The translations under genes and the position numbers were made by a program. A DNA stretch of 59,892 bases, taken from assembly GCA_000934665.2 (NCBI GenBank), contig JYFJ02002294.1:1-59892 (forward strand), read 5' to 3'. The stretch's first letter is position 1. Every line of letters begins with the position of its first letter. The notes below the pieces were generated by a model that saw nothing but the letters and a program-made list of their open reading frames with translations, was not told the DNA's origin and did no database searches. Shown piece by piece: positions 1 through 59,892 of this stretch. The stretch is from Catajapyx aquilonaris. Taxonomy: Eukaryota.

Positions 1-1186
1 CAATAAATATAAATAAAAATTTGCCGCAAGTCGCGCCGTTTGCCGCGCGACATTTTTTTTGTGAAATGGCCTTTACCCATCGTTTACATCATTGCGGTTT
101 AAGATAAAGCCAGAAATTCTAAGGTTAAAATTACTTCATGGAAGTTCATTCCATTTTTACAAGCGAATTTGTCTTTTTAGTGAATATGCTCCGAAGTCAG
201 TTTTTAAAATAGCAAATGAAACTATCCTCACAGTTCAAAATAACTGAATAATCATGTCTTGTATTGACTTAATTCTAATTGTCCCACTTGCGATTAACAT
301 ATTACATGCTTTCACATCATTGCACGAGCTATGATATTAATCTTTATCGATCATCTGTAACGTGGTTGTCTCGTAACGATGTCTTAAAGCAAAAAGCAGA
401 TTCCAACCTTAATGATTTGTCAATTAACATTGAAAAGCGATGCATCCCGTACGTTGGACACTGTTTTTTGAGGTCATTTTGTTGTCCTGTCATTGCATTT
501 CTGATTTTAAAATTGCTAGTTAAGTGGATTCTTTCAGCATTGTTCCTCTTTACAAATGAAATCCGCAGCCTGGCAGCACACTTTTGGGGAATGTTGGAGA
601 CGAACTGGGCCCAGCCATCTCTTACACCTTCTTTCCATTCGGTGGACTCTTCTCTTTGTTTGTTATCTGTCCTGTTTATTGGTTGTTTTTTTTAAATATT
701 TTCAGTGCTGAAGCTTAGATCATTGAGAGTTTTTTTCTTTGTAGGGCAAGTCTGGACATCTACATTAGCACACAATTGGTTTTCCTTTTCTAAATAATAG
801 AAGGCTTCAGTTTGGATATTGCCAGCATGGATGTTACACCTATTTAATTTGGCTCTTGGCTTTTCTTTCGTATAACTTGGGACGTGCAACGTGACTGCAT
901 TTTGTTCTCATGATTGTGTATTTGCCATGGTTGGAATGGTGGTGATTGGTTTGTCGAATGCATTTAATTTTTTTGCATGTTATTTGGTTCAAAAGTGAGT
1001 TCCAACCGTGGCACGAAATTGCTACTTATTACGACTTGTTTTCTACTTAAGTATTTTCTCCACTGCACATGTGACACACTATTTGACACTTGATTTGCGA
1101 AATACCTTTATTTGACCCACCCCTTACCATCCCCTCTTGTCCCGGCGGGCCCACGAATAATAGTAACCAGAGCATTGTGTTGCCAG

Positions 1187-4100
1187 GCTGAGTTTGGCTA
1201 CCGGTACTCGCAGATGGCCGATCCCAGTCGTGAGGAAGAGCAAGTCACGTTGTTGGGGGAAGAAGGTCTGCGTGCAGGCGGACAGTCCTTGAAGTTGGGG
1301 TAATTATCAGATTCATTAGATGACTCCTGAATCATCTGCAACAATACATGTGACATTGTCCAGTTCTTAGTATTGTGTGGTGACAATATTTGTAAAATTT
1401 TCACACATGATTTGAACTGTTAATTTATATTAATTTTTGAGGAAATCTAGAAGTTAATTGAAAGATGATAATTTTGCTCTTGTATTGATCTAAGTGGGTC
1501 TGTCATTCTTTGCTAGTCTGTGGAATTCGCTCTGTGTCAAGTTATGGGAAATTGCTATTTTTTAAGTCGCCAAAGTGTTGATGTTGAACTGTTTCTGTGT
1601 CCGGGTCGTCTTGCCATTTTCTCCATTCCCTTCACTTTAACTGCATGCCACATGCTTGCAATGCTTTAGTAGAAGTGATGTAACTACGTAATAACAGGCT
1701 GTGTTACGTTAGTCCTTAGTTTAGTTTAGATTGACACTGTTGGGTTGAAATTTGCATCCTGTACAAAAAGTTGTGTTAGTCACGATTTGTAGGGTGCACG
1801 TGCTTATTTATTATTTTCTGCTGTAGCCTCTTACAGTGTGTTTATCGGAAGTAGATCTTTTGTAAATTAATGTTCATTTTTGTTTCAGATACTGTTTTAA
1901 AATTATCCATGTCCGTGCTCCTCTTTTCTGTATAGTGAAAGGCCATTTGACAGTGAATTCACTTGTACTGATCATATTAATATTTTTGCATGATTTAAAT
2001 AGGATTTTTTTTTATTTTTTTTTGAAGCAGCAATTGTGTGAGAAGAACCAGTTTTTGTCAAGTGGTCTCGTTGTTTTTCATAGTGCATCAAAAGTTGATC
2101 TGTGACCCGCTTCTTTTTTAATTTTTCTGTACCGGCTTAGCATGAGGCAGGTCCAGAGTTCTCTGATTCGCTGACTATCAACCTTATAGTTGAGGACACT
2201 GTAGTGGTTCCTCAAGCTGGGGCTGTCCCTATGCGGTTGGGGTATGTACAGAATAAACTTAGAAGAAGCACTAATTACTGCAGTAATCCCAAAGATCGCT
2301 TTTTACTTAATTAGTATTAATAGAACGATGCAGAATCATTACATCAGCTGAAATTATTACAATAATAACAATGTTACATCCATCATTATAATTTTAAAAA
2401 TATTTTTACGTTGCACTTGAAGTATTTCTACTGCAGATTATTTTAATGAATTATGCGATGTGGAATGTATGGATGCATGATTGTTGGGATGCAAATGTAG
2501 ACTCGAGGTTAATACATCAGCAAAGGGAATGGAGGGTAATGGCAAAGGACACGAGTTTGGGTCCAAATTGTTGAGTCCTTATGCAAAAACTTTCAGCTTT
2601 GTTGCTGGTGTCATATTGCGTGAGAAGATTCCTGCCTTTGAGCGCATGCTGTGGAGAGCATGTCGTGGAAATGTCTTCTTGCGGCAGGCAGAAATTGACA
2701 CTCCTTTGGAAGATCCTGTGACGGTAAGAAAACACACCATGAAACGCAGGTAGCTAATGCTGTACAATCAATTTTTTTAATTGTCTTTCTAGGGCGACAA
2801 TGTGCTGAAGTCAGTTTTCATCATATTCTTCCAAGGTGATCAGTTGAAGGGTAGGGTTAAGAAAATATGTGAGGGCTTTCGGGCCACCCTTTATCCTTGT
2901 CCTGAAGTGTCAGGAGATCGACGAGAAATGGCCATGGGTGTCATGACCCGACTGGATGATCTTACTACTGTAAGTGTATTTGGAGTGTTCATAGAGCACG
3001 CTTTCTATTTATTTATTTTGCCAATTTATGTCCAATAATATAGATTATTATTTGCATCATGCAAGGAAATTTCTGAATGTGTAGTTGGTGAAAACAATAC
3101 CAATAGGAACATAATAATGGTGTTGTGACCTGTAACTTACTGAGGACAATATCTAGTTATTTTACCTTACGACCGTCACTTATTTATATTCATGAATTGC
3201 ACAGGTGTTGGGCCAGACTCAGGACCACAGGCGTCGAGTGCTGGTGGCAGCAGCCAAAAATGTGAAGAGCTGGTTTGTGAAGGTGTGCAAGATCAAAGCC
3301 ATCTACCACACGCTGAACCTTTTCAACCTGGACGTCACACAGAAATGTCTCATTGCTGAATGTTGGGTGCCAGTGGCTGATTTGGAGACGATTCAGCTGG
3401 CTCTCCGAAGGGGCACGGTAAGTTGCTTAGCTTGTCAGGACATACCATTGCATTAGAATGGAACAACTGGTACAAATAGTGATGCAGTTGCATTCATTCA
3501 AAAGCTAGAATGTATTGTACAGTGTTCACTTGGTTTGCAAGTTCTCACAATGTTTATTGTACAGGAGAGAAGTGGGAGCTCGGTTCCTCCCATCCTGAAC
3601 CGAATGGATGCCAGAGAGCCTCCTCCGACTTACAACCGCACCAACAAGTTCACCAAAGGCTTCCAAGCTTTGATTGATGCCTATGGATCGGCCACCTACA
3701 GGGAGGTCAACCCAGCACCATACACCATCATCACTTTTCCCTTCCTCTTCTCTGTCATGTTTGGGGATACTGGCCACGGCCTCATTTTGGCCCTGTTTGC
3801 GGGCTGGATGGTCCTTCGGGAAAAGCCTCTTGCAGCGCAGAAAAACACCAACGAGGTTTGTATTGCGAATTGTGCACATATTTGTAAAAAAAATTAATAG
3901 GTGCATGAGTATGCACTGATACATGTCCAAACATATGAAACGTGTTCCGATATATTTCAGATCTGGAACATTATGTTTGCTGGGCGTTACATCATACTTC
4001 TGATGGGATTGTTTTCATTCTACACTGGCCTGATCTACAATGATATATTTTCAAAGTCTCTCAATATATTTGGGTCTCATTGGTACGCCAACTACAATTC

Positions 4101-5788
4101 CTCCACCATGAAGCACAACTCTGACCTGTCCCTTGATCCAGGGAGTTATGATTACACTCAAACTCCATATCCGTTTGGGATAGATCCAATTTGGTCGGTG
4201 AGTACAACCTCGTTTTCATTTTTTCCTACTTTACGGCTAACCTCTGCCGTGTTTTCAGCTTGCTTCAAACAAGATCACCTTTCTCAACGCCTACAAGATG
4301 AAAATCTCCATCATCATTGGGGTGATTCACATGCTGTTTGGAGTTGTACTCAGTCTGTACAACCACAGGTGAGTAATTTTGACTTGACCTGCTAGCGTTT
4401 CTCTGCATTAAGAGTAATGCTATATTTAATTAGGACTAGGAATGTCAGTGTAATGGTTGATGATGCATTGCAGATACTTCCGTCAGCCCCTGAACATTTA
4501 CTGCGAGTTCATCCCACAAGTCATTTTCATGTTTTCTCTGTTTTTCTACTTGTGCCTGTTAATCTTCAGCAAGTGGACATCTTATTATGCCGGTGGACGT
4601 GAGTATCAAAAGTCCTGTTAAATACTGCAGAGTGATATCTGTTTGATTGGAGTTTGTAAGCATGTAATGATTGAAATTAACTCATCCTTTAATAGCTGTG
4701 GAACTCAGCCCTGCATGTGCCCCATCTCTCCTGATCACTTTCATCAACATGGTTTTGTTCAAGTCGGACACAGCCAGATACGCTGAGTGTAATGTCAACA
4801 TGTATGCAGGGCAGGTGAGTGCGAGTTTTGTGTTATTTCTGCAGTGAAAACTGTACGTGACTTACTTGCATTGTTTCAGGGTGGAATTCAAACCCTTCTT
4901 GTGCTGCTGGCACTCTTCTGCGTACCTTGGATGCTGCTGGCAAAGCCACTCATTTTGCGCAACAACCACAACAAACTACATCTCAGGGTATGCATTGCCA
5001 CTAAGCTATTGCCATCGAAATGTGTCAAATAATATGGCAAGACTCTTTGCAACATTTTATATGCTGCTACGAACTTCTGTCATTTGCAGCTTATGAATGG
5101 TCAGCCCAATGCGCCAATGGGTGAGGATGTTGAGGCCCACCATCAGGAGCCTCCTCCAGTGATGACGACTCATGAGGATGAACCGTTTGACTTCATGGAA
5201 ATCTTTATTCACCAGTCCATTCACACTATTGAATTTGTGCTTGGATCTGTCTCTCACACTGCATCCTACTTGCGACTCTGGGCCCTTAGTCTTGCCCATG
5301 CCCGTAAGTATAAACTTGCTTGACAGTTGCGTAACATGCTTTGACGCTAACACTGCTGTCTTTTATCAGAGCTCAGTGAGGTTCTGTGGTCCATGGTGAT
5401 GCGTATCGGACTGACCTGGGACGACTGGTATGGTGGGATCATCCTGTGGGCCATCTTTGCCTTCTGGGCCGTTCTCACTATTGCCATTCTGGTCGTCATG
5501 GAGGGACTCTCTGCTTTCCTGCACACACTTAGGCTGCACTGGTAAGCATATTATTGCATTCAGATTGGATGTTTCATACAGCAAGCAGCACTTTACGCAG
5601 AATTATGTTTGAAAAAGGAGCGTTTTAATCTCTGAAAAACCAGGTGAATATGTTGTGCCTAACACTGTGGTCTCATTTCCAGGGTGGAATTCCAGAGCAA
5701 ATTTTTCTCTGGAACGGGTCATCCCTTCACTCCATTTTCATTCGACACCATATTGGAAGCAGCTCAGCCGTCAGATGAAGCTGTGTAA
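1187..5788 (+). CDS. ATP6V0A1: V-type proton ATPase V0 subunit a (116 kDa, Vha100-1-like), 5'-partial. Exons: alt 1187(or 1214)-1299, alt 2141-2241, 2597-2723, 2793-2969, 3205-3417, 3565-3855, 3961-4197, 4259-4368, 4474-4598, 4696-4814, 4880-4987, 5090-5303, 5370-5541, 5683-5788
   Basis: Hallmark motifs [84 protein letters not shown]. All introns are GT-AG with consistent phase; TAA stop at 5786-5788. Confidence 0.96.
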
Positions 5789-7501
5789 GATAAGTCTGTA
5801 GGGTAAAAAGTTAGTCTTCAGATTAATTTATGTGCAGTGAATGACTGTTCCATTTTAATGTTTAATTAATGTTGTCACGTTGCAACATGCAGGCAACCTT
5901 TATTGTCTAGGTGTTGTAAGCTGTTACATAATAAGAGTCACCAAGGAGTCAGACAATGGCGTGTGTCTCAGATTAATCATCTGTAAAGTAAAAGCGAATG
6001 TTGGGTGTGACATGGTGAATCTCATCCATTTGTGACGGAATGTCTGACCCCTTAGAAGTCACAAGCTAAATAGTTGGCAGTAACATTTTTATTTAAGTCT
6101 TTGGACACTTGAAAGAGTTTTATTTATTTATTTTCGTGCCTTCAATATTATGAAATAATTTTATCAAAGAAGAGGTTAAGTTCCTGATTTCATACATCAG
6201 TCATTCAAAAAGTTTATTTTAGACATGTTAATTTTATATTTCTAGGATGTAAGTGACAATTTGATTGAGTTAAAAGTTACTACCAATTCATGTGGAATTA
6301 AATACTGTACATCTAACGCTTGACGTTCTAATGCTTGACGTTATGCGCATGCTGTCATGTTCATGAAAAATCAAAACTTGTCAGACTTTTAATGTGTTAA
6401 AAAGGATATAATCAGTGTTGTGTGTAGCTAAAGGCCAGTACACGCCATAGAGTGTGACTGCATTTGCAAAACACGGTACTACAGTATAATGACGCTTCTG
6501 GCACTTTCAGATTATAGTAGTGTAACCTACATTCTGGACGTAGCTTGTAAATCAGCTCTCTCACTACGCTGCGAATCTCAATGTGTTCTGCACTGTAATA
6601 TGTTGAATATGATTTATTTATTTATTGTTCTGTTAATATCCATATTATTTATCACTTGTCATTTTGTTATGTACTGCTTCCGGATATGGCAGCAGTAAAA
6701 TTAAGCTGGTGCTTTTCTTGCTGTGACCGCCGTACAAAAGTGCAGCATTTTAGGTAGCATAGAGCTTGGTGGCTTGATCGTGTGATTAAGTTACTTATTT
6801 AAAAGTATGACAGGTTTTAATTTATTTTATTTAAGTTATAAGCAAATGCTACTGCAATATTTCAAACTGACTGTTACAATGTGATGAAATGGATAGCCTT
6901 TGTGCAATTTGACTGAATATTATTTTAAAATACTGTGTAAAACACAAATGGAGAAGAATTTCGTCAATCTTTAAAAAAAAGAGAGATGAAATGGAGCTTA
7001 AGCTTTTGCACAGGGTTAGCTCTCTATTGTGCTAACATGTATTAAGTTGAAAATGTGATGCTGTAGACAGCTTGTAGAGAAAGATTCACAATGCTTCTGA
7101 CGTATAATATGTCCCTCACATCGGTGTGGAACTTGTGACCTCGCTGGTTTGCTTTTAGGACTTGATAAGGATAATAGAGTCAGGGCCTAAAGGTAATTAC
7201 CTTGTGGTCAGTTCACTAAGTTGAAGAAATACACAATGGGCATTGCAAAAAGTGAAATAGTGTTTTTTTTTAATTGAATTATTGTGTAAGTGATGGAGAC
7301 TTTTAGTCCAAAACAATTCAAGTTCAACCGATAGTATTACCTAAAGAAATCTTATTGATGGTATGTGATGAGTGTACTGTTCTGTAACTCCATGATAAAA
7401 GCAATCACTGAAACAAAGTGCGTGTTATTTCAATTCCAGAATGTGACACCCACGCTTTCTTTGTCCTCTTAATATTTATTTGTGCAATTAAACAGCATGG
7501 T

Positions 7502-7594
7502 CATATGAGGATATTGAGGACCTCCTCCTCAATATCCGCTGGCAACCCCATATCTGTTCGGGAAACGCGGTGAAGATGATGATGATGATGAAGG
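7502..7594 (+). mobile_element. Very short 5'-truncated retroposon 3' end with (GAT)n tail
   Basis: (GAT)n tail at ~7575-7590; flanking direct repeat AGCATGGT at 7494-7501 and 7595-7602; internal inverted segment GGATATTGAGGA/TCCTCAATATCC. Confidence 0.55.
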
Positions 7595-8171
7595 AGCATG
7601 GTAAAAAGTGCTGAAGATGTAACCATGTGAACAATAGAATCAGTACTTGCATCTAATCTGGTTACGCACATGAGCACAATAATTCAGATAGCTCCTCATG
7701 ACTAGTTGTCGAACATGACTTGCAACTAAACGGTGAGTGCAGTTGGTGTGTCAATGAAGTGGTGCATGTACTTTACATCTCTGTTGTAGTGTTGTTATGC
7801 TACAATGAGTGACAACTTCTGGAAGATTTGGAGAGTTCTACAGGTTAGCATTAAACTCATGACCCAGTTCATTATAGTTGATACTATGATATGAAAGTGT
7901 GTACAAAATGCCAAAATGGAATGTGTTAACAGGTTAACTCATTTCAGTCAACGTCTTGCATCAAAATAATTTATGGTTCGACTCGTTTGTCGAAGACTGT
8001 CAGACCCACAAAAGTCTTATTTACGTTGTCACCTTCGTAGAAACAGGAAAGGGCAGAAAGTAATGTCCATTATGTGTAGGGAACATTGGCATAAAATTCT
8101 GTTTAAATCTCCAAGCAATTATATTGCAACCGTATTGTTCAATAAATGGTTTGTAAATTACGTGTGGTGAT

Positions 8172-8440
8172 GGGCGACACGGTGGCGGAGTGGTTAGTGC
8201 CACAGCTTTCCACCTCTAAGATCCCGAGTTCGATCCCCGGATCGCGCAGAGGATACTTATGTGGATAGAGTTTCGATGGGTTCTCTCCGTGTTAGCGTGG
8301 GTTTTCTCGGGGTTCTCCCGTTTCCTCCCGCAATCAAAATCCATCACACGCAGGCAATGATTAAAGTCGGTTCACGAAAAGAAGATCCCCTAAGAGGCCC
8401 CAGGCCTATCACGGGGTATCCATTATTATTATTATTATTA
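8172..8440 (+). mobile_element. tRNA-derived SINE with V-domain-like core
   Basis: A box (TGGCGGAGTGG) and B box (GAGTTCGATCC); core GTTCTCTCCGTGTTAGCGTGGGTTTTCTCGGGGTTCTCCCGTTTCCTCCC resembles the V-SINE domain; 3' stem-loop and (ATT)n tail; TSD ATTACGTGTGGTG at 8157-8169 and 8437-8449. Confidence 0.85.
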
Positions 8441-9223
8441 CGTGTGGTGTGACATTGAGAATTTACAGCCATTGACTTAAGACCTGAGACTTTTAATGCT
8501 ACTCAATGAGCCAGATTTTATTATCATTTTGGTTTGCCATTGGAAATGTTTGAGATATACTTGTCATTTTTATATCCTATTGTGATTTGTTCCAGATCTA
8601 TCAAACTGTGTGTTAAAACTCATGACTGTCTCATAATCTCATGAAAACGTAGTTTTCCATTGTAAGAAGGGGTCGGAAAAGCCGTCTGAGTATCTTATCA
8701 CGAAGGTTACCGGAATTTGGAGCATTAAAGTAACCTGGATAAGCCTGGCAGTACACTGGCAGGTCGGAGCTGTAAGTGTCAAGGGGTAAGTATTAGTTAA
8801 ATGTGAGTATCTTAAAAATTAAGATTCTTGTCCATGCTTGTCAATAGGTGCTCTTAGTCAGGGATTCTCAATGTCTTGGATGCCATTTGATTCCTCAATA
8901 GACTCTAATCAGCCTATGAATGTGGCGCAAAGCACCCTGAAAATTTCATTGGTTCTTGCCAATGATAATCGATTTTCATATTCCAGCACTGGGGGTGACT
9001 GAATGTGTACGTCATCAGCAATCATGTAACTCTTCATTATTGCAACATGTTTTTTCGTGTAATTAGGCATTTTGTAAAATACGTACAAAATATAGCACAC
9101 AACTGATGGTTCAGTGTCATTGGGGACACTGATTAGTTACAGTAGGAAATACACTTATTATAGGCCTGCAGGAGAAAGCACAACTTGATCTGCAGACCGA
9201 GCAAGAATCCAGCCTGTAGCATC

Positions 9224-11937
9224 ATGCCTACTGGCATATACCAATGGACAGTCCTGATATTAGCAGGTAATATACATACTCACATGCTTTTCCCTTACAA
9301 CTGTTATTTTGGACTTTTTCTACCTAGGATCTGCATTTCTCAACTTTACAAGTGCTTGTAGTAGTAATGATCTGAGGTCTAAGATGACTCAAATAATCCA
9401 TGAGAAATTTGGAACTACGGAGTCTGTTCCTCTGGATGCTCAGCGTCTTGCACAAGGATGCAGGTAAGCAGGCTACACTTTTCGATACACTCTGAAGGTA
9501 TAACTGAAATGTATTTCAGTGCTAACGAATCCCTTCACAATGAGCTTGTTGCTGTTGCCCAACAATGCCTTCAACCAGAAAGGGTGCCACTAATGACAAA
9601 ATTCATTGTCGCTGTCATTGAGCAGATGTGTACTCCAGGGCATTATCAGAATGGTATGGATCTAGTATTTTGTTCCTCAAAGCACTTGATATAAAAATGT
9701 TTTACGATTGCAGTGTTGTTGAAAAATGCAGAGTGTTTACACAACAGCTGGTCACACGCCATCAAGTGCGCTGGCAGAGCTGCGAAAGAGTTAGGATCTG
9801 CTTCACAGATTAATATAGCTCAAAAGTGCTGGTGAGTAGTAATGGCTGAAGTAGAGATTACAGCCCAGACGCCATATCAATTAGGAAACAGCTACGTGGG
9901 GGAAGTGACTGGTGACCCCAGAATTAATTCCTCAAGCTGGACCAGAATGTAGGCGGGAACATTGTTATCGCTCAGGCCGAGGCGTACGTTGCCTTGGTTA
10001 TGAACAAACACTCCAATGACTCTAACTTAATTCCAACCCGTGTATGCATAAGTCAATCAATTGGGAGGTTGGCAACAAAATAAACTGAAGATAGGGCTGT
10101 ATCCGCAAGGAAGGAAGGAAGGTTAGGTTAGGTTGGTACTGTACAGTGGACCCCTACACCTGCCACAATGAAGCACTGAAAATATAAACATGCTTGCCCT
10201 GCGGGCTTCCATACACTAACGACTATTGCATGTCACCAACCGGGCCGAAAGTTACGTGACTGGTCAATTGCTGGCCAGGTGAAAATCACAAGCGTCACCT
10301 CTCAAGCATTTTCGAGTAATTAGCAATTAATGTGCTGCATGAGCCCCGGAACTGTACTGTATGGCCCCTACAATGAAAATTTCCATTGTTGCCTAGCAAA
10401 TTCTTGAGCTGGCCTATTTGTTCGTAACCTAGGCAATATACACCTCGGCCTGAGCGATAACAATGATTCCGCTTGCATTCTGGTCCAGCTTCAGGAATTA
10501 ATTCCGGGGTCCCTACCACGATGCAAAGGTGCAGGTACTGCTTCCTAATTGATTCAGCGAATGGGCTGGGTAAGGGTGCAGTTTAGAGCCGCAAAAGTCT
10601 TCCAGGTTTCTATATATTTTCTGAATCTACTCGATGAGCTGAGTCGAATGACACTATTCCTAGTGTGCGGAAATGCTTGGTGCAGGAGTAATTGAATTTT
10701 GAAATTGCAAGTAATAACAATGAATAAATGAAAATAAACAAGTGTTCCTTTGTTGAAACAGTTTACTCCCATTGTTGAGTGAATGAATATCCGTGGTAAT
10801 TTTAAACGTCGTTTGGGGGTTGTGTGTTCGCAGAAATACTGTCCGCCTTGTGGTGGCGTAGATGTGGGTGTTGCGGATGTGGATGTGGCAAAGCCACAAT
10901 AACGTTCGTTGGCCTGCGGCGCCACAAGACGGACAGTAAATGTTGCGGATACAGAAACCCACAATAAGCGCCCAGCTCCGCTATCGCTCCGCAAAAACTA
11001 AAAATATCACGCACAGGCGACATACCGTGCCCGGCAGGGCCACAAGACGGACAGTACTGGTGCGGTCACACCAACGCCTCACAGATAACACCAACACAAT
11101 CAGAGTGGGGCATGCCTTGAGTAAAACCTTAGGATTCATTTTGTTGGCGGGCAAGAGGCCTCGAGCAGTGGCCCAGGAGATACCAAGCAACCTCCCTCAT
11201 TACTTCCAGGAAGGCTTGCCTCGGCCACGGACGCTCCTGAATGATGTTAAATTAAACTCCTACACTCTTGTTCTATGTCCAACGAACCAAGAACAACCAT
11301 TTATTTACATCATTCAGCATCCCTCACAGCACGTTTCCATGGAATCTCTCACGTTTCCACGGAGAATCACCTGACGCAACAATGGGAGTGAACAGTCTCA
11401 ACAAAGGAACACTTGTTTACTTTTATTTTATTCATTGTTATTACATGCAATTTCAAAATTCAATTACTCCTGCACCAAACATTTCCGCACACTAGGAATA
11501 GTGTCATTCGACTCAGCTCATCGAGTAGATTCAGAAAATGCATAGAAACCTGCAAGATTTTTGCGGCTCTAAACTGCACCCAAGCCATGGGCTGTATTCT
11601 TGACGTGAACCTATATAAAGAAAGTTTGCCATTATTTCTTGCTTCCATTTTACAGTCCTCTGAACGATTTCCAATCGTGCATTCAGAAATGGGCTGGAAA
11701 ATGCGGAAAGGATGCTATTGATTATATGGATCAATTAGTAGATAAAATGGTGCCTCCCAGTTTTAAGGTAATTTTATCAACTAGAGTACAACTGTAATTG
11801 GGTGGCAGTAACAGTATTGATGTTGATGGTTTTAGGCTCTTTGCAAGATGGCTGGCTGTGTGGATATCTTGGGCGCGCTCACGGGCTCCTCTAAGAAGGG
11901 TAAATCTAAGGGTGGATTACTGGGTGGATTACTTTAA
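9224..11937 (+). CDS. Secreted 12-Cys protein, paralog 1 (214 aa). Exons 9224-9266, 9328-9463, 9520-9653, 9714-9831, 11656-11767, 11836-11937
   Basis: Hand-spliced open frame MPTGIYQWTVLILAGSAFLNFTSA-C...CTPGHYQNVLLKNAEC...CCPLNDFQSCIQKWAGKC...ALCKMAGC; hydrophobic N-terminus; same exon phases and Cys spacing as the three downstream paralogs. Confidence 0.85.
9877..10553. mobile_element. MITE-like element with ~130 bp imperfect terminal inverted repeats, in intron 4 of paralog 1
   Basis: 9877-10007 is the reverse complement of ~10416-10553 (ATCAATTAGGAA/TTCCTAATTGAT; TTGTTATCGCTCAGGCCGAGG/CCTCGGCCTGAGCGATAACAA). Confidence 0.75.
10569..11586. mobile_element. Non-autonomous DNA transposon with ~200 bp TIRs (Mutator-like by structure)
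   Basis: TIRs ~10569-10775 and ~11378-11586 (GG..GGGTGCAGTTTAGAGCCGCAAAA / TTTTGCGGCTCTAAACTGCACCC..CC); 8-bp TSD ATGGGCTG at 10561-10568 and 11587-11594. Confidence 0.8.
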
Positions 11938-12419
11938 TAGGTTAGGGAAGCCAGGAAAAATTGATTTATAAGCTTAACAGTATTAGGCCCAAATTTACAC
12001 CTGAGACATTTTATCAAAGTGTATAGTGTAAAAGGAGTTTGTCAAGTGTTTTCTGAAAATGTAAACGTGATTTCCGCCCCCCCCCCCCCCCCCCCCCACT
12101 TCCNCATTTAGCACCTCCTTACTCTTTATCTTTCTTTTAAAATGTAGTTTTAGCAGCTAGGAAATGTGGGACAAAAAAAAAAATATTCCAAAAGTGAAAT
12201 ATTCAATTGTGTACTGTAATTTAGGTATGAAATATTATTCTCAAACTTATGAAGATATGTGGGGATTCTCGATTCTATTTCAAGTTGAATATTTACAAGA
12301 GTCTAATTGATTAATTATTATTATTGCATTCTGCAGTGTGTTTCACCTGAAATGTATGCATGGTTTGTGATTGTTTCATAATAAGCTCCCTGTTATTGCA
12401 CTGTTGCAGTTTTTACTTA

Positions 12420-12650
12420 CTTATTTATTTATTTATTTTACCATGTACTGGGCCACAGAGGCCCTTTAGGGGGGGGGGGGGGGGGGGGGNGGGGGGGGAC
12501 CTCCTCCCTATACAAAACCAAACCCAGTTCGCATCACACAAGTATAAACAGTACAAAGGACCCCAGTTTTTCCAGCGATACACTTCATGAACAATAAATC
12601 TGATAAAAAAAAACAACTGTACATTTGTGTCTTATTTCATTTCCCAGAGA
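12420..12650 (-). mobile_element. 3' end of a non-LTR retrotransposon (hairpin plus (TAAA)n tail); 5' boundary approximate
   Basis: Minus strand reads CCCCTAAAGGGCCTCTGTGGCCCAGTACATGGTAAAATAAATAAAT, the same terminal architecture as other retroposon tails in the window. Confidence 0.5.
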
Positions 12651-12816
12651 TCCAGAATGGATATTAAGCTAGTTAAAAAATGGCATAACAGAAAGGCTGA
12701 CTGTTTCGTTAATGATGCATATTATATACAGTGGATTCTATTTGGAAGAACATGCCAGAGGCTTACCATAAATTTATTTCTAAGAGAACGAATCTGAATG
12801 AATTCTGTTATCATAT

Positions 12817-12963
12817 AATTATTTATTTATTTATTTTCCTTACCCCGGTGGGCATAGTTGCCTTTGGGGGGAAACAGCTGCCAGGCAGATACATTGTAGA
12901 GAACCTAATTTTGTATTGGGGAAGCTCTCTCCGCCCTAAGGGGTAACCCCCATGGCGTAATAA

Positions 12964-13040
<77 letters not shown>

Positions 13041-14056
13041 CATTGTAGAGAACCAGTGAATTAACAAGAGAAAAAAGAAAGAAAAAAGAAGAAAAAAATG
13101 ACTTTTTTTTTTTAAATACAAGGACACAAGACTGAACCTTCTGTCATGCGCACAGGACGTTGGCAAGAAAGTTAAATAGGTTGTAGTGATTTTCAGTAGT
13201 AAGATCATAGGTCATTCTAATCAAGTTGAGACCCGGAGCAGGTGGGAATGCTTGTAAAAATCTACTTCAGGGTGTGGCTAATGCCGGACACTGATAAAGT
13301 ATGTGGTATAGGTTGAAGGGTTCGTCGTAATTGCAAAGATCACAGTGTTCCTCCTCACTTAGCTTCAGAGATTGCATATTAATCCTAATATAGGTGGAGT
13401 TATTTTTAATATTGATAAGCATACGGGTTATTGGAAGAGGTAAGGAGCTTTGGAGATATTGCGTCGTATTTACTTCGTCGAACCATGCCTCTTTATAACT
13501 GCCATATCTGGAGGTGTTTAAAAGTTTCGCCAAATCCGCCTGAAAACTATTCGCCGCAAGTTGTTCAAGGTAACCCTTGATGTCAATATCGTTTATCTGG
13601 GCGAGATCTGTACCCGAGATTGCAAGGTGTTTTAAAACCTGGTCTATCCAGCACATGCGTTTGGTTTGGCCCGTCGCCAAGATTTGACTTCTGATGTGTG
13701 CCTTGTGGAGAAGGGTTTCCTCATCTGCTCTGTCAAGTTTAACTAAGAATCTAAACAGCGATTTAATTATTCGTGGCCGAATGGGACACAGGTCTAATTC
13801 CAGTCTTAAGAAATAGCCCGCTGTCGACTTTGGGAGTGCAAAGAATTTTTTAATGAACATGTTAAAAACCCCCTCCAGTTCATCAAAGTAATTTAATGAC
13901 CAAACTGGTGCTGCATATGTCAAGGTCGGGAAAATTTTTGCGTGGAATAGTTTGAGAGCCGTTGCAAAACTCCGTATCTTAAGCTTCAGGAGTGAAGCCC
14001 AGAGCGCGTGTATAGCTGCTTTTGCCTTAGCAATAAAAAACTGCGCCGTGCGTCTG
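12817..14056 (-). mobile_element. 5'-truncated non-LTR retrotransposon (post-RT region plus CCHC finger; RTE-X-like)
   Basis: ORF 13267-14064 has KLFHAKIFPTLTYAAPVWS...FFALPKSTAGYFLRLELDL and C-terminal CDLC...NLYHILYQCP; 3' UTR ends in a hairpin and (TAAA)n tail at ~12817-12870. Confidence 0.85.
12906..13040 (+). mobile_element. Short retroposon 3' end nested in the LINE 3' UTR
   Basis: Hairpin CGCCCTAAGGGGTAACCCCATGGCG, AATAAA, long (ATT)n; perfect 14-bp TSD CATTGTAGAGAACC at 12892-12905 and 13041-13054. Confidence 0.85.
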
Positions 14057-14066
14057 GTTATCATGT

Positions 14067-14431
14067 AATAATAATAACAATAATAATCCTTGGGTAGTGC
14101 CTGACCTTATAATTATAGGGTATGCGGCACGGACCTTTATTATACTTGAAGTACAATGCAGTACAATGCTGGAACCTTGAGCGAATCGCCCGGGCCCACG
14201 GGCAGGATGACAGGAGGGGATGTGCAAGGTGCAGTGCAATGTCTTAAACGTGGCCATTTTTAGTGAACTCCCCTGGGTGGTTTAGTCTGTAGGAAATACC
14301 ACCCGAGATGAAGCCAGAGGTGACCCTGAACTCTGCACGAGATGAAGGGGGTGTCCCTGGGCTGGGATCGAACCCAGGAACTTAACATCCGTGGGCGCAT
14401 ATACGTTACCGCAGCACCACTCCGCCTCCCC
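14067..14431 (-). mobile_element. Full-length tRNA-derived SINE
   Basis: Minus strand begins GGGGAGGCGGAGTGGTGCTGCGG (A box) ... GGGTTCGATCCC (B box) and ends in (ATT)n; related partial copy at ~27670-27817. Confidence 0.85.
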
Positions 14432-15777
14432 ATTCTGTTATCATATGATGGACCGAGAAGGGCGCGCCTAAATTACGCAGGTAGCAAGGGTTTTGCATTG
14501 TTGCATTGCAATGGGCACACAGTTGTTGTCATGTCTGCACCATTTACTTTCACCAAGATACTACATTAAAATATGTAACTAGTTCAACATAAGCCTGTAT
14601 TTGTTCCATAAAGTTTCTAGATATACGTACTTATAAATTTTATTATAAGTATATCTAGAACCTTGATGGAACAAATACAGGCTTATGTTGAACTAGTAAG
14701 CCTGGTAAAAAGGTCTTATTCTGTTGAAATGAAAGTAAAATTGGTTCTGGATGCGAAATCTTGGTGGACAATGTACTTTTTAATGTTAGAAGCTTCTGAA
14801 AGAGAAAGGCAAAGTACCAGTGGTTTATTTGTAATCAGAAGAAACTGTGTACTTTCAAGGGCTAAAGAAATGGCCATGTTATTGTGGTACTACAATTTAA
14901 AAAATAAAAATAAGAAAGTAACCAAAATGAGATATATTCTCCGCAACAGGTAAATCACGACTGTTCTATTAGACAGACAAATCAGCAACCCTCCCATTCC
15001 AAACAAACTACCCAACACACTGAGTACATAGCAACAGTTTCCATGAAAATCCACCAGACAACAATTATGCCCAGTCCGGTTGGCAGAACTGGCACACTAC
15101 AATATAAAATGGAAGAGTATTTGCATAATTATAATCTACACACAACATATTCACACATCTCACATTATTCACATCTTCACATCACTTTATACATTCTAAT
15201 AATGTATATGCTATGTAAATAGTTGTTATACTGTATTTCAGTGCATGGTTTGAAGCAATAAATTCATGTTTCCAATTTATCTTGCACATGAAATTTATTA
15301 TGGGAAGCCTAGACTTTGCAGATCAGATTAAGCCATTTCAGGCACTTTTTTCTCTCTCTCTCCTTGCATTGTTACGTTTACAACTTTTTGTGAGAGATAG
15401 CTTAGGTCATTGCAGCTATTCAGATACTACTCAAATGATGAAGAAGTGACTTTCAATTGTACTTGTTGCATACAAGTGGCATTGGCTATTTTGTGAGGCA
15501 GATGTGTAAAACAAGAAGTGCTTGTAACCAAAACCTGTTATTGTGGCCCTCTCTATTGTGTTCCTGAAGAGGATAAAGCTTGACATTGAACAGATTGGAA
15601 TTGTAAGTAACTCATGAGACTGCAAAGAACATTCTAATTGATCACATGGTAATCATGGTGGCTGCTTAATGGCAAAATCGGAATACTGTATAGTTGAGAG
15701 ATAGTTTGACATAAGTTTCCTTGCAGAAAAAGATAAAGAAAACCATAGGCACTAATTAAGGTTCAGACTGAAGGGAC

Positions 15778-16742
15778 ATGCAGGTGACAAAGTATGCCCA
15801 ATGTTATGTGTGTACCTTGTTCTTGTTGTCAGGTAAGTCTAATTTATTACTAATGGAAGCGTGTGCTATACTGATATAATTATCCGTAATTCATTTTAGG
15901 ATTTGTGACCGTCCACTCTGCAAAGAATGAAACTATGTGCAAACATAAACCATTGAAGACACTCATTAACGAAGCTCGGAAAAAGTTTGACATCGGGAAT
16001 AAAATCCCTGTGGGCAGGGAAGAACTGATCCCAATTTGCCTGTATGCAAGTTATATTAAAATTATGAATTGCCCAGTGTGTAAGGTCATTGAATAGTTTC
16101 TTTTCAGGAAGCATCAATCTGTCAGTGTAGCAATTGGAGAAATTGCAAAAGATTGTGCCCCAAAATATCTTCAAGCGATGGCTGTAAAAAGTATAACTCA
16201 GTTCATGAAAAATATCTGCACTGGAGGCCTTTACCAAAATTGTATGAATGCTTTAATAATATTTTGTTTTCAAGTATTCTCAGGGTCTTATGCAACCAAA
16301 TCGAAATGATAATATTGTTTCTTCCATTTTCTTCCAGTGTATTATTCGAATTCTAAGTGCTTAGATGCTAGTTTTGAAATAGGCTTAGAATGCGTTTCCA
16401 CGTTTGTGATGATGGTGAGGGACAAACTTTATAAATTGGAGATTATCAAGCTGTGCTGGTGAGCAATTGGAGCAAGTGCTGGCCGACTCAGTGACATTGC
16501 CAAGCAGTCATTCTTTTCTTTCACCAGTCCCATAAAGACGTTATGGACTTGCATGACGGATTGGGCACAGAAATGCAGCCCTGGTGGAGCTACTTTCATG
16601 GAAAAGACGTTCGCACAAACTACTCCGGAGATGGTGAATGTAAGTGCCATTTGTAGACTGTAATTTTCTTGTTTCATTTACTCCTTTTTTTTCCCCTTCC
16701 ATATCAAAGCTTCTATGCAGATCAGAAAAGTGCTCCACATGA
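15778..16742 (+). CDS. Secreted 12-Cys protein, paralog 2 (198 aa). Exons 15778-15832, 15900-16041, 16108-16241, 16338-16458, 16528-16639, 16710-16742
   Basis: Spliced ORF ...CTGGLYQNLYYSNSKC...CCPIKTLWTCMTDWAQKC...LLCRSEKCST*; intron phases 1,2,1,2,0. Start codon and the last (AAG) acceptor are less certain. Confidence 0.8.
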
Positions 16743-17672
16743 CCGCACCATGTGTCTCCCGCCAGGATACATGTGATGTAGATGTGGATGTATCCAACTG
16801 GTTTTAATGCTTTTTTTTTGTCCCTTCTGTTGAATTCTGATCAGCAGGACTTTCCAATGTGGACAGTTGAAATACATGGCTCACTTACCCCAGAGTTGTG
16901 TGAAATACTGTTGGGGCCAAATTCTCATTGTTAATGCGGCATATACTAATTTTATAACCAAATATCGACCCTTGTGAAATGAATGAATGTGACGTTGAAC
17001 TGAACTATTGATCTAGGCCTGCAGAACCAGGATTGTAATATTATATTGCTAGTGATATCCAGTGGAACTGTTTATTGTTTTGTTAATATTTACAGCCTTT
17101 TGTGAATGATACCTGGGGTTATACAACACTGACATTCAGTTGGTAGAGAATGGAATATTGTAGTTGTAAATTCTGTGACATGAAAGCATTAAAATTTGGT
17201 ATCAGTTATGTTTGTACAGACATGAGCCCAAGAGTGCTTTTTCACCCATTTCGTCACCAAACGTCATTTTGTATATGTGTATTAGGCACTCTCCCACTTG
17301 GCTGCCCTGCAGCACGCAGTAAGTAGGGGCGGTTTTTGTAGCCTATTATTTTTTTCCTGCAAATATCACCTGGGTAATTGGAAAAGTGTAGTTAATGCAC
17401 CATAATATTGTAAGATAAGGGTAATCCTATGGCAAAGGCAACGTGAACTTGTAGGGCAACCCAGAACAACTTACCGAACATACTTTTGTCTCAGTTTCTC
17501 TTATCTAGTTGTAAATTGGGTCCAGTATTTGAAAGCAGCTGCGGCTACTCTTTATGGAGTTATTCGTAATATTTAATACAGCCCGAACTCTGTACATGAT
17601 AATTATCATGATGATGATTATATACTAATACTAATAACATTTTTGTGCAGATAGGGGGAAACACAAGTCATT

Positions 17673-18410
17673 ATGTTTCCACACTATTGCCTACATGTTT
17701 TCCTGCTTCTAGCAGTAGGTAAGTCTACTTCACATTGTTTGTGTACCATATGTCACCAATGTCACTTATTATCGAGTTTGCTGATAAGTTATTGCTGTAC
17801 AATTCAGGATTCATGACTGCCAGTGCTCAAATGTGTGAAGAACCCTTTACGATGGAGCACATCATCCCATATCTGAATAAGAAGTATTCCTTCACTGGAA
17901 CTGTCCCAAAGGATGCTGATGAAGTGACCACCGTATGCACGTACGGACAATTTTACCAGAGCAATTGTGTGCTGTGTAACTAAAAAATGCTGTTTTAATA
18001 AGTGACGGTTTTAAAACTTTTTTCTTGATAATGTTAGCCTGGAATTATTACCTTTTAATACCGTAACACTTTTAAGAACATGTGGCGCTTAAAAATGCCT
18101 CATAAACATAAGATTCATTTGTTACACAGACCGAAGCAGTGGTAGCGGAGGGGATATGGTATCCGACTGCTAATCGGGAGGTCCTGGGTTCGAACCCCGG
18201 GGGCCGCCGACCCTGACCGTGGTTTTCCATGGTCCCACCAGGACAATTCTGGGGTCGTGTCCGTAATTATAGGCCACAGCCGCTTCCTTCCGTCCCTATC
18301 CCATCCCCAATAAGGAAAAAGTAAAAATGCAAGAAAGAGTTCCAGACAGAAAAAAATATGGTGGTATCCCACCCCCCTAAGAGAGCCCATGGCTCTAGCA
18401 CGGGGTACAA

Positions 18411-18483
<73 letters not shown>

Positions 18484-19353
18484 GTTACACAGCACCATTG
18501 TTGTATATATCACTCAAAATGATGGAGACACTTTTGCATTTGGCTTCAATTCAAAATATTGTCTCCATCTTTTTGAGTGATACAGTACATTCTGTAGGAC
18601 ACTGTTTATGTGTAACAATTTTGCCCACTTTCAGTAACACTACAGACCTTCGCCTGGACTTGGGTAAATTTATAAAGCCATGCATACCTTCAATGGCACA
18701 CCCATTGGCGGCGAAAGGTCTTGACGTCGTGTTTCAACAACTATGCACTGAAGGGCCCTTAAAAGAGAGTATGTTTTGGAACACTAATAACTCACTATCC
18801 ATTTAAAAATATTTTACTTTGCTCATTTTTACTCTTTTTCTAGCAATTGTGCTGAGTGCTCCTTGTGTAAATGAGAAAATCCTAGGTGGATTTCAATGCG
18901 TTACTAATTTACTTGAAAAGTTGACAGAGGTCCTTGCAAAATATGAACTTAAGAACGCCTGCTGGTGAGGACTAATATCACAGTTGGTGATGTGAGAATA
19001 TTGCAGCCATTGCCTTTATTTATTTATTTTCTTTCGCAGTCCCGTCAAACAGTTTTCAGGTTGCATGACAAGGTGGTCAAGTCAGTGCAATGATGAAGTG
19101 GTTACCTTTTTTGAAAAAGCGATCCAAACAATTATTCCCGCCATGTTCAATGTAAGTTTAAAGTGTGTCTTATTACTGTACATACAGTATAATGTGCAGC
19201 ATAATGGCATTTATTGGTTTTGTTTCACTCTTGCAGATACTGTGCAAAAATGCTAAGTGTGCTCGACTAGCACCAACTGGTGATGGAACACCACCAGCTC
19301 CAACTACCACAACACCACCTCCTCCACCAGTGGATCAATTCGGGTACTACTAA
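17673..19353 (+). CDS. Secreted 12-Cys protein, paralog 3 (220 aa, Pro/Thr-rich tail). Exons 17673-17718, 17808-17940, 18635-18768, 18844-18964, 19040-19151, 19237-19353
   Basis: MFPHYCLHVFLLLAVGFMTASA signal-like start; ...CCPVKQFSGCMTRWSSQC...ILCKNAKC; same exon phases as the other paralogs. Confidence 0.85.
18130..18483 (+). mobile_element. tRNA-derived SINE with Talua/Lm1 (Inv)-like core, in intron 2 of paralog 3
   Basis: A box and B box (GGGTTCGAACCC); core CTGACCGTGGTTTTCCATGGT...TAGGCCACAGCCGCTTCCTTCC; 3' stem-loop; (ATT)n tail; TSD GTTACACAG at 18121-18129 and 18484-18492. Confidence 0.85.
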
Positions 19354-21290
19354 TTGGCTACGTCTGTCTGTTTGTTTGTCCAGGGTGAGGCATCACCTCA
19401 AGTCAGCCACCACCAGGACAGGTTGGTGTGGGTGGCTGACACACCCCGATTAAACAACAAGCCTGCTGATGACAATGTATAAAGTGGTGACAGAAATACT
19501 ATTGCAGACGGCACCATCATGCACAGCATACCCATTGTGTAAGATGGCAAATTCTTTGAGGCATTGTGAATTATAATCTATGGAAATAAAAGTATCAATC
19601 AGCATGGATGAAATGTGATTTATTTTTATGTGCAGTATATTTTTGATGGGTTCTTTCTGCGTTTGCATGATTTTTCTTCTTGCTGTCATACAGTTTGAGC
19701 TTTTTTTTTTCGGCTTTCTCCTTTTTCCGATCCCTCGTTGCTTGGTCATGATTACTACGCTAAAGGACCAAATTAACCAACCAGCAACAGCTGTTCATCC
19801 ATGACACATCCATGCTCTGATGGTCCAGTTGCATAGAAGAAGCATATAATTGTGCAGGTATCTTTTTTCTCCCTCTTAACGAGGGAACAGAAGAGTCATT
19901 AGATCTTTGTAGTTTAGTAAGCGGCCACAAAGACCATTCACAGTAAACCAGACAACACAACAACAATAGACCACCAACTTGCTTTTTTCTTCTTTTTTTC
20001 CCTTACTCATGGTGTGGCCTTAGGTGCCTTGGGACCTAATATTCAATCTACGTTTTTTCCCCCCTTTTGGACACATGAGTACCTAAAGCTGTACTATATT
20101 CATGTGTAGCTATACTGCTAAATTAGGAACTTGTTTTTACTACACGGTGATAACATGTAATGGTATTCAGTTATCTATTTAATACTTTATGAAAGGAATT
20201 CATAATATTAGAGTTTTTGTGCTACTACAATATAGAATGTACTTGTTTTATAAGGTGAAAATTAGTAGAGCATATTACATGATTGCAGACTATTTTTATG
20301 CATTTTGCATTGTCTGCAATTTATTTGTAAAAGCAATTCTCCTCTCAGGAATGTCATATTGCTACTGACCCTAATAAATTGATGTTATGTTAATAATAAT
20401 TAATACTGTTTCCAAGTAGGCCTTAGAGTTTTGCAAGTGAAGCAATTCCATGAACTGATAATATGTGTATACTTACAGTTAGTGAGTCGCATGAGGGATT
20501 TATTTAGCAATTTTCAAAATCATCCTGCACAGGAGTTTGTGAGCCAAGTTTATTGGTTTTCTGAGAAGATGGTCCACGATACCTGGCAGTCATTGTTAAT
20601 AATTTTTTACAGCCGATTGTGAAAGGTATACCAAGCACTCTCGTCCATTTCCCTTCAGTGTAAAGTGTCAATTGTGTAATGTCTACGTAAATGCAAGAAA
20701 AAAGTGTTTCGAGATCTTTTTTTGTTATCTGGAAGAGCATAAAACTAGTGCTATAGGTAATGTGGGTAGCAAGTTGTGTTTTCTAAACTTATCCAGCTTC
20801 TCTGGCACGTAGGCATATCATAGAAGCAGTTATTATTGCTAATTAAGTACTAACGTCACTAATAAAATGAGGGAGCAGTGGCTACGTATGTTAGGCGTCC
20901 CGTGTGCAAAATCAGTGGAAATTTTAGTGCAGTATTTTTAACAAATTCTTCGTCTCTGGAAAAGCTGATGGATTCAGTTTCAAGCTTTGGATTGTAATGC
21001 AAAGTTATCTGTGCAAGTGTGACAAAATATTCACGTGTTATTGTGGCAAAAAATAATAATATCAGTGCTGTTACATCAAATGAAAGGGAAGATGAGGTAT
21101 GCTTTTTGACGTTACCTGTTGTACTCAGGGTGTACTCTCAGTAAAGTAGAGGCTATTTCAAATGCAATTTTTAATGTCATTCACCTTGCTGTTGTGTTGG
21201 TAGTTGGCGGTGCCATATTTGCGCAATTATTTGTTGTTTTCACAGAGTCTTGCCCTTAACAGATTGTGAGGAACTGAGACCTATGGCAAT

Positions 21291-22633
21291 ATGCATTCAT
21301 ACCGACTGCACCATCTTGCTGTCCTGATTCTGGCAGGTACACTTGCCCAGCAACACTGGTGCATTGAAATCTTTCAACTGACATGTTTTCTTGCCTCAGA
21401 GTTAACTGCAGTTACCCTTGCACGCAATTGTGTGTTTAATGATGTGCAATCGCAAATGAAAGCAATGGTGCGGAAACATTTTGGCATGACAACCCACATA
21501 CCCGTAAAGCAGGAAGACATTTTCAACGGATGCAGGTTTCATCTCTATATTATTCTCTTTCAAAACGCATCATGCATTCCCATCATGAGTGTACGATTTA
21601 TTTGTTGTTTTTAGGACAGTTAATATTTTGAAACTGGCGACGCTAGATCTTTCAAAGGATTGCTTTCCAGCAATGGCAAGACCAATTATCATGAGCGCCT
21701 TGGACTCCTTATTTGACAAGATGTGCATCCCTGGACACTACCAACAGGGTCTGAACAACTTTGTGTACATGTCTTACAACCAAATTACATTTTGTATTTT
21801 ACTTACAGTGTACCTGAAGAACGCTAAGTGTTTTAATGACCGTTGGCTTGGAGCCATTTCCTGCATCAGTACAGCAGTGTCTGCCGTTAACAGTGCCACA
21901 GTCTTCAAGGTTTTAAACATGTGCTGGTTAGATTTAATTCTGAGCCTGAAATCAAACTGTGTGACATTTATTCCCCCTTCCTAATTGTCGTATTTCCTTT
22001 TTTTCAGTCCTGCAAAAAATTTACTCTCCTGCGTCCACACCTGGTCTAAAGAATGCAGCGCAAAAGGGTCTGAATTCATGATCCAGACTATAAAAGCTAT
22101 TATTCCCCCCTTATTTAAAGTAAGTAAAAGTGATCTTTGCTAATTGTAGCCTTTAAGTGCACAGTTAGGCCCCTTTCAAAATTACTTTAAGAATTTAAAA
22201 AAATTATAAAAATTGAAGAAGAAATAATCTTACATAAAGTATTGGAGATCAATGAATATGATCATCACAATTACTTCACTTGTGGGCTAGATCTGTGTAA
22301 TGATATGCATAATGATGGAATTACATAATCAAGTTAGTCATGAGATTTGGAAGGATATATTGCAATAGGCATTAAATATGCATAGTGGCTCTCAGCAAAT
22401 GGAAAAGTACCATTGGGGGGCATAATAATATTGTGCAATTTTTATCAATAATATCTGATGAGATATAGTAATGTCGCCCAATTTTCCAATTTCAGACTCT
22501 TTGCAAAATGTCGCAGTGTCCTGTGAATACAGATGAATTTTTGCCGGCTGACGCCCGAAACTCACCAAAGTCACCGCTCTCGTCGTCTATAAAACGTTTA
22601 TCATCTAGTTTGTTCTCTCGTCTTGGTGGGTAG
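21291..22633 (+). CDS. Secreted 12-Cys protein, paralog 4 (227 aa). Exons 21291-21336, 21400-21535, 21615-21748, 21809-21926, 22008-22119, 22496-22633
   Basis: MHSYRLHHLAVLILAELTAVTLA start; ...CIPGHYQQVYLKNAKC...CCPAKNLLSCVHTWSKEC...TLCKMSQC; same exon phases as the other paralogs. Confidence 0.85.
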
Positions 22634-22874
22634 GACATGGTTGTGTTGAAATGTGCAAAAGCGGTTGTCATGCAAAATTCGTCGTTCATTTCTACCAAGG
22701 AAGCACGCTGACGGCATGCATATAATTATTTGTGTTGTGTGTTACATTATTGCAATCTGTACAACCCAAATGGTAATCTGTGGTTCTTATAATGCTGCAT
22801 TATAGTATGTATAATAATTGTGGAAATAGTGCATGGTATTAATGTACCTTACAGATGATTTGTGATTGTGCTTA

Positions 22875-23050
22875 GTAATATCATTGTAATTTTATTATAG
22901 GCTACTCTAATATTATTGTAATTTTGTTATACTCTAATGTTATTGTAATTACGTATATTATACTCTAATATTATTGTATGATGTAATTATATAATACTCT
23001 AATATTGTTGTATGATGTAATTTTGTTATACACTAATATTATTGTAATTT
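22875..23050. repeat. AT-rich degenerate minisatellite (ATACTCTAATATTATTGTAATT-like units)
   Basis: About five imperfect tandem copies are visible. Confidence 0.7.
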
Positions 23051-24402
23051 TAGGACAAAAATGAGAAAAAAAAATCGTTTAGCAACTTATTTATAAGCTG
23101 GTATGATCCTGTCATTTAAACTGCTGTTTTACAATAAGTTAGTAGTCAAAAATCATGTGAAAATAAATGAGACTGTAGTACACAATTATTATTATTATTC
23201 ACATGTTGATCAGCAGCTGCTGGTGAGCTTTCATTTTATAAGTTGATATGTCTTTGTTGGCAACAATAAACAGACCGGTATCACATTTTGCCAAAGGTTA
23301 GTTGGGACGACTGCATCTATATTTACATAATACAGGTTTGTTCAATACTTCTCTTTGGCTCAGTTTACAAGTTTACCTTACAAGTTACATGCACAAGTCA
23401 TAAGATTGGCCCAGAGCGTATAATATTATTTTCTATTCTTATCACCATCTTCACAATGTAATAGAGCAACAGGAAAATGCATTATTATTACATACAATAA
23501 CGACATTGGACTCGTCCGTTTGCATACATGCTGCAACATGTGATAAAAAAAATTGCAGTTACACGGCCGTAAAACACAGCGAGTTGCGCACTTGTTGGCC
23601 AGATAACACATGTAAAAGCTCTTTTTTCAGGTCACTTTTTTGTTGTGCAGTAGATTAGAGGAGACGAGCTATCAAAATATTTATTATGGAACATTTTATG
23701 AGTATTAACAATCTTTTGTTAAGTCGCACAAGGTGAACGTTTTTCGACAGTACTGATGTCACATTTGCCCAAACCGTATGAATGTATGACGTCCTGTATT
23801 TTCCATTACACTGCACTGGTACTTGAACAATTAAAATAACGCATAGTAACGCATAGTGACGCATATAATAACGCATAGTAACGCATATAGTAACGCATAG
23901 TAACACAAGGTACAAAAAACCTACAATATATATTTCAGATGTTCCAAATGATATGTGGAAGCGCAGATAACCATCAATTTATACATATACTAATGTTTTT
24001 TTAAAAAAATTGTCCAATAAAACATTTTTTGATTTGAAATTGCCCGGCATAATTCGCCACTAGAGGCACTGCCGCATTCGATTACAGCGCCATGCGGCAG
24101 ATGGTGGCAAACACATTTTGAATGTGCTGATTACAGTGACTCTGTATAAAGAGTCATGTGTAATGCAGAAATTGCAGTAATTCCATTTTTTAAAAATTGT
24201 CCACCACTTCAGGTGAGTGTGTACTGCCAATTATGTACAGTACATTCGAAGTACCAACCGGTCAGTATGCAGCGAACGGGTCGGCAAACGGGGCAGTGAT
24301 GAACGGCAGTGAAGGCAACTTTGACAATGCGGATTGGAAGGACATGTTCATGTGACACTCAACGTTCCATTCATGAATTTTGCAGATTTGTTTCAACCCA
24401 AA

Positions 24403-27283
24403 ATGTATCAGGAGCTGGTTCCGCTGGACTGGCACCAGCCGGTGGAGGATGAAGAGGAGGCTGGTCCGTCCAGTGGGGTGCCGCCACCGTCGTCCCCGCC
24501 GTCGTCCTGCTTCGTTCTGAGCAGCGGGGACAGCAGCCAGTCGCATCAGTCAGCCACGCTCATGTTTGTCAACGGGGAGCTGAGCTTCAGCGACTATGAT
24601 CTGCTCATGCAGTCCCAGCCTCCGCCGGAGATGGAGGAAGCGGCGGAGGAAGAGGAGGAAGGTGGCAGAACTTCGGGCGGGGAGACCCAGCAGGAACATC
24701 AGGTTGCGTTTGCGTCCGAGTTGAAGGAGACCAGCGTGTCGCAGTTTAAGAAGAAGCATGCCCCTGTGGGTGGGCCCAGGCGGAGACACAAGTTGAATCC
24801 AACGTTGCAGGGACTGATGGGGGAAGCGCACATACGGTTTGCGAGAGGAGAGTACAAGGTGGCTGAGCAGATGTGCATGGCCATTATCCAACAAGGTACG
24901 CAGCATCTATAACGAGCTTTTCAAGCATTACACTTGTTCAATTTTCTAGCCCCAATGATTCCTGAACCGTACCAGACTATGGCGATGTTGTATGAGAGCC
25001 AGGAGGATTACGAGAAGTACCTGCAGTTCTCGCTTATTGCTGCGTACTTAAATCCAAGTAATGCGGATGAGTGGGTTAGGCTGGCTGAGATCTCCCTGGA
25101 ACGAGGAGATGCCAAGCAGGCCCTCACTTGCTACTCAAAAGGTGAGCTCTCATTAGGCTAATTGCAAGACATCGATGTAACATGTCACTTTTCATGTACT
25201 TACCAGCAATCAACGCCACGCCTACAAACATCGATTTGCATCTAAGTCGATGCAGTGTCATGGAGCAGATGGGGGACAAGAAAGGGGCTCTCAGGGGGTA
25301 TCTCCGCATATTTCACTGTAAGTAACGACAAACCTGGTTATGTACTTTTCAGCATAATATTTCCAATCTAGATCTGAAGCCTGAAGACGGAGCTCTGCAT
25401 CTTCAAGTGTCCAAGATGGCAGCTAGAATGTTCCATGCGTTGGGTGAGATCCAGCGTGCCAGAGAAGTGATGGACCAGTCGATAGCGAAGTATTCGACGC
25501 AGATAACGTCAGAGGACGTGAACCTGATGCTGGAGCTGCAGCTGAACCTCGGCGAAATCAAGCAGTGCTTAACCTTTCTAGTCCAGCATTGCGGAGTCAG
25601 ATTCCTGTTTGGAGACGGGATGGAAGTCACCATGGAAGGAGATCCTTCCGAGGAAGACCTGGTCAGGGTGGCGAACAGGGCCAAGGGAGTGCAGACACAC
25701 CAAGTTCTCGCCATCGACCTCAGAGTCAAACTGATCATTACCCTAATTAGGCTCGGACTATCGCATCTGACACAGGTACATCTATTTGTTAGCGTCAATT
25801 GCATGACAGTACTTTATGAAATGTTTTCTTGGGTAGGAAATATTGGTCCCGCTGTTGGAGGAAAACCCCGAGGAAGTTGGTGACCTTTACCTGGATGTGG
25901 CCGAGGCTTTCATGGGACAGTCGCAGTTCAGTCGAGCACTGCCTCTTTTGGAACCACTCGTTAACTCCAGTAACTACAGTCTTGTAAGGCACCTTATTAA
26001 GTGATTGAATTTAATTAGACCTCTAATATCTTTTCGTTTGACTCTAGGCTGCAGTCTGGTTGCGGTATGCTGAATGCCTGACTGCCACTCTGGACCTGAA
26101 TGGTGCTGCCAATGCTTATGAGACAGTCCTCCGTCTGGCCCCTCTGCACCTGTCAGCCCGCATTTCACTCTCGTCGGTTTTGCAAAGACTTGGAAAATCT
26201 GAGCAGGCCATCCTTTGCCTAACACAAGACTCAGAACGTGAGGCGTTGGATCCAGGGCTGTTGTATGAGCGGTGCCAGCTGCTACTTGCGGAGGGCAGGA
26301 CGGACGAGTTCTTGCAGACTGCCAAGCTGCTGTTGTACACTCACTTGGTGCACGTGCGCAACCGGGATGAGCTGGATGCACTTGCACGGTGTCGCAGCCT
26401 CAACGCCAAAACTGGGTGGCTAAAAGAGTTACGTGCTCAGCGACCACAACCGTTAGAGGATCACCAGCCCACATTTAATGATAAGACCATCCCGCTCGAG
26501 TCAGAGTGGAGTTTGTTCCGTACTGTGTGCGAGCAGTTGTTGGAGTCTGAGCGGTTTAGTGAGCTGCAGCGCATCACATACTCTGCACTCGCTTCTCGCA
26601 AGTTCCAGCGTGACTCAGACAAGGCACGTGAGATTGAATTTATGTGCTTGCTGTCAAGTTTCCATAACCACGATGCTTATCACGGCTACAGTGTTGCAAG
26701 GGACTATGTTGCTCGTGATCCAGACAGACCGAGGGCATGGAATGTGTTCAACATGTTGATGATGCGTGCAAATGACATGCGCCACAATCGTTTTCTGATG
26801 CGACAGATGGGAAGGAACCCGCGGAGACTTGCGCTTCAAATACTGAATGCGCACAATTGTCTAATTGCAGGTACTTACAAATATTCCTTGAGTGAGTACA
26901 TGGCAGCTTTCAAGCAGGCGCCAAATGAGCCATTGCTGGCTCTAATGCTTGGAGTTTGCTTTATCCACATGGCATGCCAGAAGTTCTCTGCCAAAAAGCA
27001 TGCTTTGGTGTCACAGGGTGTTGCATTTATGTCAACGTATAAGCGTTTGAGGGGAGGGGGTTGCCAGGAAGTTTATTACAATCTTGGAAGAGCAATGCAG
27101 CAGCTCAGTTTGTTCTCAGCCGCAATTACGTACTACAAAGCTGCCCTGGAGTGTGACCCGGACATTGAAGAGGATCGCTTTGATATGAGAAGGGAAGCTG
27201 CGTTTAATCTAGCACTTATTTACAGGAACAGTGGAGCTCATGATCTTGCTAACATGTACCTGTACAAGTACATTGTTGTGTGA
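24403..27283 (+). CDS. GTF3C3: General transcription factor IIIC subunit 3 (TFIIIC102/Tfc4, TPR protein), ~860 aa. Exons 24403-24895, 24950-25141, 25207-25317, 25372-25775, 25837-25983, 26048-27283
   Basis: Acidic N-terminus; LQGLMGEAHIRFARG; GDLYLDVAEA; RHNRFLMR; C-terminal QEVYYNLGRAMQQL...REAAFNLALIY...LYKYIVV*. Splice phases consistent. Confidence 0.93.
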
Positions 27284-27669
27284 ACATAATGTCACATTTT
27301 ACTTTTAAATGTGGTTAGTATCAAATGGATACCAACAGATTCAGCGAAAATTTGGATGATATTCATCCAGTTGTAGCAGCAATGTCACACTTATGTGTGC
27401 TGCATATGTATGTAGTCATGTGAAAAACCAAGCAGTAGACATTAAAAACCCGAGTAGCAATAAAAATGTACTCAATGCTTCATGCAAAACTGTTGTCTCG
27501 GATTTCAAAGCTCTTCAGTTTTTGGGAGTTTTCAGATGTGACGGAGGCAAGCGGCAGAATGATATGTATCGATTTAATTCTTGCAAAAGGTACCTCGATT
27601 TTAGCAAATTCTTCTGGTATACGGTTCTCAATGTAGATATTCCATAATAGGCTACAGTAAACCGCCCAA

Positions 27670-27817
27670 CCGGGGACGCCCCCTTCTTCCTTTGCAGAGT
27701 TCATGAGTCGTCCCTGACTTCGTCTCGGGTGGAATTTCCTTAGACTAATCCACCCGGGGGAGCTCACAAAACGACCACATTTCAGACAAGGCACTGCACT
27801 TGCACATCCCCTCCTGA
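27670..27817 (+). mobile_element. Partial diverged copy of the SINE at 14067-14431
   Basis: Shares CTCGGGTGG..TTTCCT..AGACTAA.CCACCC.GGGGAG.TCAC and GCACTGCAC.TTGCACATCCCCTCCTG with the reverse complement of ~14212-14360. Confidence 0.7.
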
Positions 27818-30297
27818 TATTTAAAATGTACAAGGTAGGAATAGGAGTCTGTATGTGTTGTAACTAGATGAAATTCCAGTTGTTGTCCGGACGAAGAGCG
27901 AAAGAGCAAGAGGACCTTTCCCACTGGCTGCTGCCGAAACAATGAGGGTGGGCTAATGAAGTCAATGCAACTACTGTATGAAAGTAAAAGGCCAGCTCAA
28001 CTCTACAGCGAGTCATGCTAATGACTCCATCCGCACCTGGAGGGCCAAGACTGTATCACTGCAATGGCATGGGCTTTCAAACTTATTAGTCATCATTCCA
28101 TCAACACCGCGGTATTAGCTCTTGACCGCGGTCATCAATGCATACCATGGGCATGTATTTCAGTAGCTTATTGGTTATTGCTCAATTTCTTGAACGGTTC
28201 TCAAGACAAATAAAGTGGCCAGCGCACATTAGTCAGATCTTGATAATATGAATGGGCACAAATAAGTGGACTATTGCAATAGGCGGCGGATGATTGTGAA
28301 GATCTCCAAGTAAATGTAGAGCACATGCAAGTCAAACAGTACTCATTGGTACTTAGTTTTCAGCCTTTATCATTCAAGCAGTGTGGTATTACTTGAACAA
28401 AGCAGCACTACATCCCAATGTAGCCACAGAAGTATCAGTAGTGTCGCTTCTGGTCGTCTTCATTTGGCAGGTGAAATCAGCAGCTGCTATTGCCACAAAC
28501 AATGGGGAGGAGTCGCAGAAGTACTCTCCTAATGGACTACAGCGGAGAGGTTCTCAATGGACAATGGCTGGCACAATTGCAGTAACAAGAGTCGACAGTC
28601 TTGTGGTCCATACCAAAATGGGAAATGTTTCCATTCTCAATCGTGTGGTTATCGTTTTATCAATACAAGATCTGCTTTATTCTATGAGTCATCTTAAGAC
28701 AAGTGTGTGTACTTTCGGAACTATGATCTCTTTTTTTTCTCTCTCTTCTGTCGCAATTTGTCTAGATAGGTGTCAATTAGGAAAACAATTATACAATATG
28801 TACATTTACAAATGGTTTATACCAACCAAGCCACATGACCCAACACCACCTGCAAAGATCACAACAAAGAAAACCACCAACAATCTTTGGTCCTTCACAT
28901 GGGGGCCTGCACATACTTATGACCTTTTCGTTTTTTTTATCTGTCTTTTTGCTTCTTGCATCAACACCAGTTTTAAGTAATAAGGATACGTTGTAACTTG
29001 GAATATTAAAGGAGTTGTCCTCGGAGAAAACCATGAATAACGTGAAGCCTCCTTGAGCATTTTCATTACAGGCATGTGTAGACTCAAATTTTTAATAATT
29101 CCACTCCCAATGCAATTGGAAAACACAAAAAGGCTCTTTCTTTCCTTTCTTCCCGTGAAGTTCACTACAACTGTAGCCTTTTTTCTCTTTTATGTTGCTG
29201 TGATATTGTAGGAACATGGCTTCAGTTTCCAATTATTTCTTTGCACCATGAGAATGCATTTATTATTTGAGTAACTTCCACATAATTTACAGGAAAAAAA
29301 AGGTGGCCTTACTTTCACAGGGGAAGACTACCCACAGTTCAAAAAAAAAAAAAACATATATACAAATGTAATATTTTGCAGAAAATATGCATTTAAAAAA
29401 AATCCCTTCCTATTGGAATGTTTCATCAACTGCAGTACACTGCTATGCGACCTGGTCCTGCAACTTAAAGTCAATTAACCTAATTTGGTAACAAGTCAAT
29501 GTTTACTTATCCTTACCACGAGCATTATTGCTTCTGCTAGTCTGACTGCAACTGCCTTGCAATGCGCTGCTTTACGACTCATGTCAGTTCTATCTTCTTT
29601 TCTAGGCATTTCAGGGTGCAGACTAATTACATTTGTACAGTGCACATCTCCATGCACATTTAAAATAAAGAAGAAAAAAAAGTTTATAAAAACTAAAGAG
29701 CAGTGACATCCCCTCCATAATTAGCAATTAATATCTATTTAGTTCACAGTCATTGCAAAAAGAAAAAAAAAGCCTAACAAATAAACGCATTCTCATGGTG
29801 CCAAACTCTTCAACCACACTTGCACCCACACTAAAAAAATTAACAACAATAGAAAAAAAATACATGGCTATGTACACTGCAATTGCACACAGATTATTAT
29901 TATTATTATTTTTTTGTGGAAATTGGAAGATGCCGCCTCCTGATAAGAACCAGTTGGTTTTGTGACACATGACGAGTAGGGGAGGTGGGGATCAAAAAAA
30001 TGGCACCATATGGCTTAGTTCTGATCGATTAAAAAAAAAAAGGACTGCACTCTTACTCTCTCCCCATTCCACAAACAAAAGGAGTGTATCTCACGGTAGC
30101 AGTACCTCACGCGCTAATAAACTGGGAGGGAAGGAGTCACGACCACTCATAGGGGAAATTCACGTGGGGTTGAGGCAGTGTTGAGGTCACTATTCTCTTT
30201 CTTCCTAGCAGGCAAGTGTCGGCCATCTTGCTCTTCCTTTCCTGGCTACTCGCAGCGACGGTTCCTCCTCCCGCTCCTCCACCTGTTTTGGCCGCCC

Positions 30298-32956
<2,659 letters not shown>

Positions 32957-35900
32957 TTTCTACACCTGAAAGAAAGAAAAAAAAAACACTAATTAGTTCC
33001 ATCCATCATTGACGGAATGAGGGTAAAAAAAAAACATTGCAATTCCAGTCCCCCAGAAAACCAACAGGTTTAGTACTGCTCTGACAGCCACGTGCCCAAC
33101 GAGAAATGCTCTCACCTCATGTATTATTGCACAACACCCCCATCCTCCGCATAATCCCACACTTGCAGTCCTTATATTTAGCACTTCTGTAACCAAACGA
33201 CTTCTCACTTTTTTCCTTCTTCCTTCCCCAGCTCACCCATCACAAATTCAATATTAATATTGATCAACCTTTCTCCCCCCCCCTTACTAGTCCCCCTTCC
33301 ACTTTTTTTTTCAGGAGAAGAAAAGATCTCACGGGATCAAGTAACGGGCAACTCCTGACCCTTCTCACGCGAACTGCAAATTTTCGCCAACAGTTAACGG
33401 TTGACACTCCAGAATCCATCAAGGCCAACCAATGTCAAAACATTGACAGACCATCCAATTTCGCGTAAAAATATTTGCAGTTTACGTCATCATGTTGGCA
33501 AAATAGTGCAGATGTTTTCAGGTATATTTTTTTTAAAGGTGTGGGAAGAATGGCATGCTTGAATGGACGCCCACTTGACACGTCATCCAAATCGCGTGAC
33601 CCCCACAGGCTGGGTCATCTGCACAATTTTTTTTTAAACATGTCCTTGAAAATACTGTTTGCAAATAAGGCTGCCCCGATCTTTCCTATCAGGCAGGACT
33701 TTGAAGCAATGACTCATGGGGCCAACAGGGTCATACATATTTCAGGCGAGTGAGACGATGGCAAAGTGTCGTAGACTGAACCATGACAAAAATTTTACAG
33801 GATTGAGAGTTAAACTAGGTCGCACCTTTCACTGTGAGCTGACCTCCAACTTCCTCTCCCTTCAACGTTGCTTGGATTCAAGCTCACGTAACTCTCAAAC
33901 AAACAATCCCGCCCTTCCATCATCCAATGGGGGGGCTTTTTAAAAAAAATCAGTTGGCGGGAAAAATTAACCCAAAAAAAGGGGGGGAACGTTGGCCTCA
34001 ACCTTGCCACGTCACAATTTTCAAGACATAAAAAGAGTCTTGCTTGGCCAAGCACATCACACATCCGGATGATGAGTAATGCCAGCTCTTCCTTATATAC
34101 TCATTATGGAGCCTACTACTTATGGGAGGTACGATAGGTGACCATATCCGGAAGATTTGGCAACGGTGGACAACAGGATGTCCACTTGATTAGCATGCAG
34201 TAGTATGCAATAGTAAAGGTCTTCCCTGAAGATATGGGGCGGGGTGCGCATAAAGTGACTTGCGTAACTGGACAGGATGTTGTGTTCAAAATGCCATTGC
34301 ATGAAGGTAAAACCGTGAAATAGCTGGCAATAACGGCTGTGAATATTGGGCGGAAAGCCTCGCCACATTATTATGCATGCTCACAACTGAATTTTCCGCA
34401 GTGTGTTGGATATAGATGAAGGCCTTCCGACTTGTGCAGGTCACATCAAATCCAACCACTGGATGGCCTTCAACTATATCCAAGATGAGGACCTGAAACT
34501 GTAACAGATGATTCCAAAAAATTGTCATCAGTTTATTATTGTAGCTAACATGCAACAACTTGTGTATGACTCAAAATTTCTGTTAAAAGCGTCACCCTTC
34601 CACCTGCTCTATAGTGTCATGCTTTGGTGGCAGACAGGAATGGACTGTTTCCATATAACGAAGGGAAGCTGCATACAGAAGAGGGCCCCCTTCTCACTCA
34701 TTCAAGGCAAGGCCATCCTGCTTATGTGCATTAAGGCCACTCACTTTTTAAGCACATAATTACATATGTAACAGCAGAGGGTTATGGCATATGAGTCAAG
34801 TTACACAGCCGATTGTGAGTTGAGTCAGGTCTTATCTCTACATTTAAAAAAAAAAGCCATGACCTATCAGGGGCACTTGTGACACTGAACTGCAGGGCAA
34901 ACAACGTTCAAGTACTGCTTAAAAAGCAGTAGTCATTACATTTTTTGTTTCTATCGCAGGGTGCATGAATGGCAGGAAAATACTGCTATCTATGGCGGTT
35001 AGGTGCCAGGTGAGGGCTATTTTTGAATCACTTTTGGTCCAGGAGGATTGCCAAAAACTATGTTCTCGCTCCACTTGGAATCCGTGACTGTCCCACATAA
35101 GAGGCTGCGAGTAATTTATGTTCACCGGCTACGACATTGGCAACTTTATGGCGCCCGCATTATGAGCGAAAAGCACACATTTGGTAAAAGCAGCAGGTCT
35201 TATCGATTACACAGTATTCTTCTAATCTAATCACATTTCCGCCCTACAATTAAATATCTACACGTGGGATAGCGGCCCATATTTTTCCTGCAACTCATTG
35301 TCACTTCGTCAACAAGATTTTGCATCAGAGCCGATAAAATCCTAGTTTCCACTAAATTATTTTAAAATACCAACCAGAATGTGTGATTATGCTCTTTCCC
35401 ACCTTTGCCAGCAAACGTTCAGTAAATATTCATAAAGTACGGCTCAGTTCATTACAGCTCTACGACCTTTCCCCTAGCTCTGAAATGGTTACCTATTTCT
35501 GGTGCTCGTTATTCATCCTTCTGCACATGCGCAACGAAGCAATAATGGAAGAATTACATAACAACCAGCAATAACATTAATGACACAAACAGTTGCATTT
35601 TGCAATGCCACATTGCAGTAGCTTAGTGGCATGCACGTGAGAGCTGCACCCCACATTGTATTAAAAAACCTGATCTCAGAACTGGTTCAAAAAATCACGG
35701 AAGCAACAATACACCTTTTGAATAAGAAATTTTTACCCAACTTCCTCGACTTGATATTACTGCACGACTTCCACAGACCAATATACTTTTCCAGCCGAAT
35801 TGTCATGATCCGGTTAGCCTTTCATCACGTCTTGTGAATGTGACACCCCCGTTAATTACTAATTGCACCCGTGACACACTTTTCTCCCTGCAGGGCAGGT

Positions 35901-36124
35901 TGACATTTAAAAATGGTCGAGTGCTCTTATAAACCAATTTCCATCTTAAATTAGGGAAAAGCAACCCAATCAGTTACGATAAGCGGAATGTCTCTTTCTA
36001 CAGGGTGTCACACAAGTCTGGAACTATAGGAGCTTCCTATTACATTGTATTGTACTGCATTGTACGTGTCCATCATACCATAGTAACCATCAAGATGAAT
36101 AAAGGTATAGTACAGGAGTACAGT

Positions 36125-36683
36125 ATTCACACGGGAGTACAAAATAATGGACCTGGTCCGGTTCCAGGGTGGCCAACCGGGGGCAGTGGCAACGTTGGAA
36201 ACATTCCATTGAAAAATGTTCCATCTGAAAGTACAGGGTGGCCAACCAGGGCAGTGGCAACATTCCATTGAAAAATGTTCAACCTGCAAGTGCAGGGTGT
36301 CCCACAAGTCAGGCCCCATTGGATTGAAATTGCCATAAACTACAACAATGTAATAGGAAACTCCAATGGGTCCCAACTTGTGGCACACCCTGTACTTTCA
36401 GGTTGAACATTTTTCAATGGAATGTTGCCACTGCCCTGGTTGGCCACCCTGTACTTTCAGATGGAACATTTTTCAATGGAATGTTTCCAATGTTGCCACT
36501 GCACCGGTTGGCCACCCTGTAAACTTTCAGATTGAACATTTTCCAGTGGAATGTTTCCAATGTTGCCACTGCCCCGGTTGGCCACCCTGTACTTTCAGAT
36601 TGAACATTTTCCAGTGGAATGTTTCCTGCTCCGATTGGCCACCCTGGAACCGGACCAGGTCCACTTGTGTTCCCCGTGTGAAT
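36125..36683. repeat. Foldback palindrome built from CAGGGTGGCCAA-type subrepeats
   Basis: Outer arms ATTCACACGGG..TGGACCTGGTCCGGTTCCAGGGTGGCCAA / TTGGCCACCCTGGAACCGGACCAGGTCCA..CCCGTGTGAAT; internal ~60 bp units in opposite orientation around a short core. Confidence 0.8.
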
Positions 36684-37358
36684 GATTCCCGTTCCTGTTC
36701 CCCTTAGGCCTGGTCCGAATCCAAGGCGTTGCCTGCCCTCCTTGATGACCCCTGTAGAGAACCCCCAAGTACTGACCGTGGTATGGGCTCCAGCGTTGTG
36801 CCCTGTGCGGCGCTCCTACCGCCCACCCCTTCCGATCCTTTTTCCTCCTAGGGCTACCGGTTGGCACTACAAGAAGCAGCACCAGGGGCCAAACCGTGGG
36901 CGGCACACAACACGACACACACGCCCTAGTGGTTGGTCCGTCCGATTATATAGTATGGGGCACGATGCAGCTTTTCCTTCGGGGGGCCAACCAACCGCCG
37001 TTCCATCCACGGACATGGAACAGAAAATGGGGAGGGGAGGGGAGGGGGGCAGGGGGCAGGCAGGAGGGAGCGGGTAGGGGGGAAGGGGAGGGGCAGGAAG
37101 AAAGTGGAGCCATCTGGCGGGAAGGGGAGGGACTAGGCGGGTTCAGGCCGGCGTCCGGTAGATGGCAGGAAGATGCACACTTTCAACGCACATAATTTAG
37201 AACACAGAAGTTCTAAATGATGTGTTCTAATAGAACACTACTTAGAACATAGTTTATTTGCTTAAAATAACAAACAAAATGCCTGGGATTTGGCAATAAT
37301 TATAACAAGTTGTCGTTAGACCATTTTTGGAGCCGAAAATGACAATTTCAATCATACA

Positions 37359-40065
37359 TTAAACATCGGCATGATCGGTTCCGTTTGTGACGGTCCAGGA
37401 TGGTTTTGAGCCAGTCCGTCCAAGCTTCAGCTGCTTCTTCGTTTTCTCCTTCTTGGAATTAGCCTCTTCCTGCAGAAATCAAACCAGTCAAGATATGTCA
37501 CAACATTTCTTTTTAATCGACAACTTACCGTCATGAGTTCTTGGAGTTTCCGAAGAGCCTCGTGGTATTTCGCCTCCTGCACCTCCAGCGCTTTTCCTTT
37601 GACCGGAAGAGGCTTGATCTTTGCCATTCCGGCCTCTTTCAGCATCCTCTTCAACGGTGCCACCTCCTGTTTAGACAGGATTATAATGCTGGTACCCTCC
37701 TTCCCACCCCTGGCTGTTCGTCCTGCTCTGTGCACGTATGTCCTTAGATGGAAGGGCATGTCGTACGATATCACACAGTCCACGTCTGGGAAGTCCATCC
37801 CTCGGGCCATTGCGTCGGTTGAAACTAGGACAGACGCCTTTCCGGATACAAAATCGCGCTTGTTCCGCTCTCGCCTGGCTGAATTTGCACGTGATGAGAG
37901 CTCGCGTGTCTTGAGCCCCATAAGCGCAAGGAGTGTGGCCAAACGGTGGGCAGAGTCAGCCGAGTTGGTGAATACAAGCAGGCGACGCCATGAACGGAAG
38001 GTGGCCAGGTGGTGGAGCAGCAGCGGTTTGATGCTGGGGTTGCACACGCACATTAACTCCCGGAGTTCAGTCGGCATAGTGTAGCGGCCGATATACTCCC
38101 CAGAAGGTGCAGCACTGAAATAAATGAGTGTAAAAACAAATCTGGCTGTGATTACACCGCTATTTACCTCTGCTTCGCATCAGGCTTGTAATCCTCCAGC
38201 TTCGGCAGGCCAACCGCAGTGAACAGCTTCGGCTGGAACAAGTTCAGCTCCTGCAGCTTCTCCGGGTTCTGCGAGAGTGTGGCTGAAAACAGCAGCTTCT
38301 GCAGGCCTGTTTGCGGGCTGCTCCCTGCCGTAATAGTCCTCCCTCCTCCTGCGGCCATCCCCGCCCTTTTCTCCAACAGCGCCATCCAATCGGACACTCC
38401 GTCCATCACCCTGTCCGCCTCGTCCATAACCAAAAACCGCAAGGCTCGCAAATCCAGACCCTCAGTGCGATTCAGGTGATCCACCAACCGTCCTGGAGTC
38501 GCCACAAGGATGTCCACTTTGCTCTCGAGGTGGTCGCCGGGTGTCTGCCTCAAGAGGTTGTTTTGCTCTGTTTTGAATGGCTGTGCAGGCGATAGCAGAG
38601 CAGGTACCAAGGAGGAATTGGAGCAGAATGTGCGGAATACTTGGTACACTTGGGCGGCCAGCTCCTGTACTGGCAGCACCACCAGGGCTCGGATTCGGGG
38701 GACGACACGTGTGTGGAGAGCATTCACTATTGGGAGCACGTACGCAAGGGTTTTCCCACTGCCAGTTGGAGCTGACACGCATACGTCATGCGGACGGAAG
38801 AATGGTGCTGACATTGAGTCTAGAAGCCATGGGATCACCTGCCGTTGCACTGAAAACGAACCGCTATTGAGCACAGAATTCAACAAGAAACAGAAGTGAA
38901 TTTTTGCACAGCGCAACACAATACCTGGAAAGAAGTAAGCGATACCGTTCTCATTCAACTTCTTCGCCAATCCTTCGCTCAAGCCCTTCATGTCTACAAC
39001 AGGCAGCTGATCACCTTTTAAATCGACGGACACGATTGACGGATTGGCCAACCAATCGGGGAGGACTCGTTTCACCTGAAAATACAAATTAATTAACACC
39101 ATGCAAATTCTGTAGCGTAAGTAATCACCAACCTTTTCTTTCGCTTGTTGATTAACTTGTCCAATGATTGTAAATCCGCCAACTTCACGATACATTTTCT
39201 GCGCATTTGGACCTTTCTTACCATTCGCTTTGTCGGGTTCGCCAGTAAGTTTCGCTTGCTTCATATTCTTCTTCCCTTTTACCTCATTATTATTTTCATT
39301 ATCATCAGTTGTATGTTCCGTACTGTCTATTTTCTTATCTTTCTCTGCATGTTTTTTAACCTGCTTAGTACATTCTTCGGCCGTTTCATCCAGATCCTTT
39401 TTCCTTCCCTTAGTCTTCTTCTTTTCCTGCTCATCCTGCTCTAGGGTTGATGTTTTCGGTTCCTCATGTCGCTGATGCTTCTTCTTCTTTTTTGGCTTCT
39501 CTTCTTCAGGTTCGGGAATTGAACGTCTTCGCTTTCGTTTCTTCCGTCTTGTCGCATCCTCCATGTCTCCATTTTCAATGATCTCTTCCTTCACCTGGAC
39601 AATTGGGCTGTCAGATGCGCTTTCTTCATGCCGCTTAGCTTTCTTCTTCTTCTTCGGCCTTTCTTCTGTCTGCAACTCATTTTCGTCACATATCTCTTCT
39701 TTCACCTGCGGAATTTCCTTTTTCTTCTTCTTCCTATGCGTTTCCTCCGCCAGCGCTTCTTTGCTATCCAACGACTTGCTTTTTTTCTTCGGCTTCACTT
39801 CCCCGTCACTCGTGGGCTTTTCCTTCCTTTCCTTCCTCCGTTGTGCCGACAGCAGTAGTTCAGCCAGCCGCTTCTTCTCCACTTCCTTCCTGTTCTCCGA
39901 AGCCACCTCATCTTCACCCCAATACCTATTAGGGCAGCAAGTTTACAGTAAATTACCTAATGTTAATTAATCTGCCATTAGCCACATGTGTGTGTGTTAT
40001 ATGACCTTTTGACCCGCCAGCGGCCCAAGAACATACCTCTGAACCGATCCTTCCATTGTGGGCAT
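37359..40065 (-). CDS. DDX51: ATP-dependent DEAD-box RNA helicase DDX51/Dbp6-like, ~783 aa. Exons 40065-40037, 39925-39133, 39075-38925, 38849-38168, 38114-37529, 37469-37359
   Basis: VKRVLPDWLANP; FFPVQRQVIPWLL; DVCVSAPTGSGKTLAY; TPGRLVDH; DEAD; LFSATL; YVHRAGRTARGG. Splice phases consistent. Confidence 0.93.
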
Positions 40066-40764
40066 TCGAACGTGAACGTGAACGTGAACGTAAACGTAAA
40101 CGTCAAGAAGCACGCTGCTTCTCAGGCCTCACTTGTTTTCCTATGGGCGCCGCCATGACACCATGACGTCACACTTTGTACTGTTTACATGTGACCAGCA
40201 CCCGTGAGTGATCCAATCGGTGCTCGAAATCGTGAAAGACGCATGCGCACTATGATAATAGATTGGATGGTATAACCTGGAATTGGTCCAATCGGAACTC
40301 GTCGTTGCCAGACGCATGCGCACTATGGAGGGATGCTGGATGGTGTAAACGCATTCTGATTGGTCCAAATTGGTCGACTGTATGCACGAGCGGAAAGTTC
40401 AAATTGTTGAAAACCCTCCTGGGAAAGTGTATAATCAAATTCAATTTCAGATTAATATATTTATATTAAAAATGCAGCATAAATAATACAAATATTTATT
40501 CAAAAATGCAGTATAAAATACAAATATTTATTTACAAATTCAAAAATTGGGGACATTGGTAGAGCCACTTCCCGAGGGCTCGTCGGTAAAAATGTGATCC
40601 CACAGGAATGCATCCGACCTCATTATTGAAGGCCTACTCTAAATATATTTTACAGAAACTTAATATTACTGGATAACTCCTATTCTAAATGTCGACCTCT
40701 CCGGTTGACAACCCTGAGCAGTGCTGAAGTATTGAAGGTTCCTCAAAAGATCTGCATAAATATC

Positions 40765-41440
40765 ACACAGTTTTAAAGCAAGCTGCACACGTTTATGTGC
40801 CTTTTGTACTTGCATGTCACTTGCCATCAGCTTGCCGTACATGCCAATCACAGCCAGAAAATCTAAGCAACATTGTATGAGCATTGAGTCCTGCCCCCTT
40901 TCTTGTGCAAAGTAAAACATGGCAGTGTTCCTTACACATACTGGCACATAAAAAGTGGGGGTATTTAAGCAGTATCAACAAGAACATGACTCTCTTTCAA
41001 AACAATCCAATCTACATCTTTGTACACAATCAGTTTTAAAGTAAGCTGCACATGTTTCTGTGCTTTTTGTACTTGCATGTAACTTGCCGTACATGCCAAT
41101 CATAGCCAGAAAATCTAAGCGACATTGTATGAGCATTGAGCATTGCGTCCTGCCCACTTTCTTGTGCAAAGTGAAACATGGCAGTGTTCCTTACACAAAC
41201 TGGCACATAAAAAGTGGGGGTATTTAATCAGTACCAACAAGAACGTGACTCCCACAGGCGATGGCGATAGTTGATAGGTATTTGTAGGGTGTACCATAAT
41301 GATTCCAAGGTGGGCTGCACCTGTGCATCTCCCCACAGAATGCAAATTTTGAATTTGTACAATAATTCCAATGTGGGCTGCACCTGTGCATCTCCCCACA
41401 GAATGCAAATTTTGAATTTGTACAATAATTCCAATGTGTT
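40765..41440. repeat. Local tandem duplications: ~210 bp unit twice (~40765-40975, ~41025-41235) and 61-bp unit about 2.3 times (~41296-41435)
   Basis: GGCAGTGTTCCTTACACA.ACTGGCACATAAAAAGTGGGGGTATTTAA and GTGGGCTGCACCTGTGCATCTCCCCACAGAATGCAAATTTTGAATTTGTACAATAATTCCAA each occur twice. Confidence 0.8.
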
Positions 41441-42448
41441 GCATACCCAGTGACAGGGCGGAGCCCTCATGGAGGGACACATCACACCAGAAAGGAAAGA
41501 GAGAGAACCACGGGGCATGTTATTAATCACAAAGTTCCATTCTTTTAGTTACACATTCCAAAAAATGAAACAGGTTATTGAAGGCTAGCTCTTTCTCTAA
41601 AATAATGTTGACAAGGAAATAGGCTCTATCCTGACGGGGGGTGCGGGACAAACCTAAAGAACTGGTGATGCGTAAAGGGTTTCTTAATCTTGCACCAGGT
41701 GCACCTGGCCTCATATTAAAAATGGAGTCTATGGCCTCAAAGGTAAAAACTGGACTAATTGTGTCCCAAGTTTGCCAATAGCCGTGTAATTTTAATTGGA
41801 GCGACAAAATCAAAGTAATGTGCTGACGTGTGAGAAGGAAAAATATCACGGTAAAAATAATATTGTAATGATGTGAGTTGGAGAATGCCTGTTCGAGGTT
41901 GCCAGAAAGCTCCTCATTATTGTCATGTACGTACACATGATCAAGTCCTGTATCCCGAAATTACTCCATTGGTAGTTGACGATTTTTTTCTCCAGAGACC
42001 TTCCTGCGCGAAGAACAGGTTACTCTGCTATACCCCGTTCCGATTCACTACACTTGCAACACACGTCATAGCTCTCTCCAAATTATTGTCATCGATTGTG
42101 ATACCGGTAGTGGTGTGCCAGCATTATTCCATAACCTACAAGGTGTGTCACAAATAAGACTTGGTGAAAGTCTGAAATTCTGACTCTTTACTCAGAGAAA
42201 TGAAGTGATATTTTGTGTCATAGACTATAGTCAGATTTCAGTCATGTTTATGGCCCATTTACAGGTTTTTATGGTGAAATGTGCTGTGAAATTTTGAGTA
42301 ACTGTCCAGTGACATCTCGGATGGAGATGAGACGTATGTTGCAAGTGAAATGAGTCAAACAGTAGGTTAGTTCAGATGTAATTAGGACAGGCTGGGCTCA
42401 TTCCATATGAAAATGAATGAGCTTTGAGGGCTTGGGCTATCCCCGAAA

Positions 42449-43730
42449 GTTATTCTGTGGTGGTCGCTTGCTACAGGCAGCAGCCACATCATTGGTGTCA
42501 GGTGTCGGGACTGTGTAGCGCAATTTCACTGTAAGTGACGCATCCCGTGGACAGGATTCACGCTGTATGATATTTATTGCAATGGCAAATGTTAATGGAA
42601 ATGGAATATAATATTATTCCCATGTGGCTGCCTCCTGGTAGTTTATTGACATTTTTATGATTTCGCAACAGTAGCTTGAATGAACTCTGTAAAATATTAA
42701 TGTAATATAACCTCGAATATAACTGCCGTAACTTGCATCAGTTACGACTATTATATCTTGACTATTCCATGGCTCTGCTGCTATCTGGTAGCAGAACATT
42801 GCTAAGCCTTCTTCATCTGAACCAAATAACATAATGATCTGACGTTATAGTGTGTAGCTACCTCACTATGCGCGACTTCATTTTTGGATAGTAACTTTTC
42901 CAGCGTGGAATTACCTTGTAACCATACAGTTGGTCCAGAGGAAGATGGAACTCTGACAAGTGGGGGAAGTCGGAGGGACTTGGTCGAAGGACCGAGACCA
43001 GATAGTGAGATGAGGACTCCGGAGAAATAGGTCTCCTAAAACACCGAGTGCCAGGGAAGCCAGGGGGGCTGAGATGGCTACTTACCAGAATTGTGTCAGA
43101 GCCAAGATCGTGCAGCTGCAGGCAAGACTCCGGAACTTGGGAGAGAAGTTGGCACAGGTGCAGACAGCCGTGGTGGTAGAAAGTCAGGGGCTCGAGGGAT
43201 GAAGGCACATAAGCGGGAAGTGGAAGAGAGATTGACAATCTTGAAGAGGGCTTTTACCGCTGGGGGCGGGAGGACACCACAACAAGTGTTTCGCACCATC
43301 AATCCATTTGGAATGTGATCGCCAGTCCCACCACATCCACACCAAGTGAACTGTTGGAGAGAGGCAACTGAGGAGGTAGGTGCGGTTGCCACACGATAGA
43401 CGAGGCGGGCTTCCGAGAAGGGACATTAGAGCATCCGGGTGTGGGGCCAGCCAGGGCAGACCTAGACAAGTTAGTGGTTCCGCAGCAGAGAACGTGGATG
43501 CCGCAGGTATCATCCCATTGAGGGACGTTTTGGTGGTCCAGAGGCAGGCGAGGGCCCAGGTGAGGGTACCAGACAGGAAGGAATCATGGGGTTAGATTGG
43601 GGCACAGCGAGAGGTGACAGCTCCAGAAGCCAGTTGCGGCCAGTCTGGTTGACAGATAGGCTGCCTGGGTCAGAGAAAGACGCGTCAAGAGATGGGGAAT
43701 CTCTTGCTGAGGGGAAAAGGTTATCCTGGC
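42449..43730. mobile_element. Decayed interspersed element; inverted copy at 47038-47940
   Basis: 43112-43730 is the reverse complement of ~47038-47646; GTTATTCTGTGGTGGTCGCTTGC (42449) matches 47918-47940 in inverted orientation. Confidence 0.75.
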
Positions 43731-44315
43731 TTGGAAGAGCTGGCTGGGCCTGGGAGAGGAGCTGAGGGTCGAAAAGTACTGCACAGAGTGTGGGGGAAGG
43801 TTGCGCAATACAGTCAGGAAGAGGGGTTATTCACTTATATTTTTTGCGTACACGGACTACCCGGACTACCCTCGGACTACCTACCAAGGTGTACACGGAC
43901 TACCCTTCGAGACGCTGGGCTGTCGAGTCAGGGGGCGAGAAGAGGCCCAGGTGTGAGGAGAGTGTGCTATACGGATAGCCACGATGGCGGAGACAGTTTG
44001 ATGGAACCTGTTTGATGTACCTGGGAGTATGCACCACGGCCAATCTCCTCTTGAACCAGGCGTTTCCTCCACATATGCTTGCAATATTGAAGAGCTCATT
44101 TGCAAAACTACCCAAGTCAATAGGTAGTTTCGGAAATGAGCTCTTCAATTAGTCTCCTCTAGCGCGATGTGTTTCCTCCGCATGTGCTTAGTCAGGCAGG
44201 TATTGACGATGGTTATTCCAGACACTGTAGGACCTTAAACCCTGGGCCCCAGATAGGGCCTATATCATCACTACATAAGTCCCTTCTTTCGAATCGAACC
44301 CAAGCCGTCATAGGG

Positions 44316-44833
44316 TCATGACTCGACCATTGGGCGACGTGTTCTCTCCAGGTCCTGGGCGACCGGACGGGGTGTCATGCCATCCTCCAACTGTATGAGA
44401 AGTCGCTGCCTCGCCGCCCATGCCGTCCGCGCCAGGATGTCCGGGGGAACCAAGCCCGCCAGAGCGAAGAGCGCGTTCGTCGGTGTTGTCTGATAAGTGA
44501 GGGTCATGGCGAACAGAAAAGGACGTAAGGGCCTCCGCAGGTGATTTTGGACGCCCAGAGCCGAGGCACCTCTACCCCACACCTCCGACCCGAATATAAC
44601 AGCATCGGCAAGATAGCCTGCGTCGCTTTCAGGATGACACCCCTGCTCCCAGAGCCTCTTAACTCCTCTGGTGTGGATCCCTCCAAGACCCCCACCTGGT
44701 CATCCGCATAGGCCTGTGGATGGTACCTGGTAGCGTCCAAGTCCCGGAACCAGTAGAACCAGCAGTCCATGGCCACAATCTGTAGCGTCGGTCCAAGGCT
44801 GCTCCCCTGCGGAGAGCCCCGATCCATGAGCCA
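44316..44833 (-). pseudogene. Decayed non-LTR reverse transcriptase fragment (R1/I-group-like)
   Basis: Motifs RGSPQGSSLGP, QAYADD, TTPTNALFALAGLVPPD, with frameshifts and internal deletions. Confidence 0.8.
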
Positions 44834-44839
44834 TTGACT

Positions 44840-45030
44840 AGTAGTGGTTAGCGCGCTCGCCTCTGGTCCCAAAGTTGTGGGTTCGAAACAGGCCGATGTC
44901 GGTGACTATTCTCCGGGTAGTAGAAAAGTGAGTGCGCCTTCCTTCGGAGGGGAAGTAAAGCCGTCGGTCCCGTGTGCTTGTGACATTGCGCGAGTGCACG
45001 TTGAAGATCCCCAGAGTTGCCAAATTTCCA
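44840..45030 (+). mobile_element. tRNA-derived SINE fragment with Deu/Nin-like core; second head fragment at ~46213-46312
   Basis: TAGTGGTTAG...GGGTTCGAA boxes, then CCTTCCTTCGGAGGGGAAGTAAAGCCGTCGGTCCCGTG...GCACGTTGAAGATCCCC. Confidence 0.65.
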
Positions 45031-45060
45031 GGAGGAGGACCACCCCCTGGTGTCGGTGTT

Positions 45061-45460
45061 GTCCTCTCCAGCTCTCGGGCGACCCGTCCTCTTCAGCTCT
45101 TGCGCGACGCTTCCCTTCCTGCTCTTGCGCGACGCTTCCTTTCCTGCTCTTGGGCGACCCGTCCTCTCCTGCTCTTGGGCGACCCGTCCTCTCCAGCTCT
45201 TGGGCGACCCGTCCTCTTCAGCTCTTGCGCGACGCTTCCTTTCCTGCTCTTGGGCGACCCGTCCTCTCCTGCTCTTGGGCGACCCGTCCTCTCCAGCTCT
45301 TGCGCGACGCTTCCTGTCCTGCTCTTGGGCGACCCGTCCTCTTCAGCTCTTGCGCGACGCTTCCTGTCCTGCTCTTGGGCGACCCGTCCTCTCCAGCTCT
45401 TGGGCGACCCGTCCTCTCCAGCTCTTGGGCGACCCGTCCTCTCCTGGTCTTGGGCGACGA
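45061..45460. repeat. 25-bp GC-rich minisatellite with two interleaved variants (~16 units)
   Basis: Units GCTCTTGGGCGACCCGTCCTCTCCA and GCTCTTGCGCGACGCTTCCTTTCCT. Confidence 0.9.
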
Positions 45461-45589
45461 CCACGTCGGGAGGAACTCCCTCGTCCATGTACGCCCTTCC
45501 TGCTCCCAATCCTCCTGCCAGAGCCGAAGGCCCTCCAGATACCAACGTGCATTGATGTTACGATGGTCCTCTCCCAAATAGAGGTGGCC

Positions 45590-46205
45590 AGTCCGCCTCT
45601 CCGTCGCCTCTTCACCGCCTGGTCCCCCAACTCGTTGCCAAGTGTACAGAAGTGCGCTCGCACCCAGCCCAGGCGGACATGGGAGCCCCGGGGATCTCCA
45701 GCTCGATGTAAAAAATGCACGTGTCATGGACGAATGGGAGGTTCTCCACTGTCACCACCTCCGGGGGACCCACCATCCTCACCATCGCTTCTCCGGCTCC
45801 ATGGCTCATGAGTCATGACGGATCCATCCGTGAAGATCACCATCCCATTGTCGACTGGCCATCCTTCCCACGTCTGGACGTCCATCCTCTGCCAAGTCCA
45901 AGGCGCCGGCAGCGCTCCAGGAGCCACCGGACGGGGTGTAGTGCCGTCCTCCAACTGTCGGAGAAGTTGCTGCCTCGCCGCCCATGCCGTCCGCGCCCGG
46001 ATGTCCGGGGGAACCAAGCCCGCCAGAGCGAAGAGCGCGTTTGTCGGTGTGGATGCCTCCAAGACCACCACATGGTCATCCGCATAGGCCTGTGGATGGT
46101 ACCGGGTAAAGTCCATGTCCCGGAACAAGTTGAACCAGCAGTCCATGGTCACAATCTACAGCGTCTGTCCAAGGCTGCTCCCTTGCGGACAGCCCCGATC
46201 CATGA
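45590..46205 (-). pseudogene. Second decayed non-LTR fragment with RT and RNase H remnants
   Basis: GCPQGSSLG, QAYADD, VIFTDGS and LGWVRAHFCTLGNELGDQAVK (RNase H-like motifs) in shifting frames. Confidence 0.8.
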
Positions 46206-46325
46206 AAGCTGGTGCCGGTGGAATAGTGGTTAGCGAGCTCGCCTCTGGTCTCAAAGTTGTGGGTTCGAACCCGGCCGAGGTCGGTGACTTTTCTCCGGGT
46301 GGTATAAAAGTGAGAAAAAATCGCG

Positions 46326-46772
46326 CAAGCTGCTTGTTTATAAGCAAGTCGTTGCTAAGAGATGCTTTCTGGCTCTTTCTGGAGAATCGGGAATAGCACC
46401 TGCTGATATTAGGTCCAATGGCCATGTAACAATAATATTTTATTTGCTGGTAACTAAACAACGCTGCCTGTTGACCTGTCTCAGTTTTGCCAACTGCGGC
46501 CAACAATGAACAGACCAGAAGGCCTATTTATTGACACACCCGGGTCTGTCCAGTTCCGACGGATTAGACCTTTGGTTTGGCAGCTAGTGACCTCATGTGA
46601 AACCCTCCAGCGAACACCAGAACAGCCTGTTTCCCACGGATGACCCTTTTTGCCCTCATTAATATTGTTACATGGGCATTGGACCTAATATCAGCAGGTG
46701 CTATTCCCGATTCTCCAGAAAGTAACTCTTATTGATCTCTTAGCAACGACCTGCTTATAAACAAGCAGCTTG
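46326..46772. mobile_element. MITE with ~110 bp terminal inverted repeats
   Basis: CAAGCTGCTTGTTTATAAGCA...TTTCTGGAGAATCGGGAATAGCACCTGCTGATATTAGGTCCAATG is mirrored at ~46662-46772. Confidence 0.8.
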
Positions 46773-47037
46773 TTGATTTTTCCAATAACTGTTGGTGCCA
46801 CAGAGTTGGATCACCCTGTATATCGGAATTTGCACAAATTTTCAATTTGCAGAACTTTCGATCAGTTGAGGATACATTATGGTATAATATATCCTACTCA
46901 TTTTGCCTCCCCTTTGTCTCACCTCCTAGGTCCCAGGACTTTTAGTATGTTTACCTCCTAATTAGTCCAAACAAAGCCCTGAGGTCAATTCCTGCCGCCC
47001 CGTCATTTCCGTCTACACCCCCTTCCTTTCCTGGACT

Positions 47038-47940
47038 AATAACCTTTTCCTCTCAGCAAGGGATTCCCCACCTCTGGACATTTCTTTCTCGGCCCCAGGT
47101 GGTCTCTCTGTCAACCAGACTGGCCACCACTGGCTACTGGAGCTGTCACCTCTCGCTGTGCCCCCATCTAGCCCCATGATTCCATCTTGTCTGGTACTAT
47201 TCGACCCCCACCTGCCTCTGGACCATCCCTCGATGGGATAATACCTGCAGCATCCACGATTGATCTCAGCTGCGGAACCACTAACTCGTCTAGCTCTGCT
47301 CTGGCTGGCCCCACACCCGGATGCTCCAATGTCCCTTCTCGGAAGCCCGCCTCGGCTGTCGTGTGACAACCGCACCTACCTCCTCAGTTGCCTTCTCTCC
47401 AACAGTTCACTTGGTGTGGATGTGGTGGGACTGGCGATCACATTCCAAATGGATTGATGGTGGGGAACACCTGCTGAGGCGTCCTCCCGCCCCCACTGGC
47501 AAAAGCCCCCTTCAAGATCATCAATCTCTCTTCCACTTCCCGCTTGTATGTGCCTTCATCCCTTGAGGCTCTGACTTTCTGCCTCCACAACCATCTGCAC
47601 CTGCACCAACTTCTCTCCCAAGTTCCGGAGTCTTGCCTGCAGCCGCTCGTCTCGTCTCCGACACAATGCTGGGGAGTAGCCATCTCGGGCCCCTGCCTTC
47701 CCTGGCACCCACTGTTTTCGGAGCCGTACTGTCAAACTGGGTGACTTCGTGCCAGGTGGGGATTGTGCCCGCGCGTTTCCTTGGGACAACAATGCACCCT
47801 ACTGGAGGCAGGCGTAAACTAGCAAAATTAGGCATATTCCATTACATTGATAAATGGTCAAAGTTGACAATCACAAATAGAATACTTCTGACACCAATGA
47901 AGCGGCCCCTGCCTCTCGCAAGCGACCACCACAGAATAAC
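47038..47940. mobile_element. Decayed interspersed element, inverted partner of 42449-43730
   Basis: Reverse-complement similarity over >600 bp; both copies yield the pseudo-ORF LKxAFxxGGGRTPQQVF. Confidence 0.75.
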
Positions 47941-49825
47941 TACACAGAGTCTAGTTTAACACCACTCAGGAAGACTCTCTGTTAGGGCAACCCGTTCAGC
48001 AGAATGGCTGATACTGTACAGGACTCCACTCTACAATCATATCCCCCAAATCAACAACAGTCTGGCAACCTCGGCAACACACAAAAGCAAGTTGCCAGGA
48101 TGCTACATTACTGGTTATTAATTTGACTAGAAAAATAGATTGTTGATCATTTTAGTAAGGCCGTCGTGAATCCCACTTTCAGGACCTTCCATAGTGACTC
48201 CACAACCACGACCAAACCATCATATTCTATGCTAGTGAAACTATCTTCTGAGGTGATTATGTAAGTCATTTTTGACAAAAAGTGGGCCTTGATCGTTCTT
48301 CCCCCGAGCTCTTCATTTTCATGCATTTTAATCCCTTGGGGTCCTAAAAGACCCCACGTCAGGTTCCAGGGTTAAGCTGGTTTTAGGGCAGGGAGAGGTT
48401 GCCTCCATCACATTTCACTTTTACAAGTCTTGCCCATAAATACATAGGCAAACTCAGAGGGAAACATTTCAGGGTATTGATCAACCTGCCACGAGCTGTT
48501 GACTCACAACGGACAAGGTGAACCTCTCAGCCAGGTCTTATTTAATTCATTCTGGTCTGACCTTGACCGAGTGTCAAATAGCTCTCCAGGGGTTAGTTTC
48601 AGACCTAACACTTCTGAATTCATACTCTGTATATTCTTACAAGGAAGATACAATTCCTCTCCTCGATAATAATCTCCTCTATTTGCTAAAAAAAACTCTA
48701 AGTTTCGGAGTAGTTTTATAAGAAGAATCTGGTAAATCTAAATCTCAACAAAACCAAAGTGTTATGTTTTGAAAGGGTTGGTAAATGTCGAGTATTCGCT
48801 TTCTACTAGGATGTCACCGCCACTCTTTGGATAAACACCTATACCTATTAAATTGGGGGTCCCCTTTAGCTCCAGCAGAAACTTCTCTAAAGACAGTAAA
48901 TATTGTCTTCAAAGTGAAAGCATTAGTGCCACAATTAACAGTCTCTGGTCAATTCTTATGAATTCACAGCTTCATGATATTCACGTTGCTATCATGCTAT
49001 CATTCAATGCTCAAATAGATCCAGTATTTTTCTCGAAGCAGGTTTGGGGGATCACCATGGTTAACTTGTTCAATCAAGTGCAAAACTACTTCCTCACACC
49101 TCCTCCTCCACCAAAACACGGCTAATTACTTCTTACACTGTCTTGGAGACTGGCCGGCACCCCTTATAAGTGGGTTGTTTCATAAATCATTACGCATATT
49201 TTTAAATTTAAAAACGGTAACACATACCGAGATGACCTTTGCTGAGTTTTGGAGTTCAGGCGATTACAATTTGATCTCGCATATAGATGCCGCCCATATC
49301 GCAAGGGGGCCTGAAAACAACGAAAGAGCTACTTGAGCGACCTTTCTGTAGTGTCTTCGGAATTGTTACTGTTTGTGTTGGCGGATCTGTCCAAAGTCCA
49401 GATTTATGCCCTTTTCTTTTTCTTTTCAAATGTTGCAAAATGCATGCAACTTTGTGGTTAATGTAATGTAATGCTTGGTGGTTGTGTCCCCCTAAAAATG
49501 GCCAACTGGCCAGCTAATGGGGTAAAATAAATAAAAATAAATAAAAATACTGAAAATTATTGCACCTGGTTGACGGGTAATACTAAAATGCCCTCGGAAT
49601 CATTACGGTACACCCTACATATACCTTACTAGCACCATCCCCTGCTGCTCTGCATCATGTTCTGCTGCTCTGCATCATGTTCTGCTGCTCTGCATCATGT
49701 TCTGCTGCCATTTCTGCCATTTCTGCCATTTCTGCCATTTCTGCTGGAAAAAAGAGGATTTCCTTCATTCTCTGACTGTCCCACATGTAATATTGGAAAT
49801 ATCTTAAAATGCAAACAAAGTGATA

Positions 49826-50001
49826 CAGTTGAATCCGGATATAACAGCCTCCGCTAGAACAGACTTTCTGTTACAACAGACGTGAAAGGCCGGTCCCGGC
49901 ATGCTTCCATATGTGGCTCGTGTATTCGGATATAACAAACCTTGGTTATAAAATACTGATTTCCGCGGTCACTTGAAGTCTGTTATATCTAGATTAAACT
50001 G
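49826..50001. mobile_element. Tigger/pogo-like MITE
   Basis: TIRs CAGTTGAATCCGGATATAAC / GTTATATCTAGATTAAACTG, flanked by TA. Confidence 0.75.
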
Positions 50002-52678
50002 TATTGTTATTAGTACTGGCATGTAATTTTTCCGTTCTTTAGCTGCATTGCCAAAAGGATGACTGCAGAGGCGAAACAGACTAATAACGCCTCTGTATAG
50101 GAGAATCCCACTGTTTCGAGAGAAAAAATTCCATGCTGAACAGGTTTCTGTTCCAGGTAACAAAACAGGAAAGCTACATTGCTTCTAGACATTCTGTTTT
50201 ACAGGAAGCAAATTGAACTATGCTACTTGTAACACTTGAAAGTCAGAGAGCTACAATTTTCATGCATAATGCTACCCCCTCCAATTGTGTGATCAAGAAA
50301 CAAAACAATGGACAAAAGAGATTTCCCATTGTGTGTTCAAATGAAAGATTGGGACACACATTTACAGAGATAGAAAATTTTTAGCCATCTATAGCAGTCA
50401 TGGCTGGGCTTACAGACATTTTAAATGCGGAAATTTCAGGTTAAAAACCAGGCTATACATGGGCAACTCAGAATAGAAAGAGGTTGTAAATGCACAAGTA
50501 ATTTCTGACACAATGGGTAAGTTTTCCTCCCTAACTCTGTAGGCGTAGGCTTCTGCTGCCTTCAAGGTCCAAGGTAACCCACGAGCAAGCTTATGGGCGA
50601 ATGCTGATCAGCAGAAGCAGGAGGACAGAGAAACCCACCCATTGCATTGTGTCAAAAGAAAATTTGCACTTCCAACCTCTTTCAACACTGTCTTGCCTAA
50701 GGAAAGTGTGCTATTTTGCAATAGATTTGAAAAGCATACTGGCAGTCATGGATGCCAGAGTGTCATCCCTGTTTCCGTACATATGTACTACCCATGGTAC
50801 TGTACTACGCTTTGGAGGGAGTTGGATAAACACTCTGGACAAACAAACCCCAGATGCTGCATGCCTTTTATGGTACGGGATAGCTGACCACAAACCAAAC
50901 TACAAATGCTCAATAAATTACACATACCTTGATCTGCTTTGCTGCTTATTGCCTTACTGCCTCCTGGTGGCCTTAAATTGAGAAAGGTGCATAGCTTTAA
51001 TTAGTAATAGTCTAGCTAGACATCAAGTACTACATTTAAATATTTATGGAGTTCTGGGCTAATATGCAAAAGTACCTGCAACAATCATCCTCTGATATTC
51101 GAACATTTTTGAGAAAGACCTAGCAACAAAACTTTTATTTTAGAAAATTAGTCATTTTTTGGCGACAATTTCCAATGTGAAATGAGCAAGTGTGTGACTC
51201 TCAATAATAACCCATTTTTTGGAGGGGTAATAAAGATGATTTCACTTATATGTCTGTCAATTACTTCAATGAATACACTTTTTATTCTAGGACAACCAAA
51301 ACATGGTACAAACAATAATTAACTACTGAATAAAGTATTTTGAGAGTATAGAAGTGATGTTGCAGGCATGATCCAGAACTATAATGTCATAATAAAGGGG
51401 TCCATTATCACAGAACCAAGGAAGCTGGACTCAGTCCAGATCTGATCCAATGTTTGGTAGCAAGGCACACTGTTGTCAATCCAACAGAGGCACAAACTGA
51501 TCACATCCGATTGATATCAAACGTAATGAATTGTCATAGGTTCAGAATCTTTGTGTGCTGCCAACATCAGAATTCCTCATCGTTGACATGCAGTCAGTTG
51601 TTGTCTCTCTGAGATGGCAATGAGGTGCTTATCAATAAATTAGTGGGATGGGTCCAGTTTGCTCTGGGCTATGTAAATGACCTTACTCTTAAAATGAATC
51701 AAGTGATACTCACATATGGGTTAACTGCCCTCACCTCGGCGTACCTCTTTGCTCCACCCCAGAGGATTTGGAGCTACAAAAATGAAAATACAAGATTATT
51801 CATTATTATTCATTGTCTTAACTATAATAATATTAATGTAAGCAAAAATAAATTTCAGTTCAGCCTAACTTTATCATCCTAATCCCAAAAATCAGGCTTC
51901 GCTCCAGTTAAAGTTTATTTAAGTTGCATCTAGCAACTTGTCATAATGCATGGAATGGATAATATCGTCTCATTCGTCTGTATAGTTGCAGTACCTAACA
52001 AATTGCTTATAAACATTGCTGCCAAGGCAAAGAGTTTCTGTGGAAAGCAATGTTTATGTATAGCTCATGCAATTATAACTAATGTGATAAGTGATAACAT
52101 ATGATTTAGCATCACTGTCTGTGAAGGTTACCATACAGCTTGGCTAGTTTGTTCCACAGGGAATTACATTGGCCCCCTGCACTTTTAGGTCAACAACACC
52201 TCTCTCTTGCTGAGTGCTGAGCATTACATCAGATATGCATAGTTTTAATATGACAACAACAAGTGACTCTAGGTCAGGAGAGGTGAAAAATTGCCTGGAT
52301 GCCTTTCCAGCAGGCATGAAATGGAAAGTGGTCATTTTTTTGTATTCATATGTGCTCACTGTCAGAAAAACATCCCTTTTGTATGAGCAGTATGCCTGGA
52401 ATGCTGCCAAGTCACCCCCTATCCACGGAACATATGGTGCAGAAGGCAACAGACCTTATGTGGTGTAAATAACTCATGCTGCCGAAATTGTGCTGTTTGG
52501 ATATCTATTGTAAGCCAACAATATAAGAAAAGGTAGGTATGACCTACCCTTTGATATTACACACATTTAGAAAAGTTACTGCCATGGTACTTAGATGCAA
52601 AATGGGGATATGCAGAACCTTACAAAGAGCTTGCACTCATATACATTCACAATACAAATAATAAGACTGTACACTTAC

Positions 52679-55600
52679 ACGTTCCACACCACGCTGGCTC
52701 CTCCTGCTCCTCCTGAGGCCCTGTAACAATTATTTAAATGGGACTGTTAATACCTGGTATTCAAAAAATTTTACAGTGTAAACAATATTATAACTTTCAA
52801 TAAGATTTGCTTTAATTTCAAGGAATGGCTCTAACATATTTTGCTCAATTATCAACTCTTACAGACTATAAGAAGCAAGGGGATAGTCACTCCTCAAAAA
52901 AGTGTACACCAGCTCTCTGGAGCTGCGGCTCTCCGCGGCTCATCAGCAGGCTCACCCACGGTCTTATGGGCTCACCGATGCCTTGGAGAGCCGCAGAGAG
53001 CCAACTACGTCACAACCTGTGGGTTTGATGATATGGCGTCAATATGACGTAGTTTTCCGTCTGCTCTCTTCTGCTCTCCACGGCTCACCAGTGAGGGTGT
53101 ACACCGGCTCTCCGCAGTGACTACCCCCTTGATAAGAAGTGTAAAAGAAGTTCTGGGCTCATAAATATGGTTATAATCGCTAACCCAATGATAGACCCAT
53201 AGTCTTATAGGGGATCCTGTCTTACATGGCCTGGCTTGATTCATTATGACTGTTCTTGATGCATTGTGCGAGAGAAGATTGGCAGGACCATCAGAAAACA
53301 ACCACGTACAAGGGCTAGTCGGAAAATAAGCTAAGAGGTTCTACAGTTTTGACGCCACGCAATGCAGAGGACAAAGCCGAGCATGAGCATGTACATCCAT
53401 CCTTCCGGTACTTTATAAGATGGATAGGCACCTTCTTGCAGCTTATGTGCAGGCGCGGCAGCCATCGGACGAGACCGAGTGGTGAGCCGAGCGTGCTCAC
53501 CCCCATTCCGCCAGGAAAAGTCAGGCCAGACAGAAAGGGTTGGTCACATGGACTAATGCATTAAGTGTGGGCAGATGTTCAGTTCCAGTGGTCAACATTT
53601 GACATGCAACATTCATCGCCGACTAGTGGAGGGTATGGCCCACAGATGTCTGAGCAATTCGTGTGGCGATATGGTGCCAACAATTTCGGAATAAGCTCGT
53701 GAGGGTGAAGGTGAATTTCGGTCACGGCAATTACCAACAGTGACCTCAAGTGTCCTCACTTCTGGCTTAGTCAGTGTGACCAACTCTTTCTGTCTGGCAT
53801 GGCTTTTCCTGGAGGCACATGGGAGGGCACGCATGGCTTGCCACTCTCATCCAAAGTCTGCATAATTGGAAAACACGGATAATCGGATAATGGTCCTAGA
53901 TACCCTTAAAAATGAGCTGTTTAGAGGTTTTAAATTAACTACTAGTAAGTATTCCTAAGTATGATGTTCTTAGAATGCTTTTAAGTTGCAATGGTCATAT
54001 TGGGCATGGCAAAACCATTTAGCACCTACAGCCTGTGGGTAGCCCCGTAAGACTCACATGCAATATTGTTCCAAATAATGAAGGCAAGACGAAAAACTGA
54101 TACCCAGTTTTTAAATTGACCTACACAATCATCATACACACATGCATGTCATATGTAAAGTTACAGTAATATAGACTCCCCCATGTAAAGGTGTGAAGCT
54201 TACCAGGGTTAAACTAAACCAATTTAAAATATATGTATACATATAATCTAGGTTTTTGAGAGATTTCAAATTTTTCCAATAAGAAATGGCATCAAATGGC
54301 CTTCGATTATTTTAATTTAGAGTAAATGACAATGGTATGTTGCTGGAGGCAAAATTTTTGTCAGGTGTTGTTTGGTGACAATAATGTTAATATATTACTA
54401 GAAAAACTCTCGCTATGCTTGTATTTTTCTATGACGAAGGCCTAGAAAGCCAGTGAACCTCCGAATTTTGGAATCATTCTCAATTTGTTGTTGTATTGCC
54501 CCACTTACCATAAACTACCAAAAATCCGTACAAGAAATAAAGTAGAAGGTTGTGTTAATTTATGTATACTCACTGGTGGTGGTGGCTGAGGAGCCGGAGG
54601 TCCCGGTGGAGGTGGTGGAGGTCCCGGTGGAGGTGGTGGAGGTCCCGGTGGAGGTGGTGGAGGTGAGGGAGGCGGAGAGGGAGAGGGAGGCGGAGAGGGA
54701 GGCGGAGAGGGAGGCGGAGAGGGAGGCGGAGAGGGAGGCGGAGAGGGAGGCGGAGAGGGAGGCGGAGAGGGAGGCGGAGAGGCAGGGGGTGGTGTTGGTG
54801 GGGGCGGTGGAGGTGCCTGCAATGGAAGAAGGTAAACTCAATTAATGTTAAGCTATATAAAGAACGGTAACAAAAAATTCCCATCTGCAAGCCGCAGCGG
54901 CACTGAGGGAGATTGTGATAAGGTTGTTGCCAGAAACCGTACAGGAAGTGCACCAAGGTGAATAAATTATTTTCTCCACTGTGGCATTTATATAAACTGA
55001 ACAGGAATAAGACTTGATGCTTACCTGCACATCGTCCTTCTGCTTCTTTTCCAGGAGCCTTTGACTCCTCCTCTGCGGCTGTAAAAATTGCAATTGGCTT
55101 GGTTAATGGATGAATCCCAGATATACTTCTGTAAGACACATTAAATTTTTATCAGTTATCTTCTTCTTCTTCTTCTTCTTAATCTATAAATGAGGAGAGT
55201 TTGTTTGTTTGTCCCTTATAGAAATCCAGGGGAAAGCCCCTACACCGCCTTAAATTAGCATATCGGGGGTTACATTTTTCAAGGAATTTAATGCCGCATG
55301 TTTCAGCTTCCGAAAATTAACCTAACTCCCACAACACGCATATTCCCGAATCTTCTCACTTCTCAGGCCTTAACAATTAACTTACATAAACATCAAATAT
55401 AACAATAAGTTTTATCGATTCACATTCCCATGGAAATGCCCTTATGCAATAATACCGCCTAGAAAATTAAAGCATTGCCGTAAATTCAACGCATCCACCA
55501 ATTACGCTAATTGGCCACCTCACGTGAGTTCATATCGTATGGTCATTCCGGGATTTTGTGGGATTTGCAACTAGACTTCCAGACAAAAATAAGTACAATA

Positions 55601-58600
55601 AAATATCAGTAAAACTTCCATAAGTCGAACTTCCCTAAGTCGAACTAATTTATAAGTCGAAGAAAATGATGAGCTTGGTTGGTCACAATGTAAAAGAATA
55701 GGAAATAAACTTCCCTAACTCGAATTTCTATAACTCGAAGTTCTCCATAACTCGAAGTAGGCAGGGTCTCACGATGGGATATCAATGCATTTTCAGTCTC
55801 CCTAAGTCCAAGTTCATGTTGGCGAGTATACGGTATTCTCATTTCCCAGCCGAAGGGTAGTGAGTAGGCCACATGTACAGAAAGGCTCAATTTCCTGATC
55901 TCCGTCTACCAGACGTAGCCAAAGAAGTGTTTGACTCTGTTGAGACAATTGAATCCTTGAATTTAAGAGTAGCCAAATGTCCATAACTGAGATTTTTTTT
56001 TACAACAAAACAATGAGAAACATTGTAAGTGTGATAGTGACAGTTAAATTTAAGTTTTGAACACCTTTCGTCGCTGGATATAATGGTAGGCTTCCTTATA
56101 GAGTTAGGTGCTTAAATAATTCCAAACTTCTCTAACTCGAATCTTCTATAACTCGAAGTTTTTTCAGGTCCCATGGAGATTCGACTTATGGAAGTTTTAC
56201 TGTAATACAGTATTTACAAATATTACTACTAACTACGTGTTGAAAACCAAATTTCCCACCATGCATCTGTACATACATTTCTAAATTTCTTCAGAGCAAA
56301 CATATGGAACGAGATGGGGGTGTGAATTGGAGTTGGGGGATCAAGGGGTCAAAAATGCAGGGGGGAAAACACACGGCTGTGCAGTCTTTTCCTGGGCCAA
56401 CTCCATCCGCAATCCTCTTTTTACACATCCAATCAGAATATCTGTGTCGACTACACTATAAGACAAGCAGGTAATCTATCACAGAGAGTGACAAACTTTG
56501 GCTTATTGCAACTTATAAGGCCCATTTTAAGACATATCAAGCTTCGAGTGTATTGAAGGGAAATTCTTACAAACAAATGCACTTCCTAAAATAGTGTATA
56601 TGTACCCCTTACCAGCACCCCAACATACCCGGGCAACGCCGGGTAACCTGCTAGTAGTTCATAATTTATGTAGTGACACTTGCAAATCAACAGAAATTCA
56701 GCACCGTGGCAATCATTGCACCTGTGATGAATTTTTAAATGAGCGCAACCAAGTGTGCAACACAGATCACAGAACTTGTTTCCAACACTAAGCTTCAGGG
56801 GGTAACAATATGGCGGCCTTTGGGACACACACCTGGTATACAGGGTGTATCTGAACTCAGTGCCCCGACGTATATGACTGCCTTCCTAGCCACCAGAGGA
56901 TCAACTTATGTAGGGGAGTCATTATGTCTGGGCAGCCTCATTACTGAGATACACTCTTTAGCGATTTTTGCCTAATCGCTCCTTCTGACTTTTAAATAGA
57001 ATTTTCTGGTGTAACTAGCCAAGGCCTTACCACCTGTGGGCAACAAACCAACAAAGTCCCGCCCCCAGACCTTCCAGAGCCTTCTGACTGGGGAGGGTTC
57101 GATGGGTGGCCTAACCGACAGGATATTTTGTACTACATGTTTGCGGCCAATTATCTCAGTAATGCGGCGGCCAGACATAATGACTCCTATGCTTAAATCG
57201 ATCCTCTGGTGGCTAGGAAGGCAGTCATATACGTCGGGGCACTGAGTTCAGATACACCCTGTATATGGTCTAAGACACACACTGAAAAAGGAGCTCTCAT
57301 GCTACACCAGCAGGGTACTGAACACACCACTGTACAGTAGTACACTACGTTGCACAGTACCCTGCTGCGGGTGTAGCATGAGAGCGCCTTTTTCAGTGCA
57401 ACCCACAAGGCTAAAAACCCGTTCAACCCGGTTCAACAGAAAGCATTTGCCTTGCATTTGTCAGTCCGCGGGGGTCAATTCGAATACAGAAAGGATGTGA
57501 CGTCACGCCGTAGACCATAATAAATAAATTGACTACAGCCGTATTTCTAATTGTTTTATCAAACCAACCAGGGGTAATCGCCACCTACGATTTTTCCCCA
57601 CCCCCTCGCGCGCTTGACCTGTGACTCTGATACACCCTGTATGTATTTATATATGTCACGCCTAATTAAGCCACTTCCCGGGTACGGAGAGCGCTGAAAT
57701 TTCGCACAGCCATGTCTTACATATCGGTGACCCCGGTAAAAGTCCCAAAACCGCACTTTTTAAAAGTCTAAGGGCGGTTTTCAGCAGCCTTTCCAATTGC
57801 CTAGCAACCTTCGCTGTCAACAAGCCCAAAAGAAGGATCTGCCTCTCTCACTCATGTTCTAAAATTATCAACATTGCATATTCAACGATGAAAACAATAG
57901 AACAACGGGCAGGTTGGCAAGAATAATAATTCCAGTACACGTAGGGTACTGTAACAACTAACGGTTGGAGTACTTCGGGGAGTGCCGAGATCATTTTTGG
58001 GCATTTTTGGGCATCATCACTGGCTAAAACTCGGAAGAGATTTAAAATCCTGTGTCAGCCGCAGGCGTAGAAAAACGTGAGAGAAGCGAGCGGTTTTCTA
58101 CGCCTGTGCCATAAAAAAATTCGAGCAGAGCGAGGGTTTTCCTAGTATAAGAAATAAAGTAGAACCAATAAGGTTGTGTAAATTTATGTTTACTCACCAC
58201 TGGTGGTGGACGAGCAGCACGAGCAGCTCGTGATCCTCTGGCGGATCTTGCTGCTGGTGCTGCCGGTGCAGCCGCTGGAGGTGAGGGAGAGGCAGGGGGA
58301 GGCGGTGGTGGGGGCGGTGGAGGTGCCTGCAATGGAAGAAGGTAAACTCAATTAATGTTAAGCTATATAAAGAATGGTCACAAAAGATTCACATCTGCAA
58401 GCCACAGCTGCACTGAGGGAGATTGTGATAAGGCCGGTGCCAGAAACTGTACACGGAGTGGACCAAGGTGAATAAATTATTTTCTCCATTGTGGCATATA
58501 GATAAACTGAACAGGAATAAGACTTGATGCTTACCTGCACACTGATGGCCTTCTTCGCCGCCAGTCTCTCGCTCCTTCTCTGCGGCTGTAAAAATTGCGA

Positions 58601-58900
58601 TTGGCTTGGTTAATGGATGAATCCCAGATATACTTCTGTAGGACACATTAAATTTTTATCAGTTATAGTTCATAATTTACGTAGTGACACTTGCAAATCA
58701 ACAGAAATTCAGCACCGTGGCAATCATTGCACCTGTGATGAATTTTTAAATGAGTGCAACCAAGTGTGCAACACAGATCACAGAACTTGTTTCCAACACT
58801 AAGCTCCAGAGGGTAACAATATGGCGACCTTTGGGACATTGCCAAGGCTCTGGAACGCACCTTAGAGGCTATCGGTGTGACTTTGGGCCTTGAGGAGTAA
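52679..58900 (-). CDS. Putative 5'-partial micro-exon gene for an Arg/Pro-rich low-complexity protein. Candidate exons 58900-58861, 58585-58535, 58326-58198, 55078-55025, 54816-54574, 52720-52679 (possibly also 51773-51735, ~50970-50927, ~49742-49625)
   Basis: Each listed exon has a CAG acceptor and GTAAG/GTGAG/GTGCG donor. Joined in phase 0 they give YSSRPKVTPIASK-PQRRSERLAAKKAISVQ-APPP...-PQRRSQRLLEKKQKDDVQ-APPP(SPPP)n(PPPPPG)n-GLRRSRRSQRGVER. No recognisable homolog. Confidence 0.55.
55159..56654 (+). mobile_element. Non-autonomous Helitron
   Basis: 5' TC; (TTTG)n near the 5' end; 3' hairpin CCCGGGCAACGCCGGG followed by CTAG; inserted between A and T with no TSD; empty paralogous site CAGTTA|TAGTTC at 58665/58666. 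Confidence 0.92.
55607..56202. mobile_element. Tigger/pogo-like MITE nested in the Helitron
   Basis: TIRs CAGTAAAACTTCCATAAGTCGAA / TTCGACTTATGGAAGTTTTACTG, with internal TAACTCGAA subrepeats. Confidence 0.85.
56841..57261. mobile_element. Tc1/mariner-like MITE with long near-perfect TIRs
   Basis: TA-CAGGGTGTATCTGAACTCAGTGCCCCGACGTATATGACTGCCTTCCTAGCCACCAGAGGATC is mirrored at ~57200-57261-TA. Confidence 0.9.
57280..57638. mobile_element. Palindromic CAGGGTG-terminated MITE: right arm plus centre here; left arm of another copy at 59598-59892
   Basis: ~57360-57638 is the reverse complement of ~59598-59875; central hairpin CATGCTACACC.GCAGGGTACTG / CAGTACCCTGC...GGTGTAGCATG. Confidence 0.8.
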
Positions 58901-59892
58901 CTGTGGCAACACTGTAGCCAGAAAAATGGAATTAGGCGAGTGTGGGTGCGTACTCGATTGTGCTTGTGAAAAAAAAAAACCCTTCATCTTCATCTACAAC
59001 ACTTTTACTTTAGCAGTACTGCATCTATAAATGTAGGCTAGAAATACAAGTGTACTCCCAATTATCTGGGCTATTGGCTGCATGGACCTCCAGTGCAGCG
59101 ATTGTCTGCTTGTGCATAACCATTCATGACCTTGCCAGAGCATGTGGTGTATCCAGTGGTACTGCCCACACAATATTGCATTGACCATTTGCACATGCAA
59201 CTCGTATGTGCCCTATGCGACACGGCCCCACGCTCTTAATTCCAGAGGATAATCAGATACGGGTGGAGGTTTGCAAAGAGTTGCAACGTCTTGTGGACTA
59301 ACAAGGTGACTGGTAACTGCTCTTCATAATCTTAGCACGTCATACTCCTCCATGGCTGTTTTCTTCAAATGGAAGCAAAACCTCAACCCTGAATATTATT
59401 GTCCCTCACTGGAAAATCGGAAAGGAATATGAATCCCGGTCTACTTCTGCCTTCTGGTTTCATAGTTGCCTGGGATTGCGGAATATTATTTGAACAGGAA
59501 TTGGAATCATTCTCAATATGTTTTGACTAGTCCTGTTGTATCGTCCCACTTACCATCCCTATTATAAAGCTCAATATTTGTACATATGTATGTATATACA
59601 GGGTGTACCAGAGTCACAGGTTAAGCATGCGCGAGGGGGTGGGGAAAAATCGTAGGTGGCGACAACCCCGGTCAGTTTTATAAAATAATTAGAAATACGG
59701 CAGTAATCAATTTATTTATTACGGCTTGACGTCACATCCTTTCTGTATTTGAATTGACCCCCGCGGACTGGCAAATGCAAGGCAAATGCTTTCTGTTGAA
59801 CCTGGTTGAACAGGTTTCTAGTCTTGCGGGTTGCGCTGAAAAAGGCGCTTTCATGCTACACCGGCAGAGTACTGAACACACCACTGTACAGT

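What the first reader, a model, noticed from the sequence alone, without database searches (positions are those of the whole stretch)
9224..22633. Hidden tandem cluster of four highly diverged secreted proteins with an invariant 12-cysteine scaffold
Seen: four intact 6-exon genes that the ORF track does not recover. All have intron phases 1,2,1,2,0; exon 3 is always 134 nt and exon 5 always 112 nt. All have a signal-peptide-like N-terminus and the scaffold C-x32/33-C-x16-C-x20-C-x14-C-x10-C-x19/20-CC-x7-C-x7-C-x23-C-x4-C, with conserved CCP and CxxxWxxxC. Residues between cysteines differ almost everywhere. Inference: a fixed disulfide frame with hypervariable surface suits a ligand-binding, seminal/salivary, venom-like or immune effector family. 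It loosely recalls all-alpha DUF19/scoloptoxin-11-like and DUF1397 (27 kDa haemolymph) proteins, but I cannot assign it. This is the best candidate for an undescribed system in the window.
Basis: partly seen in the sequence, partly recalled or inferred. Interest (0 to 1): 0.8.

Follow-up and report, generated by a model that had tools for sequence, protein, structure and literature searches.

The report
Secreted branch of DUF19-like cysteine proteins
Four real, neighbouring arthropod genes encode small secreted proteins held together by twelve cysteines; they are a very divergent offshoot, without a membrane tail, of a known but uncharacterised protein family (DUF19), so the cluster is sound but not a new kind of system.

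Summary
In detail: four intact six-exon genes at 9224-22633 with the stated phases, exon sizes and 12-Cys spacing. Contigs of one public run join 9 of the 10 introns of genes 3 and 4; genes 1 and 2 were not tested. Two more copies lie on contig C3132. No relative was found in public proteins using single exons or a half-domain. The family is still assignable through its own genome. A gene that passes the Pfam DUF19 cut-off (C512) and four genes on C176 share the cysteine frame and the intron positions. A profile of these five scores all six proteins at 26-51 bits, a level reached by 0 of 500 cysteine-fixed shuffles each. The genome's DUF1397 gene shares three introns, a weaker link. Six of seven relatives end in a hydrophobic, GPI-like tail that the six lack. 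'Fixed frame, hypervariable surface' was not supported: core and surface columns diverge alike, and dN/dS is about 0.85. The scan earlier noted a two-domain DUF19-like cluster elsewhere in this genome. Verdict: a soluble, lineage-restricted DUF19-like branch; function unproven.

The parts
9224..11937 (+). g1: six-exon gene, 214 aa, signal-like N-terminus, 12-Cys domain, Gly/Lys-rich tail; intron 4 swollen to 1824 nt by inverted-repeat elements
   Evidence: splicing not tested by reads
15778..16742 (+). g2: six-exon gene, 198 aa, ends two residues after the last Cys; last acceptor is AAG
   Evidence: splicing not tested by reads
17673..19353 (+). g3: six-exon gene, 220 aa, acidic, Pro/Thr-rich tail; contig runs to 19604, AATAAA at 19585
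   Evidence: (introns 2-5 joined in run X1)
21291..22633 (+). g4: six-exon gene, 227 aa, basic Ser-rich tail; contig runs to 22761
   Evidence: 5 of 5 introns joined in run X1
9914..10511 (.). inverted-repeat (MITE-like) element in g1 intron 4, arms 102 nt, 86% complementary
   Evidence: the label MITE is inference
10574..11581 (.). second inverted-repeat (MITE-like) element in g1 intron 4, arms about 200 nt, 89-95% complementary
   Evidence: the label MITE is inference
13267..14106 (-). 279-codon open frame, probably the C-terminal part of a LINE-type element between g1 and g2
   Evidence: weak zf-RVT match, 14.9 bits, below cut-off

Best explanation
The four genes, with two more on contig C3132, form an old, lineage-restricted, soluble branch of the DUF19 (T20D4.11-like) 12-cysteine family. 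SHOWN: intact genes, splicing of g3 and g4, homology to DUF19-type genes of the same genome, and absence of the hydrophobic C-terminal tail that most of those relatives carry. INFERRED: each protein enters the secretory pathway, loses its signal peptide and folds into a roughly 19-23 kDa helical bundle closed by six disulfides. The ancestor was tethered to the cell surface by a GPI-type tail; this branch lost the tail and is released. With no catalytic motif and only five invariant non-Cys residues (three Pro, one Gly, one Trp), the most likely job is non-enzymatic binding to extracellular proteins or microbial surfaces in haemolymph or gut, each paralogue with its own partner. Confidence in the family assignment is about 0.9 and in solubility about 0.8; the number below is for the whole statement including the binding/defence role.
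For: Bridge to Pfam: exon 4 of the C512 gene matches DUF19 positions 79-148 at 26.7 bits, cut-off 23.2. Exon 5 of h1 (C176) and of another C512 gene match DUF19 below cut-off (13.5 and 16.2 bits). Cys spacing: h1 33,16,23,14,10,29,0,7,8,23,6; C512 25,16,32,14,10,25,0,7,8,23,7; window 32/33,16,20,14,10,19/20,0,7,7,23,4. Introns at C2+0 phase 2, C4+7 phase 1, C7+0 phase 2 and C10+21 phase 0 in 6 of 6 family genes; h1 has 4 of 4 at the same codons and C512 3 of 4. The profile of h1-h4 plus C512 scores g1-g6 at 50.7, 36.5, 41.8, 28.2, 30.6 and 26.1 bits; Cys-fixed shuffles reach at most 20.6, 0 of 500 each. In reverse, the six-gene profile scores h1-h4 at 21.5-47.9, C512 at 15.5 and C881 at 32.7 bits, 0 of 500 each. 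Tail hydropathy (best 13 of the last 30 residues): 1.7-2.5 in h1, h2, h4, C512, C881 and the DUF1397 gene, 0.45 in h3, and -0.4 to 1.45 in g1-g6. Partial models are all helix. Literature: in C. elegans DUF19 is a family of 51 genes, 42 with signal peptide, 140-220 aa, 14 up on infection (PMC3534327, table passage). DUF1397-type 27 kDa proteins occur in haemolymph and rise on fungal challenge (PMC4224417, passages), and occur in gut membrane and peritrophic-matrix proteomes (PMC12858984 and PMC5865745, passages).
Against: No exon of the six genes hits DUF19 or DUF1397 directly (0 of 13 window frames gave either family; 0 of 9), so membership rests on transitivity through same-genome genes, only one of which passes the cut-off, and narrowly. 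Identity to those relatives is only 12-21%. HHalign of the six-gene profile against single relatives gave no meaningful alignment (probability 2.7% for C512 and 0.2% for the DUF1397 gene). The tree has no well-supported branch, so monophyly and the direction of tail loss are not shown. No GPI or signal-peptide predictor was run; h3 lacks the tail and g1 ends in a short hydrophobic stretch. No ligand, tissue or induction data exist for these genes, and no DUF19 protein had a known molecular function in the papers I saw.
Confidence: 0.45

Rival explanations
1. Gland-specific secretion (salivary, venom-like, defensive or seminal): a DUF19-type scaffold recruited into an exocrine product and acting on another organism or a mate.
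For: DUF1397 was recruited into scutigeromorph centipede venom (PMC6878950, passage; PMC4379518, passages). Tandem duplication, loss of the tail and dN close to dS in g5/g6 (0.85 overall, exon 2 0.43/0.34) are typical of such proteins.
Against: No tissue data: the library of run X1 is not on record. dN/dS is not above 1 in any segment at significance. The host looks pancrustacean, not centipede (GTF3C3 52-53% to a crustacean and a cockroach fragment, 35% to a tick).
Confidence: 0.25
2. Soluble decoys or ligands for the tail-anchored DUF19-type proteins of the same genome: they share the fold, lack the anchor, and compete for or modulate the same partners.
For: The same domain occurs with a tail (h1, h2, h4, C512, C881) and without (g1-g6) in one genome.
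Against: At 12-21% identity a shared binding surface is unlikely to be kept. No partner is known and no binding was tested.
Confidence: 0.12
3. Odorant-binding-protein-like carriers of small hydrophobic molecules (Plus-C type) rather than DUF19 relatives.
For: Secreted, helical, 12 Cys, fast divergence, tandem arrays. An earlier unchecked note reports 12-Cys OBP-like clusters elsewhere in this genome (e1-7506890).
Against: The core C-x3-C of OBPs (recalled signature) is absent from the frame. No PBP/GOBP match on any exon. Profile scores and intron positions point to DUF19-type genes.
Confidence: 0.06
4. An unrelated new family whose likeness to DUF19-type genes is convergence of cysteine spacing.
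For: No true relative among 1.84 billion representatives with an exon 3-4 profile (1 hit, a repeat artefact). No direct Pfam hit.
Against: Shuffles that keep every Cys in place never reach the real scores (0 of 500 for each of 6), and four introns coincide to the codon and phase with h1.
Confidence: 0.05

Closest known systems
DUF19 / T20D4.11-like domain (Pfam PF01579), with its arthropod-type members in this genome (C512, C176 h1-h4, C881)
   Same: Signal peptide plus one Cys-framed domain of about 170 aa; spacings x16, x14, x10, CC, x7, x23 identical; introns at the same codons and phases; reciprocal profile scores above all Cys-fixed shuffles; tandem multigene arrays.
   Different: No hydrophobic C-terminal tail; C9-x7-C10 instead of x8; shorter C3-C4 loop (20 against 22-32); invariant CCP and Trp not seen in the relatives; no direct Pfam hit on single exons.
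DUF1397 (Pfam PF07165; insect 27 kDa haemolymph protein P27K type), gene on contig C1096
   Same: Three introns at equivalent places and phases (after the C2 equivalent, phase 2; after the C4 equivalent, phase 1, one codon further; after the C7 equivalent, phase 2); C-x10-C and similar spacings; 16.8 bits from the joint 11-gene profile, reached by 1 of 500 Cys-fixed shuffles.
   Different: No CC pair and no terminal C-x4-C; an extra Cys between C2 and C3; a longer N-terminal part; a hydrophobic tail. More distant than the DUF19-type genes (six-gene profile alone 10.9 bits, 5 of 1000 shuffles).
Scoloptoxin-11 (SLPTX11) family of Scolopendra venom
   Same: Secreted, about 20 kDa, many cysteines (6-19 per member; PMC4379518, passages).
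   Different: Reported only from Scolopendra in that review. No sequence comparison was made, so kinship is untested.

Membership tests
DUF19 (PF01579) | Full-length score above the Pfam gathering cut-off (23.2 bits) | not testable with these tools
   Only unspliced single exons or one exon-intron-exon frame were scanned; none hit DUF19. Known relatives also fall below cut-off when scanned exon by exon.
DUF19 (PF01579) | Sequence homology to a protein that passes the cut-off | tested here: met
   C512 exon 4 scores 26.7 bits. The profile of h1-h4 scores C512 at 65.7 bits; the profile of these five scores g1-g6 at 26-51 bits; 0 of 500 Cys-fixed shuffles each.
DUF19 (PF01579) | Twelve conserved cysteines in one extracellular domain (recalled from the Pfam/InterPro text, not from a call) | tested here: met
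   12 all-Cys columns in g1-g5; 12 in h1 and C512 with matching spacing.
DUF19 (PF01579) | Signal peptide, length about 140-220 aa (PMC3534327, table passage) | tested here: met
   Hydrophobic N-terminus in 4 of 4, 198-227 aa; judged by hydropathy only.
DUF19 (PF01579) | Shared gene structure with DUF19-type genes | tested here: met
   Of 4 internal introns, h1 shares 4 and C512 shares 3 at the same codon and phase; h2-h4 share them with shifts of up to a few codons or one loss.
DUF19 (PF01579) | Same three-dimensional fold and disulfide pairing | tested here: inconclusive
   Half-domain models only: pLDDT 55 and 69, all helix. No specific structural match.
DUF1397 (PF07165) | Match to the Pfam model above 25.7 bits | tested here: inconclusive
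   The family search of the genome scored 5 candidates; none lay in the window, and three exons on C1096 passed the cut-off. Full-length proteins were not scanned.
DUF1397 (PF07165) | Cys frame of the DUF1397 gene of this genome (extra Cys after C2, no CC, longer N-terminal part) | tested here: not met
   Spacing 21,30,8,10,23,17,10,23,8,7,21 against the window's frame; related, but not the same family.
Odorant-binding proteins (PF01395, incl. Plus-C) | Core C-x3-C pair and Pfam match (signature recalled) | tested here: not met
   No C-x3-C in the core of g1-g4; no PBP_GOBP hit on exons.
SLPTX11 | Sequence similarity and Cys frame | not tested
   No SLPTX11 sequence was in hand; only review passages were read.

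The most novel reading that the evidence does not exclude
DUF19 and DUF1397 are two branches of one old extracellular helical superfamily (shared introns and Cys frame). This arthropod turned it into a diversified recognition repertoire: a dozen or more surface-anchored members plus a released branch (g1-g6) that acts as soluble decoys or effectors under patchy positive selection.
Probability: 0.15. Interest if true: 0.6.

Novelty: new variant of a known kind. Interest (0 to 1): 0.32.

Why it matters
Modestly. It shows that 'orphan' cysteine-rich clusters with no database hit can be placed by intron position and by same-genome stepping stones. It also suggests that two families of unknown function, DUF19 and DUF1397, share an ancestor; I found no statement of this in the papers listed, but I could not check Pfam clan or InterPro records. 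Paired anchored and soluble members in one genome offer a handle on what the domain does. Lineage-restricted expansions of secreted cysteine-rich proteins are common, and earlier notes of this scan list several in this genome.

Tried and rejected
Homologue searches: g4 exon 3-intron-exon 4 frame, longer proteins only, 0 of 103 candidates at E<=10. Exon 3/4 alignment, 0 of 6520 candidates. HMMER against 1.84 billion representatives with an 11-row exon 3/4 alignment: 1 hit, a tandem-repeat translation, rejected. All three used about half the domain, with 20 intron-derived columns, so distant relatives may be missed. ESM Atlas: no usable hit for the g4 frame; for C512 exon 4, unnamed nematode clusters at 0.87 and a DUF19 cluster at 0.77, leads only. 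PDB sequence searches: designed PPR repeats with no significant single stretch and nothing under E 0.8, rejected. Folds: Foldseek 0 matches; VIA best Z 5.3 (rmsd 2.6, 43 aligned) and 6.0 (rmsd 3.0-5.3, 82-83 aligned), within the tool's stated noise for helices. CPG4 (PF15481): 2 weak matches elsewhere in the genome, none over cut-off. No RNA holder was listed as such; the one run is of unrecorded kind, and contig depth was not used to rank genes. Two alignments meant to chain exons 3/4 to exon 5 misaligned and were dropped, as was. No metagenome scan was obtained. A possible fifth copy at 40594-40755 (tblastn E 0.001) has a stop, lacks the exon grammar and did not score in the profile search: chance or a dead remnant. 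My first last exon for C512 (49270) was probably wrong; and the tree used it, and repeats the scores with the better exon (49840). The C2783 model picked a wrong exon-5 acceptor and its score is not used. In one search, g6 was left out because it is 71% identical to g5. Supplements of the centipede venom papers, which may hold SLPTX11 or DUF1397 sequences, were not opened.
Full report
Observation. Built by coordinates, each has six exons, GT-AG introns with phases 1,2,1,2,0, a 134-nt exon 3 and a 112-nt exon 5, an uninterrupted frame of 198-227 codons, a hydrophobic N-terminus and the Cys spacing 32/33,16,20,14,10,19/20,0,7,7,23,4. Pairwise identity is 21-31%. An exon grammar finds 11 of the 12 central exons and nothing else in the window, with 0 hits in 10 shuffles. 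On 18500-22900, contigs of run X1 skip 8 of 8 predicted introns and carry the end of g3 exon 2 as a loose end, so 9 of the 10 introns of g3 and g4 are joined. The run's library is not on record and it is one study; that the contigs come from RNA is inferred from the joints. g1 and g2 were outside the stretch laid.

More copies. Searching the genome found two more genes on C3132, with the same phases and exon sizes, 71% identical to each other and 24-35% to the window genes; g6 ends C-x3-C. Further single-exon searches returned the same six, one of them adding C176. Counts are lower bounds.

Public databases are silent. Three protein searches with half the domain found no true relative; Pfam had no relevant hit on single exons; the Atlas gave nothing. 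Full-length spliced proteins were not submitted to these tools, so distant relatives can have been missed.

The genome itself places the family. A family search found a DUF19 gene on C512 (exon 4: 26.7 bits, cut-off 23.2) and a DUF1397 gene on C1096 (three exons over cut-off). The C512 protein has the frame 25,16,32,14,10,25,0,7,8,23,7. A weak hit led to four more genes on C176; h1 has 33,16,23,14,10,29,0,7,8,23,6. In all six family genes the internal introns fall at C2+0 (phase 2), C4+7 (phase 1), C7+0 (phase 2) and C10+21 (phase 0); h1 has all four at the same codons, C512 three, and h2-h4 nearly so. A profile of h1-h4 plus C512 scores g1-g6 at 26-51 bits, whereas shuffles that keep each Cys in place reach at most 20.6 (0 of 500 each). 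The reverse test holds for h1-h4, C512 and a gene on C881. More exon-level matches lie on C512 and C2783. Against this: identities are 12-21%, HHalign on single sequences gave nothing, only one bridging exon passes the Pfam cut-off, and the tree is unresolved. The DUF1397 gene shares three intron positions and scores 16.8 bits with the joint profile (1 of 500 shuffles): probably a more distant cousin.

What differs. Six of seven relatives built in full end in a hydrophobic tail typical of a GPI signal (h3 does not); g1-g6 do not, g1 being borderline. No GPI predictor was run. The six also share CCP, the Trp, C9-x7-C10 and the 20-residue C3-C4 loop, which suggests one branch; the tree neither shows nor excludes this. 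Tail loss rather than gain is inferred because both the DUF19-type genes and the DUF1397 gene carry tails.

Selection. Hydrophobic and polar columns are equally diverged (0.24 against 0.22), synonymous sites among window genes are near saturation, and g5/g6 give dN 0.21, dS 0.25, p 0.58, with exon 2 at 0.43/0.34, p 0.64. A ratio near 0.85 is high for a conserved protein, so relaxed or patchy positive selection remains open.

Structure. Half-domain models are all helix, at low to moderate confidence (pLDDT 55 for a g4 frame that includes an intron; 69 for C512 exon 4). The averaged hydropathy has helical periodicity (85-110 degrees) in six of nine inter-Cys segments. No fold match stood above noise. 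Six disulfides are inferred from twelve conserved Cys in a secreted protein.

Mechanism. Most likely these are released, non-enzymatic binding proteins of haemolymph or gut (0.45). The basis is indirect: nematode DUF19 proteins are a large secreted family, 14 of 51 induced by infection (PMC3534327, table passage; also called a Cys-rich secreted protein in PMC3527274, passage). DUF1397-type proteins are found in haemolymph, gut membrane and peritrophic matrix, with function unknown (PMC4224417, PMC12858984, PMC5865745; passages). A gland product is the main rival (0.25), since DUF1397 was recruited into scutigeromorph venom (PMC6878950, passage). SLPTX11 was not compared. PMC2689271 and PMC12606440 only list DUF19 in tables; PMC13174244 does not mention it in the main text; PMC5869384 was seen as passages. 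The '12 conserved cysteines' of DUF19 and the OBP signature are recalled.

Verdict. A real, partly transcript-verified cluster; a divergent soluble variant of a known family of unknown function. An earlier unchecked note (e1-7593841) reports a two-domain 24-Cys cluster with DUF19 as closest match elsewhere in this genome; I did not locate it. Interest 0.32.

Noticed in passing
G000:C176:14700-23110 (-), loci L048-L049: Tandem cluster of four DUF19-type genes with the same exon plan; three have hydrophobic tails, h2 has lost Cys residues, and h3 has fused exons 2 and 3 and a Tyr/Met-rich tail.
   Followed up: yes
G000:C512:46800-79200, loci L027, L029, L064-L066: A further cluster: one gene built (passes the DUF19 cut-off; Gln-rich loops, Asn/Tyr/Arg-rich spacer, hydrophobic tail) and exon-level matches at about five more places.
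   Followed up: partly
G000:C881:50420-55500 (+) and G000:C2783:8100-13700 (-): DUF19-type genes with an extra Cys between C2 and C3, as in the DUF1397 gene; possible intermediates between the two families. C2783 exon 3 ends in a G-x-Y-Q motif like g1, g2, g4, g5 and g6.
   Followed up: partly
G000:C1096:13200-14781 (-), locus L023: Canonical DUF1397 gene with an acidic N-terminal stretch and a hydrophobic C-terminal tail.
   Followed up: partly
window 20831-21047: A 217-base unspliced contig of run X1 lies about 240 bases upstream of the g4 start; possibly part of a 5' leader, unexplained.
   Followed up: no
window 40570-40760 (+): Weak likeness to exons 3-4 of g1 with a stop and no proper splice pattern; chance or a decayed remnant.
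   Followed up: partly
window 14578-14697: Near-perfect hairpin, 52-nt arms 94% complementary, 16-nt loop, between g1 and g2.
   Followed up: no
window 12964-13044 and 18411-18482: Two long ATT microsatellites, one at the end of the LINE-like fragment and one in g3 intron 2, each next to an inserted sequence.
   Followed up: no
G000:C3132, loci L009-L011: g5 and g6 sit between a PIKK-type kinase gene (PI3_PI4_kinase plus FATC) and frames that read like pyruvate kinase (recognised by eye); their exon 1 and flanks are nearly identical while exon 2 is the most diverged part.
   Followed up: partly
window 37427-39942 (-) and 44300-46500: A DEAD-box helicase gene, and GC-rich repetitive frames with reverse-transcriptase-like fragments seen in the ORF list.
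   Followed up: no
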